From contig VGID01000001.1 in assembly GCA_016868035.1 (NCBI GenBank), forward strand, positions 198,509-262,508: DNA of 64,000 nt, read 5' to 3'. The DNA is from Betaproteobacteria bacterium. Its GTDB lineage: Bacteria > Pseudomonadota > Gammaproteobacteria > Burkholderiales > SG8-41. Below are positions 1-64,000 of this stretch, one piece after another (positions within the stretch are counted from its first letter, which is position 1; every line of letters starts with the position of its first letter). The translations under genes were made by a program, and so were the position numbers. The notes below the pieces were generated by a model. It was not told the origin of the DNA, did no database searches, and saw only the letters and a list, made by a program, of their open reading frames with translations.

Positions 1-135
1 CACGTGGCGCGCCGGGTGCACGGGGCATTGCGCTGCGCCGGTGCGGATTCAACCGCTGATGCCCGTTTCGCGAATCACGCAGAGGGCCGGTGCGACGCGC
101 GACGCCGGCAATCGGGCGGGCGAGCCGGCACCGCG

Positions 136-699
136 CTAGCCGCGTTTTTTGCGCTTTTCGAGGAATTGCTTGCGGAACTTGGCGAGTTTCGGCGCCACGA
201 CGAACCGGCAATACGGCTGACCGGAGTTGCGCCGGAAATATTCCTGATGATAGCCCTCGGCCGGGTAGTAAGCGGTGGCAGCGGCCACTTCGGTGACGAT
301 CGGATCGCTCCACACCTTGTCGGCGGCGAGCTTGGCGATCATCTTCTCCGCGGCCGCTTTCTGTTGCGGCGAGTGATAGAAGATCGCCGAGCGGTACTGG
401 GTCCCGACATCGCTGCCCTGGAAATTGAGCGTGGTCGGGTCGTGGATCGCGAAGAACACCTGCAGCAGCTCCTCGTAAGAAACCACGGCCGGATCGAAGA
501 CGATGCGCACGACTTCGGCATGCCCGGTTTCGCCCGTGCATACTGCGTGGTAGGTGGGATTCGGCGCTTGCCCGCCCATATAGCCCGATTCCACTGCTTC
601 GACGCCTTTCATCTCGTCGAACACGGCTTCCAGGCACCAGAAGCATCCGCCCGCGAGCGTGGCGGTCTCGTTGCCCGCGGGGGCCCCGGCTTGACTCAT
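136..699 (-). CDS. msrA: peptide-methionine (S)-S-oxide reductase MsrA, cytoplasmic paralog (187 aa)
   Basis: C-terminal 187 aa of ORF 136..1242. It has the GGCFWC active-site motif and MsrA-like sequence end to end. Start set at the internal ATG (MSQAGAP) by aa counting. Confidence 0.92.
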   Translation of the reverse strand: MSQAGAPAGNETATLAGGCFWCLEAVFDEMKGVEAVESGYMGGQAPNPTYHAVCTGETGHAEVVRIVFDPAVVSYEELLQVFFAIHDPTTLNFQGSDVGTQYRSAIFYHSPQQKAAAEKMIAKLAADKVWSDPIVTEVAAATAYYPAEGYHQEYFRRNSGQPYCRFVVAPKLAKFRKQFLEKRKKRG

Positions 700-781
700 G
701 CGCGCACTCCTCCGATCGATACAGAGTCTAGCGGAACTACGGCGCGGGCACGATGTGCGGCCGTGCGCGGACCCATCCGCC

Positions 782-1645
782 TCATGCCTGCAGGCCCCTG
801 CCGATGCCGCCCGCGGGAACCGCGCGTGCTGCCGATGTCGTCGCGCGCACGGCTTCGGTCTGCACGTGCGCGAGCGCGGCGGAGCCAGGCAGGGGCTGCG
901 CCCAAGGGCGGAACAGCAGGCGCTGAATGGGCCCGAGCCCGGCGTGGCGGGATATGACCATGCCCATGCGCGAGAGAAACTCGCCGTAGCGCAGTGCGAC
1001 AAAGGCCTTCTGTCCGTTCCAATGCCGGTCCGCCACGTGAAACGCAAGGGCCACTTCACGGTCGCGGGCCGTGCGGGAAAACTGGAGCAGCATGCGCCAG
1101 GCCGTACCGAATCCGACGCGCTCGCGCCGCGGGCAGCAATCGAACATGTGGCGAAAATGCTCGAAGTACCGGACGTGGTCCCGGGCCGCGCAGTGCGCGA
1201 GCTCGCGCAGCATCGCTTCGTCAGCGCAGCGGGCAAGCGCACGATAGAAAACCGAGATCTGCGCTTCGGTCACGCAGCACCACAGGAGCTCCATCGCGGC
1301 GCTGCGCCGCCACGCCTCGCGGCCGTAGCGCAGCTCATACGCTTCGTGGAACTCGCCGTAGGCGCCGTCCCAGTCGAACTCCGGCCAGGTGGCGGCAACG
1401 TAGGCGCGCAACGCCCGGCTGTGCCGGGCGCGCTCCGGGCACCAGACCTGATCGAGCCATGGGCCAAGCGCATGCGGGCCGCGGAGCGCCTGTGCCAGGT
1501 GTCCGGCGTGCAGCGGCACCGCCGCCTCGAGCAGCGAGGCCGCCGCGATGCCGTAGAACATCAACCCGTTGAAGCGCACCATGGCGCGGCAGCGCGCGTG
1601 GTGTTGCTGCTCGTGGCGACTGCTGTTGGCTGCTGCGGCTGGCAT
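782..1645 (-). CDS. ferritin-like (diiron-type helical bundle) protein, function unknown (287 aa)
   Basis: Part of ORF 782..1879. Start placed at ATG (MPAAAAN) just downstream of a GGAGG Shine-Dalgarno. E/H-rich helices (EFHEAYELRY, VRYFEHFRHMF) suggest a ferritin-like fold; assignment by recall only. Confidence 0.55.
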   Translation of the reverse strand: MPAAAANSSRHEQQHHARCRAMVRFNGLMFYGIAAASLLEAAVPLHAGHLAQALRGPHALGPWLDQVWCPERARHSRALRAYVAATWPEFDWDGAYGEFHEAYELRYGREAWRRSAAMELLWCCVTEAQISVFYRALARCADEAMLRELAHCAARDHVRYFEHFRHMFDCCPRRERVGFGTAWRMLLQFSRTARDREVALAFHVADRHWNGQKAFVALRYGEFLSRMGMVISRHAGLGPIQRLLFRPWAQPLPGSAALAHVQTEAVRATTSAARAVPAGGIGRGLQA

Positions 1646-1817
1646 GGCTGGCCTCCTTCCGTCTCGATGATCTTGCCCCCTGCATCCGCACGCCGGTGCG
1701 TGCGAGGCGGGGACATCTTCGGCGCGGCCTCGGCCGCAGCCAAGAAAAATCCGGAAAGTTGCCGCCGCGTTGCCTGCGGGTATCATTAGCGGATACCTTA
1801 CGGGGAGGGCCGCGGCC

Positions 1818-2591
1818 GTGGCACGCAGCGATGCACTGGTGGACGTGCTCAAGCGGGAACTGCGTTCGCGCGGCATCACCTACGCCCAGGTGGCGCACAG
1901 GCTCGGCTTGAGCGAGGCGAGCATCAAGCGGATGTTCTCGCGCAAGCAGTTCACGCTGAAGCGCATCGACCAGGTCTGCCAGCTCACCAACACCGAGTTC
2001 TCCGATCTTGCGCGAGCGCTGCATCGCGAGGAGAACCTTCTCTCCCGGCTCACTCTCGAGCAGGAAACGGAGATCGTCTCCGACCGGAAGCTGTTTCTGG
2101 TCGCGGTATGCGCGCTCAATCAAGTGAATCTCGAGCAGATCGTGGCGACTTACGACCTCGCACGCGCGGAATGCATCCAGCTGCTCGCCCGGCTTGATCG
2201 CCTGGGGTTCATCGAACTTCAGCCCGGCAACCGGATCAAACTACTGGTGTCGCACAGCTTCTCGTGGCTGCCGGACGGTCCGATACAGCGTTTCTTCAGG
2301 GAGCAGGCGCATCACGAATACTTCCGCTCGCGCTTCGACCGGCCCGCCGAGTTCATGGTGGTCGTGAACGGCATGCTGTCGAGAGCCTCCAGCGCCGCGC
2401 TCGTTTCCAGGCTCAAGCGCGTGGCGCGCGAGTTCTCGGAGATGCAGAATGAGGATATGCGCCTGCCGCTTGCCGAGCGCTCGGCGATGAGCTTGCTGGT
2501 GGCGATCCGGCACTGGGAGCTGCAGGCGTTCGCCGAGCTGCGGCGCGACAAGGCCCCGGCAGCGCGAACGGTGCGCCCGGGCCGGATGTAA
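1818..2591 (+). CDS. XRE-family helix-turn-helix transcriptional regulator
   Basis: ORF 1770..2591. The N-terminal HTH (ITYAQVAHRLGLSEASIKRMFS) is typical of the XRE family. GTG at 1818 is preferred (GGGGAGGG SD about 9 nt upstream). Divergent from the ferritin-like gene. Confidence 0.75.
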   Translation: MARSDALVDVLKRELRSRGITYAQVAHRLGLSEASIKRMFSRKQFTLKRIDQVCQLTNTEFSDLARALHREENLLSRLTLEQETEIVSDRKLFLVAVCALNQVNLEQIVATYDLARAECIQLLARLDRLGFIELQPGNRIKLLVSHSFSWLPDGPIQRFFREQAHHEYFRSRFDRPAEFMVVVNGMLSRASSAALVSRLKRVAREFSEMQNEDMRLPLAERSAMSLLVAIRHWELQAFAELRRDKAPAARTVRPGRM

Positions 2592-2650
2592 GGGCGCGAC
2601 GCGGGCGGCGACTCACGTCCGGTCATTGCTAACGGAAATCTCGGAACGGG

Positions 2651-3286
2651 GTGAATGTTATGAAAGCTCTTCACGGTTTGATTCTGTTGCTGGCGAGCGC
2701 GCTGGTCGTGCCCGCTGCGGCGCAAGCGCCGGCGCAGAAGCCGCCTGCGAAAACCAAGACCGCGCAAGCCGTATTTGCCGGCGGCTGCTTCTGGTGCATG
2801 GAGGAAGCCTACGACAAGGTGCCCGGCGTCATTTCCGTGGTATCCGGCTACAGCGGCGGACATGTGAAGAGCCCGACTTACGAGCAGGTGATCACCGGTC
2901 GCACGGGGCACGCCGAGGTGGTGCTCGTCGAATACGACCCGGCAAAGGTGAGCTACCAGAAGTTGCTCGATGTGTTCTGGCGCAACATCGATCCGACCCA
3001 GGGAAACGGGCAGTTTTGCGACTTCGGTTCGCAGTACCGCAGCGCGATCTTCTACCAGGACGAGGAGCAGAAACGGCTGGCCGAGGCCTCGAAGAAAGCC
3101 CTCGAGAAGTCACGCCCGTTCAAGGGAGACATCGTGACCGAGGTCAGCCAGGCCGCGGAGTTCTTCCGCGCCGAGGACTACCATCAGCGCTACTACATCA
3201 CGAACCCGCTCAGCTACTATTTCTACAAGGCCGGATGCGGGCGCGAAGCGCGGCTGCAGCAGCTGTGGGGCCCGCCGCGCAAATAG
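2651..3286 (+). CDS. msrA: peptide-methionine (S)-S-oxide reductase MsrA, exported paralog with signal peptide (211 aa)
   Basis: N-terminal hydrophobic signal (LILLLASALVVPAAAQA) followed by the GGCFWC motif and a full MsrA domain. Confidence 0.9.
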   Translation: MNVMKALHGLILLLASALVVPAAAQAPAQKPPAKTKTAQAVFAGGCFWCMEEAYDKVPGVISVVSGYSGGHVKSPTYEQVITGRTGHAEVVLVEYDPAKVSYQKLLDVFWRNIDPTQGNGQFCDFGSQYRSAIFYQDEEQKRLAEASKKALEKSRPFKGDIVTEVSQAAEFFRAEDYHQRYYITNPLSYYFYKAGCGREARLQQLWGPPRK

Positions 3287-3509
3287 CGCCGGCAACCTAG
3301 TATCTTCGTGCCGCCAGAGCCGCAACGCGCGACACGTCTCCGCATTCAACACCGCCTGTCGCCACTTGGCGACAGATACCGATCGCCTCCTGTCTCCCAT
3401 CGGAGACAGTCGCAGAAATTTTCGCTTTTCTAGGAACTCGAATTTTCCTGCGCAGTCGAACGCCGCGTTGCCGTACGTGGCAAGACACTTTTTTGAAAAG
3501 GAGACTCGC

Positions 3510-3761
3510 ATGATTCAGAAATTGTTGCTGGCGCTGTGCGGCGGTGCGCTCGCCGCATCCATGACCACCGTCTACGCCGACGAAGACAAGAAGCCGGAAA
3601 AGCCGCAAGCGCAGCTGATCCTGGCTGAGGAAGACAAGCAGCCCGAGAAGCCGCAAACGCAGCTGATCCTGGCTGAGGAAGACAAGCAGCCCGAGAAGCC
3701 GCAGGCGCAGCTGATCCTCGCAGAAGAGGACAAGCAGCCTGCGCAACCGCAACTCGCCTGA
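3510..3761 (+). CDS. small secreted protein made of 16-aa tandem repeats (83 aa)
   Basis: ATG 7 nt after an AAAGGAG SD. Signal peptide MIQKLLLALCGGALAASMTTVYA, then about 3.7 copies of EDK(K/Q)PEKPQAQLILAE. Confidence 0.6.
   Translation: MIQKLLLALCGGALAASMTTVYADEDKKPEKPQAQLILAEEDKQPEKPQTQLILAEEDKQPEKPQAQLILAEEDKQPAQPQLA
3582..3758 (+). repeat. 48-nt tandem repeat, about 3.7 copies, in-frame within the small secreted protein gene
   Basis: Units start at 3582, 3630, 3678 and 3726 (partial), with only a few substitutions between copies. Confidence 0.9.
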
Positions 3762-3979
3762 TCCGCTGCGAACGGGCACCGCAGCACCTGGCGTAGCGAA
3801 CCCGGGCGCGCCCGACCCGAGCGTGGGCGCGTCCGGTTTTCCTTGCAATGGCGCCACCGCCGTTTCGCGGCGGCAAATGGCGCGCGCCCTCGGGGTTGAC
3901 CGGGCCGGCAGCCCCATACTAATCTCGGCTCCGGTCCATCGCGGCCGCCACAGCGGCGGCAAAGAACGAACCCGGCGTC

Positions 3980-4252
3980 GTGAGCCTCTATCACGTACAA
4001 AAGCTGCTGTTCCACCTGAACAACGTGCCGTCCGTGCGCCGGCGATTCGATGCCGAGCGCGAAGCGTTGCTCGCCGAATACAGGCTGAGTGACGAGGAGC
4101 GGCGCGCGGTCACGCACGCCGATGTCGGCAAGCTCCATCTGATGGGTGTGCACCCGCTCCTGCTCGCGCCATTCGCGGGCCGCGTGGGGCTGCGCTGGCC
4201 CGATTATCTCGCGGCACTCCGGCGCGCGCGCGAAGCAGCGGGCGGGGGCTGA
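3980..4252 (+). CDS. LigA-like small subunit of a class III extradiol ring-cleavage dioxygenase
   Basis: 90-aa ORF (GTG start) directly upstream of a LigB-type gene (stop 4252, next start 4255). Sequence resembles the LigA domain by recall. Confidence 0.6.
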   Translation: MSLYHVQKLLFHLNNVPSVRRRFDAEREALLAEYRLSDEERRAVTHADVGKLHLMGVHPLLLAPFAGRVGLRWPDYLAALRRAREAAGGG

Positions 4253-4254
4253 CG

Positions 4255-5076
4255 ATGCCGCTCGTATTCGCGGGCACCGCCAACCACGCTCCGGGCATTA
4301 CCTCGCGCCGCGAAGCCGCCACGCCCGCGCAACGCGAAGTGTTCTTCAGCGCCTACGCGGAACTGCGAGCACGGCTGGAGCGGGCGCGGCTCGATGCGCT
4401 GGTGGTCGTGAGCTCAGAGCATTTCACCAATTTCTTCTTCGACAATGCACCCGCCTTCTGCATCGGGCTTGCCGAGGCCTACGACGGCCCGAGCGAGGAC
4501 GAGAGCTTTCTCAGGATTGCGAAAACAACGGTGCCCGGCGCCGCCGATCTGGCGCGGCACCTCGCGCGCGCGGCGAGCGCGGAAATCGATCTCGCGCATT
4601 CCCAGGAACTGCTGCTGGACCACGGCATCATGGTGCCGCTGCATCTGCTCGTCCCGCAGATGCGCCTGCCGATCGTGCCGATCATCGTCAATTGCCTGAT
4701 GCCGCCGCTGCCCCCGCTCGCGCGCTGCTACGACCTGGGGTGCGCGCTGCGGCGCGCGATGGATGCGCGCGAGGAGCGCATCGGGCTGCTTGCCGCGGGC
4801 GGGCTTTCACACTGGCCCGGTACGCCGGAGTCGGGCCGGCTCAACCTGGAGTTCGACCGCGGATTCCTGCACGACTTTCTCGCGAACAACCGGCAGCGGC
4901 TCATCCGCCATTCGGACGAAGAGATTTCCACCAGCGCCGGGCCCGGCGGCCACGAGATCCGGGCTTGGATCGTCGCCTCCGGGGCGACCGAGGGGCTGAT
5001 CGGGGAGGCGCTGTGCTTCGAGCCGATCCCCGCCTACGCGGTCACGGGGTGCGTCGCCACCATCGCGGTGGTGTGA
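4255..5076 (+). CDS. class III extradiol dioxygenase, LigB-family catalytic subunit
   Basis: 273 aa. N-terminal AGTANHAPGI and conserved His/SEHF motifs are typical of protocatechuate 4,5-dioxygenase beta-like enzymes. Confidence 0.8.
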   Translation: MPLVFAGTANHAPGITSRREAATPAQREVFFSAYAELRARLERARLDALVVVSSEHFTNFFFDNAPAFCIGLAEAYDGPSEDESFLRIAKTTVPGAADLARHLARAASAEIDLAHSQELLLDHGIMVPLHLLVPQMRLPIVPIIVNCLMPPLPPLARCYDLGCALRRAMDAREERIGLLAAGGLSHWPGTPESGRLNLEFDRGFLHDFLANNRQRLIRHSDEEISTSAGPGGHEIRAWIVASGATEGLIGEALCFEPIPAYAVTGCVATIAVV

Positions 5077-5091
5077 GCCCGGCGCCCGTTC

Positions 5092-6075
5092 CTATTGCAG
5101 CGTGATGTTCGCGCCGCGCACGATCTTTTCCCATTTCGTGCGCTCGCTCTTGATGAACGCCGAAAACTCCTCTGGGGAATTCGGAGCAAGCCGCGCCCCG
5201 AGGTTGGTGAAGCGCTGCTGAAGTTCGGCATCCCCCAGCGCGCGAACGATCTCGCGATTGAGCCGCGCGACGACCGGGCGCGGTGTCTTCGCCGGCGCCA
5301 CCATGCCGAACCACGATGACGCCTCGAAGCCCTTCAGGCCGGCCTCGTCGAAAGTCGGCACCTCCGGCAGTTGCGGCAGGCGTTTCGGGCTCGCGACCGC
5401 GACGGCGCGCAGCGTGCCGACCCGGATGTGCGCCAGCACCGTGGGCGGGTTGTCCATCACGCCGTGAATCTGCCCGCCGATCACTGCCAGCGCCGCCTCC
5501 GCCGCGCTCTTGTACGGCACGTGCGTGAGCCTGACTCCGGCCGCGGCCTGCAGCATTTCCATGCCGAGATGGCCCGTCGTGCCATTGCCCGGGGAGCCGA
5601 AATTGAGCCGGCCCGCGTCCTTCTTCGCGAGCGCGATGAACTCGGGCACGGTGCGCGCAGGAACATTCGGGTTGAGCACCATCAGCATGTGCATTTCCGC
5701 GACGAGTGAAATCGGAGTAAACGCCGTCACCGGGTCGAACGGCATCTTCGCGTACAGGAACTGGTTGATGGTGAGTATTCCGGCCGAGGTCATCAGCAGC
5801 GTGTGGCCATCGGGCTCCGCCTTGGCGGCAAGATCGGCGCCGACGTTGCCGCCCGCTCCGGGACGGTTGTCCACCACGATCGGCTGCCCGAGCGCGGGGC
5901 GCAGCTTCTCGCCCAGCGCGCGCGAGAGCACGTCTACGAGCCCGCCGGGGGCGAATGGCGCCACGACGCGGATCGGCCGCGCAGCGGGGTACTGCTGTTG
6001 TGCGACGACGTCGGCCGTGGTTACCGCCCACAGCAACGCCACCATGCAAACGCGAACGGCCGGATTTCGCTTCAT
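5092..6075 (-). CDS. Bug-family tripartite tricarboxylate transporter substrate-binding protein (TctC-like)
   Basis: 327 aa with a signal peptide. Motifs PFAPGG, DNRPGAGG and PYKS are characteristic of the Bug family. Confidence 0.9.
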   Translation of the reverse strand: MKRNPAVRVCMVALLWAVTTADVVAQQQYPAARPIRVVAPFAPGGLVDVLSRALGEKLRPALGQPIVVDNRPGAGGNVGADLAAKAEPDGHTLLMTSAGILTINQFLYAKMPFDPVTAFTPISLVAEMHMLMVLNPNVPARTVPEFIALAKKDAGRLNFGSPGNGTTGHLGMEMLQAAAGVRLTHVPYKSAAEAALAVIGGQIHGVMDNPPTVLAHIRVGTLRAVAVASPKRLPQLPEVPTFDEAGLKGFEASSWFGMVAPAKTPRPVVARLNREIVRALGDAELQQRFTNLGARLAPNSPEEFSAFIKSERTKWEKIVRGANITLQ

Positions 6076-6165
6076 CTTGTCCTCCCTGGTATGGTCTCCG
6101 TTGCGCCGCTTGGTGCCACCGCCGGCGGACCATGCGCCCGCCGACGCCCGCGGCGGCGCGGCAGA

Positions 6166-7365
6166 TCAGCCTATGATCACGCGCGCGAACTTGCGCTTGC
6201 CCACCTGTACCACGCAACGCTCTCCGCGAGCGAGCACGAGAGACTTGTCGCTCACTTTTTCACCGTTGATTCTCACACCGCCCTGCTCGATCATGCGCAA
6301 TGCCTCCGACGTGCTCGCGGTGAGGCCCGCCAGCTTCAGCACCTGCGGGATCGCGAGTCCGTCTCCTTCCGGTTTGAGGCGCACCTCGCGGATGTCCGCG
6401 GGGATCTCGTCATGCTTGAACCGCGCCTCGAAGTCGGCGGCAGCAGTCTCTGCCGCCGGGGCACCGTGAAATCGCGTGACGATTTCCTTGGAGAATGCGA
6501 CTTTGATCTCACGCGGGTTACGGCCCCCTTCCACCTCTTTCTTCCATTTCGCCACGGCCGCAAGCGGCTCGAACGAGAGCAGGTCGACATAGCGCCACAT
6601 CAGATCGTCCGAAACCGACATCAGCTTGCCGAAGATCTCATTCGGCGGCTCGTTGATGCCGACGTAATTTCCGAGCGACTTCGACATCTTGTTCACCCCG
6701 TCGAGGCCCTCCAGCAGCGGCATGGTGAGGATGCACTGCGGCGGCTGCCCGTATTCCTTCTGCACCTCGCGGCCCATCAGCAGATTGAATTTCTGGTCGG
6801 TCCCGCCGAGCTCGAGATCTGCCTTCAACGCGACCGAATCGTAGCCCTGCACCAGCGGGTAGAGGAATTCGTGGATCGCGATCGGCTGGTTGCCCCGGTA
6901 GCGCTTCGAGAAATCCTCGCGCTCGAGCATTCGCGCGACGGTGTGCCTGGCGGCGAGCCGGATCATGTCGGCCGCATTCATGCGGTCCATCCAAGCAGAG
7001 TTGAACACGACCTCGGTGCGCGCCGTATCGAGGATCCGGTACACCTGCTCGGTATAGGTCTTCGCGTTGCGCTCGACCTCCTCGCGTGAGAGCGGCGGGC
7101 GCGTCGCGCTCTTGCCCGAGGGATCGCCGATCATGCCGGTGAAATCCCCGATCAGGAACAGCACGTGGTGGCCGAGGTCCTGGAGCTGCCGCAGCTTGCC
7201 GAGCAGCACGGCGTGCCCGAGGTGAAGGTCGGGTGCGGTCGGATCGAAACCGGCCTTCACCCGCAGCGGCCGGCCCGCTTTCAGTTTCTCTCGCAACTCG
7301 GCTTCGACCAGCAGTTCCTGCGCGCCGCGCTGGATGATCTCGAGTTGTTGCTCGACGCTCGCCAT
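6166..7365 (-). CDS. tyrS: tyrosine--tRNA ligase
   Basis: 399 aa with a HIGH-like HLGH motif, KMSKS, and a C-terminal S4-like domain. Confidence 0.97.
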
Positions 7366-7472
7366 TTCGTTGCGCCTACCGGCTGTGCGTTATTTCACGA
7401 TGCGAAAATTCGGGTTTTCCGCCCGATGCAATTCTGCTAAGCTTCTCGATCCTGGAAAAATTTAGGGAAATC

Positions 7473-8789
7473 ATGCATCAAGAGGAGAGCATGATTCTAA
7501 CGCAAAAGCTCGCGCGTCTCATCGGAGGTTCCGTACCGCGGCGGCTGATCGCGCTGGTCGTCCTGCCGTTCCTCGGCGTGGTGGCCGCCTTTGGCATCGC
7601 CCCGGGCACGATCACCGAGCCGGTGTCCCGGACACAGGTGGTGGAGGACATCCCGCTCCCGGCGCTTGCGCCGAGCGTGGAAACGGACGCCGGATACTGG
7701 CGCGAGGAGCGCATACAGCGCGGGGACACGCTGGGCGCGCTGCTGGCGCGGCTGGGTGCCGCCGACCCCGAAGCGCTCCAGTTCCTGCGCGGCACGCGCG
7801 CGGCGCGGGGGATGCACCAGCTCATTCCCGGCAGGACCGTCCGCGCCCGCGTCACGGCCGACGGCAAGCTCCTTGCGCTGCGCTACCAGAACGCGGGCAA
7901 CGTGCTTACCCTTGAGCGGCAGGGCGATGCCTTCGTCGTGGGCGAAAACCCGGTGATGCTCGAGCGGCGAATACTGATGAAGTCGGGCGAGATCCGCAGC
8001 TCGCTCTTCGCCGCCACCGATGCCGCCAACCTTTCCGACGCGGTCGCAATCCAGATCGCCGACATCTTCTCCACCGACATCGACTTTCACCGGGACCTGC
8101 GCCGCGGCGACAGCTTCACCGTGGCCTACGAGGTGCTCTACGACCACGGCGAGCCGGTGCGCTCCGGGCGCGTGCTCGCGGCCGAGTTCGTGAATCAGGG
8201 CAAGGCCTACCAGGCGGTCTATTTCGATTACGCCCAGGGACAAGGCGGATATTACACGCCGGAAGGGAAGAACATTCGCAAGGCTTTCCTGCGCTCCCCC
8301 CTCGAGTTCTCGCGCGTGACTTCCGGCTTCACCAACGCGCGCTTTCACCCGATCCTCCAGCAATGGCGCGCCCACAAGGGCATAGACTACGCCGCACCCA
8401 CCGGCACCCGCGTCAAGGCGACCGGCGACGGCGTGGTCGAGATCGCGGGCCGGCAGGGAGCCTACGGCAACCTGGTGGTGCTGCGCCACCAGTCGAAGTA
8501 CACCACCTGGTATGGCCACCTCTCGGGCTTCGCCAAGGGCATCCGCAAGGGCGCGCGGGTCGCACAGGGTGACGTCATCGGCTACGTCGGCGCCACGGGA
8601 CTTGCAACGGGACCGCACCTGCACTACGAATTCCGTATCAACGACCAGCATCAGAATCCCCTGCGCGTAGTGCTGCCATCCGCGCCGCCGATCACCGCCG
8701 AGCAGAGGCCCGCGTTCGAAGAGGCCGCCAGGCCGCTGGCGCGGCGCCTCGAGCTGCTCCGCGGCACCAATCTCGCACGGCTCGACTAA
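7473..8789 (+). CDS. M23-family peptidoglycan DD-metalloendopeptidase (MepM/YebA-like)
   Basis: 438 aa with an N-terminal membrane anchor and an OapA/LysM-like segment. M23 motifs HKGIDYAAPTGT and HLHYE are present. An alternative start at 7491 is possible. Confidence 0.9.
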   Translation: MHQEESMILTQKLARLIGGSVPRRLIALVVLPFLGVVAAFGIAPGTITEPVSRTQVVEDIPLPALAPSVETDAGYWREERIQRGDTLGALLARLGAADPEALQFLRGTRAARGMHQLIPGRTVRARVTADGKLLALRYQNAGNVLTLERQGDAFVVGENPVMLERRILMKSGEIRSSLFAATDAANLSDAVAIQIADIFSTDIDFHRDLRRGDSFTVAYEVLYDHGEPVRSGRVLAAEFVNQGKAYQAVYFDYAQGQGGYYTPEGKNIRKAFLRSPLEFSRVTSGFTNARFHPILQQWRAHKGIDYAAPTGTRVKATGDGVVEIAGRQGAYGNLVVLRHQSKYTTWYGHLSGFAKGIRKGARVAQGDVIGYVGATGLATGPHLHYEFRINDQHQNPLRVVLPSAPPITAEQRPAFEEAARPLARRLELLRGTNLARLD

Positions 8790-8792
8790 AAA

Positions 8793-8877
8793 CAGTAAGC
8801 AGTAAACGGTGAGCGGTGCGCGGTAAAACACACCCTCGCAGCTTCCCGCCGCTGACCGCTCCACGCTTACCGCTTAC
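8793..8877. repeat. heptad-periodic inverted-arm element A (5 x CAGTAAG/CGGTGAG, core, 4 x CGCTTAC-type)
   Basis: Tandem 7-nt units start 4 nt after the M23 stop codon; the reverse-complement heptads end 10 nt before the anmK ATG. Confidence 0.85.
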
Positions 8878-8886
8878 ATCATTCCG

Positions 8887-9978
8887 ATGGCAGACTTCTA
8901 CATCGGAATAATGTCGGGCACCAGCCTCGACGGCGTGGACGCGGTTCTCGCGACACCGCGCGGCGGGCAGTTCCGCCTCGTCTCCAGCGTGCACCGGCCG
9001 TACCCCGCAAAGCTGCGCTCACGCCTGCTCGCGCTGCAAGAAACCGGCCACGACGAGCTGCACGAGGCGGCACTCGTCTCCAATGAGTTGTCCGTCGCAT
9101 ACGCCGACGCTGTGCGCCGGCTGCTCGCGCGCGCGCGCGCCTCCGCGCGCGCCGTTGCCGCGATCGGCTGCCACGGGCAGACTGTGCGGCACCGACCCAA
9201 GGCCGGATACACCCTGCAGCTCGCGAACGGCGCGCTGCTCGCGGAGCTCTCCGGCATCCCGGTGGTCTGCGATTTCCGGAGCCGCGATGTCGCGGCGGGA
9301 GGAGAAGGCGCTCCGCTGGTGCCGGCTTTCCATCGCGCAGCGTTCCACAGCACGCGCCGCGCCCGTGCGATCGTGAACGTGGGCGGCATCAGCAACATTA
9401 CCTGGTTGCCCGCGCGCGGGCCGGTCATCGGATTCGACTGCGGTCCGGGCAACTGTCTGCTCGACGCGTGGATCCTGGAGCGGCGGCGCAAGCGGTTCGA
9501 TCGGGACGGCGCGTGGGCTGCGAGCGGTCGAGTCATTCCCCGGCTGCTGCGAAAGCTCATCGCGCATCCGTTCATCCGCCGCCGGCCGCCGAAGAGTACC
9601 GGTCGCGATGAGTTCAGCTTGCGGTGGCTCAAGCGCGTACTTTCAGGCAACGAGCACGCGGCGGATGTGCAGGCGACGCTGCTCGAGCTCACCGCCTCCA
9701 CCATCGCCCGCGCGCTGCTCGCGCATTGCGCGGGTGCACGCGACATCTATGTCTGCGGCGGTGGCGCGCGCAATCGCGCGCTGCTCGCGCGCCTCGCTGC
9801 GCTGCTGCCGGGTAAGCGGATCGCTACGACGGCCGCGCTCGCGGTCGCACCCGAGCACGTCGAGGCCCTCGCATTTGCCTGGCTTGCACGCCGCGCGCTA
9901 GGCGGCGAGCCCGGAAACCTGCCGCTGGTAACGGGCGCGAAGGGCCCGCGAGTGCTCGGCGCGATCTACCCGGCGTGA
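8887..9978 (+). CDS. anmK: anhydro-N-acetylmuramic acid kinase
   Basis: 363 aa. The N-terminal YIGIMSGTSLDGVD motif and overall AnmK similarity; synteny with M23 and erpA. Confidence 0.95.
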   Translation: MADFYIGIMSGTSLDGVDAVLATPRGGQFRLVSSVHRPYPAKLRSRLLALQETGHDELHEAALVSNELSVAYADAVRRLLARARASARAVAAIGCHGQTVRHRPKAGYTLQLANGALLAELSGIPVVCDFRSRDVAAGGEGAPLVPAFHRAAFHSTRRARAIVNVGGISNITWLPARGPVIGFDCGPGNCLLDAWILERRRKRFDRDGAWAASGRVIPRLLRKLIAHPFIRRRPPKSTGRDEFSLRWLKRVLSGNEHAADVQATLLELTASTIARALLAHCAGARDIYVCGGGARNRALLARLAALLPGKRIATTAALAVAPEHVEALAFAWLARRALGGEPGNLPLVTGAKGPRVLGAIYPA

Positions 9979-9995
9979 TGCGGAAAAAGCGGGGT

Positions 9996-10026
9996 CGGTG
10001 AGCGGTAAGCGGTGAGCGGTGAGCGG
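9996..10026. repeat. heptad array B (CGGTGAG/CGGTAAG, about 4.4 units, single arm)
   Basis: Lies between the anmK stop and the terminator hairpin. Confidence 0.8.
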
Positions 10027-10031
10027 AAATT

Positions 10032-10056
10032 AAAAAAGGCGGCATCGCCGCCTTTT
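10032..10056. terminator. bidirectional rho-independent terminator between convergent anmK and erpA
   Basis: GGCGGC-atc-GCCGCC stem flanked by an A-run upstream and a T-run downstream. Confidence 0.75.
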
Positions 10057-10079
10057 CTTCCAGCGGGTTTAGGGCCCGC

Positions 10080-10433
10080 CTAGGCCGAGAAGGATGATCC
10101 GCAACCGCAAGTGGATGTCGCGTTGGGATTCTTGATCACGAACTGCGCGCCCTCGACGTTTTCCTGGTAATCGATTTCCGCGCCCGCCAGGTACTGCAGG
10201 CTCATCGGGTCGACGAGCAGCGTGACCCCGCCTCGCTGCAGCGAGGTATCGTCCTCGTTGATGGCCTCGTCGAACGTGAAGCCGTACTGGAAACCGGAAC
10301 AGCCGCCACCATTCACGAACACTCGCAGCTTCAGCTCGGGGTTGCCTTCCTCTTCGATCAATTGCTTCACCTTCGCCGCCGCGGCGTCGGTGAATACCAG
10401 CGGGTCGGGCATCTTCTCGGTCACTGCATTCAT
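10080..10433 (-). CDS. erpA: iron-sulfur cluster insertion protein ErpA
   Basis: A-type carrier motifs GGGCSGFQY and C-terminal CGCGSSF. Start moved to MNAVTEK within ORF 10080..10457. Confidence 0.93.
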
Positions 10434-10473
10434 GTCGAGCTCCTGAAACGATCCCATTATAGCAGCGGGCGCG

Positions 10474-10881
10474 TCAGTCGGCGGAGGCGGGCTTGAGCTG
10501 CACTACCTTGTCCGATTTGCCGTCATTCTGGTAAACCAGTCTGCCCTGCACGACCGCGCCAAGCTGCATCTCCAGAGTCTTGTAATACACATCTCCTGTG
10601 ACATTGGCTTTGCCCTGCAGTTCAACGTATTCCGCGGCGTGCACCGGGCCGACGACCGTGCCGTTGATCACCACGTGGGAAACGCGCACCTCGCCCTCGA
10701 TCTGGGCGTGCTCGGAGAGCACCAGCGTTCCCGGCTTGCCGTCGGCCACGTGCACGTCGCCGCGCACCCGGCCATCCACGCGCAATCCACCATTGAAGGT
10801 GATGTTGCCCTCGATGGTGGTGCCCGCGCCGATCAGGCAGTCGATGCGATTCTGGGGCTTGTTTGCCTTTTTTCCGAACAT
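10474..10881 (-). CDS. bactofilin-family polymer-forming cytoskeletal protein
   Basis: Beta-helical repeat sequence ([21 protein letters not shown]...). Start at MFGKK is preferred; the ORF extends to 10893. Confidence 0.85.
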
Positions 10882-10892
10882 GTCCGCCCTCA

Positions 10893-11642
10893 TCAGGAAG
10901 CGTTCACAGTCTGCGTAAGTTTAGGCGTAGTGACGCCATTTTCATAGACCCGCACCTGCATGCTCTTCACCACCGCGTCCGGTGCCACCCGGAACGTGCC
11001 TTCGACGCGCTGGAAGAACTTGAAATTAAGCCGGTATTCCTTCTGCTGTTTTTCGCTCTCGGGCGGCAGCGTCAGCACATATTTGCGGTCCGCCTGCTCC
11101 AGGTTCAGGACGAATTCCAGCTTGCCCTCGAAATCCTTCACCCGCTGGCCGATCTGCACCAGCAGCAAGCGATAGCGGTACTCGCCGGGCAGCGCTTCGC
11201 GCTGGACGCGGAAGCGGTTGATGGTGATCGCTCCCTGCTTCCCGCTCGCCGCCATCAGCGACTGGAAGAACGCGAGGTCTTCCTTCAGCACGGCGTTCTC
11301 GTCGGCAAGCGCCTTCAACTGCTTCGCGAGGTCGACGTAGGTCGCGCGCTCGATCTGGAGCTGGCGTTCCGCGGCCGCCGCCTTCGAACGCAGCTCGGCA
11401 AGCACGGCATCGCGCTGCGCGATCTCGCCCCTCATTTTCGCGAGCGCGCGCTCCGCTTCGCTCTGGCGGAAGCCGGCAAACTCCATCCCGTAGTCGTACG
11501 TGGCCCAGCCGATGCCGGCCACCAGCGCGGCGAGCGCGACGAATCCCGACCAGCGCCAGTACCATGCCACGTGAGTGCGGACCGCCATCCGCGGCGCCGA
11601 GATGCCGAACTTGCGTTGCAGTGCACGCAGCAACTGGCGCAT
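10893..11642 (-). CDS. membrane-anchored coiled-coil protein of unknown function, co-operonic with bactofilin
   Basis: 249 aa with one N-terminal TM helix followed by a long coiled coil. Its stop abuts the bactofilin ORF and its start abuts the argC stop. Confidence 0.6.
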   Translation of the reverse strand: MRQLLRALQRKFGISAPRMAVRTHVAWYWRWSGFVALAALVAGIGWATYDYGMEFAGFRQSEAERALAKMRGEIAQRDAVLAELRSKAAAAERQLQIERATYVDLAKQLKALADENAVLKEDLAFFQSLMAASGKQGAITINRFRVQREALPGEYRYRLLLVQIGQRVKDFEGKLEFVLNLEQADRKYVLTLPPESEKQQKEYRLNFKFFQRVEGTFRVAPDAVVKSMQVRVYENGVTTPKLTQTVNAS

Positions 11643-12683
11643 CTACGGCAGCAGCGCGAGCTGCTCCAGCGCGGTCGTCTCCGGAAAGCCGAACATGATG
11701 TTCATGTTCTGCACCGCCTGCCCCGAGGCACCCTTGACCAGGTTGTCGATGACGGAGAGCACCACCACGATGTCGCCGCCGTGCGGCCTGTGCACGGCGA
11801 TGCGGCAATAGTTGGCACCGCGCACCGAGCGCGTGTCCGGATGGCTGCCGGCCGGGAGCACGTCCACGAACGCCTCCGCACCGTAGCGCTTCTCGTACAG
11901 CACCTGGAGGTCCGCTTCCGCCGTCAACCGCGCATAGAGCGTCGCATGGATGCCGCGGATCATCGGCGTCAGGTGCGGCACGAAGACGAGACGAACCGGG
12001 CGGCCGGCGATGCGATCGAGCCCCTGGGTGATCTCCGGCTGGTGGCGGTGCCCCGGCACGCCGTAGGCCTTGAAGTTGTCGGAGGCCTCCGCCAGCAGCG
12101 TGTGCACTTCCGCCTTGCGCCCGGCCCCGGAAACGCCCGACTTGGCGTCCGCGATCAGGTGGTCCACATCCACGATGCCCGCTTCGAGCAGGGGCAGGAA
12201 TCCCAGCTGGACGGCAGTCGGGTAGCATCCGGGATTGGCGACAAGCCGGGCTTCGCGGATCTTCTCGCGGTGCATTTCCGGCAGCCCGTACACGGCCTCG
12301 GCCACCAGCTCCGGGCACGCGTGTTTCACGCCGTACCATTTTTCCCACAGCGCCACGTCCCGGATGCGGAAGTCCGCCGCGATGTCTATGATGCGCACGC
12401 CGGCATCCACCAGCGCGCGCGCCTGTTCCATTGCCACGCCGTTGGGGGTGGCGAAGAAAACGAGATTGCAGGCCGCGAGGTCCGCCGCAGCCGGGTCGGA
12501 GAATTTCAGCGAAACGCGCCCGCGCAGGTTGGGGAACATCTCGGCCACCGCGAGGCCCGCTTCCTTGCGCGAGGTGATCGCCCGCAACTCGCAATGAGGA
12601 TGCTGCGCGAGCAGCCGCAGCAGCTCCACCCCGGTGTAACCGGTGCCGCCGACGATTCCGACCTTGATCCCGTTTCTCGCCAT
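11643..12683 (-). CDS. argC: N-acetyl-gamma-glutamyl-phosphate reductase
   Basis: 346 aa with an N-terminal GGTGYTG Rossmann motif and the catalytic-Cys region PGCYPTA. Confidence 0.96.
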
Positions 12684-12700
12684 ACGCGTATTTCAGCCCC

Positions 12701-12730
12701 AGAGACAACAAAGCCGCCCGCGGGCGGCTT
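12701..12730 (-). terminator. rho-independent terminator after rpsI
   Basis: Palindrome AAGCCGCCCGCGGGCGGCTT followed on the minus strand by UGUUGUCUCU. Confidence 0.6.
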
Positions 12731-12747
12731 GGTTGCGGGAGAAAAAA

Positions 12748-13146
12748 CTAGCGCTTGGAGAACTGCTTGCGGCGGCGCGCCTTGTGCAGCCCCACCTTCT
12801 TGCGCTCGACTTCGCGCGCATCGCGCGTCACCAGCCCAGCTTTCTTGAGGATGGGCTTGAGCTCCGCGTCGTACTCGATCAACGCCCGGGTGATGCCGTG
12901 CCGCACCGCTCCGGCCTGGCCGGACTCGCCGCCCCCGCCGACGTTGATCATGATATCGAAGCTGCCGGTCGTGTTCGTCACTTCCAGCGGCTGGCGCACG
13001 ATCATGCGCCCCGTTTCCCGCGAAAAGAACTGGTCCACGGGCTTGCCGTTGACCGTGATCTCGCCCTTCCCCGGCCGGATGAACACCCGCGCGACCGCGG
13101 TCTTGCGCCGGCCGGTGCCATAGTTGTGTTGCTTCTGTATCGCCAT
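12748..13146 (-). CDS. rpsI: 30S ribosomal protein S9
   Basis: 132 aa ending in [11 protein letters not shown], typical of uS9. Confidence 0.98.
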
Positions 13147-13152
13147 GATGCG

Positions 13153-13581
13153 TCAGATCTCCAGTTGTTTGGGCTGCTGCGCCGTGTGCGGGTGAGCGGC
13201 GCCCGGGTACACCTTCATCTTGCGCAGCATGGCATAGCCGAGCGGTCCCTTGGGCAGCATACCCTTGACCGCAAGCCTGAGCACCCGCTCGGGATGGCGC
13301 GCTTGCATCTTCTCGAAGCTCGTCGCGTAGATCCCGCCGGGATAGCCGCTGTGGCGGTAGTAGATCTTGTTCTGGGCCTTCCTGCCGGTGACGCGCAATT
13401 TGTCGGCATTCACGACCACGATATAATCACCGGTATCCACATGCGGCGTGAACTCCGGCTTGTGCTTGCCCCGCAGGCGCCGCGCGATCTCGGCGGCAAG
13501 GCGCCCGAGCACTTTGCCGGAGGCGTCCACCAAGTACCACCCGTGCTGTACCGCGTCTGGTTTCGCGGAATACGTTTTCAT
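13153..13581 (-). CDS. rplM: 50S ribosomal protein L13
   Basis: 142 aa, uL13-like throughout; forms the rplM-rpsI operon. Confidence 0.98.
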
Positions 13582-13664
13582 GAGCCTGGCCCCGCTTCCT
13601 GTAGGCGCTGCGGAAAAGGGCGAATTCTATTGCGAATCAGGCGCCTGTGTCAAACTACGTCAAG

Positions 13665-13763
13665 CGGAGAGCGGTAAGCGGTCAGCAGTGAGCAGGGACT
13701 GGCGGGCAAGGAGCTTGCACGGGTCCGATTTCACTGTTTACCGCTCACCGTTTACCGCTTACC
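13665..13763. repeat. heptad-periodic inverted-arm element C (CGGTAAG/CGGTCAG arm, core, CCGCTCA/CCGTTTA arm)
   Basis: Lies in the divergent region between rplM and the DUF218 gene. Its core is the reverse complement of the core shared by elements L, P and Q. Confidence 0.8.
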
Positions 13764-13773
13764 CGATGCTAAA

Positions 13774-14529
13774 GTGGAATGGCTGATCACCAACGCGCTG
13801 GCGGCCCTTCTCATCCCGCCGGGGTCTCTGCTGCTGCTCGCGCTCGCGGGAGCGGCAGTCGGGCTGCGCCGCCCGCGCCTCGGAAAGTCTCTCGTCGCCT
13901 TCGCCCTCCTCCTGCTCTATGCGCTGTCCATGCAGATCGTGGCGGATGCGCTGCTGCAACGGCTCGAGCCCGCGCCGCACGACCCGCTCGCCGACCGCGG
14001 CGGCGAGGCGATCGTGGTGCTCGGCGGCGGCTTGTATTTCAGCGCGCCCGAGTACCATGGCGACACCGTCAGTTCCGCGACCCTGGCGCGCCTGCGCTAC
14101 GCCGCGCACCTGCAGCGCGCGACCGGCAAGCCGGTGCTGGTAACCGGCGGCAAGCCGATCGGCGCGAGCTCGGAAGCCCCGCTGATGCAGGCCGTGCTCG
14201 CACGCGAGTTCCAGGTTCCGGTGCAGTGGGTAGAGGACGGCTCCAACAACACGCTCGAGAATGCCCGGCTCTCCTATCGGGTGCTCAGCGGCTCCGGAAT
14301 CCGGCGCATCTACCTCGTCACCCACGCCTGGCACATGCCGCGCGCGCGGCTCTCATTCGAGCGCTCGGGGCTCACCGTGATCCCGGCGCCGACCGCGTAC
14401 ACGACGCGCTTCGAGCTCACCGTGCTCGACTTTCTCCCCAGCGCACGGGCGCTGCGCGACAGCAGCCACTTCTTCCACGAGGTGATCGGCATCGGCTGGT
14501 ATCATCTGCGGCTGCTCGTGGGCCGCTAG
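13774..14529 (+). CDS. YdcF/ElyC-family (DUF218) protein
   Basis: 251 aa with N-terminal TM helices and an IVVLGGG motif. Confidence 0.8.
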   Translation: MEWLITNALAALLIPPGSLLLLALAGAAVGLRRPRLGKSLVAFALLLLYALSMQIVADALLQRLEPAPHDPLADRGGEAIVVLGGGLYFSAPEYHGDTVSSATLARLRYAAHLQRATGKPVLVTGGKPIGASSEAPLMQAVLAREFQVPVQWVEDGSNNTLENARLSYRVLSGSGIRRIYLVTHAWHMPRARLSFERSGLTVIPAPTAYTTRFELTVLDFLPSARALRDSSHFFHEVIGIGWYHLRLLVGR

Positions 14530-14554
14530 GACCCGCACCGCTGGAAAGCAGGCC

Positions 14555-14977
14555 GTGAAAGTTCGCGTCAAGTGGATCGAGAACGTCGCCTTCGTCGGCG
14601 AGTCCGGGAGCGGGCACGCGCTGGTGATGGACGGTGCGTCCGAGGGCGGCGGGCGCAATCTCGGGCCGCGCCCGATGGAGACGGTATTGCTCGGCACCGG
14701 CGGCTGCACTGCCTACGACGTGGTGCACATCCTGAAAAAAGCGCGCGCCCCGATTACCGACTGCGTGGTGGAGGTCAGCGCAGAGCGTGCCGAGCAGGAG
14801 CCCAGGGTCTTTACGCGAATCCACTTCCACTACGTCATCGCCGGCAAAGGGTTGAAGCGCGAACAGGTCGAGCGCGCCGTGCATCTATCGGCGGAGAAGT
14901 ACTGCTCGGCCTCGATCATGCTCGGCAAGACCGCCGAGATCACCCACGACTTCGAGATCCGAGAAATCCAGAATTGA
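14555..14977 (+). CDS. OsmC-family peroxiredoxin-like protein
   Basis: 140 aa with the two conserved Cys regions (GGCTAYD, KYCSAS). Confidence 0.85.
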   Translation: MKVRVKWIENVAFVGESGSGHALVMDGASEGGGRNLGPRPMETVLLGTGGCTAYDVVHILKKARAPITDCVVEVSAERAEQEPRVFTRIHFHYVIAGKGLKREQVERAVHLSAEKYCSASIMLGKTAEITHDFEIREIQN

Positions 14978-15158
14978 ACCGCCAAGACGCCAAGAAAAAC
15001 TAAAAAGGGAACAAAAACCGAATGCCCGCGGTAAGTCCTGCCGAGTATTGGGGGTTGCGACAACAAGAGGACAGAAATCGGATCGAGCCGTTGTGTTCTT
15101 GTTTTTTGCTCTCGGCGGGTTGACCACTTGTTTTCTTCTCGGCGCCTTGGCGGTTCAA
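14974..15158. mobile_element. ORF-less element of about 185 bp bounded by 27-29 nt inverted repeats (MITE-like)
   Basis: Left TTGAACCGCCAAGACGCCAAGAAAAAC (14974-15000) and right GTTTTCTTCTCGGCGCCTTGGCGGTTCAA (15130-15158) are near-perfect reverse complements. No credible ORF lies inside. Confidence 0.6.
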
Positions 15159-15201
15159 TACTTGTCCTTTGCTTTTTCTTTGCACCCCTGCGGTTCCGGC
15201 C

Positions 15202-15828
15202 TTAGACCCAGTAAGCGGTCTCGGTCATCACCTTCGAGGTTAGGCGCATCGCGAGCTTCGCCGGCTCGGGGAGCTCCGCCGCACCGTGGACGACCGCGCT
15301 GGTCGCGTGGCGGGCCTCGTCCTCGTGCATGGTCTCGAGAATGGCCCGGCTCCTCCGGTCATCCCCCGGCAGCCGGGCGAGGTGTCCCTCGAGGTGTGCG
15401 CCCACCTGCCGCTCGGTCTCGGCGAGAAAACCCAGGTTCCAGCGATCCCCCAGCAGGCCCGCCACCGCGCCCATCGCGAACGAGCCCGCATACCACACGG
15501 GGTTCAGCACGCTCTTGCGACCGCCGAGTTCTTCGATCCGGCTCTCGGTCCACGCCAGGTGCTCGGTTTCCTCCGAAGCGGCCTGCTCCAGCGCCGCACG
15601 CACGCGCGGATTGCGGGCGGTGAGGGCCTGGCCCTGGTAGAGCGCCTGCGCGCAGATCTCGCCGCTGTGGTTCACCCGCATCAGGGCCGCCGCGTGCGAG
15701 CGCTCGGTCGTCGTCATTTCGGACTCGGGCACATCCCCGCCCGGCCTCGCGCGCAGAGATTGCGCCGGCGCGAAGACCGTGCGCAGCCCCGTGTCGAAAG
15801 CGCTGATCAGCTCGTCTAGGGTCGGCAT
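15202..15828 (-). CDS. coq7: demethoxyubiquinone hydroxylase Coq7 (diiron)
   Basis: 208 aa with duplicated EXXH diiron motifs ([24 protein letters not shown]). Confidence 0.92.
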
Positions 15829-15836
15829 GGCGGTTA

Positions 15837-15953
15837 CAGTGTTCAGTGTTCAGTGTTCAGTGTTCAGTGTCAACAAGTCGAACGCTCAGCGAGAGAAATC
15901 ATCCAACGTTCTTCTCGACTGCCCGCTGTCCACTGTCAACTGTCCACTGCTCG
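15837..15953. repeat. heptad-periodic inverted-arm element E (5 x CAGTGTT, core, 4 x CTGTCCA-type)
   Basis: Lies between the trpC stop and the coq7 start; the right arm overlaps the last 6 codons of trpC. Confidence 0.85.
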
Positions 15954-16757
15954 GGGCGTTGAGGCCGCTTCGGCGAACAGGCGTCCAAGCTCGGCTCCGG
16001 GATCGGCGGCTCGCATGAACGCTTCGCCGACGAGGAAACACCCTACTTTGCTCCCGCGGAGAAGCGCGACGTCCTCGCCGGAGGTGATCCCGCTCTCGGT
16101 CACCACGATGCGCCCGTCGGGTATCCGCGCAAGGAGATTTAGCGTGGTTTCCAGCCGCGTCTCGAAGGTGCGCAGGCTGCGATTGTTGATGCCAACGAGC
16201 GGGGTCTTCAGCTTGAGCGCCCGCTCCAGCTCGGAGGCATCGTGCGCTTCGACGAGCACCGCCATCCCGAGTTCGTTTGCCGCCGCCTCCAGCTCCCGCA
16301 TCCTCGGCACATCGAGCGCGGCCACGATGAGCAGGATGCAGTCCGCGCCCGCCGCCCGCGCTTCGAGCACCTGGTAGGCATCGATCGTGAAATCCTTGCG
16401 CAGCACCGGCAGCGCGCATGCCGCGCGCGCCTGCACGAGATGGTCGAGCGCGCCCTGGAAGAACTGGCGATCGGTCAGGACCGAGAGACAGGCCGCGCCA
16501 TGCTTCTCGTAGCTCGCCGCGATCGCCGCCGGGTCGTACTCCTCGCGCAGCACACCCTTGCTCGGGCTCGCCTTCTTGATCTCGGCGATGACGGCCGTTT
16601 TTCCCGCGGCGAGCCGGGACTGGAGGGCCCCGGTGAAATCGCGCGGCGCCGCGGCGCGGCGCGCCTCCTCGCGCAGGACCGAAAGCGGCTTCGCGCTTTT
16701 CGCGCGCGCCACTTCCTTGGTCTTGACTTCGAGGATGCGCTGCAGGATGTCAGCCAT
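15936..16757 (-). CDS. trpC: indole-3-glycerol phosphate synthase
   Basis: 273 aa with the motifs [11 protein letters not shown] and VLTD. Confidence 0.95.
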
Positions 16758-16767
16758 CGATATTATT

Positions 16768-16832
16768 GACCGCGGAGACGCAGAGGCGCCAGGGATTCAG
16801 TAATCTATTCTTTTTTTGCGCCACTGCGGTTC
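16768..16832. repeat. weak heptad/inverted-repeat element F between trpD and trpC
   Basis: GACCGCGGAGACGCAGAGGCGCC (period 7) and GCGCCACTGCGGTTC are partly complementary. Resembles the arms of the 14974-15158 element. Confidence 0.4.
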
Positions 16833-17855
16833 ATTGGTCTTTCACGTTGCGGGTGAACTCGACGAAGGCATCGAGCTTCTTGCGCGCCGCCCCGCTTGCG
16901 ATCACCGCGGCGGCCCGCTTCACCCCTTCGGCCATCGTCGGCGCGAGCCCGGCAACGTAGACGCACGCGCCGGCGTTGAGCGTCACGATATCGCGCGCGG
17001 CGCCTGCCTCACCACCGAGCGCCGCGAGCACCATCGTCTTGGACTGCTCCACCTCCGCCACGCGGATTGTGGCGTTATCGTGTATCGCCACGCCGAAGTC
17101 CTGCGGCGTGATCGTGTATTCCTTGATCGCGCCGTCCTTGAGCTCACCCACCATGGTCGGACCGGCGATCGAGATCTCGTCGAGTCCTTCCATGCCGTGC
17201 ACGATCATCACGCGCCGGCTGCCCAGCTGCTGCAGCACGCGGGCCTGGATGCCGACAAGGTCGGGATGAAACACCCCCATCACCTGCTGCCTCGCTCCGG
17301 CGGGGTTGGTGAGCGGCCCCAGGATGTTGAAAATGGTCTTCACGCCCAGCTCGCGGCGCACTGGCGCCGCGTGCTTCATCGCGCCGTGGTGGTTGGGCGC
17401 GAACATGAATCCCACTCCGACCTCCGCGATCGAGCGCGCCACCTGCTCGGGCCTGAGATTGATGTCCGCGCCGAGCGCCTCCAGCACGTCGGCGCTGCCT
17501 GACTTGCTCGAGACCGAACGCCCGCCGTGCTTGGCGATCTTCGCCCCGGCCGCGGCGGCAGCGAACATGGCCGCCGTCGAAACGTTGAAGCTGTGCGCCG
17601 CGTCCCCGCCCGTCCCGCACGTGTCGATCAGATTGGGCTCGTCCGGCACCGGCACCTTGGTCGCGAATTCCCGCATGACCTCCGCGGCGGCGGCGATCTC
17701 CCCAATGGTCTCCTTCTTCACGCGCATCCCGACGACAAGCGCCGAGATGAGCGTCGGCGACACCTCTCCGCTCATGATGCTGCGCATCAGCGAGAGCATG
17801 TCCTCGCGGAAGATCTCGCGATGCTCGATGACGCGGGCGAGCGCCTCTTGCGGAG

Positions 17856-17859
<4 letters not shown>
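16831..17859 (-). CDS. trpD: anthranilate phosphoribosyltransferase
   Basis: 342 aa with the motifs CGTGGD and [15 protein letters not shown]. Confidence 0.96.
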
Positions 17860-18428
<569 letters not shown>

Positions 18429-18549
18429 GGGTTCGGTGCCGTCCGTGGATTCTGCCGTCCCCGGCGACCGGGTGGCGGCGGAAAAGTAAAAGGTTAGACG
18501 ATCTCCGCCGCGTTTGCACCCGCTCACCCGGTCCAGCCCGCCGGCTCCG

Positions 18550-19395
18550 CTACCGGGCGCGCTCCAGCACGAGCGGCGCGTGGCGCGCCTTTGCGCCGGT
18601 CCCGAGCGCGATCTCGCCGATGATGCGCGCGCCGGCGATGCGCCCGCGGTAGTGAAAGGGAGCGCCGTCGAGCGCCCCGTTCCATTCGATGCGCTCGCCC
18701 GTGAGCCGCGCTTCCCGGACCGCGAGGTCTTTCCCTCCCGCCGCGGCCTCGACTTCGATGTCCTGGAAGTTCTGGTGGATGCGCAGCCGCCATTCGCCAC
18801 CCGCATCGGCAGCAAAAGCGCGCCACGCCCCGCGCGCCTCGGCCGGAACGATCCACAGGAAAATCGTGCTCTCGTCTCCCTGCCCGCGGTGCGGTTTGCT
18901 CACGTGCACCTTCTCCACCCGGTCCGGCCTCCATGAAACGAACGCGAACGCGTGCGAGACGATGCGCGTGCCCGGCCGCATCTCGGAAAACAGCTTGTCC
19001 TTGAGCTTCTCCAGCAGCCCGGGCAGCAGATAGACCGTCACCACGCTCGCGCGCGAGACGTCGGTGAGCAGCACGTCCCGCACTTCGAAGCTCACCCGGC
19101 CCGCCACCCCCTCCCGTTCCGCGCTTTCCCGCGAGAGCTTCACGAGCCGGCTGTCGAGATCCACTCCCAGCGCGCGGGCGCCGAACCGCTTCGCGGCTGC
19201 GATCACGATGCGACCGTCGCCCGAGCCGAGATCGATCACGAAATCATCGGGCCCGGTGCCGGCGATGGCGAGCATGCGCTCGACCACTTCCCCGGGCGTG
19301 GTGATGAACGGCGGGGAGCCCTCGTCCTGTGCGCGCGCGGCGAGCGCGAGTGCAGCGAGGAAGCAGAAAACGAGTTTTCTACAGCATGTTGCCAT
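18550..19395 (-). CDS. class I SAM-dependent methyltransferase-like protein with N-terminal signal peptide and extra C-terminal domain
   Basis: 281 aa with signal-like [23 protein letters not shown] and SAM motif [11 protein letters not shown]. About 110 aa of unassigned C-terminal domain. Inserted between trpE and trpG. Confidence 0.65.
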
Positions 19396-19446
19396 GCGCG
19401 TTGTCGAGACCGCCGCGCTCCCGGGACCGATGTGCGTCGAGCCGCG

Positions 19447-20922
19447 TTACTCGAGGCGCGTGTCGAGCCCGGATTCGGCCATCTCGGCCGCGCGCAACAG
19501 CGCCTTCGCCTTGCTTTGCGTTTCCTGCCACTCCGCGGCCGGCTGGGAATCCGCGACGATGCCGCCTCCCGCCTGCACGTAGAGCGTGCCGTTCTTGACG
19601 ATCGCGGTGCGCAGCGCAATCGCGACGTCCATATTGCCGTGGAAGCCGAGGTAGCCCACCGCCCCCGCATAGATCCCGCGCTTGACGGGCTCGAGCTCGT
19701 CGATGATCTCCATCGCCCGCACCTTGGGCGCGCCTGAGACCGTGCCCGCCGGGAACGTCGCGCGCAGCACGTCGATCGCGTTCAGCCCCGGCTTGATCCG
19801 CCCCTCCACGTTGGACACGATGTGCATCACATGCGAGTAGCGCTCGATCACCATTCTCTCCGTGACGGTGACGGTCCCGGTCTGCGCGACGCGGCCCACG
19901 TCGTTGCGCCCCAGGTCCACGAGCATGATGTGCTCGGCGCGCTCCTTCTCGTCGGCAAGCAGCTCCTCGGCGAGCGCCGCGTCCTCCGCCGGCGTCGCCC
20001 CGCGGCGGCGCGTGCCGGCGATCGGCCGCACGGTGATCGTGTCGCCTTCGAGGCGCGCGAGGATCTCGGGGGAGGCGCCGACCACGTGGAAATCGCCGAA
20101 GTCGAAGTAGAACATGTACGGCGACGGGTTCACGGTGCGAAGCGCGCGGTAGAGCGCGAGCGGCGTGGCCACGAAGGGCTTTGACATGCGCTGCGAGGGC
20201 ACGACCTGCATGATGTCGCCCTCGAAGATGTACTTCTTGGCGCGCTCCACCGCGCGGTGGTAGGCCGCTTCTCCGAAGCCGGAAACCGCCGGCTCGGAAG
20301 CGCCCGATACGTCCGCCGGGATCGTCACCGGCTCGCGCAGCTTCGCGAGCAGCTGCTTGAGACGCGCGCGCGCCTCCCGGAACGCGCCGGGTTTTCCCGG
20401 CTCGGCGTACACGACCAGCATGAGCTTCCCCGACAAGTTGTCCACGATGGCGATCTCTTCGGACACGAGCAGCAGGATGTCGGGGTTTCCGAGCCCGTCG
20501 GGCTTCTCCACGCCCGCCAGCCGTCGCTCGACATAGCGCACCGTGTCGTACCCGAAATAGCCGACCAGTCCGCCGCAGAAGCGCGGCAGGCTCTCGTCGG
20601 TAGCGACCTTGAAGCGCGCGAGGTAATCGTTGACGAAGGCGAGCGGGTCGGAGGCCCGCGTGACGGCAACGGTCCTGCCGCCGAGATACTCGGTGCAGGC
20701 GGTTCCGCGCACCTCGATGCGCGAGCGCGCCGCGAGCCCGATGATCGAGTAGCGCCCGAAGCGCTCTCCGCCCACCACGGACTCGAGCAGGTAACTGTGA
20801 GGCTGGTTGGCGAGCTTCAGGTAGACGGAAAGGGGCGTGTCGAGATCGGCGAACGTCTCGAGTACGACGGGAACCCGGTTGTAGCCCGCGCGCGCGAGCT
20901 GCTCGAATTCAATTTCAGTCAT
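19447..20922 (-). CDS. trpE: anthranilate synthase component I
   Basis: 491 aa, chorismate-binding family (LESVVGGERFGRYS, GTVSGAPKVRAMEII). Confidence 0.97.
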   Translation of the reverse strand: MTEIEFEQLARAGYNRVPVVLETFADLDTPLSVYLKLANQPHSYLLESVVGGERFGRYSIIGLAARSRIEVRGTACTEYLGGRTVAVTRASDPLAFVNDYLARFKVATDESLPRFCGGLVGYFGYDTVRYVERRLAGVEKPDGLGNPDILLLVSEEIAIVDNLSGKLMLVVYAEPGKPGAFREARARLKQLLAKLREPVTIPADVSGASEPAVSGFGEAAYHRAVERAKKYIFEGDIMQVVPSQRMSKPFVATPLALYRALRTVNPSPYMFYFDFGDFHVVGASPEILARLEGDTITVRPIAGTRRRGATPAEDAALAEELLADEKERAEHIMLVDLGRNDVGRVAQTGTVTVTERMVIERYSHVMHIVSNVEGRIKPGLNAIDVLRATFPAGTVSGAPKVRAMEIIDELEPVKRGIYAGAVGYLGFHGNMDVAIALRTAIVKNGTLYVQAGGGIVADSQPAAEWQETQSKAKALLRAAEMAESGLDTRLE

Positions 20923-21061
20923 GATTCACTCCGGATGCGGAAAACGGGAAAAACGAGAGCGGCGCGATCAGCGCGCACGCCAGAGCACGGCCGACCGGCG
21001 CCAATGGCGCCCGGCGATCGTCTGTCTCGTCTTTCCGCAGTCCGCACGGGGCATGACTGAA

Positions 21062-21748
21062 TCAGGCTTTCGTGATCAGCTTGGTCGCTTCGTACAGCGT
21101 GGATACTATAGCATCGACGTCCAGCGTGCGCACATCGCGGCCCTCGTTGTAACCGTAGGATACGCAGAACACCGGGCATCCGGCGGCGCGCGCGGCCTCG
21201 GCATCATTGAGCGAGTCCCCGATCATCAGCATCTCGTGCGGGGCAATTTCGAACTTGCGGCAGGCGTAGAGCAGCGGCGCGGGGTCCGGCTTTCTCTGCG
21301 GCAGTGTGTCCCCGGCGATGACCTGGCCGAAATAGGACGCGAGTCCCAGATGCTCGAGCAGGGGCGCGGTAAAGCGCTGCGCCTTGTTGGTCACGCACGC
21401 GAGCGGCAGCCCGGCCGCGCGCAACTGCTGCAGTCCTTCCATCACCCCCGGATAGACGGTCGTGTAGCGGCCGTTCACGCCCGCATAGCACTCCTCGAAG
21501 AGTGGGAGCGCGCGTTCCAGGAGTCCGTTCGGAGGCGCGCCCTCGAGCGAGCCCGCGAGCGCGCGCTCGACGAGCTTGCCGATGCCCTTGCCCACGAACG
21601 TGCGCACCGTGGATTCCTCGAGCCGCGGGCGCCCGACCCGCTCGAGCATCCGGTTGGTGGCGACCGCGAGATCGGGGATGGTGTCGGCGAGCGTGCCGTC
21701 GAGGTCCACCATGACCGCCTTGACGCGCAGCGGAAAACGCGGATTCAT
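21062..21748 (-). CDS. gph: phosphoglycolate phosphatase (HAD superfamily)
   Basis: HAD motifs DLDGTL and GDSLNDAEAARAAG. ATG at 21748 is preferred over the TTG at 21757. Confidence 0.88.
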   Translation of the reverse strand: MNPRFPLRVKAVMVDLDGTLADTIPDLAVATNRMLERVGRPRLEESTVRTFVGKGIGKLVERALAGSLEGAPPNGLLERALPLFEECYAGVNGRYTTVYPGVMEGLQQLRAAGLPLACVTNKAQRFTAPLLEHLGLASYFGQVIAGDTLPQRKPDPAPLLYACRKFEIAPHEMLMIGDSLNDAEAARAAGCPVFCVSYGYNEGRDVRTLDVDAIVSTLYEATKLITKA

Positions 21749-21757
21749 CCAGAACAA

Positions 21758-21857
21758 GCGAGAGGCGACAGGCGAAAGGGGAGAGGCGTCAAATGCTACA
21801 AGCTACGGCCCGGCTGATTTTACTCCTCTCTCCTCTCCTCTCGTCTATCGTCTATCC
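21758..21857. repeat. heptad-periodic inverted-arm element R (GCGAGAG/GCGACAG arm, core, CTCCTCT/TCTATCG arm)
   Basis: Fills the rpe-gph spacer. Confidence 0.75.
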
Positions 21858-21863
21858 GCCGTT

Positions 21864-22526
21864 CTAGGCTTTTGCGAGCTCCGCGCGCATGGCACCGATC
21901 GTCGCCTTGTAGTCGCTGGTGCCGAAAATCGCCGAGCCCGCGACGAAGGTGTCGGCACCGGCGCGCGCGATCTCGCCGATGTTGTCCACCTTCACGCCTC
22001 CGTCCACCTCCAGCCAGATATCGCGGCCGGTCGCGGCGATGCGGCTACGCACCGCCGTGAGCTTCTTCAGCGCTTCGGCGATGAACTTCTGGCCTCCGAA
22101 CCCGGGGTTGACCGACATCACGAGTATGAGGTCGAGCTTGTCCATGACATGGTCGAGGCAGGAAAGCGGTGTCCCGGGATTCAGGACCAGGCCCGCCTTG
22201 CAGCCGTAATCCCTGATCAACGCGATCGTGCGGTCCACGTGCTCGCTGGCCTCGGGGTGGAACGAGATGATGTTCGCGCCGGCCTTTGCGAAATCCGGCA
22301 CGATCCGGTCAACCGGCTTCACCATGAGGTGCACGTCGATCGGCGCCGTCGTGAGCGGCCGGATCGCCTCGCACACCACCGGACCCACCGTGAGATTGGG
22401 CACGTAATGATTGTCCATCACGTCGAAGTGCACGAGGTCCGCTCCGGCGGCGACGACGCGTTGCACTTCCTCGCCCAGCTTCGCGAAATTGGCGGACAGT
22501 ATGCTCGGTGCGATGCGGTAGGCCAT
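21864..22526 (-). CDS. rpe: ribulose-phosphate 3-epimerase
   Basis: 220 aa starting [14 protein letters not shown] within ORF 21864..22586. Conserved [14 protein letters not shown] motif. Confidence 0.96.
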
Positions 22527-22637
22527 GATATTCCGGCAGCCGTGAAACCGACGCCGGGATTGTACCCGTTCTGGCGCTGCCGGCACAGGAGACGCCCGTG
22601 CTTGCGCGTGCCGCAGAAATGGTCAAGAATCTGCGTT

Positions 22638-23018
22638 ATGCCGGGCAAGAAACACGACATCACTGTCGCGGCGCGCACCGCGTTCATCCCCGATCAATCC
22701 GACGTCGAGAGCGGGCGCTACGTTTTCGCGTACACGATCACCATCACCAACACCGGCACGATGCCGGCGCAGCTCGTGAGCCGGCACTGGATCATTACCG
22801 ACGCGAACAACCAGGTGCAGGAGGTGCGCGGTCTCGGAGTGGTCGGCGAGCAGCCGTTCCTGCGGCCCGACGAGAGCTTCGAGTACACCAGCGGCGCCGC
22901 CATCGCCACGCCGGTCGGCACGATGCGCGGCAGCTATCAGATGATCGCGCAGGACGGCGCGCAGTTCGACGCGGCCATCCCGGAATTCACCCTGTCGATG
23001 CCGCGCGTGCTCCACTGA
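22638..23018 (+). CDS. apaG: ApaG protein
   Basis: C-terminal 126 aa of ORF 21576..23018. The sequences YVFAYTITITNTG and GEQP are typical of ApaG. Confidence 0.9.
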   Translation: MPGKKHDITVAARTAFIPDQSDVESGRYVFAYTITITNTGTMPAQLVSRHWIITDANNQVQEVRGLGVVGEQPFLRPDESFEYTSGAAIATPVGTMRGSYQMIAQDGAQFDAAIPEFTLSMPRVLH

Positions 23019-23025
23019 TCGTGGA

Positions 23026-23142
23026 GCGTTTCGAGTTCCGAGTTCCGGGTTCAAGGTTCAAGGTTCCGGGTTTAACGTTGCCCGTTCAGAGTTCGTGGTC
23101 TCGAACTTTGAACGTTGAACTTTGAACTTGGAACTTTGAACG
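23026..23142. repeat. heptad-periodic inverted-arm element G (7 x GAGTTCC/AGGTTCA, core, 5.7 x GAACTTT)
   Basis: Starts 8 nt after the apaG stop. Its core TTGCCCGTTCAGAGTTCGTGGTCTC resembles the core of element I. Confidence 0.88.
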
Positions 23143-23735
23143 TGACGCTGAAGGTCAGCTACACCTTCCTTGCGCCGGTCTACGATCTCTTCGTCGGGCC
23201 CGCATTCGCGAGCGCGCGCAGCCGCAGCCTCGCCGCGCTGCCGGATGGCGGCAAAATGGTACTGATCAACGGCGCGGGCACCGGCCTCGATCTGCCGCTC
23301 GCTCCGCCCGGCAACCGCTACGTCGGGCTGGACATCACGCGCGCGATGCTCGTCCGCGCGGAGCGACGCGGAGCGAGGAGCGATTTTTTCCCGGTACAAG
23401 GCAACAGCCTTGCGCTGCCCTTCCGCAGCGCAAGCTTCGACTACGCGGTGCTGCACCTGATCCTCGCGGTCGTTCCCGACGGAGCGCGCGCGTTGGCCGA
23501 AACGGTGCGCGTGGTGCGCCCCGGCGGCGGAATCCTCGTGCTCGACAAGTTTCTGCGGCCGGGACAGCGGGCGCCGCTGCGGCGCCTGCTGAGCCCGCTC
23601 GCTGCCCGGATCGCAACGCGGCTCGATGTCGTCTTCGAAGACCTGCTGCAGCGAGTGTCCGGAGTGCGCATCCTGTGCAACGAGCCGGCGGCCGCCCGGG
23701 GCTGGTTCCGGCTGATACGGCTGGAGCGCCTGTGA
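23142..23735 (+). CDS. class I SAM-dependent methyltransferase
   Basis: ORF 23115..23735 with a SAM motif (LINGAGTGLDL) and RPGGGILVLDKF. GTG at 23142 is preferred because upstream codons lie inside repeat G. Confidence 0.7.
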   Translation: MTLKVSYTFLAPVYDLFVGPAFASARSRSLAALPDGGKMVLINGAGTGLDLPLAPPGNRYVGLDITRAMLVRAERRGARSDFFPVQGNSLALPFRSASFDYAVLHLILAVVPDGARALAETVRVVRPGGGILVLDKFLRPGQRAPLRRLLSPLAARIATRLDVVFEDLLQRVSGVRILCNEPAAARGWFRLIRLERL

Positions 23736-23814
23736 GCGCGGCAGCGCCTAAACCCGCCCTAAACCCCAACCTCTCACCGCGGAGGACGCCGAGGACGCAG
23801 AGGAAAACCGGGAA

Positions 23815-23841
23815 TCAATTTGGCCGCCGATGGACGCCGAT
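23815..23841. repeat. solo copy of the terminal repeat that flanks the GxxExxY cassette
   Basis: AATTTGGCCGCCGATGGACGCCGAT matches 54915-54940 almost exactly. It is preceded by 7-nt periodic GAGGACG/CCGAGGA units. Confidence 0.75.
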
Positions 23842-24009
23842 CAAAGCCCAACCTGTTAAGACCAACCACGCGAAGGACACCAACGGAAACCAATCACTCT
23901 GAATCCTGAAATTCGAGCCCGATTGAAGATCAGCAGCGCGAGCGCGGCGCCCGCCTCGAGAAACTGCCGGAACATTTCCAGGGACCATGGAGAGGCTATA
24001 CTTTCGGCG

Positions 24010-25260
24010 ATGCCGCACTCAAGCGAACCGGCATGCAAACGCCAGGCGGCGCGCGCATGCCTCAGCCTGCTCGCGCTGCTGCTCGGCCTCGCGGGTTGCG
24101 AAACCCCCAAGCCGCAACCTCCGGCGCCTCCGGTCGCACTCGCCGTCACTCCGGCCCCGCCGCCGCCAAAACCGGCGCTGCCCGCAAAACCGCCTGCCGC
24201 GGGCGAGGCCGGAGTGCTGCGGCAGGTTGCGTGGAATGAGCTTCCGGAGTGGCAGGCGGACAATCCCGCGCTCGCTTGGGAGCCGCTCCTGCTGAGTTGC
24301 GGCGCGCTCAAGGCGCAGGAGGCGTGGCGCGCGGTCTGCGCCGAGGCGGAGAAAATCAGGACCCCGGATCCGGCGAGCGCACGCCGCTTCTTCGAAGCCC
24401 ATTTCACGCCGTTCCAGTTGATCAATGCGGACGGCAGCGACGAGGGCCTGATCACCGGCTATTACGAGCCGCTGCTCAGGGGCAGCCGCAAGCCCACGGC
24501 GCGCTACCGCTTTCCCGTGTACGGCGTGCCCGACGACCTGCTGGTCATCGACCTCGCAGGGCTGCACCCCGAGCTGAAAGGCATGCGGCTACGCGGCAGG
24601 CTGGAGGGCAGGCGCGTGGTGCCCTACTACGAGCGCGCGCAGATCGAGCGCGGACGCGCCCCGGTCGCGGACAAGGCGCTGCTGTGGGTGGAAGATGCGA
24701 TCGAGCTCTTCTTCCTGCAGATCCAGGGCTCGGGGCGCGTCGCGCTCGACAGCGGCGAGACCGTTCGCGTCGGCTACGCGGAGCACAACGGCCATCCCTA
24801 CCGTTCGATCGGAAGGCTGCTCGTCGACCGCGGCGATCTCCCTCTGGAAAAGGCTTCCATGCAGGGAATCAAGGCGTGGGCTCGGCAGAACCCGGACCGC
24901 GTGAGGGAGTTGCTCGATCATAACGCCGCCTACGTGTTCTTCCGGGAGTTGCCGCCCGAGTTGCCGGGCCCGTTGGGCACGCTCGGGGTGCCCGTTACCG
25001 CGCGCCGCAGCGTGGCGGTGGATGCCCGCTTCGTGCCGCTCGGCGCGCCGGTTTATGTGGCGACCACCTGGCCGGCGAGCGCGCGCCCGCTCAATCTCCT
25101 GATGCTCGCGCAGGACACGGGCGGGGCGATCCGCGGCGCCGTGCGCGCCGATTTCTTCTGGGGCTTCGGCGAGGAGGCCGCCCGGGAAGCGGGGCGCATG
25201 AAGCAGCGGTTGCGCATGTGGGTGCTGCTGCCGCACGCCTATCGCGTGCCGGGAAACTGA
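24010..25260 (+). CDS. mltA: membrane-bound lytic murein transglycosylase A (lipoprotein)
   Basis: Start at MPHSSEP within ORF 23923..25260. Lipobox LLGLAGC; MltA/3D domain motifs (GYYEP, DTGGAIRG). Confidence 0.9.
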   Translation: MPHSSEPACKRQAARACLSLLALLLGLAGCETPKPQPPAPPVALAVTPAPPPPKPALPAKPPAAGEAGVLRQVAWNELPEWQADNPALAWEPLLLSCGALKAQEAWRAVCAEAEKIRTPDPASARRFFEAHFTPFQLINADGSDEGLITGYYEPLLRGSRKPTARYRFPVYGVPDDLLVIDLAGLHPELKGMRLRGRLEGRRVVPYYERAQIERGRAPVADKALLWVEDAIELFFLQIQGSGRVALDSGETVRVGYAEHNGHPYRSIGRLLVDRGDLPLEKASMQGIKAWARQNPDRVRELLDHNAAYVFFRELPPELPGPLGTLGVPVTARRSVAVDARFVPLGAPVYVATTWPASARPLNLLMLAQDTGGAIRGAVRADFFWGFGEEAAREAGRMKQRLRMWVLLPHAYRVPGN

Positions 25261-25278
25261 GCGCCAGCGCTCATGCTT

Positions 25279-25327
25279 GGTTCGGGGTTTCGAGTTTCGG
25301 GTTCCGGGTTCCGGGATCCGGGTCTCA
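25279..25327. repeat. heptad array H (7 x GGTTCCG/GGTTTCG, single arm)
   Basis: Lies between convergent mltA and the TonB-like gene. Confidence 0.85.
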
Positions 25328-25350
25328 AGCGAAAAGCGGTTTTTTCCCGC

Positions 25351-26034
25351 TCACCGGCTGTCCTTCGCCGCCTTTCCGCTTGCCGCATCGAAGCGCACGG
25401 CGACCACGATCCGGCTTCTCACCGCGCGCCCGTCCTTGATCGCGGGGTGAAAGCGCGCTGCACCGAAGATCGCGAGCGCCTGCTCCTCGAAATAGCCTGC
25501 CGGCTCCGCTACCATGACGGTGAGTTCGCGCACCACACCCTGCTCGTCGATCGCGACCCGCATCAGCAGATGTCCATTCACGCCTTCGCGCGCCGCGCGT
25601 AGCGGATCGCCGAAGTCGAGGGGTGCGACCGGCCGGGGATAGAGGTCGAGTTCGCGTGCCTCGTAGTACACCGGGTCGCGAATCGGCGGGCGCGCCGGTA
25701 CCGCGTCGGCCGTGCGGACCGGTTCGACCGCGCGCTCCGGATCGAGGGCCGCCAGCGAATCTGCGCGCCGGGCCTCCAGGCGGATCGCCCGGGGCGCGAA
25801 ATCCAGCTCTTCAGACTCCCGCGGTGCTGCCGCGCGCGCGGGCTGTTCCGGTTCGGCCAGCATCTCGAGCCGCGCCTCGATGGGCCCCATTGCGCGCGGC
25901 CAAGCCGCGCGCGGCCCCATCTCGGCCGGCATGCCCGTGGCGAAGCACAGGTGCAGCAGCGCGGAGGCCGTCAGCGCCAGGGCCAGCCTGCGCCGCGCTG
26001 CAGCGTGCGGAGTTGGAAATGCGGCGGCGTTCAC
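25351..26034 (-). CDS. TonB-family C-terminal domain protein (energy transducer-like)
   Basis: 227 aa with an N-terminal anchor, a Pro/Glu-rich linker and a C-terminal TonB-like fold (YPRPV... GVNGHLLMRVAIDEQG). Confidence 0.7.
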   Translation of the reverse strand: MNAAAFPTPHAAARRRLALALTASALLHLCFATGMPAEMGPRAAWPRAMGPIEARLEMLAEPEQPARAAAPRESEELDFAPRAIRLEARRADSLAALDPERAVEPVRTADAVPARPPIRDPVYYEARELDLYPRPVAPLDFGDPLRAAREGVNGHLLMRVAIDEQGVVRELTVMVAEPAGYFEEQALAIFGAARFHPAIKDGRAVRSRIVVAVRFDAASGKAAKDSR

Positions 26035-26105
26035 CCAGCAGTTAACGCCGCGCGCGCGCTCCTGTTGACCCGCAGCCTCGGCTGCAGGCTGGACCCTATT
26101 AGGTT

Positions 26106-26819
26106 CTACTTGGAGGAAACGGACCTGAGCGCCTGCTCGATGCGCTCGGCCGGGACGTAGCCGCCGATCTGGTCCCCGTCGGAAAGATAGACCGCGGGCG
26201 TGCCGCGGATGCCGAAGCGGCGCGCGAGCTCAAGGTTCCGGTCGAACGGGGTGTCGCAGGCTTTCACCGGGCCGGGCGCGACGCCCTTCGCCATCACCTC
26301 ATCCCACGCCCGCGCGCGATCCTTCGAGCACCAGATCGCCCGCGATTTCTCGACCGAATCGGGGCCGAGTATGGGCACGAGGAAAGTGTAGACGGTGAGA
26401 TCCGTCATCTTCGCGAGCTCCTGGTGCAGCTGCTTGCAGTAAACGCAGTTGGGATCCTCGAAGGTGTAGAGCACGCGCCTGCCGTTTCCGCGCACGCGCC
26501 GGAACGCAGAATCGAGTGATTTCGTGAGCGTGGCGGAAGTGAGCTGATTGTTGCGCTCGGCCGTGACGTTGCGCAGGGAGCCGCCCCGCGCGTCGAACAT
26601 CACCCCGCGCAGGATGAAGTTCACCTTCTCGTCCACGTAGAAGATCTGCCCCTCCGCGACGACTTCGTAGAGGCCCGGCATGTGCGATTTGGTGACGCTT
26701 TCAGGCTGCATCTCCACCCGCGCCTGAAATGCCTTCCGGATTGCCGCTTCGCTCGCGTACGCGCCGCCTGCGGCGAACCCCGCCACGGCCAGCACTGCGA
26801 ACATGAGTTTACGTGACAT
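26106..26819 (-). CDS. periplasmic thiol:disulfide interchange protein, DsbC/DsbG family
   Basis: C-terminal 237 aa of ORF 26106..27548. Signal peptide, CVYC redox motif, GTP cis-Pro loop; GGAG SD upstream. Confidence 0.85.
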   Translation of the reverse strand: MSRKLMFAVLAVAGFAAGGAYASEAAIRKAFQARVEMQPESVTKSHMPGLYEVVAEGQIFYVDEKVNFILRGVMFDARGGSLRNVTAERNNQLTSATLTKSLDSAFRRVRGNGRRVLYTFEDPNCVYCKQLHQELAKMTDLTVYTFLVPILGPDSVEKSRAIWCSKDRARAWDEVMAKGVAPGPVKACDTPFDRNLELARRFGIRGTPAVYLSDGDQIGGYVPAERIEQALRSVSSK

Positions 26820-26853
26820 AGTGACTCCGGTTGCTGAATTCCCGGGCCCGCTC

Positions 26854-28023
26854 TCAAGCCACGGCCTGGCGCACCAGGAAGTTCTTGAGCTGCGGCTGCC
26901 CGTTGACGAGCTGCAGTCCGAGGTTGCGCACCCTTTCCAGCCAGACCACGTCGTTGTTGAAAAGTTTCTGCAGGCCGTCGGTCGCATACTGCATCGCCAG
27001 CACGTCTTCCCTGCGCGCGCGCTCGTAGCGTCGCAGCAAGGTCTGCTCGCCGCAATCCTCAAACGGGCCGCGGCCGGCGAGTGCGCGGGCGAGCTCGCGC
27101 GCGTCCCGGAAGCCGAGGTTGAGGCCCTGGCCGGCCAGCGGGTGTATGTTATGGGCGGCGTCGCCCACGAGCGCGACACGCGACCCGATGAAGCGCTCGA
27201 CGCGCTGCAGCCGGAGCGGAAATGCGGCGGGCGGGGTGATGCTTGCGAGCGCGCCGAGCGCGCCGTGACTCGCGACCGCCACTTCCTCGCCGAGACGCCC
27301 CGGCGCGAGCCCGAGCAGCCGCCGCGCACCTTCCTCCTCGAGGGACCATACCATCGAGGCGCGCCGGCCGGGCAGCGGCAGCAACGCCAGCACGCCATCC
27401 CGCCGGAACCATTGATACGCGACCCCGTCGTGCGGTCTTCCGCACGAGAAATTGCCCACCACCCCGAGTTGCCGGTACTCGAGGGGCTTGACCGCGATGC
27501 CGGCGCGCTCGCGCACCCTTGAGTCCGCCCCGTCCGCTCCCACGACAAGACGCGCGGCGATCATGGTTCCGTCATCGAGCTCGATGCGGGCCGCGTCCGG
27601 ACCGAACTCGAGCGATCTCCAGCCCGCCGGGCAGTACACGGCGACGGTCTCCTCACGAACGCGCTGCCACAGCGCGTGCTGCAGCCGGTTGTTCTCCACG
27701 ATGAACGCGAGTTCCCGCAGGCCCGCATCGTACGCGCTGAACTCGAGGCACGCGCGCGCATCGTCGCCGTAGACGCGCATTGCCTCGACGCGCGCGATTC
27801 GCTCGCGTGGCACGCGCTGCCACGCCCCGCAGGCTTCGAGGAACGCCGCGGCGCCGGGACTGATCGCGTAGACCCGGCTGTCCCACGCCTGTCCCTCGTC
27901 GTGCGCACGGGAAGCTTGGGATTCGACCACGGCGAGCTTCAGGCCGGTGCGCGAAAGCGCCGCAGCGAGGCTCAGTCCCACCGGACCGCCCCCGACGATG
28001 ACGACATCGACCTGGATTGGCAT
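26854..28023 (-). CDS. UbiH/UbiF/VisC/Coq6-family FAD-dependent ubiquinone biosynthesis hydroxylase
   Basis: 389 aa with GGGPVG dinucleotide-binding, DG and GDAAHNIHPLAGQG motifs. Confidence 0.9.
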   Translation of the reverse strand: MPIQVDVVIVGGGPVGLSLAAALSRTGLKLAVVESQASRAHDEGQAWDSRVYAISPGAAAFLEACGAWQRVPRERIARVEAMRVYGDDARACLEFSAYDAGLRELAFIVENNRLQHALWQRVREETVAVYCPAGWRSLEFGPDAARIELDDGTMIAARLVVGADGADSRVRERAGIAVKPLEYRQLGVVGNFSCGRPHDGVAYQWFRRDGVLALLPLPGRRASMVWSLEEEGARRLLGLAPGRLGEEVAVASHGALGALASITPPAAFPLRLQRVERFIGSRVALVGDAAHNIHPLAGQGLNLGFRDARELARALAGRGPFEDCGEQTLLRRYERARREDVLAMQYATDGLQKLFNNDVVWLERVRNLGLQLVNGQPQLKNFLVRQAVA

Positions 28024-28085
28024 ACCCGAGAAGAAACCGCGGATGAGGAGCAGTGTATATCGAGACTCCGCCGGGCGCGTTAGGG

Positions 28086-28111
28086 AAAAAGGCCGCGAGC
28101 GCTCGCGGGCC
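28086..28111 (-). terminator. rho-independent terminator downstream of the 28229..29299 gene
   Basis: GGCCCGCGAGC/GCTCGCGGCC palindrome followed by UUUUU on the minus strand. Confidence 0.65.
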
Positions 28112-28228
28112 CGCCCGGCCCCGTGTGAATGGATACCTCCGCCCGGGCGGCTTTATTCCCTCGCGGGACTCTCCGGACCCGGGCAGAAACCGGCCGGAGC
28201 GCGATTCAGGCGCGGGGGCGCTCCTGCC

Positions 28229-29299
28229 TCAGGCTGCCGCCCGCCGATTGGCTTCGAGGCGGGCATCCACCAGCGCGACCACCTCGTCCAGGACCGCAGA
28301 CTGCATGCCCTTCTGCGCCGCTACGGCTTTCACCAACCGGTCCACGCGCTCGATGTTGGGCGCGCCGCCGAACAAGGCTCGCGCCGCGGAGGACGGGCTT
28401 CCGAGCGACAGCGCCGCGTTGGCGTATTTCTCGAATGGAACGAGATCCTTCGGCGAGGCGCCCAGGGACGTGCACAGCTTGACGACCCAGTCGTAAACCG
28501 ATCGCGATGCCTCGATGTCGGTGTGCACGGCTTCCTTGATGGGTCGCATTCCCTCTTTCGTCACGCAGCGGTAATTGCCGGCGATCAGCATGGGCCATTT
28601 CGCCAGCGGCACAAAGATGGACTCGTGCACCTTGAGCTTGACGGGCAATTCGATGCGGCCGTCCCCGGTGTCGAAACGCACTGCCTCGATCTCCGATTCC
28701 AGCTGGCGGAGGATGGCGGTGTGCGTGTGCGACTCGAACCGGGCAGCCTTGAAGTTCGTCGGCAGCCTGACTTGCAGCACGTTGACCTTCTCTTCCGGCG
28801 GGCGGAAAGCCTGCGGGTCCGGACTGCACAGCGTCATGCAGACCGGGTCGAAGCTGTCCCAGACGGTGGCGTCCGTGTAGCAACTCCTCAATGCATTCGC
28901 ATCGAGGCCGGATATGCGTTTCAGGTACGGCAGCGGCGGCATGTTCATGATCGACATGCAGGGCACTTTGGCCTTGGCCACCGCGTCCAGCAGCTCGCGC
29001 ACGCCGGGCAAGCGGTACTGGGGCTCCTGCATGGCGAGCGCCACGAGATCGTATTCGGACGGATTGATCGCCGCCGGACCATCGGCGGATAATTTGCCGG
29101 GCAGTTTCCGGGAGTCGATCTCGACGAGCCCTTCCCTGCCTTTGACCGGCATGCGCACCCGTATGCCTTCCTTGTTGATCAACTCCGCTTCCGCGGGCAG
29201 GCATACCAACTTGAGCGTATGGCGCGCGAAGAGGACTTTCGCCGCCAGCAGCGAGCCGTACGATGCGCCCATGATCAGAATCTTGTACGGTTTACTCAT
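28229..29299 (-). CDS. Rossmann-fold oxidoreductase-like protein (ketopantoate-reductase-like N-terminus), function unknown
   Basis: 356 aa with an N-terminal YKILIMGASYGS beta-alpha-beta motif. Family assignment by weak recall only. Confidence 0.5.
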   Translation of the reverse strand: MSKPYKILIMGASYGSLLAAKVLFARHTLKLVCLPAEAELINKEGIRVRMPVKGREGLVEIDSRKLPGKLSADGPAAINPSEYDLVALAMQEPQYRLPGVRELLDAVAKAKVPCMSIMNMPPLPYLKRISGLDANALRSCYTDATVWDSFDPVCMTLCSPDPQAFRPPEEKVNVLQVRLPTNFKAARFESHTHTAILRQLESEIEAVRFDTGDGRIELPVKLKVHESIFVPLAKWPMLIAGNYRCVTKEGMRPIKEAVHTDIEASRSVYDWVVKLCTSLGASPKDLVPFEKYANAALSLGSPSSAARALFGGAPNIERVDRLVKAVAAQKGMQSAVLDEVVALVDARLEANRRAAA

Positions 29300-29508
29300 G
29301 CAAACCCCTGTCTTCGTGTCACGTGTCGGTCATGCAGTCCAGTAAACTCACGTGATGCGAAACTGGATCACCGCATCCTTGGTTTCCCGTGGATTTCACC
29401 ATGCGGGATTTTTATTCATGTTCTGCAATCAGGATATCACGGTCCAGATCAGCCGGCCACAAGCGCCGGATTATTAACCTGATTTCGGCAGTAATTCAGA
29501 GGCTTAAC

Positions 29509-29538
29509 TTGACAAAGGCGGACGCGCTCTTTTAGACT
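29509..29538 (+). promoter_or_regulatory. sigma70-type promoter for the tRNA gene
   Basis: TTGACA, 18-nt spacer, TAGACT, then a GC-rich discriminator (GCGCCGCTCCCC), about 15 nt upstream of the tRNA 5' end. Confidence 0.6.
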
Positions 29539-29552
29539 GCGCCGCTCCCCAT

Positions 29553-29628
29553 GGCGAGTTAGCTCAGCGGTTAGAGCAGCGGAATCATAATCCGTTGGTC
29601 CGGGGTTCAAATCCCTGACTCGCCACCA
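29553..29628 (+). tRNA. tRNA with CAU anticodon (elongator Met type; a lysidine-modified Ile2 identity is not excluded), CCA encoded
   Basis: Hand-folded cloverleaf: acceptor GGCGAGT/ACTCGCC, D stem GCTC/GAGC, anticodon stem GCGGA/TCCGT, loop AUCAUAA, T stem CGGGG/CCCTG. The G1-C72 pair rules out an initiator. Confidence 0.9.
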
Positions 29629-29678
29629 GTTTTCATGCGGGCCGCGGCCGGGTACGGCGGCTCGAAACGGGCGCCGGA

Positions 29679-30053
29679 TTGCGTTTGAAGTATCTGATTG
29701 CGTTGTGTTACCGTGGGTCGATGCGCAGGTGGGCATGGACCGGTATCCTGGCCGTGGCGATCGCCTCGGCGAGCCACGCCCAATTAATACAGCGCCAGTT
29801 TCCTCCCAACAGCCAGCTCGGTGTGCTGGTCGGCGGCCAGCATCCGTTCCCGCTCGTCCAGATCAACAACAAGGTGCTGCGCCTCGCCCCCGGCGGCCTC
29901 ATCTATGACGGACATAACCGGACGATTCTGCACAATGTCCTCCCGGAGCATGCGCACGTCCTGTTCATCGTGGACATGAACGGCGACGTCGGGCGAATCT
30001 TCATCCTGCGGCCCGACGAGCTGGCGCGGTTCGAGCGCGCCGGCCCGCGCTAG
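29679..30053 (+). CDS. small exported hypothetical protein
   Basis: 124-aa ORF (TTG). The more likely start is MRRWAW at 29721, which gives a signal peptide (GILAVAIASASHA). No recognisable family. Confidence 0.4.
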   Translation: MRLKYLIALCYRGSMRRWAWTGILAVAIASASHAQLIQRQFPPNSQLGVLVGGQHPFPLVQINNKVLRLAPGGLIYDGHNRTILHNVLPEHAHVLFIVDMNGDVGRIFILRPDELARFERAGPR

Positions 30054-30074
30054 GCCGGAACGCCGGCTCCATCC

Positions 30075-31403
30075 GTGCCGCAGAAGGTCTACATCAAGAC
30101 GTTCGGCTGCCAGATGAACGAGTACGACTCGGGCAAGATGGCCGACGTGCTGCACGCCGCGCAGGGCATGGAGACGACCGACGATCCTGCCGCGGCCGAC
30201 CTCATCCTGTTCAACACGTGCTCGGTGCGCGAAAAGGCGCAGGAGAAAGTCTTCACCGACCTCGGCCGCGTCAAACACCACAAGGGCGCCAGGCCCGGCG
30301 TGCTGATCGGGGTGGGCGGATGCGTGGCGAGCCAGGAAGGCGCGGCGATCGTCGCGCGCGCGCCCTACGTGGACATCGTTTTCGGCCCCCAGACCCTGCA
30401 CCGGCTGCCGCAGTTGCTCGAAGCGCGGCGCACGACCGGCCGGCCGCAGGTGGACATCTCCTTCCCGGAGATCGAGAAGTTCGACGATCTCCCTCCCGCG
30501 CGCGCGGAAGGCGCAACCGCCTTCGTCTCGATCATGGAAGGCTGCAGCAAGTACTGCACCTTCTGCGTGGTCCCCTACACCCGCGGCGAGGAAGTCTCGC
30601 GGCCCTTCGAGGACGTGTTGACCGAGATCGCCGAGCTCGCACAACAGGGCGTGAAGGAAGTGACGATGCTCGGCCAGAACGTCAACGCGTACCGCGGCGT
30701 GACGGCCGAGGGCGCGGCTGCGGACCTCGCCCTGCTCCTCGAGTATGTCGCGGCCATCCCCGGGATCGAGCGCATCCGCTATACGACCTCGCATCCGAAG
30801 GAATTCACGCAGCGCCTGATCGACGCCCACGGCCGGATCCCGCAGCTCGCGAGGCATGTGCACCTGCCGGTGCAGGCGGGCTCGGACCGCGTGCTGGCCG
30901 CGATGAAGCGGGGCTACACCGCGCTCGAATACAAGTCGATCGCGCGCAGGCTGCGCGTCGCGTGTCCCGGCATCTCGATCTCCTCCGATTTCATCGTCGG
31001 CTTTCCCGGGGAGACCGACGCCGATTTCGAGGCGACCCTGCGGCTCATAGACGAAGTGGGCTTCGATGCGAGCTTCAGCTTCGTCTACAGCCGGCGTCCC
31101 GGAACTCCCGCCGCGGAGCTGCCCGACGACACCGGGCAGAGCGTGAAGCTCGCGCGCCTGCGGCTGCTGCAGACAAAAATCGACGAGCAGGCGCGCGCGA
31201 TCAGCCGCGCCATGGTCGGCACCCGCCAGCGGGTGCTGGTCGAGGGCGCCGCGAAGAAAGACGACTCCGAGCTGTGCGGGCGCACCGCGAACAACCGCGT
31301 GGTCAATTTCCCGGGCCCGCGGCGCCTGGTCGGCGGGTTCGTGGACGTCGTGATCAGCGCCGCCTTGCCCCATTCGTTGCGGGGCGATCCCGTTTCCAGT
31401 TGA
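30075..31403 (+). CDS. miaB: tRNA (N6-isopentenyl adenosine(37)-C2)-methylthiotransferase
   Basis: 442 aa. Has the UPF0004 domain, the radical-SAM CSKYCTFC motif and a TRAM domain. Confidence 0.96.
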
Positions 31404-32362
31404 AGCCCGTCGAAGTCGTCTTCGCCCCCGTCGACAACCAGCGGCTCGCCAGCCTGTGCGGCGTGCTGGACGAGAACCTGCGCCAGATCGAGACCGCGCT
31501 CGATGTCACCATCGCGCGCAGGGGCGAGCGCTTCGCGCTGACCGGGGGGCCCGAGCAGACCCGCGTCGCGGCCAAGGTGCTGCACATGTTCTACGATCGC
31601 GCGAAGGGCGGGCTCACGCTCGAGGACGTGCAGCTCGGCCTGATCGAGGCGACGGGCCCGCTACGGAGCGTCCCGGCGGACGCCGGGCCGACGCTGATCA
31701 CGCGCCGCCAGGACCTGCACGGGCGCACACCGCGCCAGGTGCAGTACCTGCAGGACATCCTCACCCACGATCTTACCTTCAGCATCGGCCCGGCCGGCAC
31801 CGGGAAAACGTATCTGGCGGTGGCGTGCGCCGTGGACGCGCTCGAGCGCGACGCCGTGAAACGGATCGTGCTGGTGCGCCCGGCGGTGGAGGCCGGCGAG
31901 CGCCTGGGGTTCCTGCCCGGCGACATGGCCGCGAAGGTGGACCCTTATCTGCGCCCGCTCTACGACGCGCTCTACGACCTGATGGGCTTCGACAAGGTGG
32001 CCAAGATGTTCGAGCGCGGCACGATCGAGATCGCGCCGCTTGCCTTCATGCGCGGGCGCACGCTCAACCACGCGTTCGTGATCCTGGACGAGGCGCAGAA
32101 CACCACGCCCGAGCAGATGAAGATGTTCCTCACCCGCATTGGCTTCGGCAGCAAGGCGGTGGTGACCGGCGACGTGACGCAGATCGACCTCGCGCGCGGC
32201 CAGAAGAGCGGGCTGATCGAGGCGCAGGTCGTGCTGCGCAAGGTGCGCGGCATCTCGTTCATCTACTTCAACGCCGAGGACGTGGTGCGCCATCCCCTGG
32301 TGCAGCGTATCGTCAATGCCTACGAGCAGCACACCCACAAGCAGAAGAGCAAGGAAGCCTAG
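31400..32362 (+). CDS. ybeZ: PhoH-family ATPase (YbeZ-like)
   Basis: C-terminal 320 aa of ORF 30218..32362. Walker [12 protein letters not shown] start overlaps the miaB stop (TTGA). Confidence 0.9.
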
Positions 32363-32795
32363 GCTTGCGCTTGCGGTCCAGTACGCGGTCAAGGGCCGCC
32401 GCCTTCCTTCCCGCAGCGAGCTGCGCCGGTGGGCGCGCGCCGCGCTCGAGCACGACGCCCGCATCACGGTGCGCATCGTCGGCCGCGACGAAGCGCGCGC
32501 GCTCAACCGCGCGTTCCGCGGCCGCGACTACGCGACCAGCGTGTTGAGCTTCGTGATGCGCGCGGTACCGCCGCTGGAAGGGGACCTCGCATTGTGCGCG
32601 CCGGTCGTGGCGCACGAAGCGCGCGACCAGCGCAAGAGCGTGCGCGCACACTACGCGCACCTGGTAGTGCATGGAGTGCTGCACTTGCAGGGCTACGATC
32701 ACGGCCGGGCGCGCGAGGCGCGTATCATGGAGCGGCGGGAGACGGCCATCGTGACCGGCCTCGGCTATCCCGACCCCCACGAAAGGCAAGGATGA
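32316..32795 (+). CDS. ybeY: rRNA maturation endoribonuclease YbeY
   Basis: HGVLHLQGYDH zinc motif. The start is uncertain; ATG 32316 would overlap ybeZ by 47 nt. Confidence 0.88.
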   Translation: MPTSSTPTSRRARKPRLALAVQYAVKGRRLPSRSELRRWARAALEHDARITVRIVGRDEARALNRAFRGRDYATSVLSFVMRAVPPLEGDLALCAPVVAHEARDQRKSVRAHYAHLVVHGVLHLQGYDHGRAREARIMERRETAIVTGLGYPDPHERQG

Positions 32796-32883
32796 AGGCA
32801 GAAAGCGGAAGGCGGAGGGGAACTGCCCGTTCGGGGATCTGGTCTTTTCCTTCATCCTTCATCCTTCATCCTTCCGCCTTCTA
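32790..32883. repeat. heptad-periodic inverted-arm element I (GGATGAA/GGCGGAA arm, core, 5 x CCTTCAT arm)
   Basis: The first heptad contains the ybeY TGA. The right arm ends 6 nt before the corC ATG. Confidence 0.88.
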
Positions 32884-32888
32884 GGGCC

Positions 32889-33713
32889 ATGGACGACGAC
32901 CGACACCGGCCCACGCTGCTCGAGCGGCTCGGCGCGCTCATCATGCGCGAGCCCGAGGACCGCGAGCAGCTGGTCGAGCTGCTGCGCTCCGCGAACTCGC
33001 GCGGCCTGCTCGACGGCGAGGCGCTCGCGATGATCGAAGGGGTGCTGCAGGTCTCGGAGATGCAGGCGCGCGACATCATGATCCCGCGCGCGCAGATGGA
33101 CGTCATCGACATCAGCGATCCGCCGGACAGGTTCATCCCGCTCGTGATCCAGACCGGGCACTCGCGCTTTCCCGTGTTCGGGGAGAACAAGGACGACGTC
33201 ATCGGCATCCTGCTCGCGAAGGACCTGCTGCGCTATTACGCGGGCGAGGAGGAATTCGACGTGCGCGAGATGCTGCGGCCCGCGGTGTTCATACCCGAGG
33301 CGAAGCCGCTCAACGTGCTGCTCAGGGAGTTCCGCAAGAACCGCAACCACATGGCCATCGTGGTGGACGAGTACGGCGGGGTGGCGGGATTGGTCACGAT
33401 CGAGGACGTGATCGAGCAGATCGTCGGGGACATCGAGGACGAGTACGACTTCGAGGACGTCGAGGACAACATCGTCCCGGAAAAAGGCGGCCAGTACCGG
33501 GTGAAAGCGCTTGCCGAGATCGCGGACTTCAATGCCGCGTTCGGCACCGACTACAGCGACAAGGAATTCGACACCGTCGGCGGGCTCGTGATGTCGCGTT
33601 TCGGGCACGTGCCCAAGCGCGGCGAGCAGGTGAGCTTCGACAATCTCACGTTCAAGGTGCTGCGCGCAGACAGCCGGCGGCTGCACCTGCTGCAGGTCAC
33701 CAGGAAAAAGTAA
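32889..33713 (+). CDS. corC: CBS-pair plus CorC_HlyC domain protein (magnesium/cobalt efflux CorC)
   Basis: 274 aa with two CBS domains and a C-terminal transporter-associated domain. Conserved miaB-ybeZ-ybeY-corC-lnt order. Confidence 0.92.
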   Translation: MDDDRHRPTLLERLGALIMREPEDREQLVELLRSANSRGLLDGEALAMIEGVLQVSEMQARDIMIPRAQMDVIDISDPPDRFIPLVIQTGHSRFPVFGENKDDVIGILLAKDLLRYYAGEEEFDVREMLRPAVFIPEAKPLNVLLREFRKNRNHMAIVVDEYGGVAGLVTIEDVIEQIVGDIEDEYDFEDVEDNIVPEKGGQYRVKALAEIADFNAAFGTDYSDKEFDTVGGLVMSRFGHVPKRGEQVSFDNLTFKVLRADSRRLHLLQVTRKK

Positions 33714-33716
33714 GGG

Positions 33717-35294
33717 ATGATGGCGGAAGGCGGAAGGCGGAAGGATGCCGTCGCATCTGCTCTGCCCTTCCTCCTCGTTTTCGTCGTCGGCGCAGTGGCC
33801 GTGCTCGGCTTCGCGCCGTTCCGCCTGTTCCCGCTGCCCATCCTCACCGTCGCGCTGCTGCTCGCGTTATGGCTGCGCGCGGGCAGCCCGCGCGCGGCGG
33901 CCGCGCTTGGCTTCGCGTACGGGCTCGCATTCTTCCTCGCCGGCGCCTCGTGGGTGTACGTGAGCCTGCACGAGTTCGGCTCGATGCCGGCGCCGCTCGC
34001 CGCGCTCGCGACTTTCCTGTTCTGCGCCGTGCTGGCGCTGTTTCCCGCGCTTGCCGGCTATGCCTGCGCGAGGACCGCCCTGCCCCCGCCGTTCGCGCTC
34101 GGGCTGCTCGCGCCGGCGGCATGGACGCTGGCGGAATGGACGAGGGGATGGATCTTCACCGGCTTTCCGTGGCTCGCACTCGGTTACTCGCAGATCCCGG
34201 CGAGCCCGCTCGCGGGCTACGCGCCGCTGCTGGGCATCCACGGCGTCACGCTGGCCGGCGCATTGACGGCGGGCCTCCTCGTCGTGCTGTGGCAACGCGT
34301 TACAGCGAGGGATGAAGGACCGGGCGACCAGCGCAAACGGGGCCTGACCTTCCTCGTTCTGCCTTCTGCCTTCTGCCTTCTGGCGATCTGGCTCGGCGGG
34401 TGGGCGCTCCAGCAGGTCCGGTGGACCGAGCCGGAGGGCGACCCGGTCACCGTGAGCCTGCTCCAGGGCAACATCTCGCAGGAGCTCAAGTGGCGCGAGG
34501 ACCGCGTGCGCACCACGCTCGAGACCTACCGCACGCTCGCCGAGAACGCGCCGGGCCGGCTCATCGTAATGCCCGAGACCGCGCTGCCGCTGTTTCTGGA
34601 CCAGGTACCGCACGAGTACCTGTCATCGCTCGCGGAGCACGCGCGGAAGAACGGCGGCGACATCCTGATCGGGGTGCCGGAGCGCGTGCCCGGCGGCGCG
34701 TACTTCAACAGCGTGCTCTCGCTCGGCTCCGCGCCGGCCCAGGGCTACCGCAAATCGCACCTGGTACCGTTCGGGGAATTCATCCCGCTGCGCCCGGTGC
34801 TCGGATGGATCGTGGGCGTGCTCGCGATCCCGCTGCAGGATTTTTCCGCGGGTGAAGCAACGCAGCGCCCGCTCGCGGTGGCGGGACAGCGGGTAGCGGT
34901 CAACATCTGCTACGAGGACGCGTTCGGGGAGGAGATCATCCGCCAGCTGCCGGAGGCGAGCCTGCTCGTCAACGTGAGCAACGTCGCGTGGTTCGGGCGC
35001 TCGATCGCCCCGCAGCAGCACCTGCAGATCTCGCAGGCGCGCGCGCTGGAGACGGGGCGCTACATGCTGCGCTCGACCAACACCGGGGTCACGGCCACGA
35101 TCAATCCGAGGGGCGAAGTTGCGGCCATCGCACCGGAGTTCACCGCCGCGATCGTGACCGACACGGTGCAGGGTCACCGGGGGCTGACCCCCTACGCGCG
35201 CTGGGGGAATTACCCCGCGCTCGCGCTCTGTATCGCGCTCTGGGCGGGCGCCGTGGTGGCGGGAAGGCGCCGGCGCGACACCTCCCGCAACTGA
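33717..35294 (+). CDS. lnt: apolipoprotein N-acyltransferase
   Basis: 525 aa with multiple N-terminal TM helices and a C-terminal CN-hydrolase domain (NICYED). Confidence 0.93.
   Translation: MMAEGGRRKDAVASALPFLLVFVVGAVAVLGFAPFRLFPLPILTVALLLALWLRAGSPRAAAALGFAYGLAFFLAGASWVYVSLHEFGSMPAPLAALATFLFCAVLALFPALAGYACARTALPPPFALGLLAPAAWTLAEWTRGWIFTGFPWLALGYSQIPASPLAGYAPLLGIHGVTLAGALTAGLLVVLWQRVTARDEGPGDQRKRGLTFLVLPSAFCLLAIWLGGWALQQVRWTEPEGDPVTVSLLQGNISQELKWREDRVRTTLETYRTLAENAPGRLIVMPETALPLFLDQVPHEYLSSLAEHARKNGGDILIGVPERVPGGAYFNSVLSLGSAPAQGYRKSHLVPFGEFIPLRPVLGWIVGVLAIPLQDFSAGEATQRPLAVAGQRVAVNICYEDAFGEEIIRQLPEASLLVNVSNVAWFGRSIAPQQHLQISQARALETGRYMLRSTNTGVTATINPRGEVAAIAPEFTAAIVTDTVQGHRGLTPYARWGNYPALALCIALWAGAVVAGRRRRDTSRN
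33722..33749. repeat. heptad array J (3 x GGCGGAA + GGATGCC) inside the first codons of lnt
   Basis: Encodes residues AEGGRRKD of the predicted Lnt N-terminus. Same heptad flavour as element I, about 900 nt upstream. Confidence 0.75.
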
Positions 35295-35368
35295 ACGCGC
35301 GCGCGGCAATTCTGTCGTATGATCTGACCCCGGCGCCCCGGCCGGCGCCCTGCCTGGAGGACCCGCTG

Positions 35369-36361
35369 ATGAAGCGCCTGCTCACTGCACTGCTGCTTGC
35401 CCTTACCACGGCGAATGCCTGGGCCGCGGGGCTCATCGTGGATACCGCATTCGTGAGCGAGGCCGTCCAGCGCGGCGCCATCGTCTGGGACGTGCGGAGC
35501 GCGGACCAATACCGCATGGGCCACATCCCGGGGGCGGTGAACATCGGTCATGCCGGCGCCGTGCTGCGCAATCCCAACACCGAGGACTTCATCCCCGTAG
35601 CCCAGATCGAGCGCATCCTCGGCGCCGCCGGCATCGATCCCGCGAAGGAGATCGTGGTCTACGCGAGCCGCGGCGACCCGTTCGCCTATTTCGGGCTCTA
35701 CACCATCCAGTATTTCGGCGGCAAGCGCGTCCACGTCTACCACGACGGCATCGACGGCTGGCGCGAGGCCGGGCGCTCGGTCAGCTCCGCGGGATACCGG
35801 CGCGCCCCCGTATCGCTGAAGCTCGCGACGAATCCCGCCGTGGCTGCGATGACCAGCGAAGTCATCGCCGCGCTCAAGCGGCGCGACGTGCAACTGCTCG
35901 ACGTGCGCACCGTGGGTGAGTTCACGGGCGACGACATCCGCGCCATACGGGGCGGCCACATCCCCGGCGCGGTAAACATCCCGTACGAGCAGAACTGGAT
36001 GGACCCCGACACCCCGCTCAAGGTCGCGCGCAGGCAGGCGAAGGACAACGCGGGCATGACGCTCAAGCCCGTGAACGAGCTCAAGCGCCTGTACTCAGGC
36101 CTCGACCCGGGCAAGGAGACGATCGTCTACTGCCAGAGCGGCGTGCGCGCGGCGCAAACCGCGACGGTGCTCTCGCAACTCGGCTTCAGGAACGTGAAGG
36201 TCTACGACGCGTCGTGGCTCGGCTACGCCGGGGTGCTCTCCGCTCCCGCTAACAACGAGGTGTTCTTCAACGTGGGCGCGCTCCAGGGCCGGCTCTCGGC
36301 GCTGCAGTCTCGCATCGATCAGCTCGAGCGCGAGCTCGGCGAAGCGCGGGCCAGGAAATAG
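35369..36361 (+). CDS. periplasmic tandem-rhodanese sulfurtransferase with C-terminal coiled coil
   Basis: 330 aa starting MKRLLTALLLALTTANAWA, after a GGAGG SD. Two rhodanese domains; the active-site CQSGVR loop is in the second. Confidence 0.85.
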   Translation: MKRLLTALLLALTTANAWAAGLIVDTAFVSEAVQRGAIVWDVRSADQYRMGHIPGAVNIGHAGAVLRNPNTEDFIPVAQIERILGAAGIDPAKEIVVYASRGDPFAYFGLYTIQYFGGKRVHVYHDGIDGWREAGRSVSSAGYRRAPVSLKLATNPAVAAMTSEVIAALKRRDVQLLDVRTVGEFTGDDIRAIRGGHIPGAVNIPYEQNWMDPDTPLKVARRQAKDNAGMTLKPVNELKRLYSGLDPGKETIVYCQSGVRAAQTATVLSQLGFRNVKVYDASWLGYAGVLSAPANNEVFFNVGALQGRLSALQSRIDQLERELGEARARK

Positions 36362-36391
36362 CAGCCGGCCGCCGCCGGCGCGGCGCGCGAC

Positions 36392-36422
36392 GGGAGCGAC
36401 GCGCTCGCTCCCGTTTTCGTTT
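36392..36422 (+). terminator. rho-independent terminator after the rhodanese gene
   Basis: GGGAGCGA...TCGCTCCC stem followed by GTTTTCGTTT. Confidence 0.65.
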
Positions 36423-36473
36423 CCACGGACGGCAGGCACCATTCCCGCCGGCTCCCGGTAGCCTGTAGAATTC

Positions 36474-39400
36474 GTGGCGTACGAGCGGCCGGCGCGCATG
36501 CATACCTTCCAACAGGTCATACTGAAGCTCAACGAGTACTGGGACCGGCGGGGCTGCGCGCTGCTCCAGCCCTACGACATGGAAGTGGGCGCGGGCACCT
36601 TTCACACGGCGACCTTTCTGCGCGCGATCGGCCCCGAGCCCTGGAATGCGGCCTACGTCCAGCCTTCGCGCCGGCCCAAGGACGGGCGCTATGGCGAGAA
36701 CCCCAACCGCCTGCAGCACTACTACCAGTACCAGGTGGTGATGAAGCCCTCGCCCGACGCGTTCCAGGAGCTCTATCTCGGATCGCTCGAAGCGCTGGGC
36801 GTGGACCCGCGCAAGAACGACATCCGCTTCGTCGAGGACGACTGGGAATCGCCCACGCTCGGCGCGTGGGGGCTGGGCTGGGAAGTGTGGCTGAACGGCA
36901 TGGAGATCACGCAGTTCACCTATTTCCAGCAGGTCGGCGGGCTCGACTGCAAGCCGGTGCTGGGGGAGCTCACCTACGGGCTCGAGCGGCTCGCGATGTA
37001 CCTTCAGGGCAAGGAGAGCGTGTTCGACCTCGTGTGGGTGGACGGCGTCAGCTACCGCGACGTGTACCACCAGAACGAGGTCGAGCAGTCGCGCTACAAC
37101 TTCGAGCTCGCCAACACCGGGATGCTGCTCCAGCACTTCGGACAGTTCGAGGCCGAGGCGAAGCGGCTGATCGAGGCGCAATGCGTGCTGCCGGCCTACG
37201 AGATGGTCATGAAGTGCTCGCACAGCTTCAACCTGCTCGATGCGCGCGGCGCGATTTCGGTGACCGAGCGCGCCGCCTACATCGGACGCGTGCGCGCGCT
37301 CGCGCGGCTGGTGGCGCAAGCCTACTACGAAGCGCGCGAGCGGCTCGGCTTCCCGATGCTGGAGCAACCGCATCCGGCAAAGAACAAGGCAGGCGCCTCA
37401 CCAATGCCAAGCCGCAAGACCGCCATGGCTTCCGCGCCCGCGAGTTTGCTCGTCGAGATGCTGACCGAGGAGCTGCCCCCGGGGGCGTTGCAACGGATCG
37501 CGGAGGCCTTTCGTGACGCGTTGCTGGAAGACCTGAAAGAAGACGGGTTTCTCATGCCCGGCAGCGCCGCGCAAGTTTTCGCGACGCCGCGGCGTCTTGC
37601 CGTCTTGATCTCGGAGGTGCGACGCGTTGCGCCGGATAGCGAAGTGCTGGTGAAAGGCCCCTCGGTCAGGGCCGGCCTGGATGCTGGCGGCCAACCGACG
37701 CAAGCCTTGCTCAAGTTCGCCGAGAAGCGCGGTGTTGCGGTCGAGGCCCTTGTTCGCATCAACGACGGCAAGCAAGAGGTCTTCGCACACCGTGATCTTG
37801 CGAAGGGAGGGCGCCTCGACACCAACCTGGAGCTAAAGATTGAAGAAGCGCTCAAACGCCTGCCGATCCCGAAGATGATGCGCTGGGGCGGCGGCGACGA
37901 ACAGTTCGTGCGTCCAGTGCACGGGCTGGTGATGTTGCACGGGATGAACGTTGTGCCAGGAAAGGTGTTGGGGGCAAGCAGCTCCAACAAGACCTCCGGG
38001 CACCGTTTTCTTTCTCCGGGAAGAATCGCGCTCGAGCGCGCGGACGATTATGAGCCAGCGCTGCGCGGCAAGGGCAAGGTGATCGCTGAGTTTGCCGGGC
38101 GCCGGTCCGAAATCGCGAACCGACTCGAGAGGGCTGCCGGCCGCGAAGCGATTATCGTCGCGGACGATGCGCTGCTTGACGAGATTTCCGCTCTGGTGGA
38201 ATCACCGGCGGTCTACGCCGGAAATTTCAGCGCGGAGTTTCTCACCGTGCCGCACGAGTGCCTGGTGCTGGCGATGCAGCAACATCAGCGATACGTCCCG
38301 CTGCGCGACAAGGCGAGCAGAAAGCTGCTGCCGCGCTTCCTGTTCGTATCCAACATCGAGGCGAAGGATCCGCGCGAGATCATCCACGGCAACGAGCGCG
38401 TGCTGCGCGCGCGCCTCGCGGACGCGAAGTTCTTCTTCGACCAGGACCGGAAGACGCGACTCGAGGCGCGCGTGCCCCGGCTCGCGGGCGTCATCTACCA
38501 CAACCGGCTCGGCAGCCAGCTCGAGCGCGTCGAGCGCGTGCAGCTGCTCGCGGGCAAAATCGCGCGGGCAATCGGCGCGGATCCGCTGCTCGCTGAGCGC
38601 GCGGCCTGGCTGTCCAAGGCGGACCTGCTGACCGACATGGTGGGGGAATTCCCCGAGCTGCAGGGAACCATGGGGCGCTACTACGCGCTGCACGACGGCG
38701 AGCCGCAGGCCGTCGCCGACGCGATCGAGGCCCACTACCGTCCCCGGTTCGCCGGCGACGACACGCCGAAGGACCCGATCGCCGCCGCCGTGGCGCTCGC
38801 CGACAAGCTCGACACGCTGGCGGGCATCTTCGGGATCAATCTCGTTCCCACCGGAGACAGGGATCCGTACGCGTTGCGGCGCGCGGCGCTCGGCGCCGTG
38901 CGCATCCTCGCCGAGAACAAGCTGCCGCTGGAGCTCGACGCACTGATCGCGGATGCCGCCTCCCATTACACCGCGGTGAAGCTCGACCCCGAAGGCGTGG
39001 GAAAGGTCTACGGGTTCGCGCTCGACCGCATGCGCTCCTACCTGCGCGAGTCCGCCTTCACCGCAGACGAGATCGAGGCGGTCGTCGCACAGAATCCCGC
39101 CCGCGTGGACCTCGTTCTGCCGCGCGCGAAGGCGGTGCGCGCGTTCCGGTCGCTGCCGGAGGCCGAGAGCCTCGCGGCGGCCAACAAGCGCATACGCAAC
39201 ATCCTGCGCCAGAGCGCGCAGGGCGGCGCAAGCCTCACCGAGTCGCTCTTCCGCGAGCCCGCGGAGCGCGAGCTGCACGACGCCGTGCGCCGCCTCACGC
39301 CCCGGATCGACGCGAGCATCCGCCGCCAGGACTACACCGATGCGCTGTGCGCGCTGGCGAGCCTGAAGGGCAACGTGGACACCTTCTTCGACAAGGTGCT

Positions 39401-39506
39401 GGTCAACGCGGAAGACCGGAGCCTCCGCGAGAATCGCCTCGCGCTGCTTACGCAGCTCTCGACGCTCATGAACGAGGTCGCGGATATCTCCAAGCTTGCC
39501 GCCTGA
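36474..39506 (+). CDS. glyQS: glycine--tRNA ligase, alpha (GlyQ) and beta (GlyS) moieties in one uninterrupted 1010-codon frame
   Basis: Residues 1-295 are GlyQ-like (ends ERLGFPM). A linker of about 25 aa contains no stop. From [12 protein letters not shown] onward the sequence is GlyS-like. An internal ATG at 37425 could also start a separate beta chain. Alternative glyQ start ATG 36498. Confidence 0.88.
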
Positions 39507-39509
39507 ACG

Positions 39510-39601
39510 CAGTGAACAGTACACGGTGAGCGGTAAACGGTAACTACATTTATGCACCCTTTTTCTTCTGCCCACCGCTCACTGCTGACCGTTCACCGTT
39601 C
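39510..39601. repeat. heptad-periodic inverted-arm element K (CAGTGAA/CGGTGAG/CGGTAAA arm, core, ACCGCTC/ACCGTTC arm)
   Basis: Starts 4 nt after the glyS stop and ends 4 nt before the gmhB ATG. Confidence 0.88.
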
Positions 39602-39604
39602 GCC

Positions 39605-40138
39605 ATGAAACTAGTCATCCTCGACCGCGACGGCGTCATCAACTACGACAGCGCCGCCTACATCAAGAGCCCCGAGGAATGGAAAGCGATTCCGGGCAGC
39701 GTCGAGGCGATCGCGCGCCTGACGCAGGCGGGCTTTCACATCGTCGTGGCGACCAACCAGTCGGGGATCGGGCGCGGCCTGTTCGGGATGGCCACGCTCA
39801 ACGCGATCCACGAGAAAATGCATCGCGCCGTCGGCCACGCAGGCGGCCGCATCGACGCGGTGTTCTACTGCCCGCACGCGGCGGAAGCCGGGTGCGGCTG
39901 CCGCAAGCCCAAGCCCGGATTGCTCGAGGAGATCGCGCGCCGGTTCAGCGCGAACCTGCGCGACGTGCCCTGCATCGGGGATGCGGCGCGCGACCTGGAG
40001 GCGGCGAGCGCCGTCGGCGCGCAGCCGATCCTGGTGCTCACCGGAAAAGGGAAGAAGACGCGCGCCGCGGGGGACCTGCCGCCAGGAACCCGCGTCTTCG
40101 CCGACCTCTCCGAGGCCGCGAAAGACATCGCAGGATGA
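39605..40138 (+). CDS. gmhB: D-glycero-beta-D-manno-heptose 1,7-bisphosphate 7-phosphatase
   Basis: 177 aa. Has the HAD motif DRDGVIN and the zinc-binding CxH...CxC (CPHAAEAGCGCRKP). Confidence 0.9.
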   Translation: MKLVILDRDGVINYDSAAYIKSPEEWKAIPGSVEAIARLTQAGFHIVVATNQSGIGRGLFGMATLNAIHEKMHRAVGHAGGRIDAVFYCPHAAEAGCGCRKPKPGLLEEIARRFSANLRDVPCIGDAARDLEAASAVGAQPILVLTGKGKKTRAAGDLPPGTRVFADLSEAAKDIAG

Positions 40139-40863
40139 CGCCGGGGATCATCACGCGATCGCTACTCTTCGCGCTGATCCAGGTCGTCGCAACACCCCTG
40201 TTCGCGCTCGCTGCGCTCGCGACGTTTCCCTTCAAGCCGCTCGCCCGCTACCGCGTCGTCACTGCATGGTCACGACTGATGGTCGCATCCGCCACGCGGC
40301 TCTGCGGGATACGTTACCGCGTGCTCGGCGCCGAGCGCCTGCCGCGCCCGCCATTCATCGTGCTCGCGAAGCACCAGTCCGCGTGGGAGACGCTCGTGTT
40401 CCAGGTGATTCTTCCCCCGCAGGTATGGGTGATCAAGCGCGGCCTGCTGTGGATCCCCTTCTTCGGCTGGGGTCTGGCAATGCTCTCCCCGATCGCGATC
40501 GACCGCGGCGCCGGGCGCCGGGCGCTGCGCCAGATGCTCGAGCAGGGACGCGAGCGGCTGGCGCAGGGCTTCTGCATCGTCATCTTCCCGGAGGGCACGC
40601 GCGTTCCCCCGGGCGCGCGCGGTCAGTATCAACCCGGCGGCGCGTGGCTCGCGGTGAAGACCGCGACGACGGTGGTGCCGGTCGCGCACAACGCGGGCGA
40701 AGTATGGCAGCGCCGGGCTTTGTTCAGGCGCCCCGGGTTGGTTACCGTGAGCATCGGCCCGCCGATCGAGCCCGCCGGCCTCGAGCCCGAGGAGCTCAAC
40801 CGCAAGGTGGAGGACTGGATCGAAGGGGAGATGCAGCGCATCGGCAACGACCCTAGGCGGTGA
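40135..40863 (+). CDS. plsC: 1-acyl-sn-glycerol-3-phosphate acyltransferase
   Basis: 242 aa within ORF 39679..40863. Motifs AKHQSAWE (HX4D variant) and FPEGTR. ATGA overlap with the gmhB stop. Confidence 0.86.
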   Translation: MTPGIITRSLLFALIQVVATPLFALAALATFPFKPLARYRVVTAWSRLMVASATRLCGIRYRVLGAERLPRPPFIVLAKHQSAWETLVFQVILPPQVWVIKRGLLWIPFFGWGLAMLSPIAIDRGAGRRALRQMLEQGRERLAQGFCIVIFPEGTRVPPGARGQYQPGGAWLAVKTATTVVPVAHNAGEVWQRRALFRRPGLVTVSIGPPIEPAGLEPEELNRKVEDWIEGEMQRIGNDPRR

Positions 40864-40990
40864 ACGGTGAACGGTGAACGGTGAACGGTGAACGGTGAAC
40901 GGTGAACGGTGAACGGCAGAAACGGACCCGCGTTTTCGTGGAAGTTCTCCGCTTACGGTTTCTTGCACTGCTCGCCGCCGACCGCTTACC
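40859..40990. repeat. heptad-periodic inverted-arm element L (8 x GGTGAAC, conserved core, degenerate GCTTACC-type arm)
   Basis: The first heptad contains the plsC TGA. Core AGAAACGGACCCGCGTTTTCGTGGAAGTTCTCCGC is shared with elements P, Q and C. Confidence 0.9.
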
Positions 40991-41000
40991 ATACCTGCCC

Positions 41001-41156
41001 ATGCGCGCCTTGCTTCCGATGATCGTCCTCACCGCGCTCGTGGCCGGGTGCGGCTACAAGACGCCCCTCACCCTGCCCAAGCCCAAGCCCGAGGCGCAAA
41101 AGCCCGAAACGCCCGCGCCGATAAAGCCGGACGAAAAGAAGCCCCCGGCTTCGTGA
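41001..41156 (+). CDS. lptM: small lipoprotein LptM/YifL-like (51 aa)
   Basis: Lipobox LVAGC followed by a Pro/Lys-rich tail. The position immediately upstream of lysA is typical. Confidence 0.7.
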   Translation: MRALLPMIVLTALVAGCGYKTPLTLPKPKPEAQKPETPAPIKPDEKKPPAS

Positions 41157-42400
41157 GCCATTTCGAATACAAAAACGGCGAGCTGCACGCGGAATCAGCC
41201 TCTCTGCGCCAGATCGCCGAGCGCTTCGGCACGCCCTGCTACGTGTACTCGCGCGCCGCGCTGACCGCGGCCTACCGCGCGTTCGACGCGGCCTTCGCCG
41301 GCCACGACCACCTCGTGTGCTACGCGGTGAAGGCGAATTCCAATCTCGCCGTGCTGAACCTTTTTGCCCGTCTGGGCAGCGGCTTCGACATCGTGTCCGG
41401 CGGCGAGCTGCAGAGAGTGCTCGGCGCGGGCGGCGACCCCGCAAAGGTCGTGTTTTCCGGGGTCGGCAAGTCCGCCGAGGAGATGCGCGAGGCGCTGGCT
41501 GCGGGGATTCTGTGCTTCAACGTGGAGTCGGAAGCGGAGCTCGCGCGGCTGAGCCGGGTGGCTGCCCGGGCCGGCGGGACGGCGGCGGTGAGCCTGCGCG
41601 TCAATCCCGACGTAGATCCCCGTACCCACCCCTACATCGCCACCGGTTTGCGGCAGAACAAGTTCGGCGTGCCGTACCGCGACGCGCTCGATCTCTACCG
41701 GCGCGCGCGCGAGCTCCCGAATATCGCCATCTCCGGCATTGGCTGTCACATCGGCTCGCAGCTGACCGACGTGACCCCGTTCGTCGCGGCGCTCGACCGC
41801 ATCCTGGAGCTGGCGGACCGGTTGCAGGCGGACGGCATTGCGCTCGCGCACGTGGACATCGGCGGCGGGCTCGGCATCCGCTACCACGACGAGTCCCCGC
41901 CCCGGGTCGAGGACTACGCCAGCGCGCTCGCGCCGCGGCTCGGCAGGCGCGCGTTGAAGCTCCTACTGGAGCCCGGCCGCGTGCTGGTCGGCCACGCGGG
42001 GGTGCTGCTCACGCGGGTCGAGTATCTGAAGCGCGGCCCGGAGAAAAACTTCGCGGTGGTGGACGCGGCGATGAACGATCTCATGCGCCCCGCGCTCTAC
42101 GACGCCTGGCACGACGTGCTGCCGGTCTCCCGCGCCGGCCGCAGCGGCGGGGCGCCCTACGAGATTGTCGGTCCGGTGTGCGAAAGTGGGGACTTCCTCG
42201 CGCGCGGGCGCACGCTCGAGCTCCGGGAGGCCGAGCTGCTCGCCGTCATGGCGGCGGGCGCCTACGGGATGAGCATGAGCTCCAACTACAACACCCGCCC
42301 GCGGGCGGCCGAAGTCATGGTGGACGGCGGAGACACGTACCTGGTGCGCGAGCGCGAAACCGTCGCGCAACTGCTGGCGCGCGAGACGATTCTTCCGTGA
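41153..42400 (+). CDS. lysA: diaminopimelate decarboxylase
   Basis: 415 aa from the GTG overlapping the lptM stop (GTGA). PLP motif YAVKAN; GGGLGI and CESGD motifs. Confidence 0.96.
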   Translation: MSHFEYKNGELHAESASLRQIAERFGTPCYVYSRAALTAAYRAFDAAFAGHDHLVCYAVKANSNLAVLNLFARLGSGFDIVSGGELQRVLGAGGDPAKVVFSGVGKSAEEMREALAAGILCFNVESEAELARLSRVAARAGGTAAVSLRVNPDVDPRTHPYIATGLRQNKFGVPYRDALDLYRRARELPNIAISGIGCHIGSQLTDVTPFVAALDRILELADRLQADGIALAHVDIGGGLGIRYHDESPPRVEDYASALAPRLGRRALKLLLEPGRVLVGHAGVLLTRVEYLKRGPEKNFAVVDAAMNDLMRPALYDAWHDVLPVSRAGRSGGAPYEIVGPVCESGDFLARGRTLELREAELLAVMAAGAYGMSMSSNYNTRPRAAEVMVDGGDTYLVRERETVAQLLARETILP

Positions 42401-42526
42401 GTGAACGTGGTTCCGGGTTTCGCGTTCCGGGTTTCGAGCTCCAGGTTCCACGTTCCAGGTTTCGGGTTTCGGGTTTCGGGTTTCGGGTTTCGGTTTTTTT
42501 GAACCTTGAACTTTGAACCTTGAACG
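42401..42526. repeat. heptad-periodic element M: 18 consecutive in-phase heptads that switch from GGTTYCG-type to TTGAACY-type at about 42495
   Basis: Starts 1 nt after the lysA stop and includes 5 perfect GGGTTTC units. It marks the left edge of the accessory block. Confidence 0.9.
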
Positions 42527-42610
42527 CGGAATCGCAAGCGGCGGCGCGCCGCATTGTTGCAGCAAACACGACGAATCATATGCCATGGTCAAGCGGAATC
42601 AAGAAAGATG

Positions 42611-42638
42611 TTGCATTTTTTTGACTGTGGCATAGAAT
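42611..42638 (+). promoter_or_regulatory. sigma70-type promoter of the poly-lysine micro-ORF transcript
   Basis: TTGCAT, 16-nt spacer, TAGAAT, in a locally AT-rich stretch. Confidence 0.5.
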
Positions 42639-42644
42639 GGGCGC

Positions 42645-42780
42645 ACCAAGCATAACGTTCCGAAGAATTTTTTCGGAGCGGAACAGAGCAAAGCAGCGAA
42701 TACTGTTTACGTTATGCGATGGGGTGCGGACGCAAACCCGCGCGCAGCGATGCCTAAGTCAACTTTAAAGGAGACTTGAA
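42645..42780 (+). other. structured 5' leader of about 135 nt (candidate cis-regulatory RNA)
   Basis: GCATAACGT (42650-58) pairs with ACGTTATGC (42709-17). This encloses hairpins TCCGAA/TTCGGA (42659-77) and AACAG/CTGTT (42682-42707). The SD AAAGGAG follows. Confidence 0.4.
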
Positions 42781-42825
42781 ATGGCAAAGAAAAAAGCAGC
42801 GAAAAAGAAAGCCAAGAAAAAGTAG
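42781..42825 (+). CDS. 14-codon poly-lysine micro-ORF (MAKKKAAKKKAKKK)
   Basis: ATG 7 nt after AAAGGAG. The stop is followed within 15 nt by a strong terminator. Coding status is unproven. Confidence 0.35.
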   Translation: MAKKKAAKKKAKKK

Positions 42826-42839
42826 TTTTGCCTGCTCAC

Positions 42840-42874
42840 GGGGGCCGGGCATCCCCCGGCCTCCGTTATTTTTT
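42840..42874 (+). terminator. rho-independent terminator after the micro-ORF
   Basis: 10-bp GC-rich stem (42840-49 / 42855-64) followed by GTTATTTTTT. Confidence 0.75.
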
Positions 42875-43305
42875 CATTCCTTCGCGCGGCGCATCCGCCT
42901 GCCGCCACCACACCGACAGCTACCACACCCCCGGCTGCAGCGCCCGCTTGGCTGGGTAATTATCCTATATTAATCAATGTGTTGTTTAGCGCGTCGCATG
43001 ACGCGTCGGGTCGCAGCCACGTCCGCTTTGCTGGTACGCATGGAGAAAGTACTGCCAGTCGTGCGTGCGCACATCGTCGCGTTTGGCGCGCCGCACGCGG
43101 TCGAGCACGCTGCGCAGCCAGAGATGCAGCGCGGCATCGTGTCGCGGTACTCATCCGCACATAATGTTTTTTCGCGGCTCGCGCACGCTCGTCGTCCGGC
43201 TCGGCGCACACAAGCTCGCAGTCCAGTCAACCACGGATGCGAGCCGTGGGCGCCGGATGCGCCCGGGCGGGATTCCTGGGCGAGCAGTGCGCGGAACGAT
43301 GCGCT

Positions 43306-43336
43306 GCGTCCGTTCGAAATCCCGGAGATAAACCGG
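43306..43336. repeat. 31-nt direct repeat, copy 1 (GCGTCCGTTCGAAATCCCGGAGATAAACCGG)
   Basis: 26 of 31 nt identical to 43381-43411, 75 nt away. Confidence 0.75.
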
Positions 43337-43380
43337 AGCTCCGGGGCGTCCACGTCCCAACGCGTGTTGAACGGCGCGAG

Positions 43381-43411
43381 GCGTCCGTTCGAACTCGCGT
43401 AGATAAACCGG
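43381..43411. repeat. 31-nt direct repeat, copy 2 (GCGTCCGTTCGAACTCGCGTAGATAAACCGG)
   Basis: See copy 1. Its GATAAACCGG end forms an inverted repeat with CCGGATTTATC, which overlaps the anti-sigma stop codon. Confidence 0.75.
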
Positions 43412-43433
43412 CGCCGGCAGGCGTCCGGATTTA

Positions 43434-44186
43434 TCAGGGATTGAGCTGGCGGTACACCGCGGTGGCCACCCGCAGCAACTCGTCCTTCCCGATTTCTCCG
43501 GAAAGGGCGTAACCGAGCTTGCGGTCGATCCAGTAGAACACGCCCACGTTCCTCTCCTGCGCGAAGCGGAACGCGGTCTCGCGGCTATCCTCGGGATTGA
43601 CGCGCACGTAGAGCGTCAGCCGCTGCCCCCTGGCATCCTGGTACATGAACTGCGCCGCCGGCCCGCGCTCGTCCGGGAGCAGCCTCCCGCCCACGAGCGC
43701 GTAGCCGAGATCGCCCAGGTGGGGGATCCTGAGCGGGGCGCCGAGCCGCTTGGAGAGCCAGTTGACGAGGTGCTTCTCCTGGTCGGCGCCGACTTCCACC
43801 GGGTGCCGCACCTCGGGGCTGTAGACCACGTGGGCGATGGCCGCGCGGTGCGGCCACGCCGTCGCCTCTGTGCGCCGCTCCGCCTGGAGCCCGTGCAGGT
43901 GCCAGCCGGCGACCCCGCCCAGCGTGACCCACGCGACGATCGCGGCGTATCGCAGGACGGGCTGGCGGCGCTCCACCCGCGCCGCCAGCCGCTGCGGCAC
44001 GGGCTCCTCGAGCACCGGGGCGTAGCGCGCGCGCAGCGCCTCGTTCTGCCTGCGGTAGGCCACGACGCGCTCGGATTCCTCGGGATGGCCCGCAAGATAG
44101 GCCTCGACTTCGGCGCGGCGCGCTTCGGGCAGCACGCCGTCCACGTACCCGTGCAGGTCGGATTCGGTGACGGGAAGCTGGCTCAT
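43434..44186 (-). CDS. anti-sigma factor (N-terminal anti-sigma domain, one TM helix, periplasmic domain)
   Basis: 250 aa within ORF 43434..44738. LHGYVDGVLPEARRAEVEAYLAGHPE is typical of ECF anti-sigma factors. ATGA overlap with the sigma gene stop. Confidence 0.8.
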   Translation of the reverse strand: MSQLPVTESDLHGYVDGVLPEARRAEVEAYLAGHPEESERVVAYRRQNEALRARYAPVLEEPVPQRLAARVERRQPVLRYAAIVAWVTLGGVAGWHLHGLQAERRTEATAWPHRAAIAHVVYSPEVRHPVEVGADQEKHLVNWLSKRLGAPLRIPHLGDLGYALVGGRLLPDERGPAAQFMYQDARGQRLTLYVRVNPEDSRETAFRFAQERNVGVFYWIDRKLGYALSGEIGKDELLRVATAVYRQLNP

Positions 44187-44692
44187 TTGACGACCTTCAG
44201 AATTGCGCTCTCGGGCTGTCCGGACGAGACGCGGCGCAGGCGCTCGCGAGCGCGGGAGAGCCGCGACATCACGGTGCCGACCGGTATGCCGAGGGCGTCG
44301 GCGGTTTCCTGGTACGACAGCTCTTCCAGCGCGACGAGCAACAGCACCTCGCGCTGCTCGCCGGGCAGCAGCTTCAGCGCCGCCTCCAGGTCGCGGATCT
44401 CCAACCGGTCGGCCTGGACCGCGCGCTCGGGCAGTTCCATGGCCTCGCCATCGAGCGCGACGTGCGGCCCGGGACGGCGTCCCCGCACCTGGTTGATGAA
44501 AACATTGTGCATGACGGTAAACAGCCAGGCGCGGAGATCGCTGCCGCGCCGCCACAAGTGGCGCTTCGCCCACGCGCGCTCGAGCGTGTCCTGCACCAGG
44601 TCGTCGGCAGCCTCGCGCTCGCCGGTGAGGGCGCGCGCGTAACGCCGCAGCCGGGGAATGTGCTGCTCGATCAGGCGTTCGTGTTCGTTCAC
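44183..44692 (-). CDS. ECF-type RNA polymerase sigma-70 family factor
   Basis: 169 aa with region 2 (DLVQDTLERAW) and region 4 (LSYQETADALGIPVGTVMSRLSRAR). Confidence 0.93.
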   Translation of the reverse strand: MNEHERLIEQHIPRLRRYARALTGEREAADDLVQDTLERAWAKRHLWRRGSDLRAWLFTVMHNVFINQVRGRRPGPHVALDGEAMELPERAVQADRLEIRDLEAALKLLPGEQREVLLLVALEELSYQETADALGIPVGTVMSRLSRARERLRRVSSGQPESAILKVVK

Positions 44693-44833
44693 TTGCCTCT
44701 GACCGGCCTGCCTGTTTTTCCGGCGGACCCGCGCCCAAGCTCGCGTTCAGCGGGCATCCAGGCCCCTACGCTCGTAAACAACGGCCGCACCGCCACTATT
44801 CCCCCCAACCGTCAACCTTCAACGACATTCGCG

Positions 44834-45058
<225 letters not shown>

Positions 45059-45463
45059 TCAGACGAAACGATTGCGCAGCGCACGGCCGCGCCGGGTGCG
45101 ATAGATGTGAAAGCCGCTGTCAAGCGTGGCGATGTCCCCAAGGCCCAGGGCATCCGCAAGCCAGAGCAGGCTCGCATCGGCAAAATCCATCGGCCGATCG
45201 GAATATTTCTCCATCAGCGCAGCGAGAAGTGGGAGATCTTGCGCAGGGACATGGACTAGAGCGAAATTGCTCCGCCCGATGCCGCGCAGGAATGGAGCGA
45301 TCCGGTGGCGAGGCAGCAGGGAACACGCTTCCGTAACCACCGCAACCGTCGTCAATAGCGCGCCGTCGAAGCCATCGAAAAAGGCGACTGCCGCTTGGTG
45401 CCGGCGCTCCGCCTCGTTGGCGAGCGCCACGAGCGGGCCGGTGTCAACGATCAGCCTTCGCAC
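45059..45463 (-). CDS. PIN-domain toxin (VapC-like)
   Basis: GTG start (VRRLIVDTGPLVAL) within ORF 45059..45508. Acidic PIN residues are present. Overlaps the upstream antitoxin by 20 nt. Confidence 0.8.
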   Translation of the reverse strand: MRRLIVDTGPLVALANEAERRHQAAVAFFDGFDGALLTTVAVVTEACSLLPRHRIAPFLRGIGRSNFALVHVPAQDLPLLAALMEKYSDRPMDFADASLLWLADALGLGDIATLDSGFHIYRTRRGRALRNRFV

Positions 45464-45704
45464 GGAAGGCCTGGCGCAGATACTTCTGGTGATTCTGGCC
45501 GAGATCACGCGGGCCCGAGAAGCAGCCTACGAAGCCCAGTTCGCGCGCGACCTGCCCAAACGGCTTGCGCCGGGCGGCGCGCGCGAGATCCATGATCGCG
45601 CGCTTGACGACTTCCGAGCGCGACGCCCCGAGTTCCTCGCACAGCGCGGCGAGCGCCGCCGCTTCCTGATCGTCGAGCCGCACCGTGAGCATTTTCATCA
45701 GCAA
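45444..45704 (-). CDS. ribbon-helix-helix (CopG-like) antitoxin
   Basis: 86 aa. N-terminal beta-strand MLTVRLDDQEAAAL is followed by two helices. Paired with the PIN gene. Confidence 0.8.
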   Translation of the reverse strand: MLMKMLTVRLDDQEAAALAALCEELGASRSEVVKRAIMDLARAARRKPFGQVARELGFVGCFSGPRDLGQNHQKYLRQAFRAKADR

Positions 45705-45804
45705 CCTGGACCGGTGAATTGTATTACAACAATAATACCCTGACCCCGTGAAAGTCGCAATGAATCAGATGAAACCACGGCGTTCATGGAAAGAACGCCG
45801 CGTG

Positions 45805-46257
45805 TCAGGATTTCAGGCCGAGCAGCCCCGCGAGATCCTTATGGGTGAGCGGATCGACGATGCGCACGCCCTCGAGCACCGATTCGGCGCTGAAGTCCTC
45901 GCTCAACAGCAAACTCACGCCGGCATCGCGCGCCGTCGCCCACAGCAGGGCATCCCAGAATCCGATCCGCCGTGAGACGGTTGCCGCAATCGCCCGGTTC
46001 AGGGTCGAAGCTTTCGCCACCACGACCGGGAAGAGGTCCTGCCAGGCTTCCACCTGCGCCTTGGCTTCCGCCGCGGGAAGCTTGCCCTTGCGCGTAACGG
46101 CAAAATAGAACTCGGCAAGCGCCTGGAGCGTCAGGACGCAGTCGGCCTTCAGCGCGAGCGCGACGAGCTTCTGCGCCTTGACATGCTTGTCCCTGGCGCT
46201 CGTATCCACCGCGTACACGAGCAGGTTGGTGTCAACCGTGACGCGTTCCGCGCTCAT
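45805..46257 (-). CDS. vapC: PIN-domain toxin VapC
   Basis: 150 aa. VTVDTNLLVYA and further conserved acidic residues. Confidence 0.87.
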   Translation of the reverse strand: MSAERVTVDTNLLVYAVDTSARDKHVKAQKLVALALKADCVLTLQALAEFYFAVTRKGKLPAAEAKAQVEAWQDLFPVVVAKASTLNRAIAATVSRRIGFWDALLWATARDAGVSLLLSEDFSAESVLEGVRIVDPLTHKDLAGLLGLKS

Positions 46258-46486
46258 GGAGTTCGTCCCTGATCACTTTCCCGATGTTCAGTTCCCGCGC
46301 GCTCGACTTGATCAGATTCCAGGCCCGCAACTGCGCCGCGGTCGGCTCGCGCAAACGGCTCACTTTGACGATCCTGGCAATCGGCTTGCCCCGCCGCGTA
46401 ATGATGACCTCCTCGCCGCGCTCGACGGCCTCGATGTAGCGCGAAAAGTTCTGGTTCGCTTCCCTCAGGCTGACCTGCTGTTTCAT
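46232..46486 (-). CDS. Phd/YefM-family antitoxin
   Basis: 84 aa. VSLREANQNFSRYIEAVERGEEVIITRRGKPIARI is typical. Overlaps vapC by 26 nt. Confidence 0.87.
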   Translation of the reverse strand: MKQQVSLREANQNFSRYIEAVERGEEVIITRRGKPIARIVKVSRLREPTAAQLRAWNLIKSSARELNIGKVIRDELHERGTRHG

Positions 46487-46516
46487 GCTACGGCTCCTTG
46501 ATGGACAAATTAAAAT

Positions 46517-46532
46517 TGTAGGACGTTCTACA
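46517..46532 (-). promoter_or_regulatory. candidate operator palindrome upstream of the phd-vapC operon
   Basis: TGTAG-N6-CTACA inverted repeat in an AT-rich stretch 30-45 nt upstream of the antitoxin ATG. Confidence 0.45.
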
Positions 46533-46714
46533 TTAATGCGTCAAGCCGAAAGCACTCTCCGACTCGCCTCCGTAGCGCGGGCCACGGAAGACGGGGCCCG
46601 CCCGGGTCCAAACGATCACGCTGCCGGCGGCGATCCGCTCATCGGGGACAAACAGCGTTCCGCTGCCCACCAAGCGCGCTGCCATCGGGTCTGAGCGGCA
46701 GCCGTCATCGTACG

Positions 46715-46945
46715 TCAGTTCTCGGTCGGCTCGACGGCGAAGCTCTCGGGCGGCTCGCCGCGCTGATACCGCTCCCACATCCTGACGTAAGCCGCCTCGA
46801 GATGACGCCGGAAACGATCGGTGTCGAACAGCGGATGGGTGCCGCGGTTCGCAGCCAGTTTCGCCTTCACCGCGGCGTGATGCTCGCGGTTCGTGGCAAG
46901 CTCGAGCGCCAGAGCCTCATACTCGTCCAGCGAGCGCGTGATCAA
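46715..46945 (-). pseudogene. 3' remnant of a TPR/SPINDLY-type O-GlcNAc transferase family gene
   Basis: The 76-aa tail (LITRSLDEYEALALELA...LFDTDRFRRHLEAAYVRMWERYQRGE) matches the conserved C-terminus of proteins of about 600-700 aa. No upstream body is present. Confidence 0.65.
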
Positions 46946-47195
46946 CTCATGGCGGAGCGCCGCGACCGTTCGGCGCCGCCGCCGCCCTGTTCCATGAAGA
47001 TCAGCGCGTGCAATCCGGGAGCAAGGAGAAACGACGGAACCCGGGCATGCCGATGGAACTCAGAAGTGGCCCACGGAGACCACAGAGAGTCCGTCTTTCG
47101 CTGTCTTTCCAAGAACTGCGTGTCCCCGATGGCAAGCGGTGCCTGCGGTTGAACTTGCCAAGAGGCCCACAGGCCTGCGTGCGGAGCTTGCGGAC

Positions 47196-47220
47196 AAAAA
47201 AAGGGGCGCCGAAGCGCCCC
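47196..47220 (-). terminator. rho-independent terminator after the porin gene
   Basis: GGGGCGC-ttcg-GCGCCCC stem followed by UUUUUUU on the minus strand. Confidence 0.8.
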
Positions 47221-47242
47221 TTTCTTGCAGCAAGGATGAAGC

Positions 47243-48379
47243 TCAGAAACTGTGGTTCATGAAGAGCGACCAGGCGCTGGCGCTCTTGCCCGCTGCGACG
47301 TTCGCCGCACCGGCAGTCTGCCCGGTAAGGTTGTACCTGCCGGAGCTATCGTTGCTGAGCTTGACGTAACCGATGCCAGCGGTGGTGCGCTTGCTCAAGC
47401 TGTTCCTGTAGTTGATCTGCCACTGCTTGGCGCCCGAATCGGCGACGGACGCGGTGCCGCCGTAGTCGCCCGCCCTGGCATAACCGCCGCGGATCGAGTG
47501 CGGCCCGCCGAGTTGCCAGTCCGCGGCAAGATTCCAGCCCTTACGTTCGGTCTGTGTGGTCGCCGAAACATCCCACTCCAGCTTCGCATAGGTCAGGCCC
47601 ACCTTGACCGGCCCGTAGGTATAGGTTCCGCCGAGGAGCCAGGCCTTGTCGCTTCGGCCAGCAGCATTACCAACGGCGATGTTGTCGTCTTTCTTCGCGT
47701 ATCCCGCAACGACCGCGAACGGGCCTTGCGCGAACTGCCCGGCGATACCGACCTCGCGGCCGCTGACAGTGGCCGTCGTCAGGGCATTACGCTCCGCCTG
47801 CGTGATGGTGGCCTGGCCCATCAACGAGAAGCCGCCCCACCTGGGCGAGTGGTAGCTGACGGAATTCGCGAGCCGGTTCGAAAAACCGGAATTGTTCGTC
47901 GGATGCGAGTTGGGGCTGAGCGTAAACAGCTGCGTACCCGTCCAGCCCGTTTCTTCCGTGATCCGGGTCACGCCCGAGACGATCTTGATCGGGCTGTCCC
48001 AGCTGCCGATGAACACGTTGCCCCACGCACCGCGCAGGCCGAGCGCGCTGTTGCGGTCGCACCACACACCCGTCGTTGCGCCAGGTCCCGGTGCAGCAGT
48101 TGTACCACTGAGGAACCGCAGGTCCGATTCGCACTGGAACCACGCGGAGAGCCCGCCGCCCAGTTTTTCCTCGCCCCTCAATCCGATCCGCGAGGCACCG
48201 GAATTGAGCGCTGTTGCGCTTATCCGCGATGCGCCCGCTGCGTTCTCCGGCTGCTTGACGCTGATACCGTATTCCACGTTAAAAACGCCATAGATGCCCA
48301 CGGTTGACGCTTGCGCGAACGCCAGCGCCGGAGCAGCCAGGGCTCCCGCTACTGCTAGTGTCATCACCTTCTTTTGCAT
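47243..48379 (-). CDS. outer-membrane trimeric porin (gram-negative porin family)
   Basis: 378 aa with a signal peptide, alternating beta-strand pattern and C-terminal aromatic F. Confidence 0.92.
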   Translation of the reverse strand: MQKKVMTLAVAGALAAPALAFAQASTVGIYGVFNVEYGISVKQPENAAGASRISATALNSGASRIGLRGEEKLGGGLSAWFQCESDLRFLSGTTAAPGPGATTGVWCDRNSALGLRGAWGNVFIGSWDSPIKIVSGVTRITEETGWTGTQLFTLSPNSHPTNNSGFSNRLANSVSYHSPRWGGFSLMGQATITQAERNALTTATVSGREVGIAGQFAQGPFAVVAGYAKKDDNIAVGNAAGRSDKAWLLGGTYTYGPVKVGLTYAKLEWDVSATTQTERKGWNLAADWQLGGPHSIRGGYARAGDYGGTASVADSGAKQWQINYRNSLSKRTTAGIGYVKLSNDSSGRYNLTGQTAGAANVAAGKSASAWSLFMNHSF

Positions 48380-48794
48380 ACATCTCTCCTTGTTTTCGTT
48401 TAACGCATTGCCGCTATCGCATCACGTGTGTACGACAGCCCAATGTTTCCCCCCCTTGCGGCGAGGTTGGAGAAATTATGCCCAGCCGACTGCGCGCGAA
48501 ACAACAAAACCGGGTATTTATGCGCGGAATTTCATCGGGAATGTTGCGCGGAAGCAACGACTCTGGCGGCCCGCTGTGTCCCGGTCAGGTATCCGACAAA
48601 TACGAGTTTATTATTAATATGTTACGATCGCATCAAGCCAGCTTGAGATCCCACCCGCAAAGCCTGGGGGCTAAACCATCCCGCCAAGGCACCGCGAAAA
48701 ACGAAAAAGACGTACCGGCGTTGCCCGTGACCCGCTCGATGGAGGAAAGCCCCAAGCGGCACCGAACGGGCCGCCCGGAGAAGGCATAACACCT

Positions 48795-49139
48795 TTAAGA
48801 ACAAGCGCTTGCTCGCGCGCACGGGGTCAGGTCTTGCCTTTTGCCTTGGACAATCTCAGGAGCTGCGTTCGAGCACGCGCAAAAGGCAAGAGCTGATTCG
48901 AGCGCGGCCCGGCGCACCGCGTCTACCTCGGCCTGGATCTCCTGCATCGACATCTGCGGAAGCTTGGCGGCGGTGAAGGCGTCCGCCGCCTCGAACAACC
49001 CCCGAGCGCGTTTTGCCCGCAGCGCCATCTTGAGCAAGGCCGCGACGGTCTCCAGCGTGAACAACCCCGCGGCCCGCGCTTCTTCAGCGAGCTGGTCGGG
49101 CAACGAGAGCTTCAGTTCCACGGTCGTCATCGTCATCAT
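48795..49139 (-). CDS. antitoxin-like small protein, orphan (no cognate toxin downstream)
   Basis: The N-terminal ~80 aa (TVELKLSLPDQLAEEARAAGL...MSMQEIQAEVDAVRRA) resemble antitoxins that precede PIN toxins. The C-terminal tail is atypical and no toxin ORF follows. Confidence 0.4.
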   Translation of the reverse strand: MMTMTTVELKLSLPDQLAEEARAAGLFTLETVAALLKMALRAKRARGLFEAADAFTAAKLPQMSMQEIQAEVDAVRRAALESALAFCACSNAAPEIVQGKRQDLTPCARASACS

Positions 49140-49187
49140 TCCTTACAGGTCAACGCCGATTCTCAGGCAGCGTTGACCAGACTCATT

Positions 49188-49766
49188 TTAAGGATTCTGT
49201 CGGGCGCCGACCCCGACAGAATCCTTGCGCTCGACCACGACCCAGAAGCCCATCGGCATGCGGTTGAAAGCCACCAGGTCGAAGCGCTCGATCAGCCCGG
49301 GCAGCCACCACTCGGGCGGCTGCTGTATGAGATGGGCGTTGCGCCCGTCGGGCAGGGTCTTCACCGCCTCACCGGTGTGAACGGTGAAGATCCCCTTTCC
49401 CGCCGTGACCCGCTTGAGATCGTCGAGGACGTTGTCGAGCAGGTCGGGCTCGATGTGCTCCAGCACGTCAATGCACGCGACGAGGCTGCAGGGATCCGGC
49501 GGCGCGGACCACTCGGGGACTGCCGGATCGTACTGGTGGATCGTGAGGTGGAGGTCGAACTCCTCGCGCAGCGTCTTGTCCAGCCGGCCCTTGCCCGCGC
49601 CGTAATCGAGCATCTCGGTCGCGCCCACCTGCCGGATCACGTCGGCGACGAGCGGGGCGTAGCCGACCGACGCGACGCCGTAACCGGGATTCTCGTGCAG
49701 CTTGCGCTGCAGCTCCCGGTATTCCTCGCTGATCAGCGGGGGAGCCTGAGTGGAGGCTCGCATCAT
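49188..49766 (-). CDS. class I SAM-dependent methyltransferase (192 aa)
   Basis: SAM motif I MLDYGAGKG and motif DVLEHIEPD. The start lies 5 nt after the mazF stop. Confidence 0.75.
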   Translation of the reverse strand: MMRASTQAPPLISEEYRELQRKLHENPGYGVASVGYAPLVADVIRQVGATEMLDYGAGKGRLDKTLREEFDLHLTIHQYDPAVPEWSAPPDPCSLVACIDVLEHIEPDLLDNVLDDLKRVTAGKGIFTVHTGEAVKTLPDGRNAHLIQQPPEWWLPGLIERFDLVAFNRMPMGFWVVVERKDSVGVGARQNP

Positions 49767-49771
49767 TGCGG

Positions 49772-50113
49772 TCAGGTTACCAAGGGGGCCAATCGACTCA
49801 AGACGTCTTCCATGACATAGGCCGGCACCGTCTCGACGAACCGGGCGCCGCGAGCGGAAAAATCCAGCGTGCGCGGCTGATCACAGATCACAACGCCTTG
49901 CGTCTGCGTTCCTGCGCCCATGAGCGTGCAAGCGAAACCGGTGCTGCGCGCGAGGGTCTGGCCCCGGCTCACGGGCAATACGATCACGAGGCCGTATTTG
50001 TCGTGTTCCGCCGGTGACAGCACGAACACAAACCGCTTTCCTCGCTGCTCCCTGCCTTTGATGGGGTCGAGGTCGATGTGGTAGATATCGCCCCGCCCCG
50101 GTACGCGCGCCAT
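49772..50113 (-). CDS. mazF: MazF/PemK-family endoribonuclease toxin
   Basis: 113 aa. RGDIYHIDLDPIKGREQRGKRFVFVLS is typical of the family. Confidence 0.87.
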   Translation of the reverse strand: MARVPGRGDIYHIDLDPIKGREQRGKRFVFVLSPAEHDKYGLVIVLPVSRGQTLARSTGFACTLMGAGTQTQGVVICDQPRTLDFSARGARFVETVPAYVMEDVLSRLAPLVT

Positions 50114-50116
50114 CCG

Positions 50117-50380
50117 TCAGAGCCGTTCCCGCCCGCGTGCCGGAGCCTCCAGCCACTCCTTGTCCACGAGGCGCCCGGTTGTCACGCGCTCCAAGGCTCT
50201 TTGCTCCTTTTCGAGTCGGGTGAGCCTGTAGCGCCGCCTGGCGGGGGAAAGCACGATATTCCCCTCCGTCACTTTTACTTCAAGCTCCGCCCCAGCCCGC
50301 AGTCCGAGCATCGCCAAAACCTTCTTCGGAAGCGAGACGGCGATGGCCCCGCCCCATCTGCGCAGCGTCGCGGTCGTCAT
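50117..50380 (-). CDS. mazE: AbrB/MazE/SpoVT-family antitoxin
   Basis: 87 aa starting MTTATLRRWGGAIAVSLPKKVL within ORF 50117..50563. GGAGG SD upstream; 3-nt gap to mazF. Confidence 0.85.
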   Translation of the reverse strand: MTTATLRRWGGAIAVSLPKKVLAMLGLRAGAELEVKVTEGNIVLSPARRRYRLTRLEKEQRALERVTTGRLVDKEWLEAPARGRERL

Positions 50381-50404
50381 GTCGTTTCCTCCGAAAGCAG
50401 CAAA

Positions 50405-50422
50405 GTGATATAAAAGTATCAC
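50405..50422 (-). promoter_or_regulatory. candidate mazEF operator/promoter palindrome
   Basis: GTGATA-N6-TATCAC perfect inverted repeat about 25-40 nt upstream of the mazE ATG, in an AT-rich patch. Confidence 0.5.
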
Positions 50423-50559
50423 CTGCAGCCAGTGCGGCCAAGCGCGGTTCCCCGGCTTTCCGTGATCACTGTGGCTGAGACGCAGTGTCGGATGCCGAGG
50501 CCGGCCATGCTGCGCCCCCACGCCCCGAGGTCCGGGCGAGAGGATTTTCTGGACCGCTC

Positions 50560-50793
50560 TCAATCACCGGGTTTCGTCGGCGGCAATCTCTTCTGCACGC
50601 CCGCTTCCGGTGTAGCCCCTTTACCCGCAAGCGCCAGTTCGAGCATCGTTTCCAGCCGGATCAGCCGCTTGTCCATCTCGCGCATCTCGGACGCGAGGTC
50701 CTTGACCTGAGCGGACAGGCGCACCACCTGCTCGTTCATCTTGATCACTTGCGCGAGTGAATCCCAGATCTTGTCGGCGATGCTCATGATCAC
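50560..50793 (-). CDS. 77-aa coiled-coil protein of unknown function
   Basis: Heptad-hydrophobic helix (VVRLSAQVKDLASEMREMDKRLIRLETMLEL). ATGA overlap with the upstream RHH gene. Confidence 0.45.
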   Translation of the reverse strand: MIMSIADKIWDSLAQVIKMNEQVVRLSAQVKDLASEMREMDKRLIRLETMLELALAGKGATPEAGVQKRLPPTKPGD

Positions 50794-51062
50794 GCCGCCT
50801 TTTCGCGCCTGGCCGCGAAATGCGCCAGCGTCTTCCTGACTTCGGCTTCCGCCTCACGAAGCGCCCGCATCGCATCCCGCGAGGAGACCTCGAGCTCCTT
50901 CGCCAGCCTTTCCAGCAACGCCGTGTCTTCCTCGCTCCGGTAGCTCTCGACCGAGCGGCGGACCATTTCTCCCATCGACAGCCGCCGCGCCTTGGCGCGC
51001 GACACGATCGAACGCTTCTGAGCCGGCGTCACCAGCACCACCATGCGCTCGAGCTTGCCCAT
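50790..51062 (-). CDS. ribbon-helix-helix domain protein (CopG/MobC-like), 90 aa
   Basis: RMVVLVTPAQKRSIVSRAKARRLSMGEMVRRSV fits the RHH beta-alpha-alpha pattern. GGAGGG SD upstream. Confidence 0.6.
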   Translation of the reverse strand: MGKLERMVVLVTPAQKRSIVSRAKARRLSMGEMVRRSVESYRSEEDTALLERLAKELEVSSRDAMRALREAEAEVRKTLAHFAARREKAA

Positions 51063-51088
51063 TTCACCCTCCGATTACCATTGACAAC

Positions 51089-51102
51089 ACATGTTAATTA
51101 TA
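51089..51102 (-). promoter_or_regulatory. perfect TATAAT -10 box with adjacent ACATGT palindrome upstream of the RHH gene
   Basis: The minus strand reads GGATATAATTAACATGTGTTGTCAA, about 35 nt upstream of the ATG. Confidence 0.5.
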
Positions 51103-51233
51103 TCCGGCCCGCGCCACGGATACCAGGTGAGAGAGACATTCATCGTGGCCATCGCCGCAGTATCGGCTGCTTTGGCAAACTTTGCCACTGAGGGGTCCTG
51201 GTACTGAAGGCGTGATCCGTGCTCTGCTCATCA

Positions 51234-51281
51234 AGATGGCATGCTCCCGCCCCCGAAGGGGCGGGAGGCGTCCATGCCATC
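51234..51281. repeat. nested 10+10 bp perfect hairpin
   Basis: AGATGGCATG-CTCCCGCCCC-gaa-GGGGCGGGAG-gcgtc-CATGCCATCT. No U-tract on either strand. Confidence 0.8.
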
Positions 51282-51364
51282 TCGGTGGTTCAAACTCAAT
51301 CGAGCACCGCCGCCAGCGGCACCGCCCACAACCGGTCGCGGAGCCGGACGGTTTCGGTGACGCC

Positions 51365-52685
51365 TCAGGCGAGAAACGCGGCGCGGCAGCGCGGCGTCTT
51401 GTCGAGGAAGGCGCGCAGGCCGGCGAGGTCGCGATCGTCCCAGCGCGCGGCGGCCTTGACCTCGATGGCGAGGCTGTCGCGCCCCGCCTCGATCACGAAA
51501 TCCACCTCGTGGCGGCCCTGGACGTGCCAGTAGCCGAGTCTCGCCTCCGGCCAGTCCGAGTCGAGAATCGCGGCGAGGTTCTGGGCGACGTAGGTTTCGA
51601 GGAGCGGGCCCCGCATGGGATCGCCCTGCTCCAGGCGCGATTGACCGATGCCCGCGAGGTGGCTCGCGAGCCCGGAATCGGCGAGGTAGAGCTTGGGCGA
51701 CTTGATCAACCGGCTCGCGCGGTTCGCGAGAAAAGGCGGGAGCCGCCTCACCACGAAGGACGCCTCGAGCAGGCTCAGATAACGCGCCGTCGTCGCCGCG
51801 TTCAGCTTGGCGTCGCGGCCGAGGTCGCTCATGCCGAGGACCTGCGCGGTCCGCAGCGCGGCGAGCACGAGAAGGCCGCGAAACGGCACGAGGTCCCCGA
51901 TGCGGGCCAGCCCGCGCACGTCGCGCTCGAGGTAGGTCTGCTCGTAGCCCTTGAACCACAGCGCCGGGCGCCGCGTTTCGGCGAGGCACACCGGCGGCAG
52001 CCCGCTTTCGACGATCGCGCGCGGCTCGATGCTGGCGGCCGCGGGCCGTCGCGGCGGCGCCCCGGCGTCGAACGCGCGCCGCACGAACGGCGCCGCCGCG
52101 AGCCGGCCTTCGAGCTCGCGCCGCGTGAATGGATGCAGGGTGAGATAAAGCGCCCGGCCCGCGAGGCTTTCGGTCATCCCCTAGGAGTTTGTCGGACTTA
52201 GTCCCGACAAACTCCTAAGGCAAAACCGGCCGCAGGAAAAAAGGGCGGAAAAGGATGACGAACACGCAAATTCGGATCCGCCTTTCTTCACGCGCGACTG
52301 CTTCAGGAAATCTTCCTTTCGGATTCTCGGCCGGTTTTGCTGTTAGCAGCCTGTGCGGACTCTTGAGTCCGATTGGCTGCTAGAGCAGAGCGAAATTGGC
52401 CGAGCCCGAGAGCAGGAACCGGCCCGGCCGCCGCGCGCGGTCCACTTCCCGCTTGATCGCGACGAGCAGATCGGGGCATTTTTGCGCCTCGTCCACGGTG
52501 AGGGGGGAATCCGAGCGCACGAAGGCCTGCGGGTCGGAGCGCGCGGCGGCAAGCTGCGCGGGATCATCCAGTGTCGCATAGCGGCGGCCGGCGAGCCCCT
52601 TCTCGTGCTGCAGGAACGTGCTCTTGCCGGACTGGCGCAACCCGGTCACCACCACGACCGGCATGGCCGAAAGCGCCGCGCGCAC
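51365..52685 (-). pseudogene. AAA-ATPase with DUF4143-type C-terminal domain, interrupted
   Basis: The N-terminal fragment 52380..52685 has a P-loop (GLRQSGKST) and ends SGSANFALL. The C-terminal fragment 51365..52177 begins TESLAGRALYL. The two are contiguous in intact family members. The N-terminus also looks truncated or frameshifted. Confidence 0.8.
52178..52379. mobile_element. 202-nt highly structured insertion splitting the ATPase gene (MITE-like or unknown RNA element)
   Basis: Hairpin 52182-52217 (15-bp stem). A 13-bp perfect inverted repeat GCAAAACCGGCCG / CGGCCGGTTTTGC (52220-32 / 52328-40). A nested hairpin at 52346-52380. Confidence 0.65.
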
Positions 52686-52911
52686 TCAAGTGGCTGCAGC
52701 AGTTCGCGCAACTGAACAACCGCGCGCTCGTCTGTTCGGAGCAGGTCGTGCAGAATCCCCGCACCTTCCTCCGCTTTGCCCCCATCCTAACCTTCCCCCG
52801 CGCTGCAGGGGAAGGAACAGGTTGGTGGGTCGCATCAGATGTCCCCGGATTTCACTTCGTTTCATACGGGCTGCGCCGAACCTTCGAACGCACGCAGCCC
52901 GGAAGGGGCGC

Positions 52912-52970
52912 AGCGGATTCCGCGGACACTATCCGGCGCAATACGCTTCGCTATTGCGCCCTGCGCGGGC
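52912..52970. repeat. 59-nt direct repeat, left copy, flanking the phd-PIN cassette (REP-like, internal 9-bp palindrome)
   Basis: Shares a 38-nt identical core, TCCGGCGCAATACGCTTCGCTATTGCGCCCTGCGC, with 53779-53836. Confidence 0.85.
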
Positions 52971-53000
52971 GCCGTGCTGAGCCATTGCCCCCGGCATCTC

Positions 53001-53025
53001 TTGCAACTATAATAGTTGTTGCAAC
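53001..53025 (+). promoter_or_regulatory. promoter/operator of the phd-PIN operon
   Basis: TTGCAAC-TATAATA-GTTGTTGCAAC: the inverted repeats TTGCAAC/GTTGCAA bracket a TATAAT box. SD AGGAG follows. Confidence 0.6.
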
Positions 53026-53035
53026 AGGAGCACTC

Positions 53036-53329
53036 ATGACGGAAAAGGTATCCACCATCGAGGTCAGGCAGCGGATTGGCGACCTGCTCAACCGCGTTTC
53101 CCTGCGGCACGACGAGTTCATTATCGAGCGCAAGGGCAAACCCCTGGCTGCGCTCGTTCCGGTCGAACGCCTGGAACAGGTGCGTCGCTTTGCGCGACGC
53201 CACGCCCTCCAGTTCCTGGAACAGCAGAAGGGCGGCCCGCTTTCCGAAGAGCAGGCGATGGCGCTGGCTTTGGAGGCGCAGGAATGGGCCCGCAAGCGGG
53301 CTCGCAGGCCGCGACGCAAGACCAGGTAG
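53036..53329 (+). CDS. Phd/YefM-family antitoxin (97 aa)
   Basis: Starts MTEKVSTIEVRQRIGDLLNRVSLRHDEFIIERKGKPLAALVP within ORF 52571..53329. Confidence 0.85.
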   Translation: MTEKVSTIEVRQRIGDLLNRVSLRHDEFIIERKGKPLAALVPVERLEQVRRFARRHALQFLEQQKGGPLSEEQAMALALEAQEWARKRARRPRRKTR

Positions 53330-53332
53330 CCG

Positions 53333-53764
53333 GTGCTCCGCGCCGTCCTGGATGCGAACGTCTATGTAAGCGCTGCGCTTCGGCCCGCAGGCCCGCCCGG
53401 CCGAATCATCGAGCGGCTGCTGCGGGCGGCGGCTTTCGAGCTCGTTCTCTCACCCGCGATCATGGAAGAAGTGCTGCGGGCCCTCGCCTACCCGAAAGTG
53501 CGGAAGCTCGCCCGCGGCGACATCGAGCCGGCGCTCTGGTTCGAGGACATCGTCGTGCTGGCCGACATCGTGCCCGGTGAGCGGACGCTGCCCGGCGTCT
53601 GCGAGGATCCGGACGACGACAAGTACATCGCCGCCGCCCTGGAAGGCCGGGCGTCGTATGTCGTCACCGGAGACGATGACCTGCTCGCGCTGAAGGAGCA
53701 CGAAGACATCCGTATCGTGACGCCGCGCGCGTTTCTCGATCTTCTTGGACCGGAAAGCGCGTAA
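53333..53764 (+). CDS. PIN-domain toxin
   Basis: 143 aa. AVLDANVYVSA and TGDDDLL motifs; 3-nt gap after the antitoxin. Confidence 0.87.
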   Translation: MLRAVLDANVYVSAALRPAGPPGRIIERLLRAAAFELVLSPAIMEEVLRALAYPKVRKLARGDIEPALWFEDIVVLADIVPGERTLPGVCEDPDDDKYIAAALEGRASYVVTGDDDLLALKEHEDIRIVTPRAFLDLLGPESA

Positions 53765-53778
53765 CCCGCGAGAAGCGG

Positions 53779-53836
53779 AGCGGATTCCGGGGAAAGTTCC
53801 GGCGCAATACGCTTCGCTATTGCGCCCTGCGCAGGC
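53779..53836. repeat. 58-nt direct repeat, right copy, flanking the phd-PIN cassette
   Basis: See 52912-52970. Confidence 0.85.
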
Positions 53837-53869
53837 TCACCCTCGATGAGGGAAGTTTCGTGCGCGCGC

Positions 53870-54871
<1,002 letters not shown>

Positions 54872-54921
54872 CGTTTCCTCCTGATCAACCGCAGATAAAT
54901 GCGAATTCGATCGAAAATTTG

Positions 54922-55432
54922 GCCGCCGATGGACGCCGATAGACGCCCATGAAATTCAATAACGAATTATTCCGCGATCAGAACCCATACACCACGCGCT
55001 TCACCGTTGCCTTCGGACTGCCGAAATTAACTAACAAACACACTTGTAGCCCAGTAGCCTTGAGATAATTTACGCACTGTGCGGTATGGACATCGTCCAG
55101 CCCCTTCCCCGCTTTGATCTCCACGATCACACATCCCTCGATCACGAGGTCTGCGACAAAATCCCCGACCAGAACATCCTTGTAGCGAACTTCAATTCTG
55201 TGCTGCTGTGCCACCTGAAGACCGGCTTGTCCAAGTTCTACAGCGAGCGCGTTTTCATAGACCTTTTCAAGGAAACCGGGGCCTAGGATGTTACTTACCT
55301 GATGGACGCAGCCGATGATCTTTTCTGTGATTTGATCGAGTCTTGAGCGGCGTTGGTCCGCGTCCATTGATGATATCGCAAAGGTTTTGATTTTCTCGCA
55401 GTTATCGGCGTGTATCGGCGTCCATCGGCGGC
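54922..55432. mobile_element. GxxExxY-gene cassette bounded by 26-nt terminal inverted repeats
   Basis: Left GCCGCCGATGGACGCCGATAGACGCC (54922-47) matches the reverse complement of 55407-32 at 25 of 26 positions. The arms are built from about three 10-nt units. Confidence 0.7.
54978..55367 (-). CDS. GxxExxY protein (PD-(D/E)XK nuclease-like fold family), 129 aa
   Basis: Starts MDADQRRSRLDQITEKIIGC within ORF 54978..55472. GPGFLEKVYENAL contains the GxxExxY signature. VIVEIKA and AQCVNYLK motifs. Confidence 0.8.
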   Translation of the reverse strand: MDADQRRSRLDQITEKIIGCVHQVSNILGPGFLEKVYENALAVELGQAGLQVAQQHRIEVRYKDVLVGDFVADLVIEGCVIVEIKAGKGLDDVHTAQCVNYLKATGLQVCLLVNFGSPKATVKRVVYGF

Positions 55433-55449
55433 TTGTTTTGAACGAGCGT

Positions 55450-56139
55450 CTACTTCGCGTAGGTGACAGCAAGGTCGCCGACGCCGTCCACGTGGCCTTC
55501 GAGCTGGTCGCCCGGCCTGACCGGCCCGACCCCCGCCGGCGTGCCGGACATGATCAGGTCGCCGGGCCGCAGCGTGATGAGTTTCGAGAGATACGCGATC
55601 ATCTCGGGCACGTTCCAGATCATCTCGGAGAGGTCGCCCTTCTGCTTCACCGCTCCGTTCACCTTGAGCCAGATCGCCCCCTTCGCCGGATGTCCGATCA
55701 TCACCACGGGTTTCACGGCGGTGCAAGGCGCGGAGTGGTCGAAGGCCTTTCCCATCTCCCACGGCCGGCCCATCTTCTTCGCCTCGCCCTGGATGTCGCG
55801 CCGCGTCATGTCCAGCCCCACCGCGTAGCCGTAGATGTGATCGAGCGCCTTCCCGGCCGGGATGTCGGCGCCGCCCTTTCCGATCGCAACCACCATCTCG
55901 ATCTCGTGATGGAAGTCCCGGGTGACCCGCGGAAACGGGAGCGTCGCGCCGTTCTGCACGATCGCGTCGGCCGGCTTCATGAAGAAGAACGGCGGCTCGC
56001 GCTCGGGGTCGTGGCCCATCTCGCGCGCGTGTTCGGCGTAGTTCCGGCCCACGCAGTAGATGCGCCCGACGGGAAAGGTCTTGTTGCTTTCCGCGACCGG
56101 TAGCACGGGTATCGCCGGGAATTCGATGGCATAGTTCAT
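55450..56139 (-). CDS. fumarylacetoacetate hydrolase (FAH) family protein
   Basis: 229 aa from MNYAIEF within ORF 55450..56199. GRNYAEHAREMG and HEIEMVV motifs. Confidence 0.9.
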   Translation of the reverse strand: MNYAIEFPAIPVLPVAESNKTFPVGRIYCVGRNYAEHAREMGHDPEREPPFFFMKPADAIVQNGATLPFPRVTRDFHHEIEMVVAIGKGGADIPAGKALDHIYGYAVGLDMTRRDIQGEAKKMGRPWEMGKAFDHSAPCTAVKPVVMIGHPAKGAIWLKVNGAVKQKGDLSEMIWNVPEMIAYLSKLITLRPGDLIMSGTPAGVGPVRPGDQLEGHVDGVGDLAVTYAK

Positions 56140-56325
56140 CGGAAGATCGCCTGTAGTACGGCCTGAACAACGGGAGGTCTCGGGGAGGATCGGCGGCATT
56201 GCTGCCCCGCCGCGGTCCGGCCGGAATTATCCGGCATGAGGCGTGGCGCGTCAATTTGCCGGGGGCGGCGACGGGGCCTGCGGTGTATACTCCGCGCGCA
56301 AGCGAAAACACCAAGAGGGAGGAAC

Positions 56326-57420
56326 ATGAAAATCAAATCCGTCAAGGCAAGCGTGCACCGGTTCTCCGTGAAAGTGCCGCTGCTGAAAAAGCCGGTCGAG
56401 CGCAACGCCGTCGTTTGCGAGGTGAAAACGGACGACGGGCACAGCGGCTTCGGGCTGACCGGCGGTGCGTATTTGCCGCACGCGATCGTCACCGCGCTCG
56501 AAAAGGAGTTCCTGCCGGTCGTGAAGGACATGGATCCGCGCGAGACCGAGGCGATCCACGAGAAGGTGTGGTGGAAGCTGAACCAGCGCTCGATGACGGG
56601 CGTCGTCTCGAGCGCGCTCTCCGCCCTCGACATCGCGTGCTGGGACATCCACGGCAAGCACGCGGGACGCACGGTGGCGCAGCTGCTCGGCGGAGCGCGC
56701 GACTGGGCGCCGACGTACTGCACGTTCGGCTTCCCCGAATACGACCGCGACGAGCTCGTCGAGGCGGCGAAGCTGCAGGTGAAGAACGGCCACCGCCGCC
56801 TGAAGATGGTGGTCGGCGTGCACAAGGGCGGCTGGCAGGAGGACGCGCGGCGCGTGCGCGCGGTGCGCGACGCGGTCGGGCCCGATATCGAGCTCATGAT
56901 GGATGCGAACTACAAGTTCAACCCGGTGGACGCGCGGCAGCTCTGCCGCGCGCTCGAGGACTGCAACCTCACCTGGTTCGAGGAGCCGCTCTACCAGAAC
57001 GACACGCGCGCGATGGCCGACCTGCGCCGCCACACCAACATCCCGCTGTCGGCGGGCCAGAACGAGGGGCACCGCTGGCGACTGCGCGAGCTCGTGCTGC
57101 ACCAGGCGGTGGACATCCTGCAGCCCAACTGCTGCTACTGCGGCGGCTACACCGAGGCGCAGAAAGCGGGCCACCTCGCGCAGGCGTTCAACCTGCCGAT
57201 CGCGAACGGCGGGGGCTGGCCGCTGCACAACATGCACACCATGGCCGGGCTCATGAACGGCTGGCGCGTGGAGTTCCACCTCGACATGCAGGCGGTCGGC
57301 GAGATGATGTTCGTGAATCCCCCGCGGCCCAGGGACAACATCGTGAAGATCCCCGCCAGGCCGGGCCTGGGCCTGGAGCCGAACCGCGACGCGCTCAAGG
57401 ACACGTTGATGAAAGCGTGA
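56326..57420 (+). CDS. enolase-superfamily enzyme (mandelate racemase/muconate lactonizing family)
   Basis: 364 aa from MKIKSVK after a GAGGGAGG SD. Metal ligand context DANYKF...EEP...; KxK-like RRLKMVVG. Confidence 0.9.
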   Translation: MKIKSVKASVHRFSVKVPLLKKPVERNAVVCEVKTDDGHSGFGLTGGAYLPHAIVTALEKEFLPVVKDMDPRETEAIHEKVWWKLNQRSMTGVVSSALSALDIACWDIHGKHAGRTVAQLLGGARDWAPTYCTFGFPEYDRDELVEAAKLQVKNGHRRLKMVVGVHKGGWQEDARRVRAVRDAVGPDIELMMDANYKFNPVDARQLCRALEDCNLTWFEEPLYQNDTRAMADLRRHTNIPLSAGQNEGHRWRLRELVLHQAVDILQPNCCYCGGYTEAQKAGHLAQAFNLPIANGGGWPLHNMHTMAGLMNGWRVEFHLDMQAVGEMMFVNPPRPRDNIVKIPARPGLGLEPNRDALKDTLMKA

Positions 57421-57421
57421 G

Positions 57422-57548
57422 CCGTGATCGCTGATCCGTGACTCGAACGAATACGGTGAACCGTGATCGGTGAACGGCGAACGGTGAACGGAAGGTTGCG
57501 GCTGCGCCGGTGAGTTTACACCGTTCACTGTTCCCCGTTTACCGTTTA
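57422..57548. repeat. heptad-periodic inverted-arm element N (about 10 x CCGTGAT/TGAACGG-type, core, 4 x CCGTTCA/CCGTTTA)
   Basis: Starts 2 nt after the enolase-family stop. Confidence 0.85.
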
Positions 57549-57589
57549 CTCGCGCCCTCGCGGCGCGCGGCGTCCGGGACGCCGGCGCC

Positions 57590-57985
57590 ATGAGCGAGGG
57601 CGCGAGCCTGTGGGGGCTGTTCTGGTCGAGCTTTCTTGCGGCAACCCTGCTGCCCGGCGGCTCGGAGGCCGTTCTGTTCGCGGTGCTGAAGCTCCACCCC
57701 GAGCGCTACTGGGACGCGCTCGGGCTCGCCACGCTGGGCAACACGCTCGGGGGCATGTCCTCCTATCTAATCGGCCGCATCCTCCCGCAGAAACGGGACC
57801 TGCGCGGGCTCGCGGCCGTGCGCACGTACGGCACTCCGGTGCTCCTGCTCGCGTGGGTGCCGTTCATCGGCGACCCCCTGTGCGTCGCCGCGGGATGGCT
57901 GAGGCTCAATCCGTGGCTGTCCGCGCTCTACATCGCGCTCGGCAAGTTCACGCGCTACTGGGCGATCGCGGCCGCGGTTGCGTGA
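57590..57985 (+). CDS. yqaA: YqaA-family (DedA/SNARE-associated-like) inner membrane protein
   Basis: 131 aa, colinear with E. coli YqaA by recall (FLAATLLPGGSEAVL, GDPLCVAAGWLR). Confidence 0.82.
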   Translation: MSEGASLWGLFWSSFLAATLLPGGSEAVLFAVLKLHPERYWDALGLATLGNTLGGMSSYLIGRILPQKRDLRGLAAVRTYGTPVLLLAWVPFIGDPLCVAAGWLRLNPWLSALYIALGKFTRYWAIAAAVA

Positions 57986-58086
57986 TCGCTGCGCACGAGC
58001 GATCGTGGCCGCGCGAGGGCTTGTTGCTGCCACCGCGCCCGCGCTGACATAATCCCCTGCAGTCGTATTCGAGGCGAGGGAAATCC

Positions 58087-59670
58087 ATGCCGGTCGGAGA
58101 AGACGGCGCGGGCAGCGCCCTGGAGCCGTTTCAGTTCACCGACGCCGCCAGCTGCAGGGCGTGGCTCGGGCGGCTGGCCGGCGCGGACGCCGCCGTGCGC
58201 CACGCCTCGTTCGGGCGCCACGTACGGCAGGTGCCGGAGGCGCTGCTCGCGCCGGCGGTCAAGCTCGAAGTGCTCGAGACGATGCGCGAAGCGGTGCACG
58301 CGGCGCAGGCCGAGCACGCAAAGGACCACCGTGGCAGGGCGGTGCCGCTCAATCCCGGCCACCGCGCCGCGTGGCAGGAAACGGTCGGCCTGTGGCGCGC
58401 TCTGGCGAGCGCCTACGAGTCGCTGATCGCCGACATGGCGGAAACGGCGCCGGAACTCGCGACGCACGCGGCGCTGATCTGCCAGCGCGTGCTGCGCTAT
58501 ACGGGGCTGGCGATGGGAGAGTACAACCGCGCCTACCACAGCGTCCCGGAGGAACTGTGGCAGCAGCTGCACCGGCTGTACGTCTTCGCCGAGAACGCCG
58601 TCGTCGCAACCGCGCGCGTGCGCGACGGCGTGGAGCGCATCGCGGCGGAGACCACCTGCACCGCGGCGTACGTGCGGAGCCTGCTCGCGCAGCTTGCCCA
58701 ACCGGACGCGCTCACCATCCGCCAGATGGACATCGTGGACCGGTGGCTCGACCACTGGGAAGGTCTGGTAAGCCTGTCGCCCGAGCCCGCGCGCTCGAGC
58801 ACGGTCGCCGCGCTCGCGGTGGACCTCATGTCCCAGAAAGGCGCCGCCCTCGCCAAGCAGATGCCGGCGGCCGGAGCGCGCCACCTGAACCTCGATAATC
58901 TGGGCAGGACGCTGCGGCAGGCATCCGCTTCCCTCAAGAAGGGCCAGACACCGTGGCAAATCGGGCTCGGCGAGCTGCGCCCCGACGTATGCGAGATGAT
59001 GCTCGTGCTGCTGTACATCCAGTGGTGCGCCGCCGGCACGGGCCGCGTGGACGAGCGCACCGCCGCGAGCATGAGCGTGAGAATCTGCCCGGGGATCGCG
59101 TCCATCCACCACCAACTCACGGGGCGGCCTCTCCGGCAACCCGAGGGCGAGCCCGCGCTGCGCGTGGTGGGCAACGGCAGCATGCCCGAATGGGACGAAC
59201 CGCCTCCGGCTGCAACCGAGACCTGGTCCATCGTCAACAAGAGCGCCTCGGGATTCCTCGGCCTTTGCCGCAAGCCGGACGTCAACGCGCCCGTCGGTCA
59301 CCGGCAGCTCCTCGGGATGAAGGCGGGGCCGGAAAAAGGCATCTACGTCGGCATCGTCCAGCGGCTGAACGTGGACGCGAACGGCTCGGTCTGGGTCGGC
59401 CTGCGGCTCATCTCCGCAGGCCCGCAGCCGGCCGCGGTGCGCACTGCGGAAGAGAGGGCCGGCGATTCCGCCGGCGGAGCCTACGAACGCGCGCTGCTGC
59501 TGCCCGAAGATGCGGCGCGCAACGTGCCCACAACCCTAGTGCTGCCGCCGAAATGGTACCGGCCCGAGCGCGTGCTCGAAGTTCACACCGGCACGGGGCA
59601 ACGGATCCGGCTGCAGGCCCTGCTCGAGGAAGGTCCGAATTTCGAGCGCGCAACCTTCGCTCCCGCCTGA
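58087..59670 (+). CDS. conserved hypothetical protein, paralog A, with PilZ-like C-terminal signature (527 aa)
   Basis: Paralogous to 61616..63217 along the whole length. The C-terminal IVNKSASGF...VGIVQRL...VWVGLRL fits the (D/N)xSxxG beta-barrel pattern. Confidence 0.8.
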   Translation: MPVGEDGAGSALEPFQFTDAASCRAWLGRLAGADAAVRHASFGRHVRQVPEALLAPAVKLEVLETMREAVHAAQAEHAKDHRGRAVPLNPGHRAAWQETVGLWRALASAYESLIADMAETAPELATHAALICQRVLRYTGLAMGEYNRAYHSVPEELWQQLHRLYVFAENAVVATARVRDGVERIAAETTCTAAYVRSLLAQLAQPDALTIRQMDIVDRWLDHWEGLVSLSPEPARSSTVAALAVDLMSQKGAALAKQMPAAGARHLNLDNLGRTLRQASASLKKGQTPWQIGLGELRPDVCEMMLVLLYIQWCAAGTGRVDERTAASMSVRICPGIASIHHQLTGRPLRQPEGEPALRVVGNGSMPEWDEPPPAATETWSIVNKSASGFLGLCRKPDVNAPVGHRQLLGMKAGPEKGIYVGIVQRLNVDANGSVWVGLRLISAGPQPAAVRTAEERAGDSAGGAYERALLLPEDAARNVPTTLVLPPKWYRPERVLEVHTGTGQRIRLQALLEEGPNFERATFAPA

Positions 59671-59683
59671 AGCGGTCGCGAAG

Positions 59684-59790
59684 GCGTTCCAGGTTCAAGG
59701 TTCAAAGTTCAAGGTTCAAGGTTCAAGGTCTATAGTCCAGAGCCAAGACCCGGAACCTGGAACTTTGAACTCGGAACCCGGAACTTTTTT
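59684..59790. repeat. heptad-periodic inverted-arm element O (7 x AGGTTCA, core, 6 x CCCGGAA/CTTTGAA)
   Basis: Lies between paralog A and the DUF2817-like gene. The right arm contains the only available start codon (TTG 59765) of that gene. Confidence 0.88.
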
Positions 59791-60850
59791 TTCGCCGGAT
59801 TACGCCACCGCGCGCGACCGGTTCACGCGCGCCGCGCGGGCGGCGGGGGCCCGGACCGAGGCCATCGCGCTCGATGCGCGCGGCCCGGCGCGCGAGGCGC
59901 TGACCATCGATATCGCCTGGCTCGGCGCGCCGGACGCGGACCGCGTGTTGCTGCATACGAGCGGCATGCACGGCGTCGAGGCGTTCCCCGGGTGCGCGGT
60001 GCAGCTCGCGGCGCTATCCGAATTCGCGGCGCTCGCGCCGGGTTGCGCGCTGGTGCTCGCGCACGCGCTCAATCCATACGGCATGGCAAGGCTGCGGCGC
60101 ACGAACGAGAATAACGTGGACCTCAATCGCAACTTCCTGGCACCCGGCGAGAGCTACCGCGGCTCGCCGCCGCTCTACGCGCGCATCGATGCGGTGCTCA
60201 ATCCCGCGTCACCGCCGGGTTTCGATTTCTTCCGCCTCAAGGCTCTCGGTCTGGTGATGCGCTACGGCATGGGCGCGCTGCGGCAAGCGGTTGCGCAGGG
60301 CCAGTACGACTACCCGCGGGGCCTGTTTTATGGCGGCAGCATGCTCGAGCAAGGCCCCGCCTTGTTTCTCGGCTGGCTCGGGTGCAAACTCGCGCGCGTG
60401 CGCTACCTGTTCGTTCTCGACGCACACAGCGGGCTCGGCGCCTGGGGAGAGCAGACCTTGATTGGCGCGCCCGGCGTGAACGCCACGGGTGCGCTGGAGC
60501 TCGCGGGCGCGCTTGCGCACGCGGTGATCGACCCGGCCGACAGCCGCTCGCCCGCGTACACGATCCGCGGCGGCATGGCGGGTGCGCTGCGGCACACTCT
60601 GCCTGCGGCCCGCATGGACTTCGTGCTGCAGGAAATCGGGACCTGCTCCGCGATCGCGGTTCTTGGCGCCCTGCGCGAGGAGAACCGCTGGCACCACTAC
60701 GGCGCGGCAACGGTGGATCATCCCGCGAAGCTCGCGTTGCGCGAGGCGCTGTGCCCGGGTTCACCGGTCTGGCGCCGGCGCGTGCTCGCGCACGGCCGTG
60801 GCCTGCTCGAGCGCGCGGCGGTGTGGACGTGGAACTACGGTGAACGGTGA
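59765..60850 (+). CDS. DUF2817-like M14-type metallopeptidase-fold protein
   Basis: 361 aa. FSPDYATARDRF N-terminus and the SGMHGVEAF zinc-site-like motif. The start is uncertain. Confidence 0.78.
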   Translation: MNSEPGTFFSPDYATARDRFTRAARAAGARTEAIALDARGPAREALTIDIAWLGAPDADRVLLHTSGMHGVEAFPGCAVQLAALSEFAALAPGCALVLAHALNPYGMARLRRTNENNVDLNRNFLAPGESYRGSPPLYARIDAVLNPASPPGFDFFRLKALGLVMRYGMGALRQAVAQGQYDYPRGLFYGGSMLEQGPALFLGWLGCKLARVRYLFVLDAHSGLGAWGEQTLIGAPGVNATGALELAGALAHAVIDPADSRSPAYTIRGGMAGALRHTLPAARMDFVLQEIGTCSAIAVLGALREENRWHHYGAATVDHPAKLALREALCPGSPVWRRRVLAHGRGLLERAAVWTWNYGER

Positions 60851-60936
60851 ACGGTGAACGGTGAATGGCGAACGGCAAAATCCGACCCGCGCTCTTCTGG
60901 AAGTTTCCCGCTCGCTGCTCACCGCTTACCGCTCAC
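60838..60936. repeat. heptad-periodic inverted-arm element P (4 x CGGTGAA + 2 variants, conserved core, 4 x CGCTCAC/CGCTTAC)
   Basis: The second heptad supplies the stop codon of the DUF2817-like gene. Core AAAATCCGACCCGCGCTCTTCTGGAAGTTTCCCGC. Confidence 0.9.
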
Positions 60937-60948
60937 TAGAGGACCTTC

Positions 60949-61356
60949 ATGACGTGTGAACTGTGCGTGGAAACCGGCGGCACGCTCCTGTGGCGCGATG
61001 AGCGGTGCCGCGTGGTGCTCGTGCCCGAGCCGGGTTATCCGGGTTACTGCCGTGTGATCTGGAACGCGCACGTCAGGGAAATGACCGATCTCGGCGAGCA
61101 CGAGCGCGCCGCGATCATGCGCGTCGTCTTCGGAGTGGAGCGCGTGTTGCGCGACTTGTTCGCGCCGGAGAAGGTCAATCTGGCGAGCTTCGGCAACCTC
61201 ACCCCGCATCTGCACTGGCACGTGATCGCCCGCTTCCGCGACGACCCGCACTTTCCCGGCACGGTTTGGGGCGCGCGGCAGCGCGATCTCCACCCGCCTT
61301 CTGCCGGCGCTCATGCAGAGCAAATCGGAGCCGCGCTTGCCCGGCGGCTGGGATGA
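60949..61356 (+). CDS. HIT-family nucleotide hydrolase/transferase
   Basis: 135 aa with histidine triad PHLHWHVI. Confidence 0.88.
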   Translation: MTCELCVETGGTLLWRDERCRVVLVPEPGYPGYCRVIWNAHVREMTDLGEHERAAIMRVVFGVERVLRDLFAPEKVNLASFGNLTPHLHWHVIARFRDDPHFPGTVWGARQRDLHPPSAGAHAEQIGAALARRLG

Positions 61357-61427
61357 ACATATGTTGCCCCGCCAAGCGCGGAATACGTGATTTTTTTCCG
61401 TTGGCTCGGCGCGGTTTTTCCGGTGCG

Positions 61428-61443
61428 AGTGAACTAGTTCACA
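61428..61443. promoter_or_regulatory. CRP/FNR-family-like palindrome AGTGA-N6-TCACA
   Basis: The 14-bp perfect palindrome GTGAACTAGTTCAC lies about 175 nt upstream of the paralog B start. Confidence 0.35.
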
Positions 61444-61615
61444 TCCCTTGTTGCAACGGTACGGTTACCCTGAGATCGGAGCGGTGGGCGTTTCGTCCGC
61501 AACCGTCAGGATTTCATAGAAGAATCCGCGCGCGTGCGGCGATAATTGCGTCGGCCCGGCGTCATCGTCTCCGGGGATCGGTCAGGGCCTGCGCGAACGA
61601 CCATGAAAGCAGAAC

Positions 61616-63217
61616 ATGAGCATCCAGCCGCTCGAATCCTCTGAGCACATGCTGCGATTCACCGACAGCGCGAGTTGCAAGCGGTGGATCGACCTGCTGC
61701 CGCTCACCAACGTCCAGCAGGCGCAGCAAGTCCTGACCAGCCAGCTCGCCGCGCTCGATGCCACGGCGATGCCCGCGCTCGAGCGCCTGAAGATCCTGGA
61801 AGCGCTCAAGAGCCCCGTCCATTTCGTGCAGAGCGAGACGGCGAAGCGCTACGCGGGCAAGCCCCTGCCGCTGGAGCCCGTCGAGGAAGCCGCCTGGAGC
61901 GGCGTGATCGCGCTGTGGCAGGTGATGAGCAACAACTACCAGCACTGCCTCAAGGCCTACCGCGAAGGCGACCTCGCGATCGCGCCGCACGCGGCGCTCG
62001 TCGCGATGCGCTGCCTGCGCCAGCTGGGCCATCTCATGCTCGACTACTACCAGGTCTACCGGCAACCGCCGGGGATGGTGTGGCGCGCGCTGCACGAGCT
62101 GTATTCGTTCTCCGAAAGCCACGGTTTCGCCCGGATCCGGGTGCAGGACAGCTTCGCCCAGCAAGACCCGGTTTCGAGCTGCGCCGAGGTGTACGTGCAA
62201 GTGCTGCTCGCCCACCTTGCGGATCCGTTCTCCCTGTCGGCGCGGCAGTACGGCTACGTCGCGCGCTGGCTCGAGCGCTGGGCGATCCTGGTCGGCCTCC
62301 CGGCGCTGCCCCTGCCCCTGAGCCCGATCCCGCCGCTGGCGGTGGACCTCGCTAGTTCCACGGGCGTGATATTCGCCGGCGAAATCGAACCGCAAGCGCA
62401 GGCGCGCTATCTCGACCTCGAGCAGCTCTCGAAGACGCTGCGCCAGACCATCAACCTGCTCAAGCAGGGACAGACGCCGAGCCAGCTCGGGCTGGGCGAC
62501 GATGTGCGCCAGCCGGGATGCGAGAACCTGCTGATGCTGCTCTACGTGCAGTGGTGCCGCGCCGGCACCGCGCGCGGCGAGGAGCGCTCGGATAACGAGG
62601 AAGCGGCGGAGGTATGCCTCGGGCTGAGCGCCGCGCACGTGCATTCGAGCGGTGACCGCAACTCCCGTATTCCGGGGGAACTCACCTCGCGCGAGAAGCA
62701 GGACCTCGACACCTTCGGCTACCTCGCACGCGTGGAGCACGAGGCGGGCGGCAAATCCGATCACCCGCTCGCGCGTTGGCAGATCCTCAACCACAGCGCT
62801 TCCGGCTTCATGTGCCTGCTGCGCGGCCCCGAGGGCACGGAGCGCGTCAGCCACAACCAGCTGCTCGCCGTGCGCCGCGCCGGCGGCCGGCAGTTCCATC
62901 TCGGAATGGTACGCTGGCTGAAGACCGAGGAAACGGGAGGAATCCAATGCGGCGTGCGCCTGTTTCCGGGGACGCCGCAGGCGATCTCGGTGCGCCCGTC
63001 GAACTTCACGCCGGTCGGCGCCGGCCACTACGAGCGCGCCTTGCTGCTGCCCGAGGTGCCGGCTCCTGCGACACCCGCCACCCTGATCCTCCCGGCGGGC
63101 TGGTTTCAAAGCGGGCGCTTCGTCGAGGTGTATTCGGACCGCAAGCAGGTGGCGAAGCTGCTCAACCTGCTGGAAAAAGGCAGCGACTTCGACCGCGGAA
63201 CCATCGTCATCGTGTGA
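61616..63217 (+). CDS. conserved hypothetical protein, paralog B, with PilZ-like C-terminal signature (533 aa)
   Basis: Colinear with paralog A (FTDSASCKRW, LKQGQTPSQLGLG, LLYVQWCRAGT, ILNHSASGF, YERALLLPE). Confidence 0.8.
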   Translation: MSIQPLESSEHMLRFTDSASCKRWIDLLPLTNVQQAQQVLTSQLAALDATAMPALERLKILEALKSPVHFVQSETAKRYAGKPLPLEPVEEAAWSGVIALWQVMSNNYQHCLKAYREGDLAIAPHAALVAMRCLRQLGHLMLDYYQVYRQPPGMVWRALHELYSFSESHGFARIRVQDSFAQQDPVSSCAEVYVQVLLAHLADPFSLSARQYGYVARWLERWAILVGLPALPLPLSPIPPLAVDLASSTGVIFAGEIEPQAQARYLDLEQLSKTLRQTINLLKQGQTPSQLGLGDDVRQPGCENLLMLLYVQWCRAGTARGEERSDNEEAAEVCLGLSAAHVHSSGDRNSRIPGELTSREKQDLDTFGYLARVEHEAGGKSDHPLARWQILNHSASGFMCLLRGPEGTERVSHNQLLAVRRAGGRQFHLGMVRWLKTEETGGIQCGVRLFPGTPQAISVRPSNFTPVGAGHYERALLLPEVPAPATPATLILPAGWFQSGRFVEVYSDRKQVAKLLNLLEKGSDFDRGTIVIV

Positions 63218-63224
63218 CGAAGGT

Positions 63225-63358
63225 GGGTAAGCGGTAAGCGGTAAGCGGTAAGCGGTAAGCGGTAAGCGGTAAGCGGTAAGCGGTAAGCGGTAAGCGGTAA
63301 AATTGGACCGGGTTTCTCTACGAAGTTCCCTGCTCACCGCTTACTGCTTACTGCTTAA
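63225..63358. repeat. heptad-periodic inverted-arm element Q (11 heptads, 9 perfect CGGTAAG, conserved core, 4 x TGCTTAC-type)
   Basis: Lies between convergent paralog B and the histidine kinase gene. Core AAAATTGGACCGGGTTTCTCTACGAAGTTCCCTGC. Confidence 0.92.
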
Positions 63359-63369
63359 GGACTCTCTCC

Positions 63370-64000
63370 TCACCGGTTTTCCGCGCGGCGGCCCGCCCCG
63401 TTCGACCCGTCCTCCCGCTCTTCGCGCCTCTCGGGCGCAAGGATCCGTTCTTCCGGAAACACGGCGCTGAACGTGCTCCCGCGTCCGGGTTCGCTCGCGA
63501 TCTCGAGGCGCGCCTGGTGGCGGCTGAGCACGTGCTTGACGATCGCGAGCCCCAGCCCGGTGCCGCCGGTCTCGCGCGAACGGCCGCGGTCCACCCGATA
63601 GAAGCGCTCGGTGATGCGTGCGAGGTGCTGCTGCTCGATCCCGATCCCCGTGTCGCGCACGCTGAACAGCGCGTGGCCGCCGCGGCGCTGCCAGCTGATG
63701 ACGACCTCTCCGCCGTCCGGGGTATAGCGGATCGCGTTGGTGACGAGGTTGCCGAACGCGCTGCGCAGCTCCTCTTCGCTCCCCAGGAGCCAGGTGCCGC
63801 CCGCCGAATCGAGCAGCACGCGGTGCCGGCCGGCCGACAACGCCAGCGCCTCCCGGTACAGCGCGTGCGTGAGCCCCGGCACGTCCACGGGCTCGGCCTG
63901 CAGCGGGTAGCGTGCGCTCTCCAGGCGCGAGAGCATCAGCAAATCTTCCACGAGCCGCTGCATGCGCCGCGTCTGGTCCACCATCAGCGGCAGCGACCGT
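63370..64000 (-). CDS. sensor histidine kinase, C-terminal part (PhoR-like); 5' end lies beyond the window
   Basis: HisKA end (LVEDLLMLSRLE) and HATPase_c N, G1 and G2 boxes (NLVTNAIRY, DTGIGI, GGTGLGLAIV). The frame stays open to position 64000. Confidence 0.85.
   Translation of the reverse strand, partial: RSLPLMVDQTRRMQRLVEDLLMLSRLESARYPLQAEPVDVPGLTHALYREALALSAGRHRVLLDSAGGTWLLGSEEELRSAFGNLVTNAIRYTPDGGEVVISWQRRGGHALFSVRDTGIGIEQQHLARITERFYRVDRGRSRETGGTGLGLAIVKHVLSRHQARLEIASEPGRGSTFSAVFPEERILAPERREEREDGSNGAGRRAENR

Follow-up and report, generated by a model that had tools for sequence, protein, structure and literature searches.

The window analysed here is a 64,000-nt stretch of DNA (C1:198509-262508) from the genome, G000, of an uncultured freshwater betaproteobacterium of Burkholderiales type, whose 3.9-Mb assembly consists of 127 contigs (C1, C2 and so on) with about 66% G+C. 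Genes were called with a position-specific GC caller (GC1>GC2) and checked against Pfam, and Tandem Repeats Finder places paired period-7 arrays all along the window. In four elements, named P, L, Q and C, a short core separates a left heptamer array from an inverted right one. P follows a DUF2817 gene and precedes a HIT gene, L lies between an acyltransferase gene and a small lipoprotein gene, Q borders a histidine-kinase gene, and C separates rplM from a DUF218 gene. The loops of two further hairpins, G and I, had been considered a second core type. The features are listed below.

60837-60936, plus strand: element P as a whole, an ACGGTGA run, a core of about 35 nt and a roughly reverse-complementary run of the CGCTCAC/CGCTTAC type
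60837-60875, plus strand: left arm of P, (ACGGTGA) x about 5.6
60877-60908, plus strand: core of P, with left block AAAATCCGAC (60877-60886), 13-nt spacer (60887-60899) and right block GAAGTTTCC (60900-60908)
60908-60936, plus strand: right arm of P, a mixed set of YGCTYAC units that roughly complement the left arm; start of the HIT gene at 60949
40858-40916, plus strand: left arm of L, (CGGTGAA) x 8.4, perfect
40918-40948, plus strand: core of L, AGAAACGGAC, 13-nt spacer, GAAGTTCT
40950-41000, plus strand: right arm of L, degenerate, its end CGCTTACCATACCTGCCC lying directly before the ATG of the lipoprotein gene at 41002
63226-63300, plus strand: left arm of Q, (GGTAAGC) x 10.7, perfect
63302-63329, plus strand: core of Q, ATTGGAC (63302-63308), 13-nt spacer (63309-63321), GAAGTTCC (63322-63329)
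63330-63357, plus strand: right arm of Q, units CTGCTCA CCGCTTA CTGCTTA CTGCTTA; end of the convergent histidine-kinase gene near 63370
13655-13765, minus strand: element C as a whole, in reverse orientation between the divergent genes rplM (minus) and DUF218 (plus)
13763-13731 and 13700-13660, minus strand: left and right arms of C
13731-13710, minus strand: degenerate core of C, AAATCGGAC (complement of 13723-13731) and AAGCTCC (complement of 13710-13716)
23075-23102, plus strand: loop of G, between GTTCAAG-type arms; its sole match in the genome is I
32818-32848, plus strand: loop of I, between GGATGAA/TCCTTCA arms; sole partner of G

The first-pass annotation had proposed that P, L, Q and, in reverse, C share one core. 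The sequences of all four were confirmed at their positions, and P and L match without gaps at 26 of 35 positions, the core of P being a diverged member of a P/L subfamily. C is indeed a reversed member of the family, but a degenerate one, in which AAGCTCC replaces GAAGTTCC and the spacer measures about 6 nt instead of 13 (E=0.02 in the nhmmer search described below). It had also been proposed that the arms differ around the shared core. Within the window this is only partly right and the arms are not unrelated, since P, L, Q and C all have GGTRARC units on the left and YGCTYAC units on the right: the units are GGTGAAC in P and L, GGTAAGC in Q and a mixture in C, all of them transition variants of GGTRARC. 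Truly different arms were found around the core in three other genomes of the genus (G013, G007 and G043). The suggested second core type was not borne out. It occurs twice genome-wide, in G and I, and the next matches (E>2) fall at array edges; because about 19 of 23 matching positions between two of some 500 loops are within chance, G and I do not make a family.

Some heptamer arrays touch coding sequence. The stop codon of the DUF2817 gene upstream of P is the TGA at 60848-60850 of an early repeat unit, and that of the acyltransferase gene upstream of L is the TGA at 40861-40863, likewise in an early unit; the unit is GGTGAAC in both. Three units of 7 nt suffice to place TGA in all frames, so that such an array ends translation at any copy number. 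The apolipoprotein N-acyltransferase (Lnt) gene at 33717-35294 contains (GGCGGAA)x3.3 at codons 2-9 (33722-33744) and (TTCTGCC)x3.7 (34357-34382) in the linker between the LNT_N and CN_hydrolase domains, and its reading frame is open across both arrays. About 17-21 kb upstream of the window, C1:177000-182000 holds arrays of CGGATCA, TCACGGA, GGTTCGA and AGGCGAA/ACTTTCG, which according to a rough gene caller lie inside one long gene for an ABC-ATPase-like, possibly UvrA-like, protein.

A genus-restricted foldback repeat with a two-block core

Over the whole genome, arrays of at least 21 nt number 337 for period 7, against 4-21 for periods 5, 6, 8 and 9. Heptamer arrays fall into many unit families and occupy about 508 loci, about 93% of them outside genes. 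The cores of P, L, Q and C were made into an nhmmer profile; searched against the genome with one iteration, it returned 41 full-length copies, 37 of them with E<1e-3, besides several partial right halves; similarity among the copies is retained in two blocks. The layout is the same throughout: first comes a long array of uniform heptamers, either GGTAAGC or the transition variant GGTGAAC, then the core of about 35 nt and finally a shorter, heterogeneous, inverted YGCTYAC array, and the orientation of core to arms is identical in all 41 full copies. Subfamilies with near-identical cores sit at unlinked, dispersed loci.

The strict pattern ATTGGAC-N12-16-GAAGTTCC is found 12 times in G000; two further members of the genus together have 5 matches, as against a single match in 400 other genomes from 61 families of the order, where the reversed control pattern gave 2. 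A sequence-only covariance model found at least 31 copies in G000, 3 in G046, 3 in G013, 1 in G007 and 1 in G043, and no copies in 28 other members of the genus. The core family is real, beyond chance and lineage-restricted, and P, L, Q and the decayed C belong to an intergenic foldback repeat that is non-coding and restricted to the genus.

Alignment of the 41 copies gives a core of AAGATTGGAC, 13 nt and GAAGTTCC(C)CGC, the two blocks being 13 nt apart in nearly all copies. No copy varies at G8, A9, G29 or T31, and the columns richest in information are 8-9 (GA), 29-31 (GTT) and 34 (C). Within the set, the blocks have a pairwise identity of 0.83, as against 0.44 for the spacer. When G000 is compared with G013/G007, the blocks retain an identity of 0.895 with the 13-nt spacing kept, whereas the spacer, at 0.224, has reached the level of random sequence. 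This pattern points to selection on the blocks and on the length of the spacer while its sequence drifts to randomness. A partial second copy of the right half of the core (TTCTTGAAGTTCCCCGCTCAC) occurs in some right arms, about 45 nt downstream of the full core (C38:38027-38049, C8:79560-79582, C35:21701-21724 and C56:10341-10369), and looks like a tandem duplication of right block plus arm.

The arms behave differently from the core. In G013, G007 and G043 both blocks stand between (GTTCAAG)n or (GTTTCAA)n on one side and NNGGAAC/TTGAAC units on the other, whereas in G046 the arms are of the GGTAAGC type. In Q, the left array counts 11 units in an assembly from the same population (L229) and 10 in the window, and one contig ends within this GGTAAGC array; P is identical across 10 assemblies. 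Together with the contrast between block and spacer identity, the unrelated arms in other species and the variation in left-array copy number uphold the earlier proposal that the core is the constrained part and the arms are free. Left arrays are longer and cleaner than right ones (median 54 nt with 3.6% period-7 mismatches against 18 nt with 8.6%; p=0.002). Moreover, GGTAAGC arrays adjoining a core have a median length of 63.5 nt, compared with 24 nt for those that lack one (p=7e-6). In G000 the core is carried by 30 of 56 GGTAAGC arrays and 2 of 19 GGTGAAC arrays, and by none of the GGTGAGC or GGTAAAC type. A second, smaller loop family was noted at 7 loci in GTTCAAA/GTTCAAG hairpins (e.g., C6:17011, C8:30157 and C24:47175), with ...GCTCCAACCTTGAAC common at the start of the right arm.

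Orthologous spacers record the history of single loci. In G046 the L spacer, flanked by the genes for the acyltransferase and for the small lipoprotein upstream of lysA, holds a core of the same type in GGTAAGC-type arms, and gene order around it is conserved over about 20 kb. Across the genus, this spacer has no element in 4 genomes, a non-heptamer hairpin in 6, GGTRARC-type hairpins with simple loops in 6 and the core in G000 and G046. The cores of P and L are more alike than are L and its G046 ortholog. At the orthologous DUF2817-HIT spacer of P, hairpins with the related units CGTGAAT, CGTGAGC and CCGTGAA enclose unrelated loops. Given these states of the L and P spacers, the arrays of a locus are of long standing, with units that drift, and the core is a patchy add-on. 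In the orthologs of window positions 40860-41000 (L096-L120), the 3' edge of the spacer upstream of the lipoprotein gene is always TACCATCCTGCCCATG; where a species has heptamer hairpins, the final right-arm unit CGCTTACC runs into its conserved TACC, as though local sequence had seeded the arm.

By gene context, 19 of the 41 copies lie in convergent spacers, 8 and 7 in tandem spacers in the two orientations, 2 in divergent spacers, 1 inside a called ORF and 4 at contig ends. Convergent spacers thus hold 19 of 36 copies against a baseline of 12.5% (p=7e-9), derived from 2646 tandem, 454 divergent and 444 convergent spacers. The orientation of the core relative to genes is unbiased (8 against 7 in tandem spacers), which argues for a DNA-level site or a selfish element over a strand-specific RNA signal. 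Replication-strand bias, judged by GC skew, was not significant (5/14 against 12/9; p=0.06).

Candidate readers of the core

Three functions had been suggested for the core: a protein-binding site, a small RNA and a recombination site. RNAalifold predicts 0 pairs and no consensus fold for the core alignment, and the folds of single copies show no excess hairpin over spacer shuffles (mean z -0.24, p=0.17), so a conserved secondary structure, and with it a structured small RNA, found no support. A protein-binding DNA site fits best of the three, because conserved sequence at fixed spacing is combined with lack of covariation and lack of orientation bias; a recombination or transposition site is taken up below as a rival. 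Several known classes of site were compared with the core and rejected. By eye, sigma-54 and IHF sites misfit in spacing or consensus, and in Xer/dif and integron attC sites the conserved parts are wrongly placed. Scans found no sigma-70 promoter and no intrinsic-terminator-like site on P or Q, and the right arms are not followed by a T-run.

Read on the opposite strand, the core becomes GGGAACTTC, 13 nt and GTCCAAT, equivalent to GGAACTT-N15-TCCAA, with a reverse-strand consensus of GGGAACTT-N15-TCCAAT. The sigma-E consensus of E. coli is GGAACTT / TCAAA with a spacing of 15-19 nt, 16 being preferred (PMC1312014; Rhodius et al., 2006). The core resembles sigma-E promoters in all 7 of 7 positions of the -35 element, in a -10 element of TCCAA against TCAAA and in a spacing of 15 nt, within the reported range. 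Across group IV sigma factors, no part of the -35 element is better conserved than AAC (PMC1540707; Lane and Darst, 2006), and the invariant columns of the core coincide with this AAC and with the TC of the -10 element. In element Q the candidate promoter points into the perfect left array:

63303-63329, minus strand: candidate promoter of Q, -35 GGAACTT (complement of 63323-63329), 15 nt, -10 TCCAA (complement of 63303-63307)

A relaxed sigma-E pattern matches 19 times in the genome; 16 of these matches are cores, none lies inside a gene, and one of the 3 others is a sigma-32-like site upstream of htpX. The genome encodes an RpoE ortholog (C7:26160-26732; TIGR02939, 329.9 bits against a cut-off of 236), and the region upstream of rpoE contains GAACTA-N16-TCAGT. 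A co-oriented downstream gene is present for 9 of 36 copies, and the other 27 candidate promoters run antisense into the 3' end of the neighbouring gene. The co-oriented genes encode a KTSC protein, Hsp33 (hslO), YciB/IspA, an HslU-like ATPase, MgtC, BamB, an AstE-like protein, a NosR-like protein and a DUF218 protein, a set that is suggestive at most as support for sigma-E.

Other features speak against a sigma-E promoter. The spacing of 15 nt is at the edge of the E. coli range, 1 short of the preferred 16 and of the N16 upstream of this genome's rpoE; there is no A/T-rich upstream element, and both boxes depart from the consensus in P (-35 GAAACTT, -10 TCGGA) and L (-35 AGAACTT, -10 TCCGT). 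Unlike typical sigma-E promoters, moreover, the motif is mostly antisense to a gene 3' end and rides on a dispersed repeat, and its likeness to sigma-E was noticed after the fact. On these comparisons, sigma-E (RpoE) RNA polymerase is the best candidate reader of the core, and its recognition of the core is a possibility against which the balance still tips. The broader reading, that some protein recognises the core as a two-block DNA site, is in our judgement much more probable than this sub-claim.

The joint explanation to which we incline, by a little, is a foldback repeat with slipping arms and a two-block site that would be read by a protein, for which RpoE is a candidate. The arms are heptanucleotide microsatellites that change by replication slippage and by replacement of unit variants, the arm 5' of the core being long and homogeneous and the other short and heterogeneous. 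One protein would read both blocks on one face of the DNA, about two helical turns apart from centre to centre; if it is the RpoE holoenzyme, it would bind the complement of the core and fire into the long perfect arm. The repeat would spread by copying or by arm-guided recombination and persist at gene 3' ends, where hairpins may do least harm. The family, the contrast between blocks and spacer, the turnover of the arms, the copy-number variant, the gene context and the match to the motif are observed; we infer protein binding, sigma-E dependence and the mode of spread.

A stronger version, which seems unlikely to us on the same sequence data, is that the foldback repeat spreads a ready-made sigma-E promoter. 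About 40 loci would thereby come under the envelope-stress response, mostly antisense into convergent 3' ends and in a few cases in the sense direction (bamB, hslO and the HslU-like gene). Transcription or holoenzyme binding would also drive one-sided slippage, and the long perfect array on the -10 side would follow from this core-driven slippage. A promoter is not needed to explain the arm asymmetry, however, because core-less heptamer hairpins of the genome show, by eye, a similar contrast between a long perfect arm and a heterogeneous one.

Mobility, RNA and neutral alternatives

A rival with a comparably low but real chance of being right is that the blocks are recognised by the enzyme responsible for copying or moving the element, for example a transposase, a recombinase or an HUH/Y1 nuclease. 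The repeat would then be purely selfish and its likeness to sigma-E promoters coincidental. The near-identical core subfamilies at dispersed loci agree with this, as do the patchy distribution in the genus (31 or more copies here, 1-3 in four genomes and none in 28), the presence of one core in different arm types and the enrichment in convergent spacers, which is typical of tolerated selfish repeats. Moreover, 12 core copies form the exchangeable centre of an outer decamer foldback shell (left GTATCAAAAAGA...CCGCCGATGAACGCAGAT, right ATCGGCGTTTATCTGCGGCTAATATTTCTTGAT) that is also found with other centres. This MITE-like shell has 21 paired copies in G000 (e.g., C1:121756-121902 and on C26, C9 and C24) and none in the window. 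Its centres include a minimal 147-nt form, the GGTAAGC hairpin with core, GGTAATG-type hairpins and an ACAGGAT-type hairpin (10 copies). Hairpin modules either enter at the tips of hairpins or are swapped by recombination that uses the repeat arms; no enzyme was found for either route.

The same rival is weakened by the search for its machinery, which yielded no cognate enzyme. Three Y1_Tnp (RAYT-like) matches in the genome are unlinked to the core: the gene on C22 is flanked by GGGTCAGTTCTTGACTTTGCAC-type repeats and lacks heptamer hairpins or cores, the one on C7 has no repeat in its flanks, and the match on C3 has no gene call. Neither a target-site duplication nor a clean empty site was seen for the core elements, and a search for separated half-cores enclosing a gene gave noise and the tandem partial right halves (TTCTTGAAGTTCCCCGCTCAC). 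The ends of an IS481-like insertion sequence are unrelated to the core.

The RAYT-like Y1_Tnp gene at C22:40747-41688 lies between inverted GGGTCAGTTCTTGACTTTGCAC copies, and these repeats may be a separate REP-type family in G000. The insertion sequence, of about 1.35 kb, has at least 10 copies in G000 and was found in this genome alone among 33 members of the genus. Its body is missing from the binned assembly, where it is seen at contig ends (e.g., C2:1-125, C38:38130-38253 and C31:1-125); a complete copy is present at L242:1187-2535. The ends read GGGTAAGTATCAGCGTTCGCAGAACA... and GGGCGAATCTCAGCGTTCGCAGAACA..., with a 17-nt site twice at each end, and the transposase of 383 aa is weakly IS481-like (63 bits against a cut-off of 224). 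All junctions seen abut a heptamer array of any unit (GGTAAGC, GGTAATG, GTCAGCC, CTCAATC, GTGAATC and others).

It is improbable that the element acts as RNA, either as a 3'-UTR or intercistronic hairpin that stabilises or terminates transcripts in the manner of REP sequences, or as a small RNA with the core at its tip. On both strands, the whole of P, of Q and of C forms a long hairpin (z -3.5 to -6.5); a gene end precedes 27 of 36 copies, and the heptamer arrays of Xanthomonas also occur in convergent pairs (PMC4692102). This long-hairpin folding is owed to the arms, however, and the core has no covarying structure. L folds hardly better than shuffled controls (z about -2), many left arms greatly exceed the right in length and so cannot pair over much of their extent, and Rfam, searched at gathering and E-value thresholds, has no family that matches the elements. 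The lack of orientation bias in tandem spacers, of a T-run after the hairpin and of terminator-like sites on P or Q, all noted above, also speaks against such a role.

Least probable, and largely refuted by the sequence comparisons, is that nothing is selected and that the core is conserved through youth of the copies or arm-mediated gene conversion: the core does travel with one arm type per genome, and P and L are more alike than L and its G046 ortholog, but both processes would treat blocks and spacer alike, which the divergence of the spacer between genomes contradicts.

Comparison with known repeat systems

The STRR of heterocystous cyanobacteria are intergenic heptanucleotide repeats, and the arms described here resemble these and other heptanucleotide simple-sequence repeats in several respects. 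They consist of tandem 7-nt units, are mostly intergenic and show an excess of period 7; they often occur as convergent pairs that form stem-loops and are commoner between convergent than between divergent genes; and their copy number varies within a population, as in Q (11 against 10 units). In Xanthomonas, GGGAATC arrays form 70-75 convergent pairs able to fold into stem-loops (Rehm et al., 2015; PMC4692102). Heptamers are the commonest long simple-sequence repeats (PMC4679880, which cites the LSSR of Mrazek et al., 2007). The reports on such repeats describe arrays only, without a two-block core that is kept across species through a change of arm unit, and without a consistent asymmetry between a long perfect and a short heterogeneous arm.

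Heptamers hold this leading place in many bacteria without an agreed function or origin, and the family described here separates two components with opposite dynamics. Arms differ even at orthologous spacers, and the core outlasts both arm replacement and species divergence. We did not find described elsewhere a foldless core of two blocks at constant spacing, its persistence when the arms are replaced, the expansion of the array on one side or the likeness to sigma-E promoters. The core offers a handle for testing: a 28-bp site with two invariant di-/trinucleotide contacts and a named candidate binder. As a sigma-E promoter, it would make this a repeat family that rewires antisense transcription under stress control; as the target of a mobilising enzyme, it would point to the missing machinery behind heptamer hairpins.

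Nostoc punctiforme reportedly carries small non-coding dispersed repeats (SDRs), often within heptamer arrays or miniature transposons. They are said to be 21-27 nt long, to share a predicted hairpin backed by compensatory changes and to be apparently mobile; we know of no enzyme for them. On that description, the core family is likewise dispersed and embedded in heptamer arrays. It differs from the SDRs as so described in its length of about 35 nt, its lack of a conserved fold, its two blocks at fixed spacing and its occurrence in a different phylum.

REP, BIME and REPIN sequences with their RAYT proteins (PMC3116915, PMC3733652) are also short, palindromic and intergenic; they number in the tens to hundreds, favour gene 3' ends, can form hairpins and serve insertion sequences as targets. 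In REP/REPIN elements an unpaired GTAG or CGTC tag stands at one end of a short fixed palindrome (PMC3733652). In contrast, the alignment of 41 core copies has no conserved GTAG or CGTC tag, the arms are variable-number tandem heptamers rather than a fixed palindrome, and the Y1_Tnp gene with readable flanks is bordered by a different repeat (GGGTCAGTTCTTGACTTTGCAC).

[quoted passage not shown] Its arms differ from copy to copy in repeat number and unit, a duplication was not seen, and the only multi-copy insertion sequence found has unrelated ends. The Correia/NEMIS elements of Neisseria are MITEs with promoter elements and a protein-binding site, bounded by 26-bp terminal inverted repeats and a TA target duplication. 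The core family has microsatellites for arms and shows no such duplication, but like Correia/NEMIS it is a dispersed intergenic foldback able to place promoter-like boxes and a protein site beside genes.
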